NCBI GenBank assembly: GCA_017856055.1
Contig: JAFMFP010000003.1
Location: forward strand, 1-48,180
Length of the DNA stretch: 48,180 bases
Direction of reading: 5' to 3'
From: Fidelibacterota bacterium
GTDB taxonomy: Bacteria > Fidelibacterota > Marinisomatia > Marinisomatales > Marinisomataceae
Under the pieces are notes generated by a model. It had not been told where the DNA came from. It searched no databases and saw only the letters and a program-made list of their open reading frames with translations. Numbering within the stretch: position 1 is the first letter of the stretch; each line of letters begins with the position of its first letter. The position numbers were made by a program, and so were the translations under genes. Of this stretch, positions 1 to 48,180 are shown piece by piece.

Positions 1-2
1 TC

Positions 3-368
3 TTTGAAATAGGACAAGAAGAAGGAATTTTCAAACATTATAATGAAGATGGACTTCTTATTGAAGAAGAAGTATATAAAAATGGAAGACGTGACGGACC
101 CTATATATCATTCTATGATAATGGACAACTGAAAGAACAAGGAACTTATAAGAATGGAAAACTAGATGGTTCCTTTGAATCATACCATAGTAATGGACAA
201 TTCTTATGGAAAGGAACCTATAAGAATGGTTTTAAAGATGGAAAATACATAGAATCTTACTATTCCACTGGAAATGTCATTGAGGAAGGAATTTATCGGG
301 ATGGAACACTTGTATTTTACAAAACCACTAAAAATGGTGTAGAAACTGAATATATTTTTGATGATTAA
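3..368 (+). CDS. MORN-variant (YwqK-like) repeat protein, 5'-truncated by window edge
   Basis: Frame 3 open from nt 3 to TAA at 366-368: FEIGQEEGIFKHYNEDG...FYDNGQLKEQGTYKNGKLDGSFESYHSNGQFLWKGTYKNGFKDG; 24-aa YxxNGQ..G.YKNG repeats. Absent from the ORF track because the start is missing. Confidence 0.85.
   Translation, partial: FEIGQEEGIFKHYNEDGLLIEEEVYKNGRRDGPYISFYDNGQLKEQGTYKNGKLDGSFESYHSNGQFLWKGTYKNGFKDGKYIESYYSTGNVIEEGIYRDGTLVFYKTTKNGVETEYIFDD
119..229 (+). repeat. 72-bp-period imperfect tandem repeat encoding MORN units
   Basis: taatggacaa...aggaacttataagaatgg (119-157) vs taatggacaa...aggaacctataagaatgg (191-229). Confidence 0.75.
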
Positions 369-440
369 GAAAAATGAATTATCAACCTAGAAAAATAACA
401 AAAATAATCACTGTAGAATAAGTACCTAAGGGGGTGTTTT

Positions 441-947
441 TTGATTGAATTCAAAATAACTTTAGAAAATAATTACGTTCGTTTAGTACAAACTTCAGAA
501 GACCATTTTCAAGAATTATACCAAATTGGTAGTAACCCAGTAATATGGGAACAACACCCAAATCAAGATAGATGGAAAAAAAATAATTTTAGAAAATATT
601 TTGATGGTGGAATAAATAATAGTGAAGGTTGTTTTACTATTATTGATAAAAAAATAAATAAAATTATTGGAAATACAAGATTCTATTCATTTGATGAAAA
701 CAATCAATCAGTAAAAATAGGTTATACATTTATTTCTAATGAATATTGGGGTACTGAAATGAATTACCAAATTAAGAAATTAATGATGGATTATATTTTT
801 CAATTTTTAGATAAAGTATATTTCGAAATTGGGAAAAATAATTTTCGTTCACAAAAATCTGTTGAAAAACTTGGTGGTAAAAAAGTTAAACCTCAAAAAA
901 AAGAAAATTACTTATATCTAATTGATAAGAGTAAATGGAAAGGTTAA
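441..947 (+). CDS. GNAT N-acetyltransferase, RimJ/RimL-like
   Basis: IIGNTRFY, KIGYTFISNEYWG, NFRSQKSVEKLG motifs; TTG start preceded by AAGGGGG. Confidence 0.85.
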   Translation: MIEFKITLENNYVRLVQTSEDHFQELYQIGSNPVIWEQHPNQDRWKKNNFRKYFDGGINNSEGCFTIIDKKINKIIGNTRFYSFDENNQSVKIGYTFISNEYWGTEMNYQIKKLMMDYIFQFLDKVYFEIGKNNFRSQKSVEKLGGKKVKPQKKENYLYLIDKSKWKG

Positions 948-1000
948 AAAAATCAATAGATAGAATGTAACCATTTGTAAATTGAAGGGTGGTTGAAGAA

Positions 1001-1474
1001 ATGTCTGAAATTAGATTAATTCCATTTGATAATAATTATCGCAATGACTTTTTTCTTCTAAATAAAGAATGGATAGAAGAATATTGGGAACTAGAAAATT
1101 CAGATAAAAAAGATTTATTATATCCTGAAAACATTTCTCAGGGGGGAGGAGAAATATTTTTAGTATTAGAAAAAAATACGGTAATTGGTACTTGTGCAAT
1201 GATTAAAATTTCATCTAAATCTTATGAACTTGCAAAAATGACTATTTCCCAAAAATATAGAGGTAGGGGATATTCTAAATTACTTATGAAGGCAAGTATC
1301 AATTTTGCAAAAAATCAAAAAGCGAAAAAAATTATTTTAATATCAAATCGAAAATTGGTTGTAGCTAGACAACTTTATGACAAATTCGGATTTAAAGAAG
1401 TTGTTCTTGATTCAGACAAGTATTCAAGAGGTGATATTAAAATGGAACTTAATCTTCAGGAACAAATTCTTTGA
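1001..1474 (+). CDS. GNAT N-acetyltransferase
   Basis: ELAKMTISQKYRGRGYSKLLM acetyl-CoA motif A and ARQLYDKFGF; start ATG 1001 (alternative GTG 989). Confidence 0.85.
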   Translation: MSEIRLIPFDNNYRNDFFLLNKEWIEEYWELENSDKKDLLYPENISQGGGEIFLVLEKNTVIGTCAMIKISSKSYELAKMTISQKYRGRGYSKLLMKASINFAKNQKAKKIILISNRKLVVARQLYDKFGFKEVVLDSDKYSRGDIKMELNLQEQIL

Positions 1475-1779
1475 AAAGTAATTTAAATAGCAATATGTTA
1501 AGCATCTTTTTTGGGATATTTTTTTTATTTATTGGCTTTGTTAATAATTTTTGGGGAAATGATCCTTATTTTGGATTTTGTATTATGTTTACATCCTTTA
1601 TTTATTTCGACAAAGTATTAGTTAAACTCAATCAAGCTATTAGTACTAAAACTGTGAATATGATTAAAATAGTTGTAGGATTTTTGATTCTATGGCTTGC
1701 ACTTGGTGTAGGTGAATTTTTTGATAAGCTAGCATTAATGATTATTAATTTTCCACTAACTTTTATAACCGGATTTTAA
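1471..1779 (+). CDS. hypothetical membrane protein
   Basis: About 3 hydrophobic segments; start overlaps upstream stop (TTGA); NNFWGNDPYFG loop. Confidence 0.65.
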   Translation: MKSNLNSNMLSIFFGIFFLFIGFVNNFWGNDPYFGFCIMFTSFIYFDKVLVKLNQAISTKTVNMIKIVVGFLILWLALGVGEFFDKLALMIINFPLTFITGF

Positions 1780-1783
1780 TATC

Positions 1784-2065
1784 GTGGAAAAAATCTTATT
1801 AGCTTTATGTATTTTTGTATCTTTTGGAATTCTATCTTTATTCTTTAGTCAAAATTCAATCAAAGCAAATTTTAAATATATTTTAAACTGGATATTTGGC
1901 TTTCTTGTATTAGTTATTTTTGATTTATTTATGGAAGCTATTGTATTTGAGGCTTTGTCTTGGAATGGAACAAACAAAAATGATTGGTTTTTCATGTTAT
2001 GGTGGCTTCTAGTTTCTTTTTGGTTTATACATGGCATTTCAGCACTATATTTTGGTAAAAAATAA
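1784..2065 (+). CDS. hypothetical membrane protein
   Basis: 3 hydrophobic segments, WNGTNKNDWFF loop; 4 nt after the previous stop. Confidence 0.65.
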   Translation: MEKILLALCIFVSFGILSLFFSQNSIKANFKYILNWIFGFLVLVIFDLFMEAIVFEALSWNGTNKNDWFFMLWWLLVSFWFIHGISALYFGKK

Positions 2066-2089
2066 TAAAAATTATTCTTAGCTTTCTCT

Positions 2090-3880
2090 GTGAAGAAACT
2101 TATAACAACTTTTCTTATAATTACTTTAGCATTTGCACAATCTGTTGCTGTAAATGATGCATTAAATTACGATGAAATAGTCAAAGACATTAATAAAGGC
2201 AGATTTTCTAGTGCTCTAAAAAAAGTTGAAAAGTATGAAGTGTTAGATGAAAACTTGGTTCTCTTAAAAATAAAATCATTAAGAGGTTTAATGCGTTATG
2301 AAGATGCTCTTAAAATACATTCTAGTTTTTCAAGAACTTTCTTAAATAATGATTTTTTGAGTCTATATTACTTAGAGATAGGAGATATTTTTGCTGATTT
2401 ACAGCTGTATAATTTTGCATTTGAAAACTACTTAAAATCTAATGTACTCAACAATGACAGAAAAAATGATAATATTATATATAAAAGATTATCTTCAACT
2501 TTACAGCTCGGTCTAGATTACCAGTTTCTGCATTCACTTGAACTGATGGAATTAAATCAAGACAATTTAAGCTTGATTTATCTTGCTCAATGTTTTTCTA
2601 AAGATAATTCTGATAATTATTTATCAATTTTTCCTAAAATAAATTCATCAACTTTTAACAGAGAGCTAAGATCAGCTTATAAATTCATTCAAAAAAAGAT
2701 TTCAAATAATTCTGACTCAAACAGGATTGGAGTTGTTTTGCCTTTAACTGGAGAAAATTCTAATGAAGCTAATGCGTTTTTAAAAGGTCTTACTTTGTCA
2801 AATAATAGTTCAAACTCAAGGTATCAAAAAGAATTTATTGTGATAGATAATTATGGATCAGAAATCAAAACAATTGAAGCATTTAGAGTTTTAAGGGATA
2901 TATATAAAGTATCTGCAGTTATTGGCCCCTTTAATGAAAAAAATCTTCTCAGTGCAGCAGCTTTATACTCAAGAAGTGATACAATAATTTTATCTCCTTT
3001 TTATGCAAGCGAAGAGGTTCATAAAATCAACAAAAATGTTTTACTTCTTAATTCATCATTAAAAGTAAAAAATCAGGTTTTATTAAACTATTTAGTAAAC
3101 AGCTTCAATGAAAAGGATTCATTTTCCATAGCAATTATTGCACCTGATTCAGATTTTGGAAGAAAAGAAGTAGACTCTATTTTAATTGAAATGGACCAAC
3201 TTAATATTGAGCCAATTTCTGTTCAATTTTATAATATAAATGGAGATATAGATTTAAGAAGTAATTTTGATGTTCTAAGGGAGATTGCATGGGAAAAGAA
3301 AAATGAAGAAGAATATCAAGATTTCCTCGGTGCAGAAATTGATATGTTAGATTCGATGTTTGAAATTGAAACAGATGATTTATATAGTAGATTTAATATT
3401 AGTGAGGAAGCTGACATAGATTCTTCAAAATTTATTTTAGATACTATTGATGCAGTTTATCTCCCTGTATCCAATAGCGAAATGAAATTTGTTGCAACTC
3501 AAATAGCTCTTTCCAATTTGGATACACAGTTAATTGGAAATGACTTATGGTTTGATATGGAATTTTTACGTCAAGAAAATATTTCTCCCCATATTCAAAA
3601 AATGATTTATAGTAGTGCATATAGCCCTAACTATAAAATTAGAAATGATTATGGTAACAATAATTCTTTAAATTATTTTTTCTACTATGGATACGACATT
3701 TCTGAATTCCTGAAGTCAACTTTAACAATCTCAGACCTCTCTTCTAATTCATTTGAGAATGGAATGACTAGAGGGTTTTCTTTTAATTTGGGTTCAGTAA
3801 ATAAGAGCGTAAATATTTATCAATTTGAGTCAAATAGGTTAATAAAATTTTCTAATAATCAAAATTTGAATGATAATTAA
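2090..3880 (+). CDS. exported protein with N-terminal helical/TPR-like region and type I periplasmic-binding-protein domain (LppC/LpoA-like)
   Basis: Signal peptide MKKLITTFLIITLAFA; RIGVVLPLTG, SAVIGP, IDAVYLP and QLIGNDLW segments typical of LppC/PBP1 folds. Confidence 0.65.
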   Translation: MKKLITTFLIITLAFAQSVAVNDALNYDEIVKDINKGRFSSALKKVEKYEVLDENLVLLKIKSLRGLMRYEDALKIHSSFSRTFLNNDFLSLYYLEIGDIFADLQLYNFAFENYLKSNVLNNDRKNDNIIYKRLSSTLQLGLDYQFLHSLELMELNQDNLSLIYLAQCFSKDNSDNYLSIFPKINSSTFNRELRSAYKFIQKKISNNSDSNRIGVVLPLTGENSNEANAFLKGLTLSNNSSNSRYQKEFIVIDNYGSEIKTIEAFRVLRDIYKVSAVIGPFNEKNLLSAAALYSRSDTIILSPFYASEEVHKINKNVLLLNSSLKVKNQVLLNYLVNSFNEKDSFSIAIIAPDSDFGRKEVDSILIEMDQLNIEPISVQFYNINGDIDLRSNFDVLREIAWEKKNEEEYQDFLGAEIDMLDSMFEIETDDLYSRFNISEEADIDSSKFILDTIDAVYLPVSNSEMKFVATQIALSNLDTQLIGNDLWFDMEFLRQENISPHIQKMIYSSAYSPNYKIRNDYGNNNSLNYFFYYGYDISEFLKSTLTISDLSSNSFENGMTRGFSFNLGSVNKSVNIYQFESNRLIKFSNNQNLNDN

Positions 3881-4490
3881 CTTTTCCTCAAAATTTCAAA
3901 TTCCAAACTATACAATTCTTTTCTCAAGCGAATCCTTTGATAATTTGAACAGTTCAAGAAAAATATTTTCTATGAACCAAGTTCATTCAAATAAAATTTC
4001 TCTTCTTGATAAATTCAATCAAAACGATAAGTTGGATGGATTATTAGCCATTAATTCATCTTCAATTTTGTCCGTAAAAACCGCTGATTGTCTTCCAATT
4101 TTCATTTATCATAACTCGAGAAATATTTTTGGTATTTTGCATGCTGGGTGGAGAGGATTAAGCAATGGAATTATCAATAATCTTGTTCAGTTGCTTTTAG
4201 AGCAAAATTTGAACCCAAGTGATTTTTCAGCCTTTATTGGCCCTTCAATATGTCAAAAAAATTATGAAGTCACTAAAGAAATGCAGAACTTTTTTCCTGG
4301 TAAATTCTTTAAAACAATTGATAAGAAACTTTTTTTAAGCCTTCAGGATTTTACTATAGAAAACTTTTCAAATTTTGGAATAAATACTCTATTTTGTAAT
4401 GAATGTACTTATGAAAATAAAAACTACCATTCTTACAGAAAAAGCAAAACTTCACAAAGAATAACAGGAATCATTTATAGAAATGAATAA
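3870..4490 (+). CDS. pgeF: YfiH/PgeF family (peptidoglycan editing factor / purine nucleoside phosphorylase, laccase domain)
   Basis: QVHS, TADCLP, HAGWRG, IGPSI and HSYR motifs. Confidence 0.85.
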   Translation: MIINFSSKFQIPNYTILFSSESFDNLNSSRKIFSMNQVHSNKISLLDKFNQNDKLDGLLAINSSSILSVKTADCLPIFIYHNSRNIFGILHAGWRGLSNGIINNLVQLLLEQNLNPSDFSAFIGPSICQKNYEVTKEMQNFFPGKFFKTIDKKLFLSLQDFTIENFSNFGINTLFCNECTYENKNYHSYRKSKTSQRITGIIYRNE

Positions 4491-5229
4491 TCTAATTGAG
4501 CTCTTTATTTTAGGAATAATTCAAGGTATGACTGAATTTTTTCCAATTAGTAGCTCGGGTCATTTAGTAATTGGACAAGATATCCTTAATATTTCAAATT
4601 TAGATGCTACAGAGGAAATTATAGCTCATTTTGGAACTTTATTTAGCATCATTTATTTTTATCGATCATCATTTTTTTCTAAAAAGAACCCTTCTGATTT
4701 TTTCCATTCAGAAAATCTCACCAAATTGGTTCTCGCAACTATTCCTGCAATAATTTTTGCTTTATTATTTGACGTTGAATCATTCTTCAATATCGGCTTT
4801 GTGGAGAAAGCTCTCTTAATCAATGGTATCTGGCTTATTTTAGCTACGATTCTTACCAATACTTTTAAATTTAAGTTAACCAATAAAATTGCTTTATTAT
4901 TGGGTATCTTCCAGTCTATAGCAATTTTACCAGGTATTTCTAGATCAGGAGCGGTAATTTGTGCTGCACTAATCCTAGGAATTAAAAAAAGTGAAATAAT
5001 TAAGTTTTGTTTTTATATGGTTGTTCCAGCAACAATTTTATCTATTTTTTATAAATTGTTATTTTCATCCAATGGTTTTTCAATTTTATCTTTTCAGTCT
5101 AGCTTTGTTTTATTTTCCTCCTCTTTTATTTTTGGATACTTGAGTCTAGTTTTTTTAATAAAAATTTTAGAAAAGTTTAGCTTTATTGGCTTTGGAGTAT
5201 ATTGTATAATTGTTAGTTTCTTAATATGA
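4483..5229 (+). CDS. uppP: undecaprenyl-diphosphate phosphatase
   Basis: QGMTEFFPISSSGHL and PGISRSG motifs; polytopic membrane protein. Confidence 0.92.
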   Translation: MNNLIELFILGIIQGMTEFFPISSSGHLVIGQDILNISNLDATEEIIAHFGTLFSIIYFYRSSFFSKKNPSDFFHSENLTKLVLATIPAIIFALLFDVESFFNIGFVEKALLINGIWLILATILTNTFKFKLTNKIALLLGIFQSIAILPGISRSGAVICAALILGIKKSEIIKFCFYMVVPATILSIFYKLLFSSNGFSILSFQSSFVLFSSSFIFGYLSLVFLIKILEKFSFIGFGVYCIIVSFLI

Positions 5230-6662
5230 TTGAATTAATTTTTTCACTTTATTTATTATTAATTATTTTTGTTGGAATTTTTTCTAATAGGTTTATTGCT
5301 AATAAATTAGATTTTCTTTTAGCTGGCAGAAAACTTGGACCATGGGTAACTGCTTTCTCAGAAAGAGCTTCCGGTGAATCTGCTTGGCTTTTATTAGGTT
5401 TGCCTGGCGCAGCAATCGCAATCGGCTATGGAGAAATTTGGGCTGTACTTGGTATAACTATAGGCATTATATCTTCTTGGTTTTTAGTTGCTGAAAAGTT
5501 GCGTGATGAAACCGAAAAGTATAATGCTGTAACAATCCCTGATTATTTAGAAAAAAGATTTAATGACAATGGATCAATTAAATTAATTTCTGCAGGAATT
5601 ATTACTCTATTTTTTTCCTTTTATGTTTCAGCTCAATTCCACGGTGCTGGTAAGATACTGGAGCAGATATTTGGAATTGACCCAATTTATGGAATTACAT
5701 TAAGTGCCATTATTATAATAATTTATACTCTTTTAGGTGGTTTATTAGCTGTAGCTTGGACCGATCTTATTCAGGGTATTTTAATGATAGGTACTTTAGT
5801 CATTCTACCAGTTCTAGGATTTTTCTATTTGTTTGAGAGTGGAAATAGTCTTGAAAATGTTCTTTTTGCTAGCTCAGACCCTATTAAAAATTCTATTTTT
5901 TCTTCTTCAGATTCTTTTTCATCGATGATTTTACTTGCTTTAGGGGGAATGAGTTGGGGGTTGGGATATTTTGGACAACCTCACTTGCTTATCAGGTATA
6001 TGGCCATTAAATCTGTCAAAGATGTAAAGATTGCTAAATGGGTTGCAACATTTTGGGCAATTCCAGGTATTATGGGTGCTTTTTTAATTGGTATTGTTGG
6101 CTTAGCTTACTTTGGAGAGGATTATTTTATTGGCAAAGATCCAGAAACAGTGATGCCTCTTCTGGCCTCTACTTTATTACCTTCCTGGCTTGCAGGTTTA
6201 TTAATCTCAGGTGCAGTAGCTGCAATGATGTCAACAGCCGATTCTCAATTACTTGTCTCATCATCAACTATTAGTGAAGATTTAGGATTAAATAGATTAT
6301 TTAAAAAAAGAAGTACTGAAATTGATTTATTAATAAATACTCGTTTAATTACTACTATTTTAGGATTGATTGCATATGGTATGGCAATTTATTCACAAAT
6401 TACTGGCAATTCGATTTTTGGAATAGTTAGCTTTGCTTGGAGTGGTTTGGGATCTTCATTTGGACCCGCAATTATTCTATCTTTATGGTGGGCTAGAACT
6501 TCAACTAAGGGAATTATTGCTGGCTTGTTGTCTGGATCTATTTCAACAATTATTTGGGGCAGCAGTCCTTATTTAAAGTCAATTGTCACTGAAAGATTAT
6601 CAAGTTTTGTTATTGCTTTTTTTGCAATAGTAATTTTTAGCTATCTATATAAAGATGAATAA
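5226..6662 (+). CDS. putP: sodium/proline symporter (SSS family, PutP-like)
   Basis: LAGRKLGPWVTAFSERASGESAWLLLGLPG, AVAWTDLIQG, GYFGQPHLLIRYMA and AAMMSTADSQLL motifs. Confidence 0.85.
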   Translation: MIELIFSLYLLLIIFVGIFSNRFIANKLDFLLAGRKLGPWVTAFSERASGESAWLLLGLPGAAIAIGYGEIWAVLGITIGIISSWFLVAEKLRDETEKYNAVTIPDYLEKRFNDNGSIKLISAGIITLFFSFYVSAQFHGAGKILEQIFGIDPIYGITLSAIIIIIYTLLGGLLAVAWTDLIQGILMIGTLVILPVLGFFYLFESGNSLENVLFASSDPIKNSIFSSSDSFSSMILLALGGMSWGLGYFGQPHLLIRYMAIKSVKDVKIAKWVATFWAIPGIMGAFLIGIVGLAYFGEDYFIGKDPETVMPLLASTLLPSWLAGLLISGAVAAMMSTADSQLLVSSSTISEDLGLNRLFKKRSTEIDLLINTRLITTILGLIAYGMAIYSQITGNSIFGIVSFAWSGLGSSFGPAIILSLWWARTSTKGIIAGLLSGSISTIIWGSSPYLKSIVTERLSSFVIAFFAIVIFSYLYKDE

Positions 6663-7653
6663 AATTTTTGAATTAAATAGTGATTTATTAAAAAAATCAA
6701 AGAATTTTTTTTTAGCAGGAGATAATGATTTTTTATATTTATTTATTAAAGATAAAATAAAATCTATCCACTCTGATTCTGATTTATATATTTTTGATTG
6801 TTCAGATAAAATTGAACTTCAAGAGGCAATAGATTCCTTATCCAACTTGACACTTTTTACTGAAAAGAAAATTACAATTTTAAAAAATATAGACTCCATT
6901 TCAGACAAAATGTTACATACTTTTGTTGAAATTTTTCAAAATAACCTCGAATCAGAAAATTTAATTCTTGGAGTAGATAATAATTTTCTGTCTTATGATT
7001 ATACTACTAAAAAGAATCGTCTAAAGTCAAAAAATTCAGTTGCACTTTCAAAAAGCTGCCAATTGATTGATATTTCAACTCCTTTTGAAAGTGAAATGAT
7101 TCGTTGGATTTCTTTTTTTGAAAAAGAAAAAAATATTACCATTCCACCAAAATTAAAAAAAGAACTTGTTTTAATCTTTGGTACCAATTTTCATTCGATT
7201 TACAATGAGATAAATAAGATTTCTTATCTCATCGAGTCTAAAATATTCAGTTTTGATGAGTGGTATCAATCAATTTCAAATTCTCATAAAAATAAACAAT
7301 TGTGGGAGTTCAATTATGCCGTATTAGATAAAAAGATTCAAGATATTTTGGTGATTGGAAATTCGATTTATCTGCAATATGGAATTAATTTTATTATATC
7401 AAGCCTGTTTCAAATTTTTGAAACTTTATTTTTTTATCATATAAATGATGGAACAAATATCAATCGCATGCATTCAAGTTTAAAACCAAACATTTTGAAA
7501 AGAGTTAGTTTGTCGTATAAAAATTTCAAAATGATTGAAATTGAAAAAGCGCTAATAGCTTTATATGATGCAGATAAAAAACAAAAACAACGAAAGAATA
7601 TAGATGACGCAGAGTTTGTTAAACTTATCACTGAAATCTTCAGCGATGGATAA
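6655..7653 (+). CDS. holA: DNA polymerase III subunit delta (divergent)
   Basis: 332 aa; FFLAGDNDF, NLTLFTEKKITILKN, IYNEINKI and ALIALYDADKKQK match the HolA layout. Confidence 0.7.
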   Translation: MNKIFELNSDLLKKSKNFFLAGDNDFLYLFIKDKIKSIHSDSDLYIFDCSDKIELQEAIDSLSNLTLFTEKKITILKNIDSISDKMLHTFVEIFQNNLESENLILGVDNNFLSYDYTTKKNRLKSKNSVALSKSCQLIDISTPFESEMIRWISFFEKEKNITIPPKLKKELVLIFGTNFHSIYNEINKISYLIESKIFSFDEWYQSISNSHKNKQLWEFNYAVLDKKIQDILVIGNSIYLQYGINFIISSLFQIFETLFFYHINDGTNINRMHSSLKPNILKRVSLSYKNFKMIEIEKALIALYDADKKQKQRKNIDDAEFVKLITEIFSDG

Positions 7654-8215
7654 TCCTTTTAAACTTTCAGACGAAAAGCTAATTGCTCGCTTTGTTAATG
7701 GCGACATCAATGCTTATAAAGAGCTAGTAAAAAGGTATCAAGATAAACTTTTCAATTTTGTCATGAGATATTTTAATAATAGAGAGCAAGCTGAAGATGT
7801 TGTTCAAGAAACATTGATCAAGCTATACACTCATGCACATTATTACAAAGATATAGCCCTTTTCTCAACATGGATTTACACGATAGCAAAAAATAATGCT
7901 TTGACTGAATTAAGAAAAAATAAAGTGAAGAAAAGTAATTCAATGTGGACAGATGATGGAAAATTGATTGATATTGCTTCCAATGAAATACCTTTAGATG
8001 AAAAAGTCCAGAATGAAATTGCTGTCGAAAAACTGAACAAGTACTTATTAGAATTACCTGAAAATTTTAGGATGGCAGTTTATTTGAGAGATTTTGAGGA
8101 ACATTCTTATGAAGAAATTAGTATGATACTAGAAATTCCTATTGGTACAATTAAATCAAGAATCAATAGGGGAAGAATTATGCTTGCAGAAAAATTGAAG
8201 TCATATAAGGAGTAA
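7646..8215 (+). CDS. ECF RNA polymerase sigma-70 factor (RpoE/SigW-like)
   Basis: AEDVVQETLIK, FSTWIYTIAKN and SYEEISMILEIPIGTIKSRINRGR (regions 2 and 4.2); ATG 7646 overlaps the holA end. Confidence 0.92.
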   Translation: MDNPFKLSDEKLIARFVNGDINAYKELVKRYQDKLFNFVMRYFNNREQAEDVVQETLIKLYTHAHYYKDIALFSTWIYTIAKNNALTELRKNKVKKSNSMWTDDGKLIDIASNEIPLDEKVQNEIAVEKLNKYLLELPENFRMAVYLRDFEEHSYEEISMILEIPIGTIKSRINRGRIMLAEKLKSYKE

Positions 8216-8222
8216 AATTTAA

Positions 8223-8705
8223 ATGGATAAAAACATTTTTGAAGATCGCATTTTAGACTATTTAGATGGGTCTATGGATTTTAAAGAAAGAAAAGAATTT
8301 GAAAGTTTTTTGAATGATAATGATTCCTATAAATCAATGGTGAATGATATCAAAAATAATATCAAGTTAATGAAGAGCGTTGAACCTTTAAAAGTTTCTA
8401 AAAATTTTGAAGAAAGACTTCAATTAAAAATAGAAAGTTTATCTTTGAATAATAATGATAAGAAATCATTCCTTTCAAGCTCTGCAAGACAATGGATTTT
8501 TTCAGGATTATCAATATTTGGAATTTTAGTACTTAGCTTTCTTTTCTTTCAGCCAAATTCTAATCTAGTGATTGCAGATGAAAAAATTCAAAATGAACAG
8601 AAAACTTTAATTGAATCACCATCCAAAAATTCCAATGATGAACAAATTAAAGAACTTGATCAGCTAGATAATTTTAATGGATCATTTGTGAACGATAAAC
8701 AGTAA
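8223..8705 (+). CDS. anti-sigma factor (ASD plus single TM)
   Basis: Directly follows the ECF sigma; ILDYLDGSM...ERKEFE N-terminus; one TM (WIFSGLSIFGILVLSFLFF); AAGGAG RBS. Confidence 0.75.
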   Translation: MDKNIFEDRILDYLDGSMDFKERKEFESFLNDNDSYKSMVNDIKNNIKLMKSVEPLKVSKNFEERLQLKIESLSLNNNDKKSFLSSSARQWIFSGLSIFGILVLSFLFFQPNSNLVIADEKIQNEQKTLIESPSKNSNDEQIKELDQLDNFNGSFVNDKQ

Positions 8706-8717
8706 ATCTTAACTCAA

Positions 8718-8746
8718 TTGAATATCTCACTATAGAGATGTAATTT
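8718..8746 (+). promoter_or_regulatory. putative sigma70 promoter (TTGAAT-N17-TAATTT), likely leaderless
   Basis: -10 box ends 5 nt before ATG 8752; spacer contains the inverted repeat ATCTC-N6-GAGAT. Confidence 0.55.
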
Positions 8747-8751
8747 GAGCA

Positions 8752-10356
8752 ATGTTTACTTATAGAAAATATTTAACAATCCTTTCACTTTTTCTGACTG
8801 CTTGCTCAGTTTCTAAAGAAAAAGTTTCGATAATCCATGAACCTTTAGAAAAGGAAATTATTTCACAATCTCAAATAGAGTCCTCTGAAAATGGTATTAA
8901 CAATTTCATTGATGGAATGATGTTTATGGAGCAAGGTGAATATGCTCGAGCAATAATTGAATTTCAAGAGGCGATCGATAAGGGCTCCAATTCATCAGAA
9001 TTATTCTACTATTTATCAGATGGATACTGGATGATTCAGAAATACGAAAAAAGTATTTCTTTTTCAAAAAAAGCTATAGCAAATAGCCCAAATGCACTTG
9101 ATTATCGAGTTTCATTAGGTAAAAAACTCATAGCATTGAATGAACTTGATGAAGCCTTAGAGGTGTTTTTGGAAGCAAGTGAGCTAGAATCTACCGGAGA
9201 AATTCTTTTTATAATTGGCGATATCAAACTGGAGATAGGCGATATTGATGGTGCCCTTATTTACTATCGACAGGCATATAAAAAAGATAAAAATCTTACT
9301 TTGGCTTTGGAAGTTGCTGCTAAATTAGCTCTTGAAAAAAACCATAGAGAAAAGTTTGAAATTGCGAAAGAACTTTTTATTACTGATGTTGCTAGTCCCG
9401 AATATCTAAGAATTTTAATTGAATCGATTCAAGGAAATGATAATAATGGTTATTTGTTATCTTTGATTAATGATTTTCCAGCTGTAGAAACTAATCCACT
9501 AATCAATAATTTATACAATCAAATAGGATTTCAATTTTTAAGAGAAGGAAAATTGGATCAAGCTGAAAAGTATTTTTTAAAATCAATTAACATAAATTCC
9601 AATGATCGATTTCCACTTTACTACTTAGCAGTTACTTATCAAGAACAAGGAAAATTCAATGAATCCATTGAGCTATCCCGAAAATATATTCAAAGTTTTC
9701 CGAATGATAGAGATGGATATATTAACAAAATAATTTCTTATTTAAGTCTTCAAAATTATGAAGAAGCTTTAAATGAATTAAATATAGTTAAGGAGATTTT
9801 TCAAAGTGATTTTGAAATAAATTATTTACTTGGGTTAGTAAACTATAATTTGAAGCAATTTATTGATTCAGAATTATACTATAGTAAAGCTCTTGAAATT
9901 GACAAAAAGTCTATTCCTGCATTGCATGGCCTTGCAATGGTTTTAGATCAAAATAAAAAATGGGTTGAATCAGATAAAATATATGAATCTTTATTAAAAA
10001 TTAATCCTAATGATGTACAAGCTCTTAATAATTATGCTTACAGTTTGGTTGAAAGAAATGAACAATTATCTATAGCACTCGAAATGTCTATTAAGTCCAA
10101 TCTTATTGAAAAAGATAATCCATCCTACCTAGACACTTTGGGTTGGATTTATTTTAAGACTGGAGAATTAAAATTAGCTGAAGAATATATAGCTCAGTCA
10201 TTACTTTTTGATGAGAATAGTGCGGTAGTACTTGAGCATTATGCCGATGTTTTAGTTAATTTAAACGAAATAGAAAGAGCAATTATTTTTTATAAAAAAT
10301 CTTTATTAATTGAAGAAAATGAATCTATTAAAGAAAAAATAGAAAATTTAGAATGA
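8752..10356 (+). CDS. TPR-repeat lipoprotein
   Basis: Lipobox FLTAC; multiple TPRs; C-terminal ALNNYAYSL...YLDTLGWIYFK...LEHYADV signature. Confidence 0.88.
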   Translation: MFTYRKYLTILSLFLTACSVSKEKVSIIHEPLEKEIISQSQIESSENGINNFIDGMMFMEQGEYARAIIEFQEAIDKGSNSSELFYYLSDGYWMIQKYEKSISFSKKAIANSPNALDYRVSLGKKLIALNELDEALEVFLEASELESTGEILFIIGDIKLEIGDIDGALIYYRQAYKKDKNLTLALEVAAKLALEKNHREKFEIAKELFITDVASPEYLRILIESIQGNDNNGYLLSLINDFPAVETNPLINNLYNQIGFQFLREGKLDQAEKYFLKSININSNDRFPLYYLAVTYQEQGKFNESIELSRKYIQSFPNDRDGYINKIISYLSLQNYEEALNELNIVKEIFQSDFEINYLLGLVNYNLKQFIDSELYYSKALEIDKKSIPALHGLAMVLDQNKKWVESDKIYESLLKINPNDVQALNNYAYSLVERNEQLSIALEMSIKSNLIEKDNPSYLDTLGWIYFKTGELKLAEEYIAQSLLFDENSAVVLEHYADVLVNLNEIERAIIFYKKSLLIEENESIKEKIENLE

Positions 10357-10901
10357 AAAATTTAACTATTATTTTTTTCATAATTGTGGGCTGTTCTTCA
10401 ACAATACCTGAGGAAACATTGATTTTCAAAATTGAAAATGAAAATGCAACTATAGAAGCACTTCAAATAAATTATGAACTTGTAAAAGGCTCAGGAAAGC
10501 TTGTTGCCAAAGGCAATTATAATTTTATTTCTTCATTTATTTTTGAATCTTCGCGTTTAAATAATTTAGTTGTTTTTAAAGATTTCATAGGTCGAAAAAG
10601 TTTTGCCATTGACTCTAATGATCAAGCTGTTAAGTTAGTGGATTTGAGAAAAAATATTGAAATCACTTCCGATCAGTTTACTAGTGAATATCCTCAATTC
10701 TCAGGCATTTTTTTTGAACATGCATTTATTAAAAAATTACTTTGGGGGGAACAAATAAAAGAAAAAGATTACCCCAACTTAGTAATTAAGCAAGAATTTG
10801 AGAATGAATATGGAATGCAGTTTCTAAATGAAATAAGTGTTAAAAATGATTCGATTAATCAAGATTTTAATCTTTCTATTTTTTCAAGGAATTTTGAGTA
10901 A
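10353..10901 (+). CDS. hypothetical lipoprotein (DUF4292/LolB-like)
   Basis: Lipobox IVGC; beta-rich; follows the TPR lipoprotein as DUF4292/LolB genes typically do. Confidence 0.5.
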   Translation: MKNLTIIFFIIVGCSSTIPEETLIFKIENENATIEALQINYELVKGSGKLVAKGNYNFISSFIFESSRLNNLVVFKDFIGRKSFAIDSNDQAVKLVDLRKNIEITSDQFTSEYPQFSGIFFEHAFIKKLLWGEQIKEKDYPNLVIKQEFENEYGMQFLNEISVKNDSINQDFNLSIFSRNFE

Positions 10902-11827
10902 TGATTAAAATTTCTATTCTTATTCCTATATACAATGAACAAGAGTCAATTCCTATTTTATCTCAACAATTGCTTGATTCTTTTCAGAATGATTTTTCAT
11001 ATGAGGTAATTTTTATTAATGATGGCTCTACGGATCTTTCTTTGAATATTTTAAAAAGTATTGTTGAAAAAAATCCCGCTTGGAAGATTGTAGATTTATA
11101 TCGCAATTATGGAAAAGCTATTGCGCTTCAAGCTGGTTTTGAACATTCAAGAGGTTCATTAATTGCAACACTTGATAGTGATTTGCAAGATGATCCAGCA
11201 GAGATATCAAAACTTGTTAAAGAAATTGAAAATGGATACGATGTTGTTTGCGGATGGAAGAAAAATAGAAAAGATCCCTTAGAAAAGAAAATTGCTTCGA
11301 AAATTTTTAACTTTTTTCTTCGCTTGTTTGGGGGATTAAGAATTCATGACTCAAATACAGGTATTAAAGTTATTAAGCGAGAAGTATTTTCAGTATTGAA
11401 ACTATATGGAGGAAGACATCGCTATATTCCCTTATTAGCTAAACAAAAAGATTTCTCTATCTCAGAAGTGATCGTTAATCATCATCCAAGACAATTTGGA
11501 AAATCAAAATATGGAATTGGTCGTTATTTTGAAGGTTTTTTTGATTTCCTTACTATTCTTTTTCTAGGAAAATATATAGATAGACCACTTCATTTTTTTG
11601 GCTCAATAGGTTTCTTATCATTTTCTGCTGGAGTCTTAATAGAATTTTTTGTTTTATATCTAAAATTTTATCAAAATCATTCTTTTCAACAACATGTTGC
11701 CTTACTTATTCTTGGTTCTATTCTGATTATTGCAGGATTACAGTTATTCATTTTTGGATTGTTGGGTGAATTATTTGTTGAGAAAAGTCAAAAATCAAAT
11801 AAATATATTAAAGACATTATTAACTGA
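10901..11827 (+). CDS. GT2 polyprenyl-phosphate glycosyltransferase (DPM1/ArnC/GtrB-like)
   Basis: IPIYNE, INDGSTD, RNYGK, DSDLQDDP and HHPRQFGKSKY motifs; two C-terminal TM helices. Confidence 0.9.
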   Translation: MIKISILIPIYNEQESIPILSQQLLDSFQNDFSYEVIFINDGSTDLSLNILKSIVEKNPAWKIVDLYRNYGKAIALQAGFEHSRGSLIATLDSDLQDDPAEISKLVKEIENGYDVVCGWKKNRKDPLEKKIASKIFNFFLRLFGGLRIHDSNTGIKVIKREVFSVLKLYGGRHRYIPLLAKQKDFSISEVIVNHHPRQFGKSKYGIGRYFEGFFDFLTILFLGKYIDRPLHFFGSIGFLSFSAGVLIEFFVLYLKFYQNHSFQQHVALLILGSILIIAGLQLFIFGLLGELFVEKSQKSNKYIKDIIN

Positions 11828-11829
11828 TT

Positions 11830-12897
11830 GTGAAAATTTTATCTATTGGACCAATTTCTCCGTTTAGGGGAGGAATTGCTAAATTTCATCAAAGTCTTAA
11901 TATCGAACTATCCAAATCATTTAAAGTTGAAGTATTAAATTTTAAAAAACTCTATCCAAGTATATTATTTCCTGGAAAATCTCAATTTTATGATGCAAGT
12001 AAAGATTTTAATTCCCATAGAATTTTAAAATTTTATAATATTTTTACGTGGTTTAAAGGTTTGCAATTTATCAAAACATCTCGTCCTGATTATATCATCT
12101 TCCATTACTGGCATTGGGCATTTTTGCCAATGTTTGTTTATTTATCAAAAAAAACTTCAAAAATCAAAAAAAGGATTATTTTGCATAATGTTTTATCTCA
12201 TGAAAGTATATTTTTTGAAAAATTATTTGTAAAAATTTTATTAAAAAACAACGATGAGTTTATTGTGATGAATAATTATGCTTATGAAATTATTAAACAA
12301 ATAAATCCATCAGCTAATGTAAATAAAATCTATCATCCTATTTATCATGTAGAAAATTCAAAAAGAGTTATTTCAACCGAAAACACTAAAGCGGTTTTAT
12401 TTTTTGGTCTTGTTAGAAAATACAAGGGGCTTGATATTTTAATTGAGGCAATGGATAAGATTGATAATAAAATTCAGTTGTTAGTTGTTGGAGAATTTTA
12501 TGATTCCAAGCAAAAATATTTGAATTTGATTAAAAAATTAAATCTTCAAGAGAGAGTAAAAATTTTTGATTCGTATATTGCTGAAGAAAAAATACAAGAT
12601 TATTTTAATCAAGCAGATTTAGTAGTACTTCCTTATAAAAAATCCAGTCAAAGCGGCGTATTATCACTAGCTTATCATTTTGATAAACCAGTACTAGTAA
12701 CTGATTCGGGAGGACTTGTGGATTATGTTTTAAAAAACAAAACTGGATTGATATCAAAATCAAATCCTTCTTCAATTGCAGAAAAAATCAATTTATTCTT
12801 TAGTAACAAAGAAAATTTATTCTCCAAAGAAGATATTAGAACTTTAAAACATCAAATGACTTGGGAAAATTTTGTTGATAATCTTAATTTAAAATAA
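11830..12897 (+). CDS. glycosyltransferase family 4
   Basis: PFRGGIA, LFFGLVRKYKGLD, LPYKKSSQSGV and PVLVTDSGG motifs. Confidence 0.9.
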   Translation: MKILSIGPISPFRGGIAKFHQSLNIELSKSFKVEVLNFKKLYPSILFPGKSQFYDASKDFNSHRILKFYNIFTWFKGLQFIKTSRPDYIIFHYWHWAFLPMFVYLSKKTSKIKKRIILHNVLSHESIFFEKLFVKILLKNNDEFIVMNNYAYEIIKQINPSANVNKIYHPIYHVENSKRVISTENTKAVLFFGLVRKYKGLDILIEAMDKIDNKIQLLVVGEFYDSKQKYLNLIKKLNLQERVKIFDSYIAEEKIQDYFNQADLVVLPYKKSSQSGVLSLAYHFDKPVLVTDSGGLVDYVLKNKTGLISKSNPSSIAEKINLFFSNKENLFSKEDIRTLKHQMTWENFVDNLNLK

Positions 12898-13748
12898 TGA
12901 AATCTGATTTTCCTAGAGCACATATTTTGTTACTTACATGGAATGAAAAAAAACTAACTGAAAATTGCATCAATTCAATTCTTGAAATTGACTACCCAAA
13001 TTTTGAGCTAACAGTTATTGATAATAATTCATCAGATGATTCTTTGAAGTATCTTTATGAACATTTTCCTCATATAAATTTTTTAAAACTTGAAGAGAAT
13101 TTTAAATTTGCAGAGGGATATAATAAAGCTATCGAAAGAATTGATATAAAAGAAAATGAATATTTAGTCCTTATAAATAATGATACTATTGTAAGTCGCA
13201 ATTTTTTAAATCCTCTAATCGATACTCTTCAAGAAAATCCCAAAAATATTGTCTCAGTTCCAAAAATTCTTTACGCAGATCAAACAAATTTAATCTGGTT
13301 TGCGGGAGCCAGGATTAATTTATGGCTTGGTCTTATTTATCATATTGGTATTAGAAAAGAAGATGGTCCTAAATTTGCTTTTCAGTCTATTACAGATTAT
13401 GCAACTGGCTGTTGCTTTTGTATATTAAAATCTGATTTTGACAAAATTGGAGGATTCGATTCAAGTTTTTCCTTTTACTGTGAAGATGTTGATTTTTCTT
13501 TAAAAGCTAGATCTTTAAAACGAGAAATAGTTTACAATCCGAAATCTGTCATTTTACATCATGTATCAAAATCTCTTGGTTCTAATTCTTTTACAAAGCT
13601 CTCGTTAAAATTTAAGAATCAAATTAAACTTTTTTGGAATCATGCTAATTTTTTTCAAGTATTTACCATTTCAATTTTTTGGATAATTTTTTTTCTACCC
13701 TACAATTTTTTAAAATATTTTTTGATTAGATTTAAAGATGTCAAATAA
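12897..13748 (+). CDS. glycosyltransferase family 2
   Basis: IDNNSSD, LINNDT, ATGCC, GGFD and EDVDFS motifs. Confidence 0.9.
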   Translation: MKSDFPRAHILLLTWNEKKLTENCINSILEIDYPNFELTVIDNNSSDDSLKYLYEHFPHINFLKLEENFKFAEGYNKAIERIDIKENEYLVLINNDTIVSRNFLNPLIDTLQENPKNIVSVPKILYADQTNLIWFAGARINLWLGLIYHIGIRKEDGPKFAFQSITDYATGCCFCILKSDFDKIGGFDSSFSFYCEDVDFSLKARSLKREIVYNPKSVILHHVSKSLGSNSFTKLSLKFKNQIKLFWNHANFFQVFTISIFWIIFFLPYNFLKYFLIRFKDVK

Positions 13749-15246
13749 TCATCCTGAAAAAAGAATTTTAAGAGAAGCTGGCATTTCTTTTTCAGGAATG
13801 TCAATTGGATCTGTTTTTCGCTATTCGTTTTCTATTATTTTAGGCAGATTTTTTGGCGCACAATTATTGGGTTTTTATTCAATTGCTAATGCAATTATGA
13901 GAATTTCAGAGGTTTTTGCTCTATTGGGTTTAGATACAGGAGTACTTCGATTTGTAAGTAGAAATCCAAAGAATAAAAGTGATATCAAAAAAATTCTTGA
14001 GTCTAGTCTTAAAACTGCATTTTTATCGAGTGCTTTAATTGCTTTAGGTATTTTTGTATTATCTGATTGGTTAGTGCAGGATATTTTAAAAGAAGATATT
14101 TCTGTATCTATTCTACTCAAGTGGTTTTCTATAACTTTACCTTTTACCGTAACAACTTTAATTCTTTCATCATTTACTCAAGCGTTTCAGTCCCTTAAGT
14201 ACAAAATTTTTGTCAACCAATTATTAGCTCCTTTTACTTTATTAATATTTACTATCCTAATTTTTTTTATTTCCAATCCTCTAGCAGCAATTATTTTCCC
14301 TACAATTATTTCTTCTTTTATTTCAATAATAGCAATATTCTTTTTTGCAAGAAGGTTTTCAAAAATAAGTATCAAAAAGATATTTAAAACTTCATTCAAT
14401 AAAGAAATTTTACAATTTTCAATTCCTTTAATGTTTGTTTCAGCTGTAGGTATAATCATGCACTGGACAGATATTTTGATGCTTTCAACTTTTGAGGATG
14501 CTTATTCAGTAGGTTTATATCATCCCATTGAAAGAACTGCTGGTTTAATCAGAATGATTTTCTTTGCATTTGCTGGAATTTTCTCTCCGATGTTTTCAAA
14601 ATATTATTATGAAAAAAATAATTTGAAAATGAAGGAAATATTTGATTTGTCATCTAATTGGATACTAACGTTTTCAATGCCACTTTTCATATTTTTTGTA
14701 TTATTCCCTTCAGATGTTCTCTCAATTTTTGGAGATGAATTTGTTAATGATTTTTCTTTAATATTTTTATCAATAGGTATTTTAATACAATCTTATTTTG
14801 GATTAGGTGCGTCTATTCTTTCAATGGCAGGTTTTTCTAATTTAAATTTTTTAAATGTTTCAATCGGTCTTTTTCTTAACATATTTTTTAACTGGATATT
14901 AATACCGAAATACGGCCTTGATGGAGCTGTTATCGCTACTTCAATTTCGCTCATAATACTAAGTATTATTAGGTTGGTGCAGATTTACAGTAAGTTTAGA
15001 ATATTGAATATTTCCGTAAACTCCTTAAAACCAATGTTCATTGGAGCTGTAACATTTTTAATTATTGACTTTATTCCTCTTTTCAATCAATCCTTGAAAG
15101 ATTCAAACTTTGTAAAGCATGTTGGAAAAATTAGTTTAGCATTCATTTTTACTTCATTAGTTTATTTTATGATATATAGATTGATAGGTATATCTAAGGG
15201 AGAGAGGATGATTTTTAAGAGATTGAAAGATAGAGTTAATGAATAA
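13738..15246 (+). CDS. Wzx/MOP-family oligosaccharide flippase
   Basis: About 14 TM; LGLDTGVLRFV, WTDILML, VGLY and NWILIPKYGLDGA motifs. Confidence 0.88.
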   Translation: MSNNHPEKRILREAGISFSGMSIGSVFRYSFSIILGRFFGAQLLGFYSIANAIMRISEVFALLGLDTGVLRFVSRNPKNKSDIKKILESSLKTAFLSSALIALGIFVLSDWLVQDILKEDISVSILLKWFSITLPFTVTTLILSSFTQAFQSLKYKIFVNQLLAPFTLLIFTILIFFISNPLAAIIFPTIISSFISIIAIFFFARRFSKISIKKIFKTSFNKEILQFSIPLMFVSAVGIIMHWTDILMLSTFEDAYSVGLYHPIERTAGLIRMIFFAFAGIFSPMFSKYYYEKNNLKMKEIFDLSSNWILTFSMPLFIFFVLFPSDVLSIFGDEFVNDFSLIFLSIGILIQSYFGLGASILSMAGFSNLNFLNVSIGLFLNIFFNWILIPKYGLDGAVIATSISLIILSIIRLVQIYSKFRILNISVNSLKPMFIGAVTFLIIDFIPLFNQSLKDSNFVKHVGKISLAFIFTSLVYFMIYRLIGISKGERMIFKRLKDRVNE

Positions 15247-17314
15247 AATTCTTTTACAATTTTCAATATATATTGGGGTTGTAATTATTTTATTTTACCC
15301 AATTTTTTTTTACAACTTCACTTTTGGCTCAGGGGATACTTTAAACCCTTTTGCTATAAGTCATATCTTATCAAAATATAAAGACATAATTGGAGTGTGG
15401 CCTCAATGGCAACCATGGGTTTTTTCAGGTATGCCTACCTTAGAAGCCTATACCAATATTAACCTTCTCTATTTTCCCAGTTTTTTACTTAATACAATAG
15501 GTATCAATGATCTATACATTCAGTTCATTCATTTAGTTTTTTCTGGATTTGGCATGTCTTTATTTCTTAAACAACTAGGAGTTGAATCCAGAATTTCTTT
15601 GATGATAAGCATTCTGTGGATTATGAATCCTTTTTTAATTACAATGATTGTTTTTGGGCACGGAAGTCAATTTATGACCGCTTCATTTTTCCCATGGTTG
15701 TTATTTTTATTAAACAGATATTATTATAATAATTCAATACTCAACTTTTCATTATTAACACTGATCTTGGGTTTCTTTTTCCAAAGAGCTCATGTCCAAA
15801 TAGTTTATTATGGTTGTATGCTTTTTTTCGCTCACTCTTTTTATCTCTTAATTAAACACAAAAAAAAACTAAATGTATTGGGTGTATTTTTGTCATTTTC
15901 AATAGCTATTTTAATAGCTTCCCATATTTATTTTCCTAGCCTTTCTTTCGCAAAACATTCAATACGTTCTATATCAGATAATCTTTATTCATATGCAACC
16001 AATTGGTCAATGCACCCTAAAGAATTAATTACATATATTAATCCTAATTATTATGGTTTCGGAGGAGAGAGCTATTCTGGATATATGCCATTTACAGACT
16101 TTCCTCATTATGTTGGAATACTTGTTTTAATTTTAGCATTGTTTTCTTTTTTAAAATTTGATTCTTTTAGGAAATATTTAGCTCTAGTTTTATCATTGAG
16201 TATTCTGATATCCTTTGGTAAGTATTTCCCTTACATTTACAACATATTCTTTGATTACGCACCCTTTTTCAGCAGTTTTCGGGTTCCAAGTATGATTTTA
16301 ATACTAACAAATTTTATTCTCTATATTTTAGCTGCGATTGGATTAAATGATTTAATAAATAAATTTAAAAATAAGATTATAAATCAATTTACAATATCAA
16401 ATTTGATTTTAGGTTTATTTTTTCTTTTATCATTTGCCGATGTGTACAGAGTGGACAAAAGAATAATTAACCCTTCAAAAAATGACACGCAACAAAGTCA
16501 GCTTATTGAAAAAAATACCTTCAATCAATATTTTACAGAGGATGAAACAATTAGTTTTTTACTATCAGATAACACCTCTCACAGAATATATCCGGTTGGT
16601 CAAATATTTCAGGATCCAAAATTCAAATATTTTGGAATAGAATCAGTTGGCGGATTTCATCCAGCAAAATTTTATCATTATTCTGCTCTAATGAAAAATT
16701 CAAATAATTTATTATCAATTCCTGTTTTGAAGTTTTTAAATGTAAAGTATTTAATATCGACAATCGAAATAGATAACCAAAATTTTAATTTAATTAAAAA
16801 AGCTAATTTTCATTCTGTTACATTCAGTGGAGATGTTTACATTTACGAATTTTTAAACGCTCTGCCAAGGGCCTGGTTTGCAAAAAGAACAATAAAATCG
16901 GATGAAAATCTGTACTTTTATCTTACTGCAAATGCGTTTAATCCTTTAAACACAGCAGTGGTAGAAGACCTTGAAGATAAATTATTCTCTATTGGAGAAG
17001 TAGTCGATTTTGAATGGGGTCTTCATGAAATAAAAATTAGGGTTAATAATCAATCAGATTCTGATGCTTTTTTAGTGCTCAGCGAAGTCTTTTATCCTTC
17101 AAGATGGAGATCATTTATTAATGGAAATCAAGTAAAAACATTTAAAACTAACGGGATACTGAGAGGGTTAATTGTTCCTGCAGGTGAGCACGAAGTTATA
17201 TACAAGTATGATAATTCTATTTTCAGAATTCTTTACTTTATATCCACAGTTCTTCTAATTATTTTCCTAAGTATTATCTTTTATCAGCTTGTTAAAAAAA
17301 AATACCTACTTTAA
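15239..17314 (+). CDS. YfhO-family membrane protein (GT-C fold glycosyltransferase)
   Basis: PQWQPWVFSGMP, NWSMHPKE, YVG, FSSFRVP, GGFHPAK and LVLSEVFYP...VPAGEHEV motifs; many TM helices. Confidence 0.85.
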   Translation: MNKILLQFSIYIGVVIILFYPIFFYNFTFGSGDTLNPFAISHILSKYKDIIGVWPQWQPWVFSGMPTLEAYTNINLLYFPSFLLNTIGINDLYIQFIHLVFSGFGMSLFLKQLGVESRISLMISILWIMNPFLITMIVFGHGSQFMTASFFPWLLFLLNRYYYNNSILNFSLLTLILGFFFQRAHVQIVYYGCMLFFAHSFYLLIKHKKKLNVLGVFLSFSIAILIASHIYFPSLSFAKHSIRSISDNLYSYATNWSMHPKELITYINPNYYGFGGESYSGYMPFTDFPHYVGILVLILALFSFLKFDSFRKYLALVLSLSILISFGKYFPYIYNIFFDYAPFFSSFRVPSMILILTNFILYILAAIGLNDLINKFKNKIINQFTISNLILGLFFLLSFADVYRVDKRIINPSKNDTQQSQLIEKNTFNQYFTEDETISFLLSDNTSHRIYPVGQIFQDPKFKYFGIESVGGFHPAKFYHYSALMKNSNNLLSIPVLKFLNVKYLISTIEIDNQNFNLIKKANFHSVTFSGDVYIYEFLNALPRAWFAKRTIKSDENLYFYLTANAFNPLNTAVVEDLEDKLFSIGEVVDFEWGLHEIKIRVNNQSDSDAFLVLSEVFYPSRWRSFINGNQVKTFKTNGILRGLIVPAGEHEVIYKYDNSIFRILYFISTVLLIIFLSIIFYQLVKKKYLL

Positions 17315-17317
17315 CTT
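17289..17317 (+). promoter_or_regulatory. putative sigma70 promoter (TTGTTA-N17-TAACTT) for the yajC operon
   Basis: Consensus-like boxes with a 17-nt spacer, 9 nt before ATG 17327; no SD. Confidence 0.45.
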
Positions 17318-17326
17318 ATATTCTAT

Positions 17327-17611
17327 ATGAATGAAACTAACAACCCAGGTTTTCTTGAAATTTTTTTATCTCAACTTCCTATTTTCCTTATTTTTTTAGT
17401 CGTCTATTATTTTTTTATAAGACCAAATTCTAAAAAGCAAGAAGAAGTAAAAAACTTACAATCCAATCTTCAAAAAGGAGATAAGGTAATTACAATTGGA
17501 GGAATTCACGGAAAAATCATTGAAGTAAAAGATAAAACTGCAGTTTTAAAAATTTCTAATGAGTCTGAGTTAACGATTGAAAAAACTGCTATTAATCAAA
17601 AAATAAGTTAA
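17327..17611 (+). CDS. yajC: preprotein translocase subunit YajC
   Basis: YFFIRP and LQKGDKVITIGGIHG motifs. Confidence 0.95.
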   Translation: MNETNNPGFLEIFLSQLPIFLIFLVVYYFFIRPNSKKQEEVKNLQSNLQKGDKVITIGGIHGKIIEVKDKTAVLKISNESELTIEKTAINQKIS

Positions 17612-17615
17612 TCTA

Positions 17616-18134
17616 ATGGCAGTCAAACCAGTTGTAACCTATGGACATAAGTCTTTAAGAACAGTAGCACAAGAAATTGTTGATTTTAAAGATATCAATA
17701 TCCTCATCAATGATTTATTTGACACAATGTATGAAAATGACGGAATAGGATTAGCTGCAAATCAAATTGGAGTAAATTTTAAAATATTTGTTGTAGATAT
17801 TTCTCATACAGATGAGGCTGATAGTCCATTAGTATTTATCAATGGAAAAATCAAGCAATGTATTGGCGAGGAAACTGATACGGAAGGCTGTTTATCTTTA
17901 CCAGATATTAGAATTAGAGTTAAAAGATGTTCTGAAATCCTATTTTCATACTTTGATGAAAATTTAGTTCATCATGAAAAAACTTTTTCCGGACTATTAT
18001 CGACTGTTATTCAACATGAAAATGACCATCTTGAAGCAAAGTTGATTACAGATTATGCTTCTCCATCTGAATTGATTAAATATGAAAAGAAACTAAATGA
18101 ATTGCTAGAAAGTAATGCCAAAAGACGTTCCTAA
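17616..18134 (+). CDS. def: peptide deformylase
   Basis: GIGLAANQIG, EGCLS and QHENDH motifs. Confidence 0.96.
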   Translation: MAVKPVVTYGHKSLRTVAQEIVDFKDINILINDLFDTMYENDGIGLAANQIGVNFKIFVVDISHTDEADSPLVFINGKIKQCIGEETDTEGCLSLPDIRIRVKRCSEILFSYFDENLVHHEKTFSGLLSTVIQHENDHLEAKLITDYASPSELIKYEKKLNELLESNAKRRS

Positions 18135-19056
18135 AATTATTTTTTTTGGCAACACACATTTTTCATGTTTTGTGTTAAAAAAATTAAGTCAATTTTTTAA
18201 CATTCTTGCAGTAGTAACAAATGAGCCAAAACCAATGGGTCGAGGTCGTATCAATTCAATAACTCCTGTACATGATTTCTCAAAAAAGAATAATATTACG
18301 TTGTTCAATATCGATGATTTAAATGATAAGTTATTTTTGAATGAATTAGAAAATTTAAACGCCGATCTTTATATTGTCGTTGCGTATAGAATTCTACCAG
18401 ATTCAATTTTAAAACTTCCCATAATTGGTTCGATTAATTTACACACATCGCTTTTACCAAAATATAGAGGTGCCGCACCTATCCAAAGGGCTTTATTAAA
18501 CGGAGATAAAGAAACAGGAGTATCTACATTTTTAATTGACAAAAAAGTAGATACTGGAAAAATTATTTTACAAAAAACAATTCAAATTGATGATTCAGAT
18601 AACTTTGAAGATCTTGAATTAAAAATGATGAATGAAGGTAGTACTATACTTCAAAATTCAATCGATCTAATTTATAATAATAAAGCACAATTGATTACCC
18701 AGGATGATACTCTGGCAACAAAAGCTCCAAAAATTAAGAAAGAAGAAATTCAAATAAATTGGAATGAATCTGTTAACGTAATCCAAAATAAAATTCGAGC
18801 TTTCAGTCCATCTCCAGGCGCATATACATTTTTAAAGAGGAAAAGAATCAAGATATTTTCATCTAGCTTTAGACTATTAAATCATAATTACCCAATTTCT
18901 TCTGTGATTTCAGTAGAAGATAAGTTAATTCACGTAGCTTGCAAAGATGGAATACTAATGATTAATAGCCTACAATTAGAGGGAAAGAAGATAATGTCCT
19001 CAGAAGAATTTTTAAGAGGGTACAATATCTTAGGTGAAAGTTTTTCCGATGAGTAA
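18115..19056 (+). CDS. fmt: methionyl-tRNA formyltransferase
   Basis: INLHTSLLPKYRGAAPIQ and DTG motifs; adjacent to def. Confidence 0.96.
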   Translation: MPKDVPKIIFFGNTHFSCFVLKKLSQFFNILAVVTNEPKPMGRGRINSITPVHDFSKKNNITLFNIDDLNDKLFLNELENLNADLYIVVAYRILPDSILKLPIIGSINLHTSLLPKYRGAAPIQRALLNGDKETGVSTFLIDKKVDTGKIILQKTIQIDDSDNFEDLELKMMNEGSTILQNSIDLIYNNKAQLITQDDTLATKAPKIKKEEIQINWNESVNVIQNKIRAFSPSPGAYTFLKRKRIKIFSSSFRLLNHNYPISSVISVEDKLIHVACKDGILMINSLQLEGKKIMSSEEFLRGYNILGESFSDE

Positions 19057-19765
19057 GATTTATTATTTATTTGGGCTTATTTTAAGTGGTATTATAGCAG
19101 TATTTCTTTTCAATTATGTGATACTTCCAATTTATATTAATCAAAAAAATATTATTACAATTCCAAGTTATGAAGGTTTAACCATCGATGAATCTCAATC
19201 TCTAGCTGAACAAAATAAAATTCAAATTACGGTAGTTGATACGGTTTATTCTAATGATTTATCACCAAATCTAATTCTTGAACAATTTCCTAAAGCAGGT
19301 AAAAAAGTTAAAAAAGGAAGAATTGTTAAAGTAAAAATTACGCAATGGAATGAGAAAATTTCTATTCCTGATTTAGTAGGAAAGACTTTAAGATCAGCTC
19401 AGATTGAACTAGATCAATTAGGAGTTGAAGTGGATTCAGTTTATTACGCATTTAATGCTAATTTTGATAAGGGACTAGTATCCTGGCAATATCCTACTCC
19501 AAAAGATAGTCTGAGAAAGGGTTTTGGTATAAGATTAGAAGTTAGTCAAGGATCAAATCCAATTGATCTTGTACCTGTTCCTGACCTTCAAGGATTATTT
19601 TTGAGTGAAGCAGTGGAAAAAATCAGTGAAAGTAACTTAATAACTGGAAAAATTAAATTTATTAAAAATGAAAGATTTCTTCCCAAAACTGTTTTTAACC
19701 AAAATCCACCCTCGAACACAAAAGTAGAAAGAGGAACCAAAATCGATTTAATAATTAATGAATAA
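19049..19765 (+). CDS. PASTA domain protein (N-terminal TM plus 3 PASTA)
   Basis: IPSYEG..QFPKAG, IPDLVGK..QYP and VPDLQG..QNPP repeats; start ATG 19049. Confidence 0.88.
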   Translation: MSKIYYLFGLILSGIIAVFLFNYVILPIYINQKNIITIPSYEGLTIDESQSLAEQNKIQITVVDTVYSNDLSPNLILEQFPKAGKKVKKGRIVKVKITQWNEKISIPDLVGKTLRSAQIELDQLGVEVDSVYYAFNANFDKGLVSWQYPTPKDSLRKGFGIRLEVSQGSNPIDLVPVPDLQGLFLSEAVEKISESNLITGKIKFIKNERFLPKTVFNQNPPSNTKVERGTKIDLIINE

Positions 19766-20732
19766 ACACCTAATAACAATTCTTTCAATAATTTTAATTC
19801 AATGTAATAGTGGAAAATCTACTAATATCATTCAAGATTCGAATAATTTTTCAGCTTCAATAGCCATTGATTATCATGATTGGACAAAACAAGATTCATT
19901 ATTATTTCAGGTAGAATATATTTCAAACTTTCTCACAGATTTGAATCTTGAAGTTGTTTCAAATAATAAATCTCAAAACTTTACTATAACCCCATCCGAA
20001 AGTCTAATAATTTTTGAAGAAAGGTTTTTATTCCCAATTGGGGAATCAATTTCATTTAATATTTATGACAAGAGAAATGTCATTTACAGTCAAGAATTGT
20101 TTTTTGAAATTCCCGATTTTAAAATTTTGCTAGTGGATGAAAATCCTTTGAAAGTTGATGACAGGCTCTATAAAACTCTAAAGAAAAATTTAATCTTTGA
20201 AAATTTAGATAAAATTTTTATTGATGACTTGATTAAAACTCCCTTATCAAGCTATGACTTAATTTTATTTTCAAATATCAGTTTCTTAACTGCTAATGAA
20301 ATTGAAAAACTCCAGCAATTTCTGTTAAATGGCAAAAAGGTGTTTTTTATTTTAAATGAAAGAATTATTAAAAATAAAGATTGGGAATTTCATTTTAGTT
20401 TTCCAAAGATTTCATCAGTTCGCGGATCGTCAGTAAATCAATTTTTTATTGCTGATATCGACACTGAATTTTTTTCCCACGCTCTTGATGTTAATAGTCT
20501 TAAAGATTTAAAAGTTTTCAGATATTTTGAATTAACTCCTAATCAAAGCTTTAGTTATTTAATTAATCTAAAAAACCAAAATCCGCTTCTTTTTTCCAAA
20601 AACGTTCTTACTGGAGAAGTTTATTATTTTAATTCATCAATTGAATCTAATTGGACAAATAGCGTTTCATATGAAATGATTTTAGATACTCTAGTTGAAA
20701 TTGCATTGCAAGAAAAAAGTTTGAATGAATAG
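19758..20732 (+). CDS. hypothetical lipoprotein with class I GATase-like C-terminal domain
   Basis: Lipobox-like ILIQC; YDLILFSNI...LQQFLLNGKKVFF and PLLFSK...GEVYYF...NW resemble the domain seen in BatA-type membrane proteins. Confidence 0.5.
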   Translation: MNKHLITILSIILIQCNSGKSTNIIQDSNNFSASIAIDYHDWTKQDSLLFQVEYISNFLTDLNLEVVSNNKSQNFTITPSESLIIFEERFLFPIGESISFNIYDKRNVIYSQELFFEIPDFKILLVDENPLKVDDRLYKTLKKNLIFENLDKIFIDDLIKTPLSSYDLILFSNISFLTANEIEKLQQFLLNGKKVFFILNERIIKNKDWEFHFSFPKISSVRGSSVNQFFIADIDTEFFSHALDVNSLKDLKVFRYFELTPNQSFSYLINLKNQNPLLFSKNVLTGEVYYFNSSIESNWTNSVSYEMILDTLVEIALQEKSLNE

Positions 20733-21834
20733 CTCAAACGAAAAAGCACTCGTAGTTGCACCTCGAACATATAAAAACGACAAGAACTATAATCATAGTT
20801 CAGATGAAATAAAAGAACTTCTGAATACACTTGGAATAAAGGTAAGTGGCTTGATTACTCAAAATATTAGCGTCATAAACCCAGCATATTTTGTTGGAAA
20901 GGGAAAGGCAAATCAAATTTCTGCGCAAGCTTCTGAACTAAAAGTTGACTACGTTGTTTTTGATGAAGATTTAAGTCCAGTTCAAATTAGGAATTTTCAA
21001 AAAATGAATAAAGATGTACGGTTTATTGATAGAACTGGAATTATTCTAGAAATTTTTTATAATAATGCTAAATCAAAAGAATCAAGAACTCAAGTTGAGC
21101 TTGCAAGATTAGAATATCAACTACCGAGATTAACGCGATTGTGGACACACCTAGAAAGACAGATGGGTGGGTTTGGTACAAGAGCTGGAGCTGGAGAAAC
21201 TCAAATTGAAGTTGATAGAAGAATAATAAGAAAAAAGATCAGTTTTCTTAAAAAAAGATTATCTGATATAAATAAAAATCGAATTGTTCAGAGTAAAAAT
21301 AGACAGAATTTTTTCCGCGTATCGTTTGTTGGATATACTAATGTCGGTAAATCATCATTAATGAAAGCAATGACAGGCAGCGATGTCTATATCAAAAATG
21401 AGCTATTTGCAACTTTAGATACTACAGTGAGAAAATTATATATTGGTGATCAAAATTATGTTTTATTAAGCGATACAGTTGGTTTTATCAGAAACTTACC
21501 TGACAATTTAATTGCCTCATTTAGATCAACTCTTCAAGAAGTAGTTGATTCTAATCTATTACTGGTAGTATTAGATGCTAATTCACAAGACCTATATAAT
21601 GAAATTGAAACTATTAAAGAGGTATTAAATGAAATAGGAGCCAAAGAAATTGATGTTCAATATATTTTTAATAAAATTGATTTAGTGGATCAAGAAAAAA
21701 TTATCTATCTAAAAAATCTAATTCCTGAAGCAATTTTGGTGTCCGCAGAAAGATCTCTTCAAATTTCAAAAATAAATGAATCTATAAAGAATAAATTTGA
21801 ATCTTGGATTAAGATTTTTCAGAAGAGTCAATAA
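20725..21834 (+). CDS. hflX: GTPase HflX
   Basis: QVELARLEYQLPRL, GAGETQIEVDRR, GYTNVGKSS, LFATLD, DTVGFI and NKID motifs. Confidence 0.96.
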   Translation: MNSSNEKALVVAPRTYKNDKNYNHSSDEIKELLNTLGIKVSGLITQNISVINPAYFVGKGKANQISAQASELKVDYVVFDEDLSPVQIRNFQKMNKDVRFIDRTGIILEIFYNNAKSKESRTQVELARLEYQLPRLTRLWTHLERQMGGFGTRAGAGETQIEVDRRIIRKKISFLKKRLSDINKNRIVQSKNRQNFFRVSFVGYTNVGKSSLMKAMTGSDVYIKNELFATLDTTVRKLYIGDQNYVLLSDTVGFIRNLPDNLIASFRSTLQEVVDSNLLLVVLDANSQDLYNEIETIKEVLNEIGAKEIDVQYIFNKIDLVDQEKIIYLKNLIPEAILVSAERSLQISKINESIKNKFESWIKIFQKSQ

Positions 21835-23074
21835 TTGTAGCAATAGCTGCATCGCCAGTGACATTTGCCGAAGTTCTAATCATATCGAGAATTCGATCAA
21901 CTCCTAAAATTAATGCAATTCCTTCACTTGGTACATTAATTGCTTCAAGGATAATAATAAGCATTACTACCCCTGCTCCTGGAACCCCAGCTGTACCGAT
22001 TGAAGCTAAAACTGCAGTAGCAACAATGGTAAATTGATTAGAAATGGTTAAATCAATTCCGAGAGCTTGTGCGATAAAAACCGCAGCAACTCCTTGGTAA
22101 AGAGCAGTTCCATCCATGTTGATGGTTGCTCCTAAAGGTAGAACAAAAGATGAAATTTCTTCATTAACCCCTAAATCTTTCTCACATCTTTTCATTGTTA
22201 CAGGAAGCGTAGCTCCACTTGAACTGGTTGAAAAAGCAACTAATTGAACAGGGATCATCTTTGAGAAAAAATCTTTTAGTTTAATATTGCTGAAAAATTT
22301 TAATAATGTGGTATAGGTAATCATCACATGAGATAAAAGTCCAAGTATTACTACACTCATATAAATCAATAAAGCTTGGAGAATTCCGGTAATATAGCCT
22401 AAATCTCCAGAAATCGTTGAAAAAGTTTTTACTATCAATGCAAAAACACCGAATGGTGCAAAGTTCATAATTAATTCAACTAATCGAATGATTGTTTGAT
22501 TTATGCCCTCGAGAAAGCTTAGTACTGGTTGAGAAAACTTCTTATCTATTCCTATAATAGCTAATCCAAATATTATTGAAAAGAAGACAACTTGTAACAT
22601 ATTACTATTGTTGGACATTGCATTCAAAGCATTAGAAGGAACCATGTCCACTAATGGCTGAAGAGGACCTCGACTTTCTTTTAAAGTATTTGCCTGTTGT
22701 TTTTTATCAAAGGCTTGAGAAGTAGAATCTTCACTTAAAAATTCTTGATAAGAATCAGGGACATAATTCCCAGGCTCAATAATATTTACAAGCAACAATC
22801 CTATAGTCACAGCGATAGCTGTAGTGATTAAATATAAAGAAATCGTTTTGAGTCCAATTCTAGATAATTTAGATGTATCTGAAAGAGAAGCGACACCAGT
22901 AATTAAAGATGAAACAACCAATGGGACAGCAATTAATTTTAATAAATTGAGAAAGATAGTGCCAAAAGGGGCAATATAGTTTGTTGAAAAAGTTCCAAGG
23001 TTGTTTATTGAACTGAAAAAGCCAAAAATGACTCCTGCAACAAGGCCAATTATAATTTTCCAATGTAACTGCAT
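21809..23074 (-). CDS. dicarboxylate/amino acid:cation symporter (DAACS, GltP-like)
   Basis: AFSTSSSGATLP, GATINMDGTALY and DRILDMIRTSANVTGD motifs. Confidence 0.93.
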   Translation of the reverse strand: MQLHWKIIIGLVAGVIFGFFSSINNLGTFSTNYIAPFGTIFLNLLKLIAVPLVVSSLITGVASLSDTSKLSRIGLKTISLYLITTAIAVTIGLLLVNIIEPGNYVPDSYQEFLSEDSTSQAFDKKQQANTLKESRGPLQPLVDMVPSNALNAMSNNSNMLQVVFFSIIFGLAIIGIDKKFSQPVLSFLEGINQTIIRLVELIMNFAPFGVFALIVKTFSTISGDLGYITGILQALLIYMSVVILGLLSHVMITYTTLLKFFSNIKLKDFFSKMIPVQLVAFSTSSSGATLPVTMKRCEKDLGVNEEISSFVLPLGATINMDGTALYQGVAAVFIAQALGIDLTISNQFTIVATAVLASIGTAGVPGAGVVMLIIILEAINVPSEGIALILGVDRILDMIRTSANVTGDAAIATIIDSSEKS

Positions 23075-23114
23075 TTGTAGGGAATAATATATGTATTATG
23101 CTTAACTTATTTCA

Positions 23115-24515
23115 ATGATTTATTATGCAATTATATCACTTTATCTCTTAGCACTTCTTTGGATAGGGTATCAAAAGTCTGATTCAGTAAAAACTCAAGA
23201 AGACTTTTCAGTGGCAGGTCGTTCGTTATCACCTTGGATTTTAGTAGGTACTATGGCAGCGACTTGGATGGGAACTGGATCAATTCTGGGAAATGCTGGA
23301 AAGACTTTTGAGGTTGGAGCTGCAGGGTTTTTACTGCCCATTGGAGGAATGTTAGGAATTTTGGTTTTAATAAACGTTTCAGGCAAAGCAAGAGCTTCAA
23401 AAAAACTTACTGTTCCTCAAATAATTGGTGACAGATTTGGCGATGTAGCAATGATTCTATCTGTTATTGCTTTATTAGCAGCTTATCTAGTAATTGTGAG
23501 TTATCAGTTTAATGCTGGTGGAGCAGTTTTGTATACAATTTTTAATGATAATCTAGGGTCAAGTATCTCTTTAGATCAATCAACTATAATCGCTGCTATT
23601 TTTATAATTGCGTATACCATTTTAGCAGGATTATTAAGTGTTGCTTATACGGATGTAGCTAATGGAATATTAATGATAACTTGTTTTGTTATTGCATTCC
23701 CAATTTTGTTATTTCAGGCTGGAGGATTCGAGGGAATGAATGAGTCTTTCTTAGCAAAAGGTCTTCCAAATCAAATGTCACCTTTCAAAGTTTTTACTTT
23801 CAGGGAGATTCTAAATTTTTGTCTTCCTTCATTTCTTTTAATTTTAGGTGATGCCAATATGTATCAACGTTTTTTTGCTAGCGAATCAGTGAAATCTGCT
23901 AGAAAAGCCACTTTTATTTTATTTTTTGCAGTCGTTATTTTAGAATCATTAATAGTGGCCAATGCTTGGGTAAGCTCTAGTATGATTGTTGATATTGAAA
24001 AGCAGTCTCATGTATTAATTTATGCTGCGTATAATTTTTTACCTCCGCTGTTAGGCGCAATTATGCTTGCAACATTAATTGGTGTAATAGTTTCAACCGC
24101 AGACTCTTTTCTTTTAGTTCCAACGACTGTTATCATTAATGATTTATATATGAAATATTCCAAGAATCAATTTTCTGAAAAAAGCATAATCTTGATTAGT
24201 AGATCCATGGTTTTGCTACTAGGTATCTTTGCATATTTTGTATCAAGAATGTTTGCAGCAGATACTACTATTTTTGAAAAATCTTTATATGCTTTTACAA
24301 TTTATGGAACTTCAATCACCCCTTCATTATTAGCTTCATTTTTCTGGGAAAAAGCATCAAGATTAGGGGCAATTTTTTCAATTCTATCTGGAATTGTATC
24401 AACAATTTATTTTGGAAATTTAAGCGGGCTTGATGCAGCAGTCGTACCATCTTTATCAATTTCAGCTTCGGTATTAGTGCTTTTTAGTTTGATAGAAAAT
24501 CAGATTAAAAAGTAG
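23115..24515 (+). CDS. sodium:solute symporter family protein
   Basis: DFSVAGRSL, SVAYTDV, MYQRFFA and STADSFLL motifs; about 13 TM. Confidence 0.9.
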   Translation: MIYYAIISLYLLALLWIGYQKSDSVKTQEDFSVAGRSLSPWILVGTMAATWMGTGSILGNAGKTFEVGAAGFLLPIGGMLGILVLINVSGKARASKKLTVPQIIGDRFGDVAMILSVIALLAAYLVIVSYQFNAGGAVLYTIFNDNLGSSISLDQSTIIAAIFIIAYTILAGLLSVAYTDVANGILMITCFVIAFPILLFQAGGFEGMNESFLAKGLPNQMSPFKVFTFREILNFCLPSFLLILGDANMYQRFFASESVKSARKATFILFFAVVILESLIVANAWVSSSMIVDIEKQSHVLIYAAYNFLPPLLGAIMLATLIGVIVSTADSFLLVPTTVIINDLYMKYSKNQFSEKSIILISRSMVLLLGIFAYFVSRMFAADTTIFEKSLYAFTIYGTSITPSLLASFFWEKASRLGAIFSILSGIVSTIYFGNLSGLDAAVVPSLSISASVLVLFSLIENQIKK

Positions 24516-25107
24516 TTTCAATAGGGGGATTATTTACAAGATATAGTTCTGGGTTTGTTTCTAAGGACCTTCTATAGTAATCAAATTTTTTACCAGTTCC
24601 TTTCCAATTTTCTTCTTGATAAATAATCTTAATTGAAGAATCTTTATTATTCACAACTCCAGACTTAATATGACCGGATATGAATTGAAAATTCCTCCTA
24701 TTTTTTGCCCAGCTGAGATAGACTCTTTTGAGCATTTTAGCATATCCATTTGATTTATATTTTTCCATAATAACAAATGCATACGTATATAAAGTAGTTC
24801 CCTTTCCATAAAATTCATCTCTGAAAACCCATTGTTGATTTTCAAGACTCTCCAAAGGAATTCCAATAATAAATCCAATAATTTCTCCTTGATATCTAGC
24901 AACAAATGGTAAAGATTTTTCGGTGTTGAAATATTTTCGAATTGTATCTTTAGTCAAGATTGCCTCTCTTCCAAATTCTTTAGCTAGATGTAGAGAAATT
25001 TCAATCAGTTTGGGAAAATCATTTTTTCCAATCGATTCAATTTTTTCAATTTTAAAGACATTGGTTTCAGCGATAACTTTTGTAATTGATTCATTTAAAT
25101 AATCCAT
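24505..25107 (-). CDS. hypothetical protein, probable GNAT fold
   Basis: FVARYQGEIIGFIIG and LYTYAFVIMEKYKSNGYAKML resemble GNAT beta4/motif A. Confidence 0.6.
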   Translation of the reverse strand: MDYLNESITKVIAETNVFKIEKIESIGKNDFPKLIEISLHLAKEFGREAILTKDTIRKYFNTEKSLPFVARYQGEIIGFIIGIPLESLENQQWVFRDEFYGKGTTLYTYAFVIMEKYKSNGYAKMLKRVYLSWAKNRRNFQFISGHIKSGVVNNKDSSIKIIYQEENWKGTGKKFDYYRRSLETNPELYLVNNPPIETTF

Positions 25108-25181
25108 AGTGAGATTTTAAAAAAATAAATTTTTCTGATGAAGATATTTGTTTGGTGAACGTAAATAATTAACTTCACACA

Positions 25182-25943
25182 ATGAATTCATATAAAGAAA
25201 AACTTTCTCATTTCATCAAAAAAAATAATTCAAATCTTTGTATTGGTATTGATATAGATAAACAATTCCTTCCTAAAAATTCTTCATTAAAAAATTTGAT
25301 TGAATATTCATTTTCCGTTGTAGATCAGACTCGAGAATTTTGCGTTGCCTATAAACCGAACTTGGCTTTTTTTGAAGAATGGGGTTCAGAAGGTTTTATT
25401 TGGTTGGAAAATTTGCTTAAGCATATTGGAGATCAACATATCATAATATGTGATGCTAAAAGAGGAGATATTGGCAATACTGCAAAGCATTATGCTAATG
25501 CATATTTTGAAACGTTTGGTTTTGACGCTATAACATTAAATCCTTATTTAGGAAGTGATTCTTTACTTCCGTTTTTACAATTTCCAAATAAAGGAATTTA
25601 TGTCCTATGTCAAACTTCTAATAAAAGTGCCCCTCAACTTCAACAGAATACTTCCAGTAAAGTGATTGAAATTTGTGAAGAACTAGACAATAATAACATT
25701 GGTCTTGTTGTTGGAGCAACTAATTCTGAAGGAATGAAAAGTATTCGAACTAAAACTAAACTTCCATTTTTAATACCTGGAATAGGGGCTCAAGGAGGAA
25801 ATTTGCAAGAAATAATTTCAATTAATAAAGAATTTAAATTTGAAACAATCATTAATGTTTCTCGAGCAATTATTTTCTCTGAATCGATCAGCTCAACAGC
25901 AGAACAATATAATAATATGATCAATGAATTTTATGAAAATTGA
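25182..25943 (+). CDS. pyrF: orotidine-5'-phosphate decarboxylase
   Basis: YKPNLAFF, DAKRGDIGNT and LIPGIGAQGG motifs. Confidence 0.96.
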   Translation: MNSYKEKLSHFIKKNNSNLCIGIDIDKQFLPKNSSLKNLIEYSFSVVDQTREFCVAYKPNLAFFEEWGSEGFIWLENLLKHIGDQHIIICDAKRGDIGNTAKHYANAYFETFGFDAITLNPYLGSDSLLPFLQFPNKGIYVLCQTSNKSAPQLQQNTSSKVIEICEELDNNNIGLVVGATNSEGMKSIRTKTKLPFLIPGIGAQGGNLQEIISINKEFKFETIINVSRAIIFSESISSTAEQYNNMINEFYEN

Positions 25944-26502
25944 TTTCGAAAAAATATTTATTGAAACTGAGGCATTAATGCGCGGACACTTTATTCTTTC
26001 TTCAGGGAAACATAGCGATACATATTTTCAATGCGCAAAAGTTTTACAATATCCAAAATATCTTAATCTTTTTGCCCAGGAACTTTATAAAAAATTTGAA
26101 AACTTGAATTTTGACAAAGTTATCTCTCCAGCTATTGGTGGTATTGTTTTAGGTACAGAAGTAGGAAGAAGGTTTGATAAAAGAACAATTTTCTGCGAAC
26201 GTGAGTCTGGGAAAATGAGTCTTCGAAGAGGTTTTTCAATTGAAAGGGGAGAAAAAATTTTGATAATTGAAGATGTGCTAAGTACTGGAGGGTCTATTCA
26301 GGAAGTAATAAAGTTGATAAATTCTATAGGAGGTGAGGTCGTTGGAATAGGAGTTATCGTCGATAGATCTTTAATGCCAATCCATCTTCATGAGAACTTT
26401 CAATCGCTTTGCAAACTGAAAGCGCAAATTTTTGAAAAAGAGAATATTCCCAACTCTTTGAGAAACATTGCCCCAATTAAGCCTGGAACTAATAAAAAAT
26501 AA
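25933..26502 (+). CDS. pyrE: orotate phosphoribosyltransferase
   Basis: GHFILSSGKHS, PAIGG and IIEDVLSTGGS motifs; start 25933 or 25924. Confidence 0.95.
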   Translation: MKIDFEKIFIETEALMRGHFILSSGKHSDTYFQCAKVLQYPKYLNLFAQELYKKFENLNFDKVISPAIGGIVLGTEVGRRFDKRTIFCERESGKMSLRRGFSIERGEKILIIEDVLSTGGSIQEVIKLINSIGGEVVGIGVIVDRSLMPIHLHENFQSLCKLKAQIFEKENIPNSLRNIAPIKPGTNKK

Positions 26503-26508
26503 AAAAAT

Positions 26509-26536
26509 GGGAACTCTTTTTTAAAAAATAGTTTAA
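26509..26536 (+). promoter_or_regulatory. putative ECF-sigma promoter GGGAAC-N16-GTTTAA
   Basis: In the 51-nt gap before the thioredoxin gene; the same -35 hexamer recurs before degP. Confidence 0.4.
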
Positions 26537-26553
26537 AATTAAAGCGGTATTTT

Positions 26554-26988
26554 ATGAAATTTTTTAGATATATATTTTTTATCCTTCTATGTATTCCTCT
26601 CTTTGCCAATGAATGGGTTTACGATTTTGAAGAAGCTAAAAAAATTGCATTGGAGGATGATAAACTTATTGTTTTAGTCTTTCAAGGTTCAGACTGGTGC
26701 TCTCCTTGTATTAAACTTGATAGAGAAATATGGAATAATAATGAATTTAAAAAGATTGCAAGTGAAAATTTTGTGATGTTATTAGCTGATTTTCCAAGAA
26801 AAAAATCTAATGCTCTAAGTCAAATCCAGAAAGAAAAAAACTATTTGCTAGCTGAAAAATATAATCCAAATGGATTCTTTCCATTTGTAGTGATATTTAA
26901 TTCTTACGGTGAAGTTATTGGACAAACTGGCTATGAAAAAATATCTCCTCAGGAGTATGCAAATAAGATTTTAAAATTTAAAATATGA
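26554..26988 (+). CDS. exported thioredoxin-family protein
   Basis: Signal peptide; FQGSDWCSPC active site; DFPRKK and YNPNGFFP motifs. Confidence 0.9.
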   Translation: MKFFRYIFFILLCIPLFANEWVYDFEEAKKIALEDDKLIVLVFQGSDWCSPCIKLDREIWNNNEFKKIASENFVMLLADFPRKKSNALSQIQKEKNYLLAEKYNPNGFFPFVVIFNSYGEVIGQTGYEKISPQEYANKILKFKI

Positions 26989-28163
26989 TTAAAAAATTAT
27001 TTCTTTTTTTAACGGTAATCAGTTTCAACTTTGCACAAGAGATTGTTAAAGATACTGCTTTACTCATGGGAAGTAGATTTGATTTTACAGTTGTGTCAGA
27101 TTCCAAATCTGAAGGTCAAAAGTTTATTAGCATGGCTATTGATGAGATTAGTCGTATTGAAAAGCTTATTTCTTCATGGGATATTAATTCTCAAACTTCT
27201 CAAATTAATAGAATGGCGGGAATAGAACCCGTTATTGTAGACAAGGAATTATTCTACTTAATTCAAAGAAGCAAAAAGATTTCTGAGCTAACGAATGGAC
27301 TTTATGATATTAGTTATGCATCTCTTGATCAGATTTGGAAATTTGATGGTAGCATTACCACACTCCCTTCAGAAGATGTTTTAAAAAAATCTATATCTAA
27401 AATCAATTATGAAGATATCATACTTGATGATAAAAACTATAGCGTTTTTCTCAAAAATGAAGGTATGAAAATTGGATTTGGTTCTATCGGAAAGGGATAT
27501 GCTGCTGATAAAGCAAAAGAATTGTTAATTCAAAATGGCGTTCAATCTGGGATAATCAATGCCTCAGGCGATATCGCTGCTTGGGGACATCAGCTCAATG
27601 GTGAAGAATGGCTTATTGCAATCAAAAATCCTTTCAATAAAAATAAAATTTTTTCATGGCTTCCTATTGAAAACAAATCAATCGTTACCTCAGGTGATTA
27701 TGAAAAATTTATTATGATAGAAGGTGAGAGATTTTCTCACATTATCAATCCTAAAACTGGGTATCCCGTCAAAGGTTTAACAAGTGTAAGTGTCATAGCT
27801 CCAACAGCAGAGATTGGAGATGCTTTAGCTACAGCAGTTTTTATATTAGGTAAAAACGATGGTCTGAAATTAATTAATTCATTGCCTGAAATAGAATGTT
27901 TAATAGTTGATTCGGATGGAGAATTTTATCCCTCAGATAATTTAGCTTTCAAAAAAGATAGTAATAACTATAAAAATTTGAAAAAATCTTTGTCAAAAAC
28001 ACTAACTAGGGTTAAAGAATATGAAAAAGTCTACATTAATGATCCTGATATGGATTTGAATCCTAGAAAAGTGAATAAATTTGAAACTAATTTTCAGGTT
28101 TATAGAGAATCAGCTTCTGGCGCTAATGGGGGAAAATCAGGAGGTGGGTGTGGTTGCAATTAA
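26985..28163 (+). CDS. apbE: FAD:protein FMN transferase ApbE fused to a C-terminal DUF4266 domain
   Basis: LMGSRF, IGKGYAAD, NASGD, TSGDYE, HIINPKTG and DALATA motifs; aa 343-392 VKEYEKVYINDPDM...YRESASGANGGKSGGGCGCN match DUF4266 as I recognise it. Confidence 0.9.
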   Translation: MIKKLFLFLTVISFNFAQEIVKDTALLMGSRFDFTVVSDSKSEGQKFISMAIDEISRIEKLISSWDINSQTSQINRMAGIEPVIVDKELFYLIQRSKKISELTNGLYDISYASLDQIWKFDGSITTLPSEDVLKKSISKINYEDIILDDKNYSVFLKNEGMKIGFGSIGKGYAADKAKELLIQNGVQSGIINASGDIAAWGHQLNGEEWLIAIKNPFNKNKIFSWLPIENKSIVTSGDYEKFIMIEGERFSHIINPKTGYPVKGLTSVSVIAPTAEIGDALATAVFILGKNDGLKLINSLPEIECLIVDSDGEFYPSDNLAFKKDSNNYKNLKKSLSKTLTRVKEYEKVYINDPDMDLNPRKVNKFETNFQVYRESASGANGGKSGGGCGCN

Positions 28164-29610
28164 TCGCCTACTAACTTCAAATTTTATAATCATTTTTTTT
28201 CTTGTAGGATTAAATGGTCAAAATAATGATTCAGTTTTTAAGAAGAATGTACTAGATAATCCTGAAGTAAGTTTTTTAACTAGTTATTATAGCCAAGATG
28301 GTGATCATGCTTCAGTAACTGGAGGAATTGGTACAGAAAAACTAACAGATTTTACTCCAACAGTTATTATAACTATGCCACTTAATCCCGATGAAGTTTT
28401 GACATTTGAAGTTGGAATTTCGGCGTATTCTTCAGCATCCTCAAGCAATGGAAATCCTTTTGATATATCTGGTTCATCTGCTGGCTATGATGATGATGAT
28501 GACTATGATGATGATAATGAAAATTATACTGGTGGTGGTCAAAAAATTGGAACTCCCTGGATAGAATCATCTGGTGCGTCTGCTAGCGATATTTGGTCAA
28601 CTATTGTTGTAGATCATTCAAAATATTCTGAAGACAGAAATCAAATAACTAATAAGAATTTTTCAATTGCTAATGAGTACGATTATAACTCAATAGGTTT
28701 TGGCGGGGGAATCACTAAGCTATATAATCAGAAAAATACTTCTTTATCTTTTGCAGGAAAAATTTTTATTGATAAATGGAATCCGGTATATCCTACTGAA
28801 TTAAAAGCCTATTCTGATGAAAAAGGAGATTTAACTAATGGATATTTTTCTGGTGTAGATATTTTAGATTCTACAGGTCAAAAGTCTACGAACTGGGCTC
28901 CCAAAAATAATTTTAATCTTATTGAAAATGAATGGAGAAACTCATATTCAATTTCATTAAGTGGAAGTCAGATTGTCAATGAGAAATTTCAATTTTCACT
29001 TTTTATGGACCTAGTTTATCAAAAAGGTTGGTTAGCTAACCCTCTACAAAGAGTATACTTTTCTGATATTGATAATTATTACATAGGTAATAGTGAAAAT
29101 ATTATTAACTATACTTCCAAATCTAATACAGATGTGTTTCAATTAGCTGATGATATTGAGCGATTACCTTCTTCACGATTTAAATCTCCCTTTGGATTTC
29201 AATCAAGTTATTACATCAATGAAAAACTTGTTTTTAAAAACTATTTTAGAAGATATCAGGACGATTGGGGTATTACCTCCAATACATATAATGTCGATCT
29301 TCCCATTAAATTAAATGAAAGCTTCACTATATACCCTGCCTATCGAAAATATACTCAAACCAAATCTGATTTTTTTGCTCCTTATGAATCGCATTTATCT
29401 ACTAGCCAATTTTACACCTCTGATTATGATTTATCAGAGTTTTCATCTGAACAATTTTCATTTGGAGTAGGTTATACTGATATTTTTACCAATAGAAAAT
29501 TATTTAACTTAGGTTTAAAGAGTGTAAACCTGAATTTCAGTAATTATATAAGAAGTGATGGTTTAGATGCTTCAATCTTTTCTATTTCTTTTGATTTTGA
29601 GGTGAACTAA
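28150..29610 (+). CDS. DUF3570-family outer-membrane beta-barrel-like protein (putative flavinylation substrate)
   Basis: GTG 28150 behind GGAGG gives signal peptide MVAINRLLTSNFIIIFFLVGLNG; SYYSQDG..AVTGGIG-like segment, SAYSSASS, SSGAS, ERLPSSR, YQDDWG and TSDYDLS motifs; aromatic beta-strand C-terminus. Confidence 0.82.
   Translation: MVAINRLLTSNFIIIFFLVGLNGQNNDSVFKKNVLDNPEVSFLTSYYSQDGDHASVTGGIGTEKLTDFTPTVIITMPLNPDEVLTFEVGISAYSSASSSNGNPFDISGSSAGYDDDDDYDDDNENYTGGGQKIGTPWIESSGASASDIWSTIVVDHSKYSEDRNQITNKNFSIANEYDYNSIGFGGGITKLYNQKNTSLSFAGKIFIDKWNPVYPTELKAYSDEKGDLTNGYFSGVDILDSTGQKSTNWAPKNNFNLIENEWRNSYSISLSGSQIVNEKFQFSLFMDLVYQKGWLANPLQRVYFSDIDNYYIGNSENIINYTSKSNTDVFQLADDIERLPSSRFKSPFGFQSSYYINEKLVFKNYFRRYQDDWGITSNTYNVDLPIKLNESFTIYPAYRKYTQTKSDFFAPYESHLSTSQFYTSDYDLSEFSSEQFSFGVGYTDIFTNRKLFNLGLKSVNLNFSNYIRSDGLDASIFSISFDFEVN
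28486..28527 (+). repeat. (GAT)n low-complexity tract encoding YDDDDDYDDDNENY
   Basis: tatgatgatgatgatgactatgatgatgataatgaaaattat. Confidence 0.8.
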
Positions 29611-31412
29611 TGATAAAAAAAATATTTTATTCTCTGTTATTTTTAACTACTGCCTTTTCTCAATTCAGAGAACCTATCAATATTAACTTTTCTTATAATG
29701 ATAATATTACTTTAGGCGAAGTTGTTGAATTAGAAATAAATATCAGTCTTGAGGAAGGTTGGAAAATATATGCTGTATATGGTGTTGTTGGAGGACCCAC
29801 TCCTTCGAGTATTTCCGTAGATAGTCCTTTCATTGACAAAATTGGAAAAGTAATAGAGCCAATTCCTATCAAGGATTTTGATGAAGGTTTTCAAGTAGAG
29901 ACAAAATTTCATAAAGGTACATTTACTATGATTGTGCCAATTCAAATGTCTTCAAATATTTCCATTGGAGATCAGATCAGCTTTTTCCCTGAATTTGAGT
30001 ACCAAGTTTGCAATGAAACGATTTGTTATCCGCCTAATATTTTTTCTGAAGAGGTAATAATAAGCGTTATAAATGGAAATCCTAACCCTGCAAAACTTAT
30101 TTCGAATTTTGATTTTGATTCAGATTCTATTTTAAATATTGTGGATAATAATATTTTGTCTTTTCTAATTCTTGCGTTGAGTATGGGATTTTTGGCGTTA
30201 TTAACTCCATGCGTTTTTCCGATGGTTCCAATTACTATTTCCTATTTTACTCATAGGGCAGAGCATACCAATCAATCTGCAATAAAAGATGCTACGGTCT
30301 ATATGTTCGGAATTATAGGAACATTTACAGTTCTTGGAATGTTACTCGCAATTATTTTAGGTGCTTCTGGAGCAAATCAAATTGCAGCTAATCCCTATGT
30401 AAATATTTTTATAGCAGCTTTGTTTATTTATTTTTCTTTTTCTTTATTCGGATTTTATGAAATCGAGATACCTGAGAGCTTAAGAAGATTCTCATTACAG
30501 AAAGAAAGCTCTAAAGGCTATTTAGGAATCTTATTTATGGCATTAACATTTACCTTAACTTCTTTTACTTGTACCGTGCAATTTATGGGGCTGATTCTTG
30601 TCGCTGCTTCTCAAGGAGAATGGTTTTGGCCCATTATTGGAATGTTAGTTTTTAGTACTGCTTTTGCATCTCCTTTTTTCTTTTTAGCATTATTTCCAAA
30701 ATATCTAACTCAATTGCCCCAATCTGGAAGTTGGCTCAATAATGTGAAGGTTGTCATGGGTTTTCTAGAATTAGCTGCAGCATTTAAATTTATAAGCAAT
30801 TCTGACTTAGTATGGAATTGGAATATTTTTTCATATGACGTAGTTCTCTTTCTTTGGTCTGTACTTATGTTATTGACTGCAGTTTATTTATTCGGACTAA
30901 TAAGATTTAGACACGATTCCATTCAACCTCTAACTAGTAAAAAAGCTTTGATTGCATCAGTATTTTTAATTTTTTCACTGTATTTGTTCTCGGGTAATTT
31001 GGGATACTCCATTAATGGAACAATTCAATCATATTTACCTCCGAAAAAAGCAAGTTCGAATTTATTATGGGTAAATACCCTTGATGAAGGATTTCAAAAA
31101 GCTCAAGAAGAAAACAAAAATATTTTTATTGATTTTACAGGGGTAACCTGCACCAATTGTCGATGGATGGAAACCAATATTTTTACGATTAATTCAATTG
31201 AAGAAAAATTACAAAAATACGTTTTAGTCAGTTTATATACAGATTCAGGAAAAGATTTTAATCAAAAGAGACAATACCAAATAGAGCGATTTAAAACTGC
31301 AGCCCTTCCTTTTTATGTAATCCTTGATCCTAATGATAATATTATTGATACTTTCCCTGGATTGACTAGAGATAAAAAAGAATTTGAGTCTTTTTTAGAT
31401 AAAGGATTATAA
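29610..31412 (+). CDS. dsbD: thiol:disulfide interchange protein DsbD
   Basis: Alpha domain YQVCNETICYPP; TM domain LTPCVFPM and SFTCT; gamma domain FTGVTCTNCRWME. Confidence 0.92.
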   Translation: MIKKIFYSLLFLTTAFSQFREPININFSYNDNITLGEVVELEINISLEEGWKIYAVYGVVGGPTPSSISVDSPFIDKIGKVIEPIPIKDFDEGFQVETKFHKGTFTMIVPIQMSSNISIGDQISFFPEFEYQVCNETICYPPNIFSEEVIISVINGNPNPAKLISNFDFDSDSILNIVDNNILSFLILALSMGFLALLTPCVFPMVPITISYFTHRAEHTNQSAIKDATVYMFGIIGTFTVLGMLLAIILGASGANQIAANPYVNIFIAALFIYFSFSLFGFYEIEIPESLRRFSLQKESSKGYLGILFMALTFTLTSFTCTVQFMGLILVAASQGEWFWPIIGMLVFSTAFASPFFFLALFPKYLTQLPQSGSWLNNVKVVMGFLELAAAFKFISNSDLVWNWNIFSYDVVLFLWSVLMLLTAVYLFGLIRFRHDSIQPLTSKKALIASVFLIFSLYLFSGNLGYSINGTIQSYLPPKKASSNLLWVNTLDEGFQKAQEENKNIFIDFTGVTCTNCRWMETNIFTINSIEEKLQKYVLVSLYTDSGKDFNQKRQYQIERFKTAALPFYVILDPNDNIIDTFPGLTRDKKEFESFLDKGL

Positions 31413-31441
31413 GGGAACAATTTTAGTTTTAAGTGGTATTA
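31413..31441 (+). promoter_or_regulatory. putative ECF-sigma promoter GGGAAC-N17-GTATTA
   Basis: Immediately after the dsbD stop and upstream of degP ATG 31466. Confidence 0.4.
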
Positions 31442-31465
31442 GTAAAAAATAATTTAGGAAAGACA

Positions 31466-32854
31466 ATGAAGAAAATTTTTTTTGGAATATTAATTATATC
31501 AAATATTTTTGCTCAATCATCCATATTGTCGCAATTTAGTGATTCATTCGCAAATATTGTTGAAGGAGCGAACGAATCTGTAGTGACTATCACCACTACT
31601 AATACCGTTTCCATGAGAGAATATTCTGATTATTTCAGAGGATGGGGAAGATATTTTCCTGAAGAATATGAATCTAAATCATTGGGATCTGGAGTTATTG
31701 TCGATGAAAAAAATGCATATATAGTGACAAATCATCATGTGATTTATGATGAGAGAAACGATAAACCTGTTGATCAAATTCAAGTAGAATTAATTGATAA
31801 AAGAGTATTTAAGGCGACAGTTGTTGGGCTAGATAAAGGATCTGATTTAGCAGTTTTACAAATTGATGCAAAAGATTTAAAAGCTATCAAAATTGGAGAT
31901 TCTGATAAAGTGCGTGTTGGAGAGTGGGTTTTAGCTATAGGAAGTCCATTTAGTGAAAATCTAAGCCATACTGTCACTGGAGGAATAGTCAGTGCATTAG
32001 GAAGAAATAATTTAATGTTAGGTGCAGATACCTATCAGGATTTTATTCAGACTGATGCAGCCATTAATCCTGGAAATAGTGGAGGAGCTCTTTTAAACCT
32101 AAAAGGTGAACTAATTGGAATCAATTCTGCTATCATTTCGGGTAATGGCCGCTCCAACGCGGGGATTGGATTCGCTATTCCAGCTCAAATGGTTCAAAAA
32201 GTGATGAACGATCTGATCGATAAAGGCTATGTTGTAAGATCATATCTTGGAATCTATATGCAAGATATTACAGAGGATCTTTATGAAGCTATGGATCTTA
32301 AAAATAGAACGGGAGCCATCGTCAGCGATATTGTTGAAGATAGTCCAGCAGAAAAAGCGGGTCTTGAAGAGGGAGATGTTATTTTTGAATTTGAGGACAA
32401 ATCTATTACTAATGGTGCTCAACTAAGAAATTTAGTTTCAGGTACTACCCCAGGAACAAAGGTAAAACTAAAGATTAATCGATCTGGTAAGGATAAATAT
32501 GTTTATGTTACACTTGAAGAACGAACAGAAACTCTTTTAGCATCTTCATCATCTAATACATTTAATGGCTTAGGATTAACAGTAAGAAATCTTTCCCAAG
32601 ATATTCTTGATCAATTTAAGATAGACTTAGATATTTCCGATATTAATGGAGTCATTGTAGTTGAAACAGAACAGAATAGTCCTGCTGATAAAGCAGGTTT
32701 AACTAAAGGGGATATCATCTTACGTGTTGGAAGATCTTTAGTTGATGGTCTCTCTTCATTTAAAGAGGAATTGCAAAAGTATGATGAAGATCAAAAAATT
32801 CTTATGTTAGTTCGTCGAGGAAATTCTTCTAGATATCTTACTATTCAGCGATAA
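31466..32854 (+). CDS. degP: HtrA/DegP-DegQ serine protease with 2 PDZ domains
   Basis: TNHHV, DLAVL and TDAAINPGNSGG catalytic motifs; two PDZ (SPAEKAGL, SPADKAGL); signal peptide from ATG 31466 with AGGAAAG RBS. Confidence 0.92.
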   Translation: MKKIFFGILIISNIFAQSSILSQFSDSFANIVEGANESVVTITTTNTVSMREYSDYFRGWGRYFPEEYESKSLGSGVIVDEKNAYIVTNHHVIYDERNDKPVDQIQVELIDKRVFKATVVGLDKGSDLAVLQIDAKDLKAIKIGDSDKVRVGEWVLAIGSPFSENLSHTVTGGIVSALGRNNLMLGADTYQDFIQTDAAINPGNSGGALLNLKGELIGINSAIISGNGRSNAGIGFAIPAQMVQKVMNDLIDKGYVVRSYLGIYMQDITEDLYEAMDLKNRTGAIVSDIVEDSPAEKAGLEEGDVIFEFEDKSITNGAQLRNLVSGTTPGTKVKLKINRSGKDKYVYVTLEERTETLLASSSSNTFNGLGLTVRNLSQDILDQFKIDLDISDINGVIVVETEQNSPADKAGLTKGDIILRVGRSLVDGLSSFKEELQKYDEDQKILMLVRRGNSSRYLTIQR

Positions 32855-32863
32855 CTAATCAAA

Positions 32864-32892
32864 TTGCAATAGTTCTTCATTTCTAATAAGTT
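32864..32892 (+). promoter_or_regulatory. putative sigma70 promoter (TTGCAA-N17-TAAGTT) for ileS, likely leaderless
   Basis: -10 box ends 7 nt before ATG 32900; no SD. Confidence 0.55.
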
Positions 32893-32899
32893 CTGACTT

Positions 32900-35800
32900 A
32901 TGAGTATTAAGAAAGAACAGCCAAAAATCAATTTTGTTCAAAATGAACATGATGTTCTTTCTTATTGGTCTAAACATCAAGTGTTTCAGAAACTCAAAGA
33001 GAAAAATTCCAATGGTCCTAAGTGGAGTTTTTTAGATGGTCCGATCACTGCTAATAATCCTATGGGTGTTCATCATGCCTGGGGTAGAAGTCTTAAAGAC
33101 TTGTATCAAAGATACAAGGCAATGAATGGATTTAATCTCCGTTATCAAAATGGATTTGATTGTCAAGGGTTGTGGGTAGAGGTTGAAGTTGAGAAAGAAT
33201 TGGGCATTAAGTCTAAAAAAGAAGTTGAAGAGTTAGGAATTGAAAAATTTGTTCAGCTATGTAAAGACCGAGTTACCAAATTTGCGAAAGTTCAAACTGA
33301 GCAATCTATTCGATTAGGATACTGGATGGATTGGGACAATTCATACTTTACAATGTCAGAAGAAAACAATTATGCAATTTGGTCGTTCTTAAAAAAATTA
33401 TTTAATGAAGGAAAAATATACAAAGGTTCCGATGTGGTTCCCTGGTCTGGAAGATCCGGTACTTCATATTCTCAAATGGAGATTATTGAGGGAAGAAAAT
33501 TAACTGTTCATAAAGCTGTTTTTGTCAAGTTTCCTCTACTGAATAAAAACAATGAAAGTTTATTAATATGGACTACGACTCCCTGGACTTTGTCTTCCAA
33601 TATTGCTGTCGCTGTAAACACTAAGCTTAAGTACTTAAAAATCAAGACCAGTGATAGCCAAATCTATTACCTTGCTAAAGAAAATCTCAAATATCAAAGG
33701 CTTGGAAAAGAGTTTTCAGAAAAGAAAAATTGGGTTGATGGTATCCCTAAATTGAAAACTCTTGATCAAATTTTTAAAGAGAGAGGTGGATATGAGATTA
33801 TTGATGAAATTGATGGAAGTCAGCTTGTCGGAGAAAAATATTCATCCCCCTTTGACTATATCGAAGCTCAACAAGCCAAAGGAGGATTTCCGCTAGATCC
33901 TCAGGCTACCAATAACAAAAGTGCAATTGATTGCCATCTTATTGTTGATGGTGGTAAAGATTCTGAAGGAAATGATATGGTTGTTGAAGGGGAGGGTACA
34001 GGATTTGTGCATCTTGCCTCAGGTTGTGGTTCCATTGATAATAAACTTTGTAAACAATTTGATTTTGTAAGTATTTCTCCCATTGATAATCAGGCAAATT
34101 TTATTGAGGGGTTTGATTTTATGTCAGGAAAGAGCGTCATAGATAAGGAAGTAATTCAACAAATTATCAATGATTTAAAAGAAAGAAAATTTTTAGTATA
34201 TGCTGAAGACTATCCTCATATTTATCCCCATTGTTGGAGATCAGGAGAAGAGCTTGTTTTTAAGCAAGTTGATGAATGGTATATCAACATGGACTGGAGA
34301 AATCAAATTAAAAAAATCGTGGATGATATCAATTGGATTCCATCATGGGGACAAGACCGTGAACATGATTGGTTGGATAACATGGGAGACTGGATGATTT
34401 CAAAAAAGAGATTTTGGGGTCTAGCATTACCAATATGGACATTCGAAGATGGAAGTTTTTATGTAGTAGGTTCTAAAAAAGAGTTGGAAGAACTTGCCAT
34501 TGAAGGCTGGGATCAATTTAAAGGAAAAACTCCTCATAGGCCTTGGATTGATAAAGTTAAAATAAAGCATCCTCAAACTGGTCTAATTGGTACTAGGATT
34601 CCTGATGTTGGAAATCCTTGGTTAGATGCAGGTATTGTTCCATTTTCTACTATGGGCTACTTTTCTGATAAAGATTATTGGAAAGAATGGTTTCCCGCTG
34701 ACTTTATTACTGAGTGTTTTCCAGGTCAATTTAGAAATTGGTTTTATTCTCTATTAGCTATGTCAGCATTTCTTGAAAATAAAGCACCTTTTAAAACTTT
34801 GCTTGGACATGCTTTAGTTAAAGATGAAAAGGGTGATGAAATGCATAAATCAGCTGGTAATGCTATTTGGTTTGATGATGCAGCTGAAGAAATGGGTGTT
34901 GATGTGATGCGATGGCTTTATGCTAGGCAGCCAGTTGAAAATAATCTGCTCTTTGGTTATGAAAAAGCCGATGAGGTAAGAAAAAAATTAATCGGATTCT
35001 GGAATGTCTATTCTTTTTATTGCACTTATGCAAAGTTAGATAATTTTAAACCATCAGAAGAATGGCTCCAAAAAGATCAATTGTCTTTGCTTGATGAATG
35101 GATTTTATCAAAACTTCATTTATTAATCGATGAGGCAAAACAGGATTTTGAGAATTTTAACGTTGATAAGTTTTTGAAAAAATTTGAGATATTTTTAGAT
35201 GAACTATCAAATTGGTACGTCAGACAGAATAGAAGAAGGTTTTGGAAAAGCGAAAATGATTCTGATAAAATGATTGCCTTTCAAACGCTTTATCATGTTT
35301 TAGTGCATCTTGTAAAAATACTTTCTCCTATTCTTCCTTTTGTTACTGAAAGGATGTTCTTGAATTTAACTTCTCAAGATCCTGAAGAAAATAAAACTAG
35401 CGTGCATCTATGTAGTTTTCCAGAATCCGATAGTAGATTAATTAATTCTCAGCTTGTTGATAAGATGGAGATTTTAAAGGTTATTATTGAAAACGGAAGA
35501 GCGGTAAGAAAAAAAGCAAATATTAAAATCCGTCAACCCTTATCAAGTTTGAAAATTTTTACTAGAAATCAGGATATACATTCATTCATAATTGAACAGA
35601 AACAATTGATTTTAGATGAATTAAATATTAAAGAAATTATTCTTGAAAAAGACGTAAAAAACATGGGAGTATTTAGCATCAAGCCTAATTTTAAATCATT
35701 ATCTCAAAAATTTGGAGATAAAATGTCAGAAATTATTAAGAATATCAATAGTCTTGATTCAAACATTGTTGTACAAAAATATTTTGATGGAGAAGCTTCT

Positions 35801-36187
35801 TTTGAATCAGAGAATGAATTATCTTTTGAAGACATAATTATTGATATTGAAAATTCAGAGTCTGAAGTAGCGTTTTTCTCAAAAGATAATGTTGTAAGCT
35901 TAAATATTGATATTGACGAAGAGCTAATGCATGAAGGGTTAGTAAGAGATCTGATAAGACATGTACAAACAATGAGAAAAGATGCAGAGTTAAATGTCGA
36001 GGATCGAATAGTTATCGGCTCTAAATTCTCAAAGCTTTTTAATGATGCATTATCAAAAAATAAAGAATATTTTATGAATGAAACTTTATGTTTGGAGATT
36101 GTAGAAAATCTAGAAAAATTTACTTATAATTCATCTTTTACTTTAGAAAATGAAAAATTTGAAATATTCATAAGAAAAGCAGATTGA
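32900..36187 (+). CDS. ileS: isoleucine--tRNA ligase, type 2
   Basis: DGPITANNPMGVHH, GFDCQGL, WTTTPWTL, DWMISKKRFWG and EMHKS motifs; 1095 aa with IleRS2-type C-terminus (IKIRQPL, ELNIK, EGLVRDLIR). Confidence 0.95.
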   Translation: MSIKKEQPKINFVQNEHDVLSYWSKHQVFQKLKEKNSNGPKWSFLDGPITANNPMGVHHAWGRSLKDLYQRYKAMNGFNLRYQNGFDCQGLWVEVEVEKELGIKSKKEVEELGIEKFVQLCKDRVTKFAKVQTEQSIRLGYWMDWDNSYFTMSEENNYAIWSFLKKLFNEGKIYKGSDVVPWSGRSGTSYSQMEIIEGRKLTVHKAVFVKFPLLNKNNESLLIWTTTPWTLSSNIAVAVNTKLKYLKIKTSDSQIYYLAKENLKYQRLGKEFSEKKNWVDGIPKLKTLDQIFKERGGYEIIDEIDGSQLVGEKYSSPFDYIEAQQAKGGFPLDPQATNNKSAIDCHLIVDGGKDSEGNDMVVEGEGTGFVHLASGCGSIDNKLCKQFDFVSISPIDNQANFIEGFDFMSGKSVIDKEVIQQIINDLKERKFLVYAEDYPHIYPHCWRSGEELVFKQVDEWYINMDWRNQIKKIVDDINWIPSWGQDREHDWLDNMGDWMISKKRFWGLALPIWTFEDGSFYVVGSKKELEELAIEGWDQFKGKTPHRPWIDKVKIKHPQTGLIGTRIPDVGNPWLDAGIVPFSTMGYFSDKDYWKEWFPADFITECFPGQFRNWFYSLLAMSAFLENKAPFKTLLGHALVKDEKGDEMHKSAGNAIWFDDAAEEMGVDVMRWLYARQPVENNLLFGYEKADEVRKKLIGFWNVYSFYCTYAKLDNFKPSEEWLQKDQLSLLDEWILSKLHLLIDEAKQDFENFNVDKFLKKFEIFLDELSNWYVRQNRRRFWKSENDSDKMIAFQTLYHVLVHLVKILSPILPFVTERMFLNLTSQDPEENKTSVHLCSFPESDSRLINSQLVDKMEILKVIIENGRAVRKKANIKIRQPLSSLKIFTRNQDIHSFIIEQKQLILDELNIKEIILEKDVKNMGVFSIKPNFKSLSQKFGDKMSEIIKNINSLDSNIVVQKYFDGEASFESENELSFEDIIIDIENSESEVAFFSKDNVVSLNIDIDEELMHEGLVRDLIRHVQTMRKDAELNVEDRIVIGSKFSKLFNDALSKNKEYFMNETLCLEIVENLEKFTYNSSFTLENEKFEIFIRKAD

Positions 36188-36195
36188 GGTGTGTA

Positions 36196-36603
36196 TTGAA
36201 AAAGAAATATAGCGTAAAGGAATTAAAAGAATTTAAAGAAAATATTCTTGAAAAAATTTATGAAGTGAATGATCAAATTGAAACTGTTCGTTCAACAACA
36301 AATAATTCTCGAAATATTTTTATGGAAGACAAAGGTGAGGATTTTGATGAGGGAACAGAGTCAAGTGAAGTTGAGAAAAGTTTTTTCCTTATGTCAAGAG
36401 AATCTGACTATTTAGTTAATCTAAAGAAAGCTTTGCAAAGAATTGAAGATGGATCATATGGAATTTGTGAAGTTTATCAAGAAGATCCTGATAAATGTCA
36501 ATGTTTAGAAAAACCATTAATAAGTAAGGAAAGATTAATTGAAGTTCCTAATGCAACAAAGGGTGTACTTTGTAAAGAAAAAAAGAATTTAAATCTAATA
36601 TAA
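36196..36603 (+). CDS. dksA: TraR/DksA family transcriptional regulator
   Basis: Coiled coil with acidic tip EDFDEG; ALQRIEDGSYGIC and ISKERLIEVPNAT motifs; between ileS and lspA; TTG 36196 behind GAGGT. Confidence 0.82.
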   Translation: MKKKYSVKELKEFKENILEKIYEVNDQIETVRSTTNNSRNIFMEDKGEDFDEGTESSEVEKSFFLMSRESDYLVNLKKALQRIEDGSYGICEVYQEDPDKCQCLEKPLISKERLIEVPNATKGVLCKEKKNLNLI

Positions 36604-37049
36604 TGCAATTAATACTTTTTGCATCTTTAGTGTTTTTAGACCAGCTTTCTAAGTTTTTTATTCACCTTAAGTTTTTTCTTTACGAAAGTATTCCAATCAT
36701 CCCTGGCATTCTCAATTTCACTTATATAAGAAATGAAGGTATAGCATTTGGAATAAATTTTACTGGTTCTAAACTTTTTTTTATCATAATACCAATCATA
36801 ATTACCTACTACCTTTATCAACTTTTAAAGGATAAAGATTTTCAAGATTATCAGTCTCAACTAGGCTTAACATTAATAATATCTGGTGCAGTAGGAAATA
36901 TCATTGATCGAATTTTTAGAGGTTATGTCGTTGATTTCATTGATTTTTATTGGGGAAATAATCACTGGTATGTATTTAATGTAGCTGACTCTTCTGTAAC
37001 CATAGGAATGATTCTATTATTGTTAAGCAATTTTATTAATAAAAAATGA
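36603..37049 (+). CDS. lspA: lipoprotein signal peptidase II
   Basis: DQLSK, NEGIAFG, GAVGNIIDR, VVDFI and FNVADS motifs. Confidence 0.96.
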   Translation: MQLILFASLVFLDQLSKFFIHLKFFLYESIPIIPGILNFTYIRNEGIAFGINFTGSKLFFIIIPIIITYYLYQLLKDKDFQDYQSQLGLTLIISGAVGNIIDRIFRGYVVDFIDFYWGNNHWYVFNVADSSVTIGMILLLLSNFINKK

Positions 37050-38020
37050 TTAGTCTTGCTATCTCTAATATTGATGATTCCATAAGAGTCGATCAATTTC
37101 TTTCAGATAGATTTGATAATTTATCACGTTCAAAAATCCAAAAACTAATTCAAGATAATTCTATTTTAGTTAATGGTGAAAGTGTGAAAAAAAAATATCT
37201 TCTTCAAATTGGTGATAAAATTACTTTAGAGGAAAAAATTCTTAATCAAACTTTTAAAGAGATAATTCCATGGGATTACCCATTAGAAATTTTATATCAA
37301 GATGAAGATTTAGCTATAATTAATAAGCCAAAAGGGATTGTTGTCCACCCAACTACAGTAAATCAAGATCATACCCTAGTTAACATTCTACTTAGTCACT
37401 TTGATAAAAAAATTGACCAAAGTATAGATTCATTAAGACCAGGAATAGTTCATAGGCTTGATAAAGACACAACTGGAATTATGATCATTCCATTTACAAG
37501 TTATGCCCATTGGAAAATAGCTGAACAATTTAAGAATCGTGAAGTCAAGAAAGAATATTTAGCAATTACCTGGGGTTTGTGGAATGAAAAAGAAGGACTC
37601 GTTAATGATTACATTATTCGAAATAGATCAAATCCAAAACAATTTATATCTACCTCTTTAAAAAGGGGTAAGAATGCTACTACTAATTTTGAATTGGTAA
37701 AAAATGGTCAATATTTATCTTTAATAAAGTTTTTTCCAACTACTGGTAGAACTCATCAAATTAGAGTTCATTCAAAATCAAAAGGACATATTATTTTTGG
37801 CGATGATTTGTATGGAGGTGGATTGAGTAAAGCTAGGGAATATTCAAAAGATATTGCAGATAAAATGATTGAATACGCTAGTCCTGTAGCAGGACATTTT
37901 TTACATGCTGCTTCGATTTCATTTTTTCATCCAGTCCAGAATCAAACAATGACTTTTTCAGTCAATCCAGATGATCAATTTCAAAAGTTACAGAATGATA
38001 TTTTAAGTGAAGCAGTCTGA
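37046..38020 (+). CDS. rluD: RluA-family (RluD-like) 23S rRNA pseudouridine synthase
   Basis: S4 domain; NKPKG, RPGIVHRLDKDTTG and TGRTHQIRVH motifs. Confidence 0.9.
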   Translation: MISLAISNIDDSIRVDQFLSDRFDNLSRSKIQKLIQDNSILVNGESVKKKYLLQIGDKITLEEKILNQTFKEIIPWDYPLEILYQDEDLAIINKPKGIVVHPTTVNQDHTLVNILLSHFDKKIDQSIDSLRPGIVHRLDKDTTGIMIIPFTSYAHWKIAEQFKNREVKKEYLAITWGLWNEKEGLVNDYIIRNRSNPKQFISTSLKRGKNATTNFELVKNGQYLSLIKFFPTTGRTHQIRVHSKSKGHIIFGDDLYGGGLSKAREYSKDIADKMIEYASPVAGHFLHAASISFFHPVQNQTMTFSVNPDDQFQKLQNDILSEAV

Positions 38021-38933
38021 TAAAAATATCCAAGAATTTCTCACCTTTTTGAAATTTGAGAGGAGATTCTCTCAGAAAACCATTGAAGCCTATGGTAAAG
38101 ATATTGAGGATTTTTTCAGTTTTGTTCAAAAAAAAGGAAAGAAGTTTAGTCAAGTAAATAAAGATCTCATTTTCGAATATCATCAAGATATAGAATTACA
38201 AATAAGTCCGAGGACTTTTTCTAGAAAACTTTCTTCTTTAAGAACATTTTTTCGTTTTTTGAACCATGAAGGAATTATTAATGATTCAGTTATGTATGAA
38301 GTAAAGTCTTATCCCTCTCCAAAGTTCAAAAAGCATATCCCATCCTATATATCCAAAAAGCAGTTTTCTCAATTAATTGAAGATATCAAGGATGACAGTT
38401 CTTTGGCTGATTTTGAGAGATTTAGGAATTTATCTATACTAAGCCTTTTCTTTTCTTCGGGACTTCGTTTAGAAGAATTAACCAGCATTAAAAGATCCGA
38501 TATTGATTTTCATTCCAATACGATCAAAGTATTAGGAAAAGGTAATAAAGAAAGAATCATTAATTTTGACAGTTTGACCAATGATTTTTTGGAAAAATTT
38601 ATTCAAATCTTTGACAGAATCGACTTGAATAAAATCAAAGTGAGTGATAACTTGTTTTGCAAAAAATTAAAGAATGAATTTTGTAAATTGTCAAGATTTA
38701 ACATTCAATATATTGTGATGAATAGTTTAAAAAAATTAAATATTAATTCTGTAGGTCCTCACACCTTGAGACATTCTTTTGCAACGCATTTGTTAAATAG
38801 TGGTGTTGAATTAAATGCAATTAAAGAATTAATGGGTCATGAAAGTATTTCATCGACTCAAGTATATACCCATGTTAATATTGCTAAACTTACGGAAGAA
38901 TTAGAAAATGCTCACCCTAGAGGTAAAAAATGA
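38007..38933 (+). CDS. xerC: tyrosine recombinase XerC/XerD
   Basis: SGLRLEEL, VLGKGNKER, PHTLRHSFATHLL, LMGHESISSTQVYTHV and AHPR motifs; housekeeping context. Confidence 0.85.
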   Translation: MKQSDKNIQEFLTFLKFERRFSQKTIEAYGKDIEDFFSFVQKKGKKFSQVNKDLIFEYHQDIELQISPRTFSRKLSSLRTFFRFLNHEGIINDSVMYEVKSYPSPKFKKHIPSYISKKQFSQLIEDIKDDSSLADFERFRNLSILSLFFSSGLRLEELTSIKRSDIDFHSNTIKVLGKGNKERIINFDSLTNDFLEKFIQIFDRIDLNKIKVSDNLFCKKLKNEFCKLSRFNIQYIVMNSLKKLNINSVGPHTLRHSFATHLLNSGVELNAIKELMGHESISSTQVYTHVNIAKLTEELENAHPRGKK

Positions 38934-40522
38934 ATTTAGAATATCTAGGAATATCTAATAAAAATTTTATAGTCAATGCTTCCCCAAAAGCTCTAGTTAA
39001 TAAAGCTATTAAAGATAATGAGGGGGTAATTGGTTTAAATGGTTCTTTAATGGTGGATACAGGTGAATTTTCTGGAAGAATACCTAATGATAAATTTATA
39101 GTGGATAATCCTGATTCTTCTGACAAAATATGGTGGGGAGAGGTTAATCAAAAAATTTCTTCTGAAAATTTTGATCATCTTTTACATAAAGTAGTATCTT
39201 CTTATAATACTCATGAAAATACTTTTCATATTTTCGATGGTTCAGCTGGAGATTCTAGTCGCTATAATTTCAGAGTTCGTTTCTTGACCAAAAAAGCTTG
39301 GCAATCTTTATTTGTTAACAATATGTTTTTAAGATATCGACGCGAGAATGAACTTCAAAATTTTGAGCCTGATTTTACTATTATCAATGCCTTTGATGTT
39401 AAAGAAAAAGACTGGAAAAAATACGGACTAAATTCTGAAAACTTCATAGTGTTTAATATTGAAAAAAAGATTGGAATCATTGGGGGTACCGAATACGCAG
39501 GGGAAATGAAAAAAGGTATTTTTTCTATGTTGCATTACTATCTTCCTCAACAAGGTGTGTTCTCAATGCATTGTTCTGCAAATGTTTCTGAAAAATTTGA
39601 TAATACTGTGATCTTCTTTGGATTATCAGGAACAGGGAAAACTACCTTAAGTACTAATATGAATCGCCCACTTATTGGTGATGATGAGCATGGTTGGTCT
39701 AATACTGGTGTTTACAATTTTGAGGGTGGATGTTATGCTAAAGCAATCAATTTAGATAAAGATAAAGAGCCTGAAATTTATAATGCTATTCGCTTTGGAA
39801 CATTATTAGAAAACGTAGTTTATGATCCCATTACCTACCAGGTAGATTTTGATGATAATTCTAAAAGTGAAAATTCAAGAGTCTGTTACCCAATTCATTA
39901 TGTTGATAATTCTCTTGCGTCACGTGGAAAAAGAAGTTTCGGTCCTCACCCAAAATCCATAATTTTTCTTACTTGCGATGCTTATGGCATTATGCCTCCT
40001 GTGTCACGCTTAACCAAAAAACAAGCGATGTATCATTTTATATCAGGGTATACTGCAAAAATGGCAGGCACTGAAACTGGAGTAAAAGAGCCAAAAGCTG
40101 CATTTTCCCCCTGTTATGGTGGACCTTTTCTTACACTTCATCCTTTAAAATATGCTGAATTATTAGAGAAAAAAATGGATGAACATAACTGTAATGTTTA
40201 CATGGTAAACACTGGTTGGTCTGGATCTTCAGCATCCAGTGGTAGTTCAAGAATTTCTTTGAAAGATACTAGAAAAATAATCGATTCAATTATTAATGAA
40301 AGTCTTGATTTTTCATCTCCCATAAAAGATGATTTTTTTGGGTTTGAAATTCCAAAAATCGAAGGATTTAATGAAGAATTTCTTGTTCCTCTTAAAGCAT
40401 GGAAAAACGTTGATGAATATCATCAAGTTGGTTCAATGTTAACAAAGTCATTTGTGAAAAACTTTGAAAAATATAATATCACTGATCAAGAAATTCTGAA
40501 TTCTGGTCCATCAGTAAAATAA
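38930..40522 (+). CDS. pckA: phosphoenolpyruvate carboxykinase (ATP)
   Basis: YAGEMKK, MHCSAN, GLSGTGKTTLS, IGDDEHGW and EGGCYAK motifs. Confidence 0.96.
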   Translation: MNLEYLGISNKNFIVNASPKALVNKAIKDNEGVIGLNGSLMVDTGEFSGRIPNDKFIVDNPDSSDKIWWGEVNQKISSENFDHLLHKVVSSYNTHENTFHIFDGSAGDSSRYNFRVRFLTKKAWQSLFVNNMFLRYRRENELQNFEPDFTIINAFDVKEKDWKKYGLNSENFIVFNIEKKIGIIGGTEYAGEMKKGIFSMLHYYLPQQGVFSMHCSANVSEKFDNTVIFFGLSGTGKTTLSTNMNRPLIGDDEHGWSNTGVYNFEGGCYAKAINLDKDKEPEIYNAIRFGTLLENVVYDPITYQVDFDDNSKSENSRVCYPIHYVDNSLASRGKRSFGPHPKSIIFLTCDAYGIMPPVSRLTKKQAMYHFISGYTAKMAGTETGVKEPKAAFSPCYGGPFLTLHPLKYAELLEKKMDEHNCNVYMVNTGWSGSSASSGSSRISLKDTRKIIDSIINESLDFSSPIKDDFFGFEIPKIEGFNEEFLVPLKAWKNVDEYHQVGSMLTKSFVKNFEKYNITDQEILNSGPSVK

Positions 40523-40597
40523 CTTATCAAATCACGACACTATTTTTATTGATAGACTTCATATTTATTAAATGAATTTTTAAAAAAAGGAGTAAAA

Positions 40598-41074
40598 ATG
40601 GCAACTTTAATTTTAAGAGATACTCATAGAGCTCTTGAAAATGAAATGAAAGAACTTGAAAAGCAGAAAAGAGAGAATTCTGTTCAAATTAAAGAAGCAG
40701 CAGATCAAGGTGACTTGAAAGAGAACGCAGAATATCATGCCGCTAGAGAAAAACAAAGTCTTATTGTTTATAAAATTCAGTTGATGCAATCTTATTCACC
40801 TTTTAAAATGATTGAGAATAGTGACATTGGAACAGATCAAGTAGGTTTTGGAAATAAGGTCGGTATTTTAGAAGAAGGAAAATCTAAACCTGAAGATTAC
40901 TACTTGCTTGGTCCAGTTGAATCAGAGTTGGACCTTTACCCATTTATTGTAACATACCACTCACCTTTTGGAAAAGCAATGATGGGTAAAAAAGTTGGGG
41001 AAAATTTTTCTTTAGAAATTAATGGAAATGAAATCAAGTTTACTATTGATTCAATTAGTAAAATCAACACTTAG
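40598..41074 (+). CDS. greA: transcription elongation factor GreA/GreB family
   Basis: GDLKENAEYHAAREKQ and SPFGKAMMGKKVGE motifs; AAGGAG RBS. Confidence 0.88.
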   Translation: MATLILRDTHRALENEMKELEKQKRENSVQIKEAADQGDLKENAEYHAAREKQSLIVYKIQLMQSYSPFKMIENSDIGTDQVGFGNKVGILEEGKSKPEDYYLLGPVESELDLYPFIVTYHSPFGKAMMGKKVGENFSLEINGNEIKFTIDSISKINT

Positions 41075-42157
41075 TTATTTCCTCGCACTCAACATTAAAT
41101 AAATACCAAGAAGTAAAAAGATAAAGTTAGATAGCCAGACTCCAATGAATGGCGATAAGACTCCAGCATAGGCTAAAGATTGACCTAGCTTTAATAAAAT
41201 TATATAGCTAAGCACTATACCGAGGCTGATTCCGATACCCTGTGTTAAAGAGGTGTTAGATCGATATACTGAAATTGGGATTCCACAAAAAACCAAGATA
41301 AAGCATATAAACGCATAAGCAATTTTATATTCAAGATCTACTTTCCATCTTTTGGCATTGATTCCATTGGATTCTAAAAAACTAATCTGTTTTTTCAAAT
41401 TTTTATAGGTCATTTCGCTTGAAATTTCTCCAACAGAGAGAATATCATCCAATGAAAATTGCAATTGAATTAAGGAGTCACTTTCAGAAATGATTGTTGA
41501 GAATTCTAATCCTTCTTTATCAAACTTTCTTATTGAATAATTGGAAATATTCCATTTATTTTCTTCTATCCAAGCAGCATTTTTGGCATCAATTCTTTCT
41601 ATAACGACGTTCGAATTAAGATTTAATTGATTCATAGAAAAAATCTGATTTTCTTTCATATTAAAAAACTCGATACTGATTAGAAAATCTTCATTTTTAA
41701 GAAAATAAATATTTTCTATATCGCTATTTTTTTTCACTGTCTTTGAAATAGCTTGTTCTTTGATTTGCTCTTTTAGGATATTGGAAGGAATAACAATATT
41801 ATTTTCTAAATAAAAAGAAAAAAGGCTAATAAAAATTCCTAATGAGAGCATTGGTGCAATCAGTCGATATAAGCTCCAACCTGAAGATTTTAAAACTAAC
41901 CATTCTTTATTTTGGGTCATTATCCCAAATGTGAAAACTGAAGCTACTAAACATGAAATTGGTAAAGATAAAAGCAACATGGATGGCAAAGAGTAGTAGT
42001 AATAATAAAGATAAACTTCTCTAGGAGATTCATTGTCTATAAATTTATTTAAATTCTCAAAAATATCGACAATAAGAGAAATCAAAGTGAGAAATACTAA
42101 AAGAAGAATGAAGTTTTTTAGAAATTGTGTTAATATATAAAAGTCAATTTTTTTCAT
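41075..42157 (-). CDS. lptG: LPS export ABC transporter permease LptG (LptF/G family)
   Basis: MKKIDFYI start; 3+3 TM with a periplasmic beta domain; EWLVLKSSGWS and WLSNFIF motifs. Confidence 0.85.
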   Translation of the reverse strand: MKKIDFYILTQFLKNFILLLVFLTLISLIVDIFENLNKFIDNESPREVYLYYYYYSLPSMLLLSLPISCLVASVFTFGIMTQNKEWLVLKSSGWSLYRLIAPMLSLGIFISLFSFYLENNIVIPSNILKEQIKEQAISKTVKKNSDIENIYFLKNEDFLISIEFFNMKENQIFSMNQLNLNSNVVIERIDAKNAAWIEENKWNISNYSIRKFDKEGLEFSTIISESDSLIQLQFSLDDILSVGEISSEMTYKNLKKQISFLESNGINAKRWKVDLEYKIAYAFICFILVFCGIPISVYRSNTSLTQGIGISLGIVLSYIILLKLGQSLAYAGVLSPFIGVWLSNFIFLLLGIYLMLSARK

Positions 42158-42176
42158 TATATTGTTAACTTAAAAA

Positions 42177-43553
42177 ATGATTGAAACAATTAATATTTTT
42201 TTTGCCAATCTTTCAAATTTTCTTTGGGGAAGCTATGGTATTTCCAATCTAGTAATTGGGGGAGGTGCATTTTTTTTAATTAGATCTCGTTTAACTCCTT
42301 TCAGATATTTAAAGCATGGATTTGCAATCCTTTTAGGTAAATATGATAACAAAGATGACGAAGGTCAAATTTCGCATTTTCAAGCCTTATCTACTGCATT
42401 ATCAGGGACTGTAGGTATTGGAAATATTGCAGGGGTTGCGTTAGCGATTAGTATTGGAGGACCTGGAGCTCTTTTTTGGATGTGGGTTAGTTCAGTGCTT
42501 GGGATGGCAACAAAATTCTATACATGTTCATTAGGAATTCTTTTTCGCGGAAGAGACTCTGCTGGAGTGTTGCAGGGCGGACCAATGTATGTCATTGAAG
42601 AGGGAATGGGAAAAAAATATAAATTTTTAGCCTATTGGTTTAGTCTTGCTGGACTTATAGGATGTCTATCTTTATTTCAATCTAATCAGCTTACTCAAAT
42701 TATCCATGATCAGATTATAAATATTAGCTCTTCAAACTTTGATCATTTCTTTTTAAAACTTGGAATCGGGTTACTCATAGCATTTATTGTTGCATTAGTA
42801 GTTTTTGGCGGTATAAATAGAATAGCTGAAGTTGCATCTAAGTTGGTTCCATTAATGATTTTAGTGTATATGGTAGGTGGGATAGCGATTCTCCTCTTAA
42901 ACTTAAACCAACTTTTATCCATATTTCAATTAATACTCACATCTGCTTTTCAGGGGAGCGCAGTAGCAGGAGGTTTTGTTGGTGTTTCAATCGTAATTAG
43001 CCAGGGGTTTAGGCGAGCAGCATTCTCTAATGAAGCAGGAATGGGAACAGAAGTAATGGCAATTAGTGCTACTAAAAATAATGAGCCAATTCGTTCAGGA
43101 TTAGTTGCGATGATTGGTCCTATTATTGATACCTTAATTGTTTGCAGTATTACTGGATTTGTCATTCTTTTATCTAATGATTGGTCCCAAGGGCAACTTT
43201 CAGGAGTATCATTAACTCAAGCAGCTTTTGAGAATCATTTAGGAGTTATTGGAAGAATAATTGTTTTTTTCTCTGTAGTTACTTTCGGATTATCTACCAT
43301 GTTTGGATATTCTTATTATGGGTGCAAATGCGCTTCATATCTTTTTGGTGTTGAAGCAAAACAGATTTATAGAATTTTTTACATTGCAACGATAGCGATT
43401 AGTGCAGTGTTATCTATTGATTTAGCAATCAACATTTTAGATTCGATGTTTGCTTTGATGGCATTTCCTACAATGATTTCAGCAATTTACTTAGCTCCAA
43501 ATATCAATAAAGAAGCAAAAAAATATTTTTTAAATCTTAAGAAGGAGAAATAA
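42177..43553 (+). CDS. alanine/glycine:cation symporter (AgcS/AlsT family)
   Basis: GTVGIGNIAGVA, GGPGALFWMW, GGPMY, FSNEAGMG and IDTLIVC motifs. Confidence 0.93.
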   Translation: MIETINIFFANLSNFLWGSYGISNLVIGGGAFFLIRSRLTPFRYLKHGFAILLGKYDNKDDEGQISHFQALSTALSGTVGIGNIAGVALAISIGGPGALFWMWVSSVLGMATKFYTCSLGILFRGRDSAGVLQGGPMYVIEEGMGKKYKFLAYWFSLAGLIGCLSLFQSNQLTQIIHDQIINISSSNFDHFFLKLGIGLLIAFIVALVVFGGINRIAEVASKLVPLMILVYMVGGIAILLLNLNQLLSIFQLILTSAFQGSAVAGGFVGVSIVISQGFRRAAFSNEAGMGTEVMAISATKNNEPIRSGLVAMIGPIIDTLIVCSITGFVILLSNDWSQGQLSGVSLTQAAFENHLGVIGRIIVFFSVVTFGLSTMFGYSYYGCKCASYLFGVEAKQIYRIFYIATIAISAVLSIDLAINILDSMFALMAFPTMISAIYLAPNINKEAKKYFLNLKKEK

Positions 43554-44297
43554 ATGAAAAATATATTCATCTTTGATATGGATGGAACACTTACTCCATC
43601 TAGACGTTCTATGACTGAAAATTTTGAGATATTTTTTTCTGATTGGGCTGAAAGAAATTTATTTTATTTAGTGAGCGGAAGTAATCTAGAAAAAATAAAA
43701 GAACAAGTGCCCCAATATATTTTAGATCGTTCTAAAGGAGTTTTTACCTGTGGAGGAAATCAACTTTGGATGTCAGGCAAGCTTATTTATGATCATAAAT
43801 TTCCACCACCTCAAGACTTGATTGATTTTCTTGAAGAAAAGCTTTCTTTAAGCAAATATCCTAAAAGAACTGGAAACCATATAGAAGATAGAGGCTCTAT
43901 GTTAAACTTTAGTATAGTTGGAAGAAATTGTTCCCTTGAAGAGAGGTTAGACTATTTTGATTATGATCAAAAGTACAATGAAAGATTAAAAATTTCTCAA
44001 GAAATTATAAGCAAATGGGATAATTTAGATGCTGTAATTGGTGGACAAATATCAATAGATATTACGCCAAAAGGAATGAATAAGTCTCAAGTATTAAATG
44101 AAATCAAAAAATATTTTCCTAATGAAAAATATATTTTTATTGGAGATCGAACTTTTGAAGGCGGGAACGATTATCCATTAGCTTATATAATGTTAAAAAC
44201 CGATAATTGTTCTGTATATCAAGCTGGTGAGCCTTCTGCAGAAGATGGATATAAAGCAACTAAACAAATTCTTTTAAAGCTTGAAAATGAACGATAA
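43554..44297 (+). CDS. HAD-IIB phosphomannomutase, eukaryotic PMM type
   Basis: FDMDGTLTPSR, VSGS, IEDRGSMLNFSIVGR, GGQISID and FIGDRTFEGGNDY motifs match PMM2/SEC53. Confidence 0.85.
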   Translation: MKNIFIFDMDGTLTPSRRSMTENFEIFFSDWAERNLFYLVSGSNLEKIKEQVPQYILDRSKGVFTCGGNQLWMSGKLIYDHKFPPPQDLIDFLEEKLSLSKYPKRTGNHIEDRGSMLNFSIVGRNCSLEERLDYFDYDQKYNERLKISQEIISKWDNLDAVIGGQISIDITPKGMNKSQVLNEIKKYFPNEKYIFIGDRTFEGGNDYPLAYIMLKTDNCSVYQAGEPSAEDGYKATKQILLKLENER

Positions 44298-45243
44298 TTT
44301 GCATCTCTATAAGGCACGTTTTGAATCTGAGCTGACTAATTTTTTTAGCCAAACTGGTCCTAAATATTTATATGATCCTATAAAATATTTTATGTTGTCA
44401 GGTGGCAAAAGATTGAGGCCCTCAATAGTTCTTTTTCTTGGTGATTTTCTAAAAAATAACCCCAATGATATGATGAATGCAGCCTTGGGCGTAGAATTTC
44501 TACATTGTTTTTCCTTAGTTCATGATGATATAATGGATGAAGATGATTTAAGGCATAATCAAGAAACGATTCACAAAAAATGGGATAATGCTAGTGCAGT
44601 ATTATCTGGTGATGGGTTAGGTGCATTAGGTCCTATTTATATAAGTAAAATTGAAAAAAATACGTTGGAGATTTTAAGGAAATATAATCGAGTCATTCTT
44701 GAAATTTGTGAGGGGCAGGCTTATGATATGCAATTTGAAAATCAAAATATTGTTTCTGATGATTATATTCTAATGAGCTCAAAAAAAACTGGTGTTCTTT
44801 TTCAATTATGCTTTGAAATACCGGTTATCAATAATGGAGAAAACTCAGAATTATTAGAATTATTTAGTTTAATTGGACTCAATTTAGGAATCATATTTCA
44901 GATTCAAGATGATGTTTTAGAAGTTGATAATCTTGAATCAGATATTGGTAAAAGTATTTTTTCAGATATTAAACGAAATAAAAAAACTATTTTAACATCC
45001 TTAGCATTTGAACATTTGGGAGAGAATTGGCTTGATTTTCAAAATAATATCTCTCAACATAATCATTCTTTGAAGAGAACTATGTTAATTCAATATTTGA
45101 AGGATAACAAAGTTGATGTATTGGCTAGGGAGAAGGTTGATTTTTATAAACATAAAGTATTTGACAATGTTAAAAAGCTTCCAACAATTTTTCAGGAACC
45201 GATAAACGATACTATTAGTTTAATAATAAGGAGAAAAAAATAA
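44287..45243 (+). CDS. polyprenyl diphosphate synthase (IspA/GGPPS family)
   Basis: GGKRLRP, SLVHDDIMDEDDLR, EGQAYD, KKT and FQIQDD motifs. Confidence 0.92.
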   Translation: MNDNLHLYKARFESELTNFFSQTGPKYLYDPIKYFMLSGGKRLRPSIVLFLGDFLKNNPNDMMNAALGVEFLHCFSLVHDDIMDEDDLRHNQETIHKKWDNASAVLSGDGLGALGPIYISKIEKNTLEILRKYNRVILEICEGQAYDMQFENQNIVSDDYILMSSKKTGVLFQLCFEIPVINNGENSELLELFSLIGLNLGIIFQIQDDVLEVDNLESDIGKSIFSDIKRNKKTILTSLAFEHLGENWLDFQNNISQHNHSLKRTMLIQYLKDNKVDVLAREKVDFYKHKVFDNVKKLPTIFQEPINDTISLIIRRKK

Positions 45244-46211
45244 TGTTCAACGATCTTAAAGGTTTTTCTAATCATATTAATTCTGTAATACAAGAATTGA
45301 AAGTTTTTGATTTTCCTTATAGAAAATTTGATAAAGTAGTTATTGTTGGAATGGGAGGATCTGCAATCGCAGGTTCATTAGCAAAAGAGTTAGCATCTTT
45401 TGAACATAATATTTTTATTGAAAGGGGATATAAGCCTACAGTTAAAATAGATAGCAAGACTTTAGTCATTGTTTCATCGTATTCTGGGAATACAGAGGAG
45501 ACTCTCAGTTATTTCTCTAAAATACTCAATCAAACAACAATGATTTATGGAATTTGTTCAGGAGGGAAATTGCTTGAAGAATTAAAAAATAATAATTTTC
45601 CACTTTATCTTCTTCCCGGTGGATTTTCTCCAAGAGCTACATTAGGGTTTACGCTTACTTTATTGATTAAAATCCTTAATGAAAAATTATTAGAAAAATA
45701 TGATTTGGACTTATTTAATAATTTAACAGAATCTTTTCCAACAGAAAATTCAATAGTTTACAGAGATGCATTAAAGATATTTAACACTTTTCCAGTTATT
45801 GTTACTGAAGAAGAGAATTTTTCAATAGGATATCGATTTAAATGTCAGTTGAATGAAAATAGTAAAATGCTTGCTTATAATCTTTCCATTCCAGAAATGA
45901 ATCATAATGAAATCATTGGATGGGAAGGAGATTTAATTGATAAAAATTTCTGCATGGTTTTTTTGATAGACCAAGTTAGTTCTTATCATAGAAATATAAA
46001 GAGGAAAGAAATCACATCAAAGATTCTACCAGATAACGTAAAACAGCTTGAAATAGAACTTCCTTCTCAAATATCCAGTAATCTTTTAATGAAGTATTTC
46101 TATTGGATTCATTACACAGATTGGATGTCTTATTGGTGTGGAATTTTGAGAAATGTTGATATTGAAGCAGTGAAATCTATAGATTTCTTAAAAAAACAGC
46201 TATCTAGCTAA
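45243..46211 (+). CDS. bifunctional phosphoglucose/phosphomannose isomerase (SIS family)
   Basis: GMGGSAIAG, SYSGNTEET, SGGKL, PR, RFKCQLNENSK and PEMNHNEI motifs. Confidence 0.9.
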   Translation: MFNDLKGFSNHINSVIQELKVFDFPYRKFDKVVIVGMGGSAIAGSLAKELASFEHNIFIERGYKPTVKIDSKTLVIVSSYSGNTEETLSYFSKILNQTTMIYGICSGGKLLEELKNNNFPLYLLPGGFSPRATLGFTLTLLIKILNEKLLEKYDLDLFNNLTESFPTENSIVYRDALKIFNTFPVIVTEEENFSIGYRFKCQLNENSKMLAYNLSIPEMNHNEIIGWEGDLIDKNFCMVFLIDQVSSYHRNIKRKEITSKILPDNVKQLEIELPSQISSNLLMKYFYWIHYTDWMSYWCGILRNVDIEAVKSIDFLKKQLSS

Positions 46212-47427
46212 ATTTTTTTATCAAGAGCACTGAGTTATGGCCTCCAAAACCAAAGGAGTTGCTCATCGCGATTTCAACATTTTTTTCTTTTGCTAAATTT
46301 GGCGTGTAATCTAAATCACATTCGGGATCAATATTTTCCAAATTTATAGTAGGAGGTATTAGAGAGTTATTGATTGCGTAAATACAAGCAATAGCTTCAA
46401 TGGCTCCAGTGGCACCTAAGAGATGACCAGTCATCGATTTTGTAGAGCTAATGCTTACATTTTTTGAACAGTTTGCAAAAGATTTTTTTATTGCATTGGT
46501 TTCAAGTAGGTCATTATAGTAGGTTGATGTTCCATGAGCATTGATATAGCTAACCATCTCAGGAGAAATTTTAGCATCTTCAAATGCCTTATTAATTGCA
46601 GAGCTTGCTCCAATACTCTCAGAATGAGGCTGTGTAATATGGTAAGCATCATTAGTGCTTCCATACCCAATTATCTCGCCAAGAATTCTAGCCCCTCTTT
46701 TTTGAGCATGCTCTAATTCTTCAAGAATAATTATTCCACTTCCTTCAGAAAGAACAAAACCATCTCTAATCTTATCAAATGGTCTTGAAGCTTTTTCTGG
46801 ATTATCATTATTTTTTGACAACGCTTTCATATTAGAAAAACCCGATATGGTCAATGGAGTAATTCCAGCTTCACTTCCTCCACAAACCATTGTGTTGATC
46901 ATTCCATTTTGTATCAACTTAAAGCTAATACCAATTGAATCTGTTGCAGAGGAGCAGGCTGTAGAAATAGAAAAATTAATTCCATTAAAATCATATTTAA
47001 TCGCAATTTGTCCTCCAGCAATGTTGGGAATCATTTTTGGAACATAAAAGGGAGAAACACCTCGTTGACCTCTAGAGATATATTTTTCATGCTCACTTTC
47101 TAATGTATTCATTCCTCCAACTCCAGTTCCAATGATAACTCCAACATTATTGGTATCTATTTCAGACTGTTGGATAGCTTGATCTGCAGCAATTAATGCA
47201 TACTGTGAAAACAAATCTAATTTTTTTGAATCTTTTTCTTCAAAAAAATTATTGGAATCATAATCTGATATTTCTCCACCAATTTTAACACTAAGAGATT
47301 CAGTATTTATTTTTTTTAAAAGGGATATTCCGGATTTTCCAGAAACTAAATTCTTCCATAATTGGTTAGAATTAGAACCAAGAGAGGAAATACTTCCAGT
47401 ACCAGTTATTACAACTCTACGAGACAA
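46204..47427 (-). CDS. fabF: 3-oxoacyl-ACP synthase II
   Basis: STACSS, SRPFD, INAHGTST, KSMTGHLLGA and SNSFGFGG motifs. Confidence 0.96.
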   Translation of the reverse strand: MSRRVVITGTGSISSLGSNSNQLWKNLVSGKSGISLLKKINTESLSVKIGGEISDYDSNNFFEEKDSKKLDLFSQYALIAADQAIQQSEIDTNNVGVIIGTGVGGMNTLESEHEKYISRGQRGVSPFYVPKMIPNIAGGQIAIKYDFNGINFSISTACSSATDSIGISFKLIQNGMINTMVCGGSEAGITPLTISGFSNMKALSKNNDNPEKASRPFDKIRDGFVLSEGSGIIILEELEHAQKRGARILGEIIGYGSTNDAYHITQPHSESIGASSAINKAFEDAKISPEMVSYINAHGTSTYYNDLLETNAIKKSFANCSKNVSISSTKSMTGHLLGATGAIEAIACIYAINNSLIPPTINLENIDPECDLDYTPNLAKEKNVEIAMSNSFGFGGHNSVLLIKKFS

Positions 47428-47431
47428 TTAA

Positions 47432-47662
47432 TTAAGCGTTTTTATTGATATATGAAATTGCTGAACCAACAGTTGTAATAGATTCTGCATCTTCGTCTGG
47501 AATTTCGATGTCAAATTCTTCTTCAAATTCCATAATTAACTCAACAGTATCAAGTGAGTCAGCTCCTAAATCGTCTAGAAAACTTGCTTCTGACACAACT
47601 CTAGATTTATCAACACTGAGTTTTTCAGAAATTATACTTATTACTTTTTCATCATGTGACAT
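47432..47662 (-). CDS. acpP: acyl carrier protein
   Basis: [14 protein letters not shown]; AGGAG RBS overlapping the fabG stop. Confidence 0.97.
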
Positions 47663-47673
47663 ATTTATCTCTC

Positions 47674-48180
47674 CTAATTAAGTGACATTCCACCATCTAT
47701 ATAAAATGTTTGCCCAGTAATATAACTTGCTTCTTCAGAACATAAAAAATGAACCATATTAGCAATATCTGAAGGCTTACCGAATTTATTTAATGGAATC
47801 CTTTCAAAATAGCTTTTTTTTATAGTTTCAGAAAAATGAGATATCATATCTGTCTCAATTACCCCTGGAGCAATGCAATTTACTAATATATTTCTTTTGC
47901 CTACTTCCTTAGCCAATGATTTAGTTAGCGCAATAAGTCCACCTTTAGAAGCAGCATAATTTGATTGACCTTTATTTCCATCCGTGCCAGAAATTGATGA
48001 AATATTAATTATTCTTCCGAAATTCTTTTTAATCATTCCTTTTAAAACATATTTCATCAAATGAAAAGGAGCATGCAAATTGATATCCATAACATCCATC
48101 CAATCTTTATCAGTCATTCTCAGTAGAATATTATCCCTATGAATACCCGCATTATTAACTAAAATATCAATCGATTGGTT
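47674..48180 (-). CDS. fabG: 3-oxoacyl-ACP reductase, 5'-truncated by window edge
   Basis: Frame open to the window end: [13 protein letters not shown]...NYAASKGG...YITGQ; upstream of acpP-fabF. Confidence 0.93.

Follow-up and report, generated by a model that had tools for sequence, protein, structure and literature searches.

The locus considered here, in a window of 48,180 nt (the whole stretch of DNA analyzed), has genes encoding an exported thioredoxin, an ApbE flavin transferase fused to a DUF4266 domain and a DUF3570 protein directly upstream of dsbD, which raises the question of whether it is an undescribed redox system whose own operon names the electron source, as the original prediction held. 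Both parts of this claim were anticipated. "DsbD systems" were defined with these families by Méheust, Huang, Rivera-Lugo, Banfield and Light (Méheust et al., 2021; eLife 10:e66878, PMC8238504), and the main text of that paper describes 285 flavinylation clusters with DsbD, typically containing ApbE, DUF3570 (227), a thioredoxin of PF13899 (183) and DUF4266 (221), and a further 316 clusters without DsbD; it also proposes DsbD as the electron source feeding a hybrid thioredoxin/flavin system and describes the CXC motif as possibly redox-cycling.

ApbE, DUF3570, PF13899, PF14086 with a C-terminal CXC and an in-cluster DsbD are all found at the present locus, which very probably belongs to this published DsbD/thioredoxin-like/DUF4266/DUF3570/ApbE flavinylation system and is thus no new kind of system. 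A literature search for DUF3570, DUF4266 and ApbE flavinylation together with the outer membrane and DsbD returned no study of the system after 2021. Compared with the DsbD systems in the main text of Méheust et al. (2021), all five Pfam families, DsbD as source, the C-terminal CXC of DUF4266 and DUF3570 as ApbE substrate are shared, whereas here ApbE and DUF4266 form one polypeptide in which the DUF4266 lipoprotein signal is lost, and a probably imported cassette lies beside a resident dsbD.

Gene content, junctions and transcription

The ORF listing has four forward-strand frames (26554-26988, 26985-28163, 28081 or 28150-29610, and 29610-31412), which together with the Pfam matches (Table 1) bear out the four co-directional genes originally described.

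Table 1. Features of the locus, with positions in the window.
Feature	Position	Strand	Match or remark
Exported thioredoxin-like protein, 144 aa	26554..26988	+	Pfam Thioredoxin_7 (PF13899), 53 bits, E 2.9e-14
ApbE (FAD:protein FMN transferase) domain, residues 1-322	26985..27950	+	Pfam PF02424, 271 bits
Hydrophilic linker, 20 residues, substituting for the signal peptide and lipobox Cys of stand-alone DUF4266	27951..28010	+	
DUF4266 domain, residues 343-392, GGGCGCN end	28011..28163	+	Pfam PF14086, 66.5 bits, E 4.1e-18
DUF3570, predicted outer-membrane beta-barrel, 486 aa from GTG	28150..29610	+	Pfam PF12094, 102 bits
Long loop of DUF3570: SSAS (residues 94-97), SGAS (141-144), acidic insert YDDDDDYDDDNENY (113-126)	28429..28587	+	Candidate flavin-attachment motifs
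Three-domain DsbD, 600 aa	29610..31412	+	Pfam DsbD_N, DsbD_TM (PF02683, 90 bits), Thioredoxin_7

Regarding the thioredoxin, the expected WCSPC motif is present at residues 48-52 (nt 26695-26709), and the N-terminus resembles a signal peptide on inspection. The protein scores 84.2 bits against the NCBIfam DsbH equivalog, under the cut-off of 190, and is related to DsbH without being classed as such; its nearest solved chain is 2ju5, named a thioredoxin disulfide isomerase (E 1.2e-15).

The ApbE domain matches its Pfam profile over positions 1-266 of 266 (residues 28-307, E 1.4e-80, cut-off 25.6 bits) and aligns with the solved FMN transferase 7esa (E 1.4e-48, residues 27-320) and with 1vrm (E 3.8e-46); at 122.7 bits against the NCBIfam equivalog PRK10461, with a cut-off of 498, it is therefore not the E. 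coli-type equivalog. AF2 models the fusion with a pLDDT mostly of 73-98 over residues 21-320. A second ApbE of this genome is encoded on contig C30, where an FMN_bind match adjoins it, and the assignment of the fused ApbE as the dedicated flavin transferase of the module is well supported.

The fusion protein ends in GGGCGCN as claimed, with Cys-Gly-Cys at nt 28149-28157, and M21, G53, C54, G55 and C56 of DUF4266 are invariant in an alignment of 41 sequences. Stand-alone DUF4266 proteins begin with a signal peptide followed by ...S-C-x-x-V-K-E-Y-E-K, and the fused forms P0001-P0003 have a linker comparable to the one found here, with no Cys in it. Such ApbE::DUF4266 fusions are rare, being detected in 3 of 120 homologues among the matches listed, in none of 63 genome loci and in four of 80 metagenome loci.

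The gene junctions are largely as first read: the ATGA overlap at 26985 agrees with the ORF coordinates, and direct reading confirmed TAATG at 29608-29612, where dsbD starts at the stop codon of the DUF3570 gene. The 14-nt overlap at 28150-28163 holds only if DUF3570 starts at GTG 28150, whereas the open frame extends back to TTG 28081. The GTG start is plausible from the sequence, since it is preceded by GGAGG at 28140-28144 and gives an N-terminus resembling a signal peptide. These overlaps are not beyond chance in this genome of 0.84 Mb, where by a crude ORF caller using the first ATG (roughly 740 ORFs called) 233 of 569 same-strand neighbour pairs overlap (41%), another 132 same-strand pairs are separated by 0-10 nt, with a median gap of 2 nt overall; even the unrelated patatin gene that precedes dsbD in sister genomes ends only 6 nt before it. 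Tight junctions are normal here and constitute weak operon evidence.

Regarding transcription, an RNA-library contig from run X1 (2636 nt, 11 mismatches) spans 28771-31406 and thus bridges the DUF3570/dsbD junction; however, RNA-library contigs are assemblies that may contain DNA and cannot prove one transcript, and DUF3570/dsbD co-transcription is weakly indicated. Another contig, from run X10, covers 27755-28108 across the ApbE/DUF4266 linker with no indel listed. Cover by RNA-library contigs is absent in places, for example over 27726-28581 in runs X1, X2 and X5. Promoter-like sites (51 vs 52.5 expected) and terminator-like sites (6 vs 4.9 expected) were not enriched in a scan of 25000-36500 with a tool whose consensus may not fit this phylum.

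A resident dsbD and the origin of the upstream cassette

The DsbD is complete, as originally described, with its three domains and exactly six Cys in the pairs 134/139, 201/321 and 514/517, and it scores 144.5 bits against NCBIfam PRK00293, under the subfamily cut-off of 330. It is the sole DsbD_TM match of the genome. A DsbD match is present in 32 of 36 genomes of the same genus, and all 11 sister loci holding both flanks have identical synteny, pyrE being followed after about 0.95 kb by dsbD, whose 57-67% identity is similar to that of the genes on either side; the gene in this gap, read in two of the 11 loci, encodes a patatin. This dsbD is a resident core gene outside the probably imported cassette. 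Cytochrome c assembly genes are also present in the genome and, with dsbD being unique, adjacency is therefore no proof of dedication to the module; DsbD probably serves other clients too.

The three genes upstream have a different distribution. In the family's 37 other species DUF3570 was never detected, and both DUF3570 and DUF4266 were absent from 24 sampled genomes of the same order. In the DUF3570 tree the locus pairs with the other lineage that carries the fusion (SH-aLRT 99), and this pair nests among Mariniflexile, Flaviramulus, Aequorivita and Olleya (SH-aLRT 98). Flavobacteriaceae clusters such as L010 Mariniflexile, L014 Olleya and L011 Aequorivita share the gene order, with 57-58% identity for DUF3570 and 56-62% for ApbE, and an acidic insert occurs in some relatives too; in contrast, these clusters have a separate DUF4266 lipoprotein of about 70 aa and no dsbD within 7 kb flanks. 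The three-gene cassette was thus probably acquired horizontally from a Flavobacteriaceae-like lineage, in place of the patatin gene upstream of dsbD. The recipient, a very small genome of marine origin, probably belongs to Fidelibacterota (Marinimicrobia), a phylum assignment based on one named homologue.

The gene set is far beyond chance, Trx-ApbE-DUF4266-DUF3570 being the arrangement at most of 72 genome and 80 metagenome loci. Adjacency of dsbD, which the original prediction had expected to recur in relatives, was found at only two of the 72 genome loci and one of the 80 metagenome loci and in part tells against it. Weak phmmer matches (E 9e-4 to 3e-5) at L035, L043, L060, L067, L149, L150 and L160 were rejected as dsbD, being cross-matches of the gamma domain. 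In the other fused lineage (L103-L105) dsbD is not adjacent. Hardly any homologues of the L103-L105 flanks occur in this genome, and these flanks gave no redox-related Pfam match.

These data bear directly on the strongest alternative, that a self-contained import replaced a gene upstream of a housekeeping dsbD, so that the adjacency is incidental and DsbD perhaps not the reductant. It accords with dsbD occupying this position in every one of the 11 cassette-free sister loci, with the lack of a nearby dsbD at 70 of the 72 related genome loci and 79 of the 80 metagenome loci, the other fused lineage included, with the 316 clusters without DsbD in the main text of Méheust et al. (2021), and with overlaps at 41% of same-strand neighbours. 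We nevertheless consider it rather unlikely: that a cassette should by chance land just before this gene, out of roughly 740 ORFs, is improbable, although this argument is post hoc, the gene is the genome's only DsbD_TM and is joined to the cassette by one RNA-library contig, and DsbD occurs in the 285 clusters counted in that same main text. The locus can be regarded as a natural experiment, in which a cassette that lacks dsbD in the donor-like clade now immediately precedes the single dsbD of the recipient, and the placement gives modest, post hoc backing to DsbD as electron source.

Predicted barrel, flavin sites and DUF4266 plug

The DUF3570 protein (Pfam E 4.3e-29, cut-off 25 bits) is encoded by a single-copy gene of this genome and contains no cysteine. 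Sequence searches returned no solved relative. Its AF2 model (pLDDT 86.6, pTM 0.83) is built of 16 long strands, connected alternately by short turns (2-5 residues) and by loops that reach 54 residues, and Foldseek matched the model to the outer-membrane barrels FadL, TodX, OmpG, OccK, AlgE and PelBC (E 9e-13 to 7e-9), with TM scores of only 0.27-0.40, so that no particular barrel family is assigned. The prediction for DUF3570 is thus a barrel of about 16 strands in the outer membrane, in agreement with the barrel-like protein originally proposed.

Of the two candidate flavin-attachment motifs, SGAS fits the published [S/T]GA[S/T] whereas SSAS does not, S replacing G; both are kept in 44 sequences, in which S95, A96, S97 and S144 are invariant or almost so, and conservation of these candidate motifs is well supported by the alignment. 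Within the family, flavinylation is demonstrated, as far as the main text of Méheust et al. (2021) reports, just for the Chlorobium luteolum homologue, which is flavinylated at two [S/T]GA[S/T] sites. The acidic insert is variable, D/E-rich in several Flavobacteriaceae and missing from many members of the family. In the model the flavin loop (pLDDT 47-67) connects strand 3 to strand 4, which puts the flavin-attachment serines and the acidic insert on the predicted long-loop side of the barrel; that the long loops face outward follows from the general rule for outer-membrane barrels.

Attached only to ApbE, DUF4266 is disordered in AF2 predictions (pLDDT 24-41). Docking of DUF4266 on ApbE was rejected, as the fusion model has no confident packing and residues 323-392 have a pLDDT below 50, in an alignment where just 5 of 37 rows cover the tail. 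For DUF4266 with DUF3570, the complex prediction has a median score of 0.69 (best of three controls 0.01), a mark that 116 of 157 solved complexes attain, as against 2 of 215 mismatched pairs, in a calibration that is rough since the alignments were self-made. The runs share at least 64% of contacts with a partner pLDDT of at least 62, and the contacts fall on alternate residues of almost all DUF3570 strands. DUF4266 is thus predicted to be disordered alone and to fill the lumen of the DUF3570 barrel, with its N-terminus at the short-turn end, taken as periplasmic, and its Cys-Gly-Cys tail toward the flavin loops.

The fusion adds a constraint on topology, as the N-terminus of DUF4266 has to be in the periplasm together with ApbE: ApbE stands in place of the DUF4266 lipid anchor, which indicates that this anchor is dispensable, and the flavin transferase would be tethered at the periplasmic mouth of the barrel. 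Neither "barrel" nor "porin" occurs in the main text of Méheust et al. (2021), where the outer membrane is mentioned once, regarding TonB receptors, and DUF4266 within a barrel with flavin sites on long loops is a structural hypothesis absent from that main text.

Electron path and alternative functions

Electrons would pass from cytoplasmic thioredoxin to DsbD and the periplasmic WCSPC thioredoxin, from there to the Cys-Gly-Cys tail of DUF4266 and to FMN covalently bound to DUF3570, and lastly to an acceptor located on the outer membrane or past it, for which Fe(III) or a different metal destined for reductive uptake is one possibility. The relay from the cytoplasm to flavinylated DUF3570, as originally drawn, fits the evidence but repeats the model already published in the main text of Méheust et al. 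(2021). We give the whole path, from cytoplasmic thioredoxin to outer-membrane acceptor, an even chance, and regard a metal as an unlikely acceptor. It counts against the path that access of a periplasmic thioredoxin to Cys-Gly-Cys deep in the lumen is unclear. Taken loosely and as a whole, an explanation that joins the published system, the imported cassette, the plug and the electron path is slightly favored.

A bolder form of this explanation, in which DUF4266 would act as a thiol "wire" through the barrel, giving a haem-free conduit across the outer membrane and a module made portable by the recipient's DsbD, is doubtful; if true, a cassette from another phylum could run off the recipient's own DsbD and would be porin-cytochrome-like in its working. 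The comparison is with porin-cytochrome complexes of the MtrCAB type. The likeness is in working only, a predicted redox carrier threaded through an outer-membrane barrel that would offer a possible electron path across this membrane, whereas none of the four proteins contains CXXCH, the barrel is cysteine-free with about 16 strands, there is no sequence relation, and electrons would be carried by a dithiol and covalent FMN. C-terminal redox arms are also found in flavoenzymes, with Gly-Cys-Sec-Gly in large thioredoxin reductases and a flexible Cys-Gly-Cys arm beside the flavin in yeast Erv2p. By analogy, the DUF4266 tail is flexible, Gly-rich and has two close Cys that might shuttle between flavin and thioredoxin, but here tail and flavin would be on different proteins in the outer membrane, and no homology was detected.

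Alternatively, Cys-Gly-Cys might bind a metal (Fe, Cu or Zn) with no disulfide cycling, the plugged barrel being a gated metal-uptake channel in which the flavin reduces the metal and thioredoxin maintains reduced cysteines. The plug-in-barrel prediction does resemble gated channels, the insert between the flavin motifs is Asp-rich, and the module has ferritin as a neighbour in eight loci, VIT1 in two and a haem-binding-domain gene in some relatives, with VIT1 also in 25 clusters in the main text of Méheust et al. (2021). This function is unlikely, however, as no such neighbour is conserved (the largest neighbour cluster has eight members, in 8 of 72 loci), no metal transporter adjoins the module in the window and many family members lack the insert. 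An outer-membrane thiol oxidase or electron sink, passing electrons of envelope thiols through the Cys-Gly-Cys arm and flavin to oxygen in the manner of Erv/ALR, is very unlikely even though the arm resembles that of Erv2p and a flavin on cysteine-free DUF3570 must therefore trade electrons with thiols of a partner protein, given that the thioredoxin is nearest to reductase-type proteins (DsbH-like, and of the Pfam family of DsbD-gamma) and that the published association (Méheust et al., 2021, main text) is with the reductant DsbD.

The cassette is intact in a genome of 0.84 Mb and is covered by RNA-library contigs, which suggests that it is useful to the organism.

Gene content and relation to published DsbD systems

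ORF coordinates, Pfam profiles, motifs and the reading of junctions confirmed the original prediction of four joined genes encoding an exported thioredoxin, an ApbE flavin transferase, a DUF3570 protein and a DsbD in this window with a G+C content of ~30%.

Features of the locus at 26554..31412
Feature	Coordinates	Strand	Evidence
Exported thioredoxin	26554-26988	+	Pfam Thioredoxin_7, E 2.9e-14; WCSPC motif
ApbE::DUF4266, one chain	26985-28163	+	ApbE, E 1.4e-80, residues 28-307; DUF4266, E 4.1e-18, residues 343-392
DUF3570	28081/28150-29610	+	Pfam DUF3570, E 4.3e-29
DsbD, one chain	29610-31412	+	Pfam DsbD_N, DsbD_TM, Thioredoxin_7

The ApbE::DUF4266 fusion has the C-terminus GGGCGCN, and DsbD contains exactly six cysteines, arranged as three pairs. 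The 14-nt overlap between the fusion gene and the DUF3570 gene is conditional on the start codon GTG at 28150, which has GGAGG ahead of it and a signal-peptide-like sequence behind it. Since none of the window proteins attained the NCBIfam equivalog or subfamily cut-offs of E. coli ApbE, DsbD and DsbH, the ApbE, DsbD and thioredoxin are, as judged from their sequences, family members and not close equivalogs.

Regarding the system as a whole, the text of Méheust et al. (2021; PMC8238504) lists 285 flavinylation clusters that contain DsbD, typically together with ApbE, DUF3570 (227), a PF13899 thioredoxin-like protein (183) and DUF4266 (221), and a further 316 clusters without DsbD. According to the same text, the C-terminal CXC of DUF4266 is possibly redox-cycling, and the DUF3570 protein of Chlorobium luteolum was shown by experiment to be flavinylated at two [S/T]GA[S/T] sites, this one homologue providing the experimental support at the level of the family; a hybrid thioredoxin/flavin system fed by DsbD is proposed there, perhaps for iron assimilation, an idea with which the presence of VIT1 in 25 clusters is cited. 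The words 'barrel' and 'porin' are absent from its main text. Searches of the literature on ApbE flavinylation with the outer membrane and DsbD found nothing beyond this study, and the neighbourhood receives no more than a brief mention in a 2023 preprint about sorting signals. Because the system and its DsbD electron source had already been reported (Méheust et al., 2021), the claim of an undescribed system has to be withdrawn and its central inference is a rediscovery, while the remaining interpretation is supported in part. The locus is a variant of the published system, set apart by its rare ApbE::DUF4266 fusion and by a probably imported cassette (the thioredoxin, ApbE::DUF4266 and DUF3570 genes) beside a native dsbD.

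Origin of dsbD, the cassette and the fusion

The genome to which the window belongs is very compact, its 59 contigs totalling 0.84 Mb at 95% completeness, and genome sizes in the other 37 species of the family range over 0.4-1.1 Mb. It has one DsbD_TM match, which is the window dsbD, one match each to DUF3570 and DUF4266, and two ApbE genes, the second of which lies ~3 kb from an FMN_bind match on another contig (C30). Since cytochrome c assembly matches are present alongside a single DsbD, this protein probably also serves other clients. On C30, a cytochrome c assembly match (PF01578) at 1484-2062 has one in-frame TAG, and an intact second match is located at 4390-5016.

DsbD_TM was detected in 32 of the 36 genomes from the same genus and in 22 of the 24 from the same order, while DUF4266 and DUF3570 were detected in none of the 36 and 24 genomes searched, many of which are incomplete; DUF3570 was also not detected in the 37 other species searched of the family (a single genus), again with many incomplete genomes. 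The dsbD regions of 12 sister genomes were fetched, and all 11 loci with both flanks present have the order SSF, GNAT, pyrF, pyrE, a stretch of ~0.95 kb, dsbD, degP and ileS, with 57-67% identity to the window protein for DsbD, in keeping with 54-79% for the flanking genes. The stretch between pyrE and dsbD, read in two of these 11 loci, holds a patatin-like gene of 310-311 aa (PF01734, E 5.6e-30), which in one of the sister loci (L095) ends 6 nt ahead of dsbD. Its orthologue is missing from the window's genome, which has only a 30%-identical paralogue on another contig. In a further sister locus (L093:7254-9057) the DsbD match is in two pieces (residues 1-149 and 155-600).

The nearest homologues of the window ApbE (56-62% identity) and DUF3570 (55-59%) are from Flavobacteriaceae, and the sole taxon name among the 120 DsbD homologues listed is that of a Candidatus Neomarinimicrobiota MAG, a name corresponding to the phylum Fidelibacterota. 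A maximum-likelihood tree (midpoint root, SH-aLRT as the sole support measure) was made from 89 DUF3570 proteins, namely those of the window, 64 of 72 genome loci and 24 hand-picked loci of 80 from metagenomes, eight genome loci being left out for an ORF of <=380 aa or an E value >1e-40. The window protein forms one group with those of the metagenome loci L103 and L106 (SH-aLRT 99), nested in a set with Mariniflexile, Flaviramulus, Aequorivita and Olleya (SH-aLRT 98), itself within a 68-row, mostly Flavobacteriaceae clade (SH-aLRT 100). At 30.4%, the cassette matches its flanks in G+C content. Horizontal acquisition of the cassette is the most economical reading, although it may instead have been lost in all other sampled species.

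Regarding the fusion, PF02424 and PF14086 occur in one ORF in three of the 120 proteins listed as best ApbE homologues, one with 98% identity (P0001) and two with 58-59% (P0002 and P0003). The fused gene was found in none of the 63 genome loci holding both genes and in four of 80 metagenome loci (L103-L106), which represent the P0002/P0003 lineage. Stand-alone DUF4266 is a small lipoprotein with a signal peptide, a lipobox Cys and the sequence x-x-V-K-E-Y-E-K; in the fused forms a hydrophilic linker of ~20 residues replaces the signal peptide and the lipobox Cys. The similarity of this linker in both fused lineages, together with the grouping in the DUF3570 tree, suggests that the fusion arose once. 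Fusions among module members suggest that its soluble parts work in physical contact. An assembly artefact as the source of the window fusion was ruled out by the 98%-identical form on another long contig and by an RNA-library contig spanning the linker without indel. A second kind of fusion in the module is found in a Puia sp. MAG (L069:5365-6732), where thioredoxin::ApbE forms one 455-aa ORF (Thioredoxin_7 and ApbE).

Predicted DUF3570 barrel and DUF4266 plug

The DUF3570 model, based on a 44-sequence alignment (pLDDT 86.6, pTM 0.83), has 16 long strands connected alternately by short turns (2-5 residues) and by loops that reach 54 residues, and its Foldseek matches are the outer-membrane barrel proteins FadL, TodX, OmpG, OccK, AlgE and PelBC (E 9e-13 to 7e-9, TM only 0.27-0.40). 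The expectation of a barrel-like DUF3570 is thus borne out by prediction, and because of the low TM scores the predicted barrel is assigned to no recognised barrel family; a sequence-profile search found no solved structural relative. The conserved motifs SSAS (94-97) and SGAS (141-144), with an Asp-rich insert between them, are located in the long loop joining strands 3 and 4, which is poorly modelled and by the usual barrel rule would be on the outward or lumen-facing side.

Prediction of a complex of DUF3570 residues 25-486 and DUF4266 (57 residues) yielded scores of 0.73, 0.69 and 0.62 in three runs (median 0.69) versus 0.01 for the best control. Of 157 solved complexes 116 attain this mark, as do 2 of 215 mismatched pairs, a calibration that is only approximate here because custom alignments were used; contact agreement between runs was at least 64% and partner pLDDT at least 62. 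The prediction supports binding of DUF4266 to DUF3570. Modelled contacts fall on alternate residues of nearly all strands, these being lumen-facing side chains. Since DUF4266 residues 15-23 contact strand ends beside short turns, residue 28 contacts mid-barrel positions and residue 35 contacts residue 47, DUF4266 appears to enter the lumen at the short-turn (periplasmic) end and climb through it, with its Gly-rich Cys-Gly-Cys tail toward the long loops. Barrel, plug and topology are model predictions. When the fusion protein was modelled alone, the ApbE part was confident and residues 323-392 had pLDDT 24-41, with 5 of 37 alignment rows covering the tail; the DUF4266 tail is thus predicted to be disordered without the barrel. 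Of these findings, the plug-in-barrel prediction offers the most useful lead, one that extends from the window locus to the whole family.

Variation in these genes was seen at several fetched loci. DUF3570 is split in two ORFs in L153 (9234-10546) and L160 (1386-4681), which may represent frameshift or decay, and L160 carries an insertion of ~1.8 kb that separates ApbE from DUF4266. A Flavobacteriales MAG (L026:3459-8512) has two tandem DUF4266-DUF3570 pairs behind a single Trx-ApbE pair.

Proposed electron route and the place of dsbD

We infer the thiol transfer steps, the direction of electron flow and the acceptor as follows: electrons of cytoplasmic thioredoxin would pass to DsbD, then to the WCSPC thioredoxin, to the Cys-Gly-Cys tail of DUF4266 within the barrel, to FMN covalently bound on DUF3570 and on to an acceptor at or past the outer membrane. 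Flexible C-terminal dithiol arms beside flavins occur in large thioredoxin reductases and Erv2p.

The proposal that dsbD is joined to the module as an operon is favoured by its adjacency and by an RNA-library contig of 2636 nt that covers 28771-31406 and so bridges the junction, and is weakened by the rarity of this adjacency in relatives and by overlaps that are uninformative. Functional joining is favoured by dsbD being the genome's only DsbD, by the published association (Méheust et al., 2021) and by insertion of the cassette exactly upstream of dsbD although the donor-like clade rarely has dsbD nearby. The rival reading, that the adjacency is incidental, draws on the presence of dsbD in the fetched flanks, some on short contigs, of just two genome loci (L029 and L057) out of 72 and one metagenome locus (L153, where it is downstream) out of 80, and on its absence within 5-7 kb in the sister fused lineage. 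Same-strand ORF overlap is moreover the rule in this genome (median same-strand gap 2 nt with a crude ORF caller), scans for consensus promoters and terminators were at chance level, and the RNA-library contigs are possibly DNA-derived and no proof of a single transcript. The contig of one RNA-library run (X10) diverges from the window at 29631, near the dsbD start, with a 113-letter loose end, and may derive from a relative whose upstream gene differs. In one Mucilaginibacter locus (L057:8118-10293), the DsbD N-terminal domain is its own ORF before a TM+Trx ORF, directly downstream of DUF3570.

Two further rivals to the proposed relay concern its function: the Cys-Gly-Cys tail may bind metal in a gated uptake channel, or the module may be an oxidase-like electron sink. 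Neighbouring genes encode ferritin in eight loci, VIT1 in two and a haem-binding domain in two, which are weak hints of a link to metals, and among the neighbour clusters of the fetched loci none of the flanking genes is conserved throughout the family. In L027, L028 and L032 (Aquimarina), ~0.5-0.7 kb separates the ferritin-like gene (PF00210) from the thioredoxin gene downstream of it, and the member of this eight-gene neighbour cluster in L015 is downstream of DUF3570.
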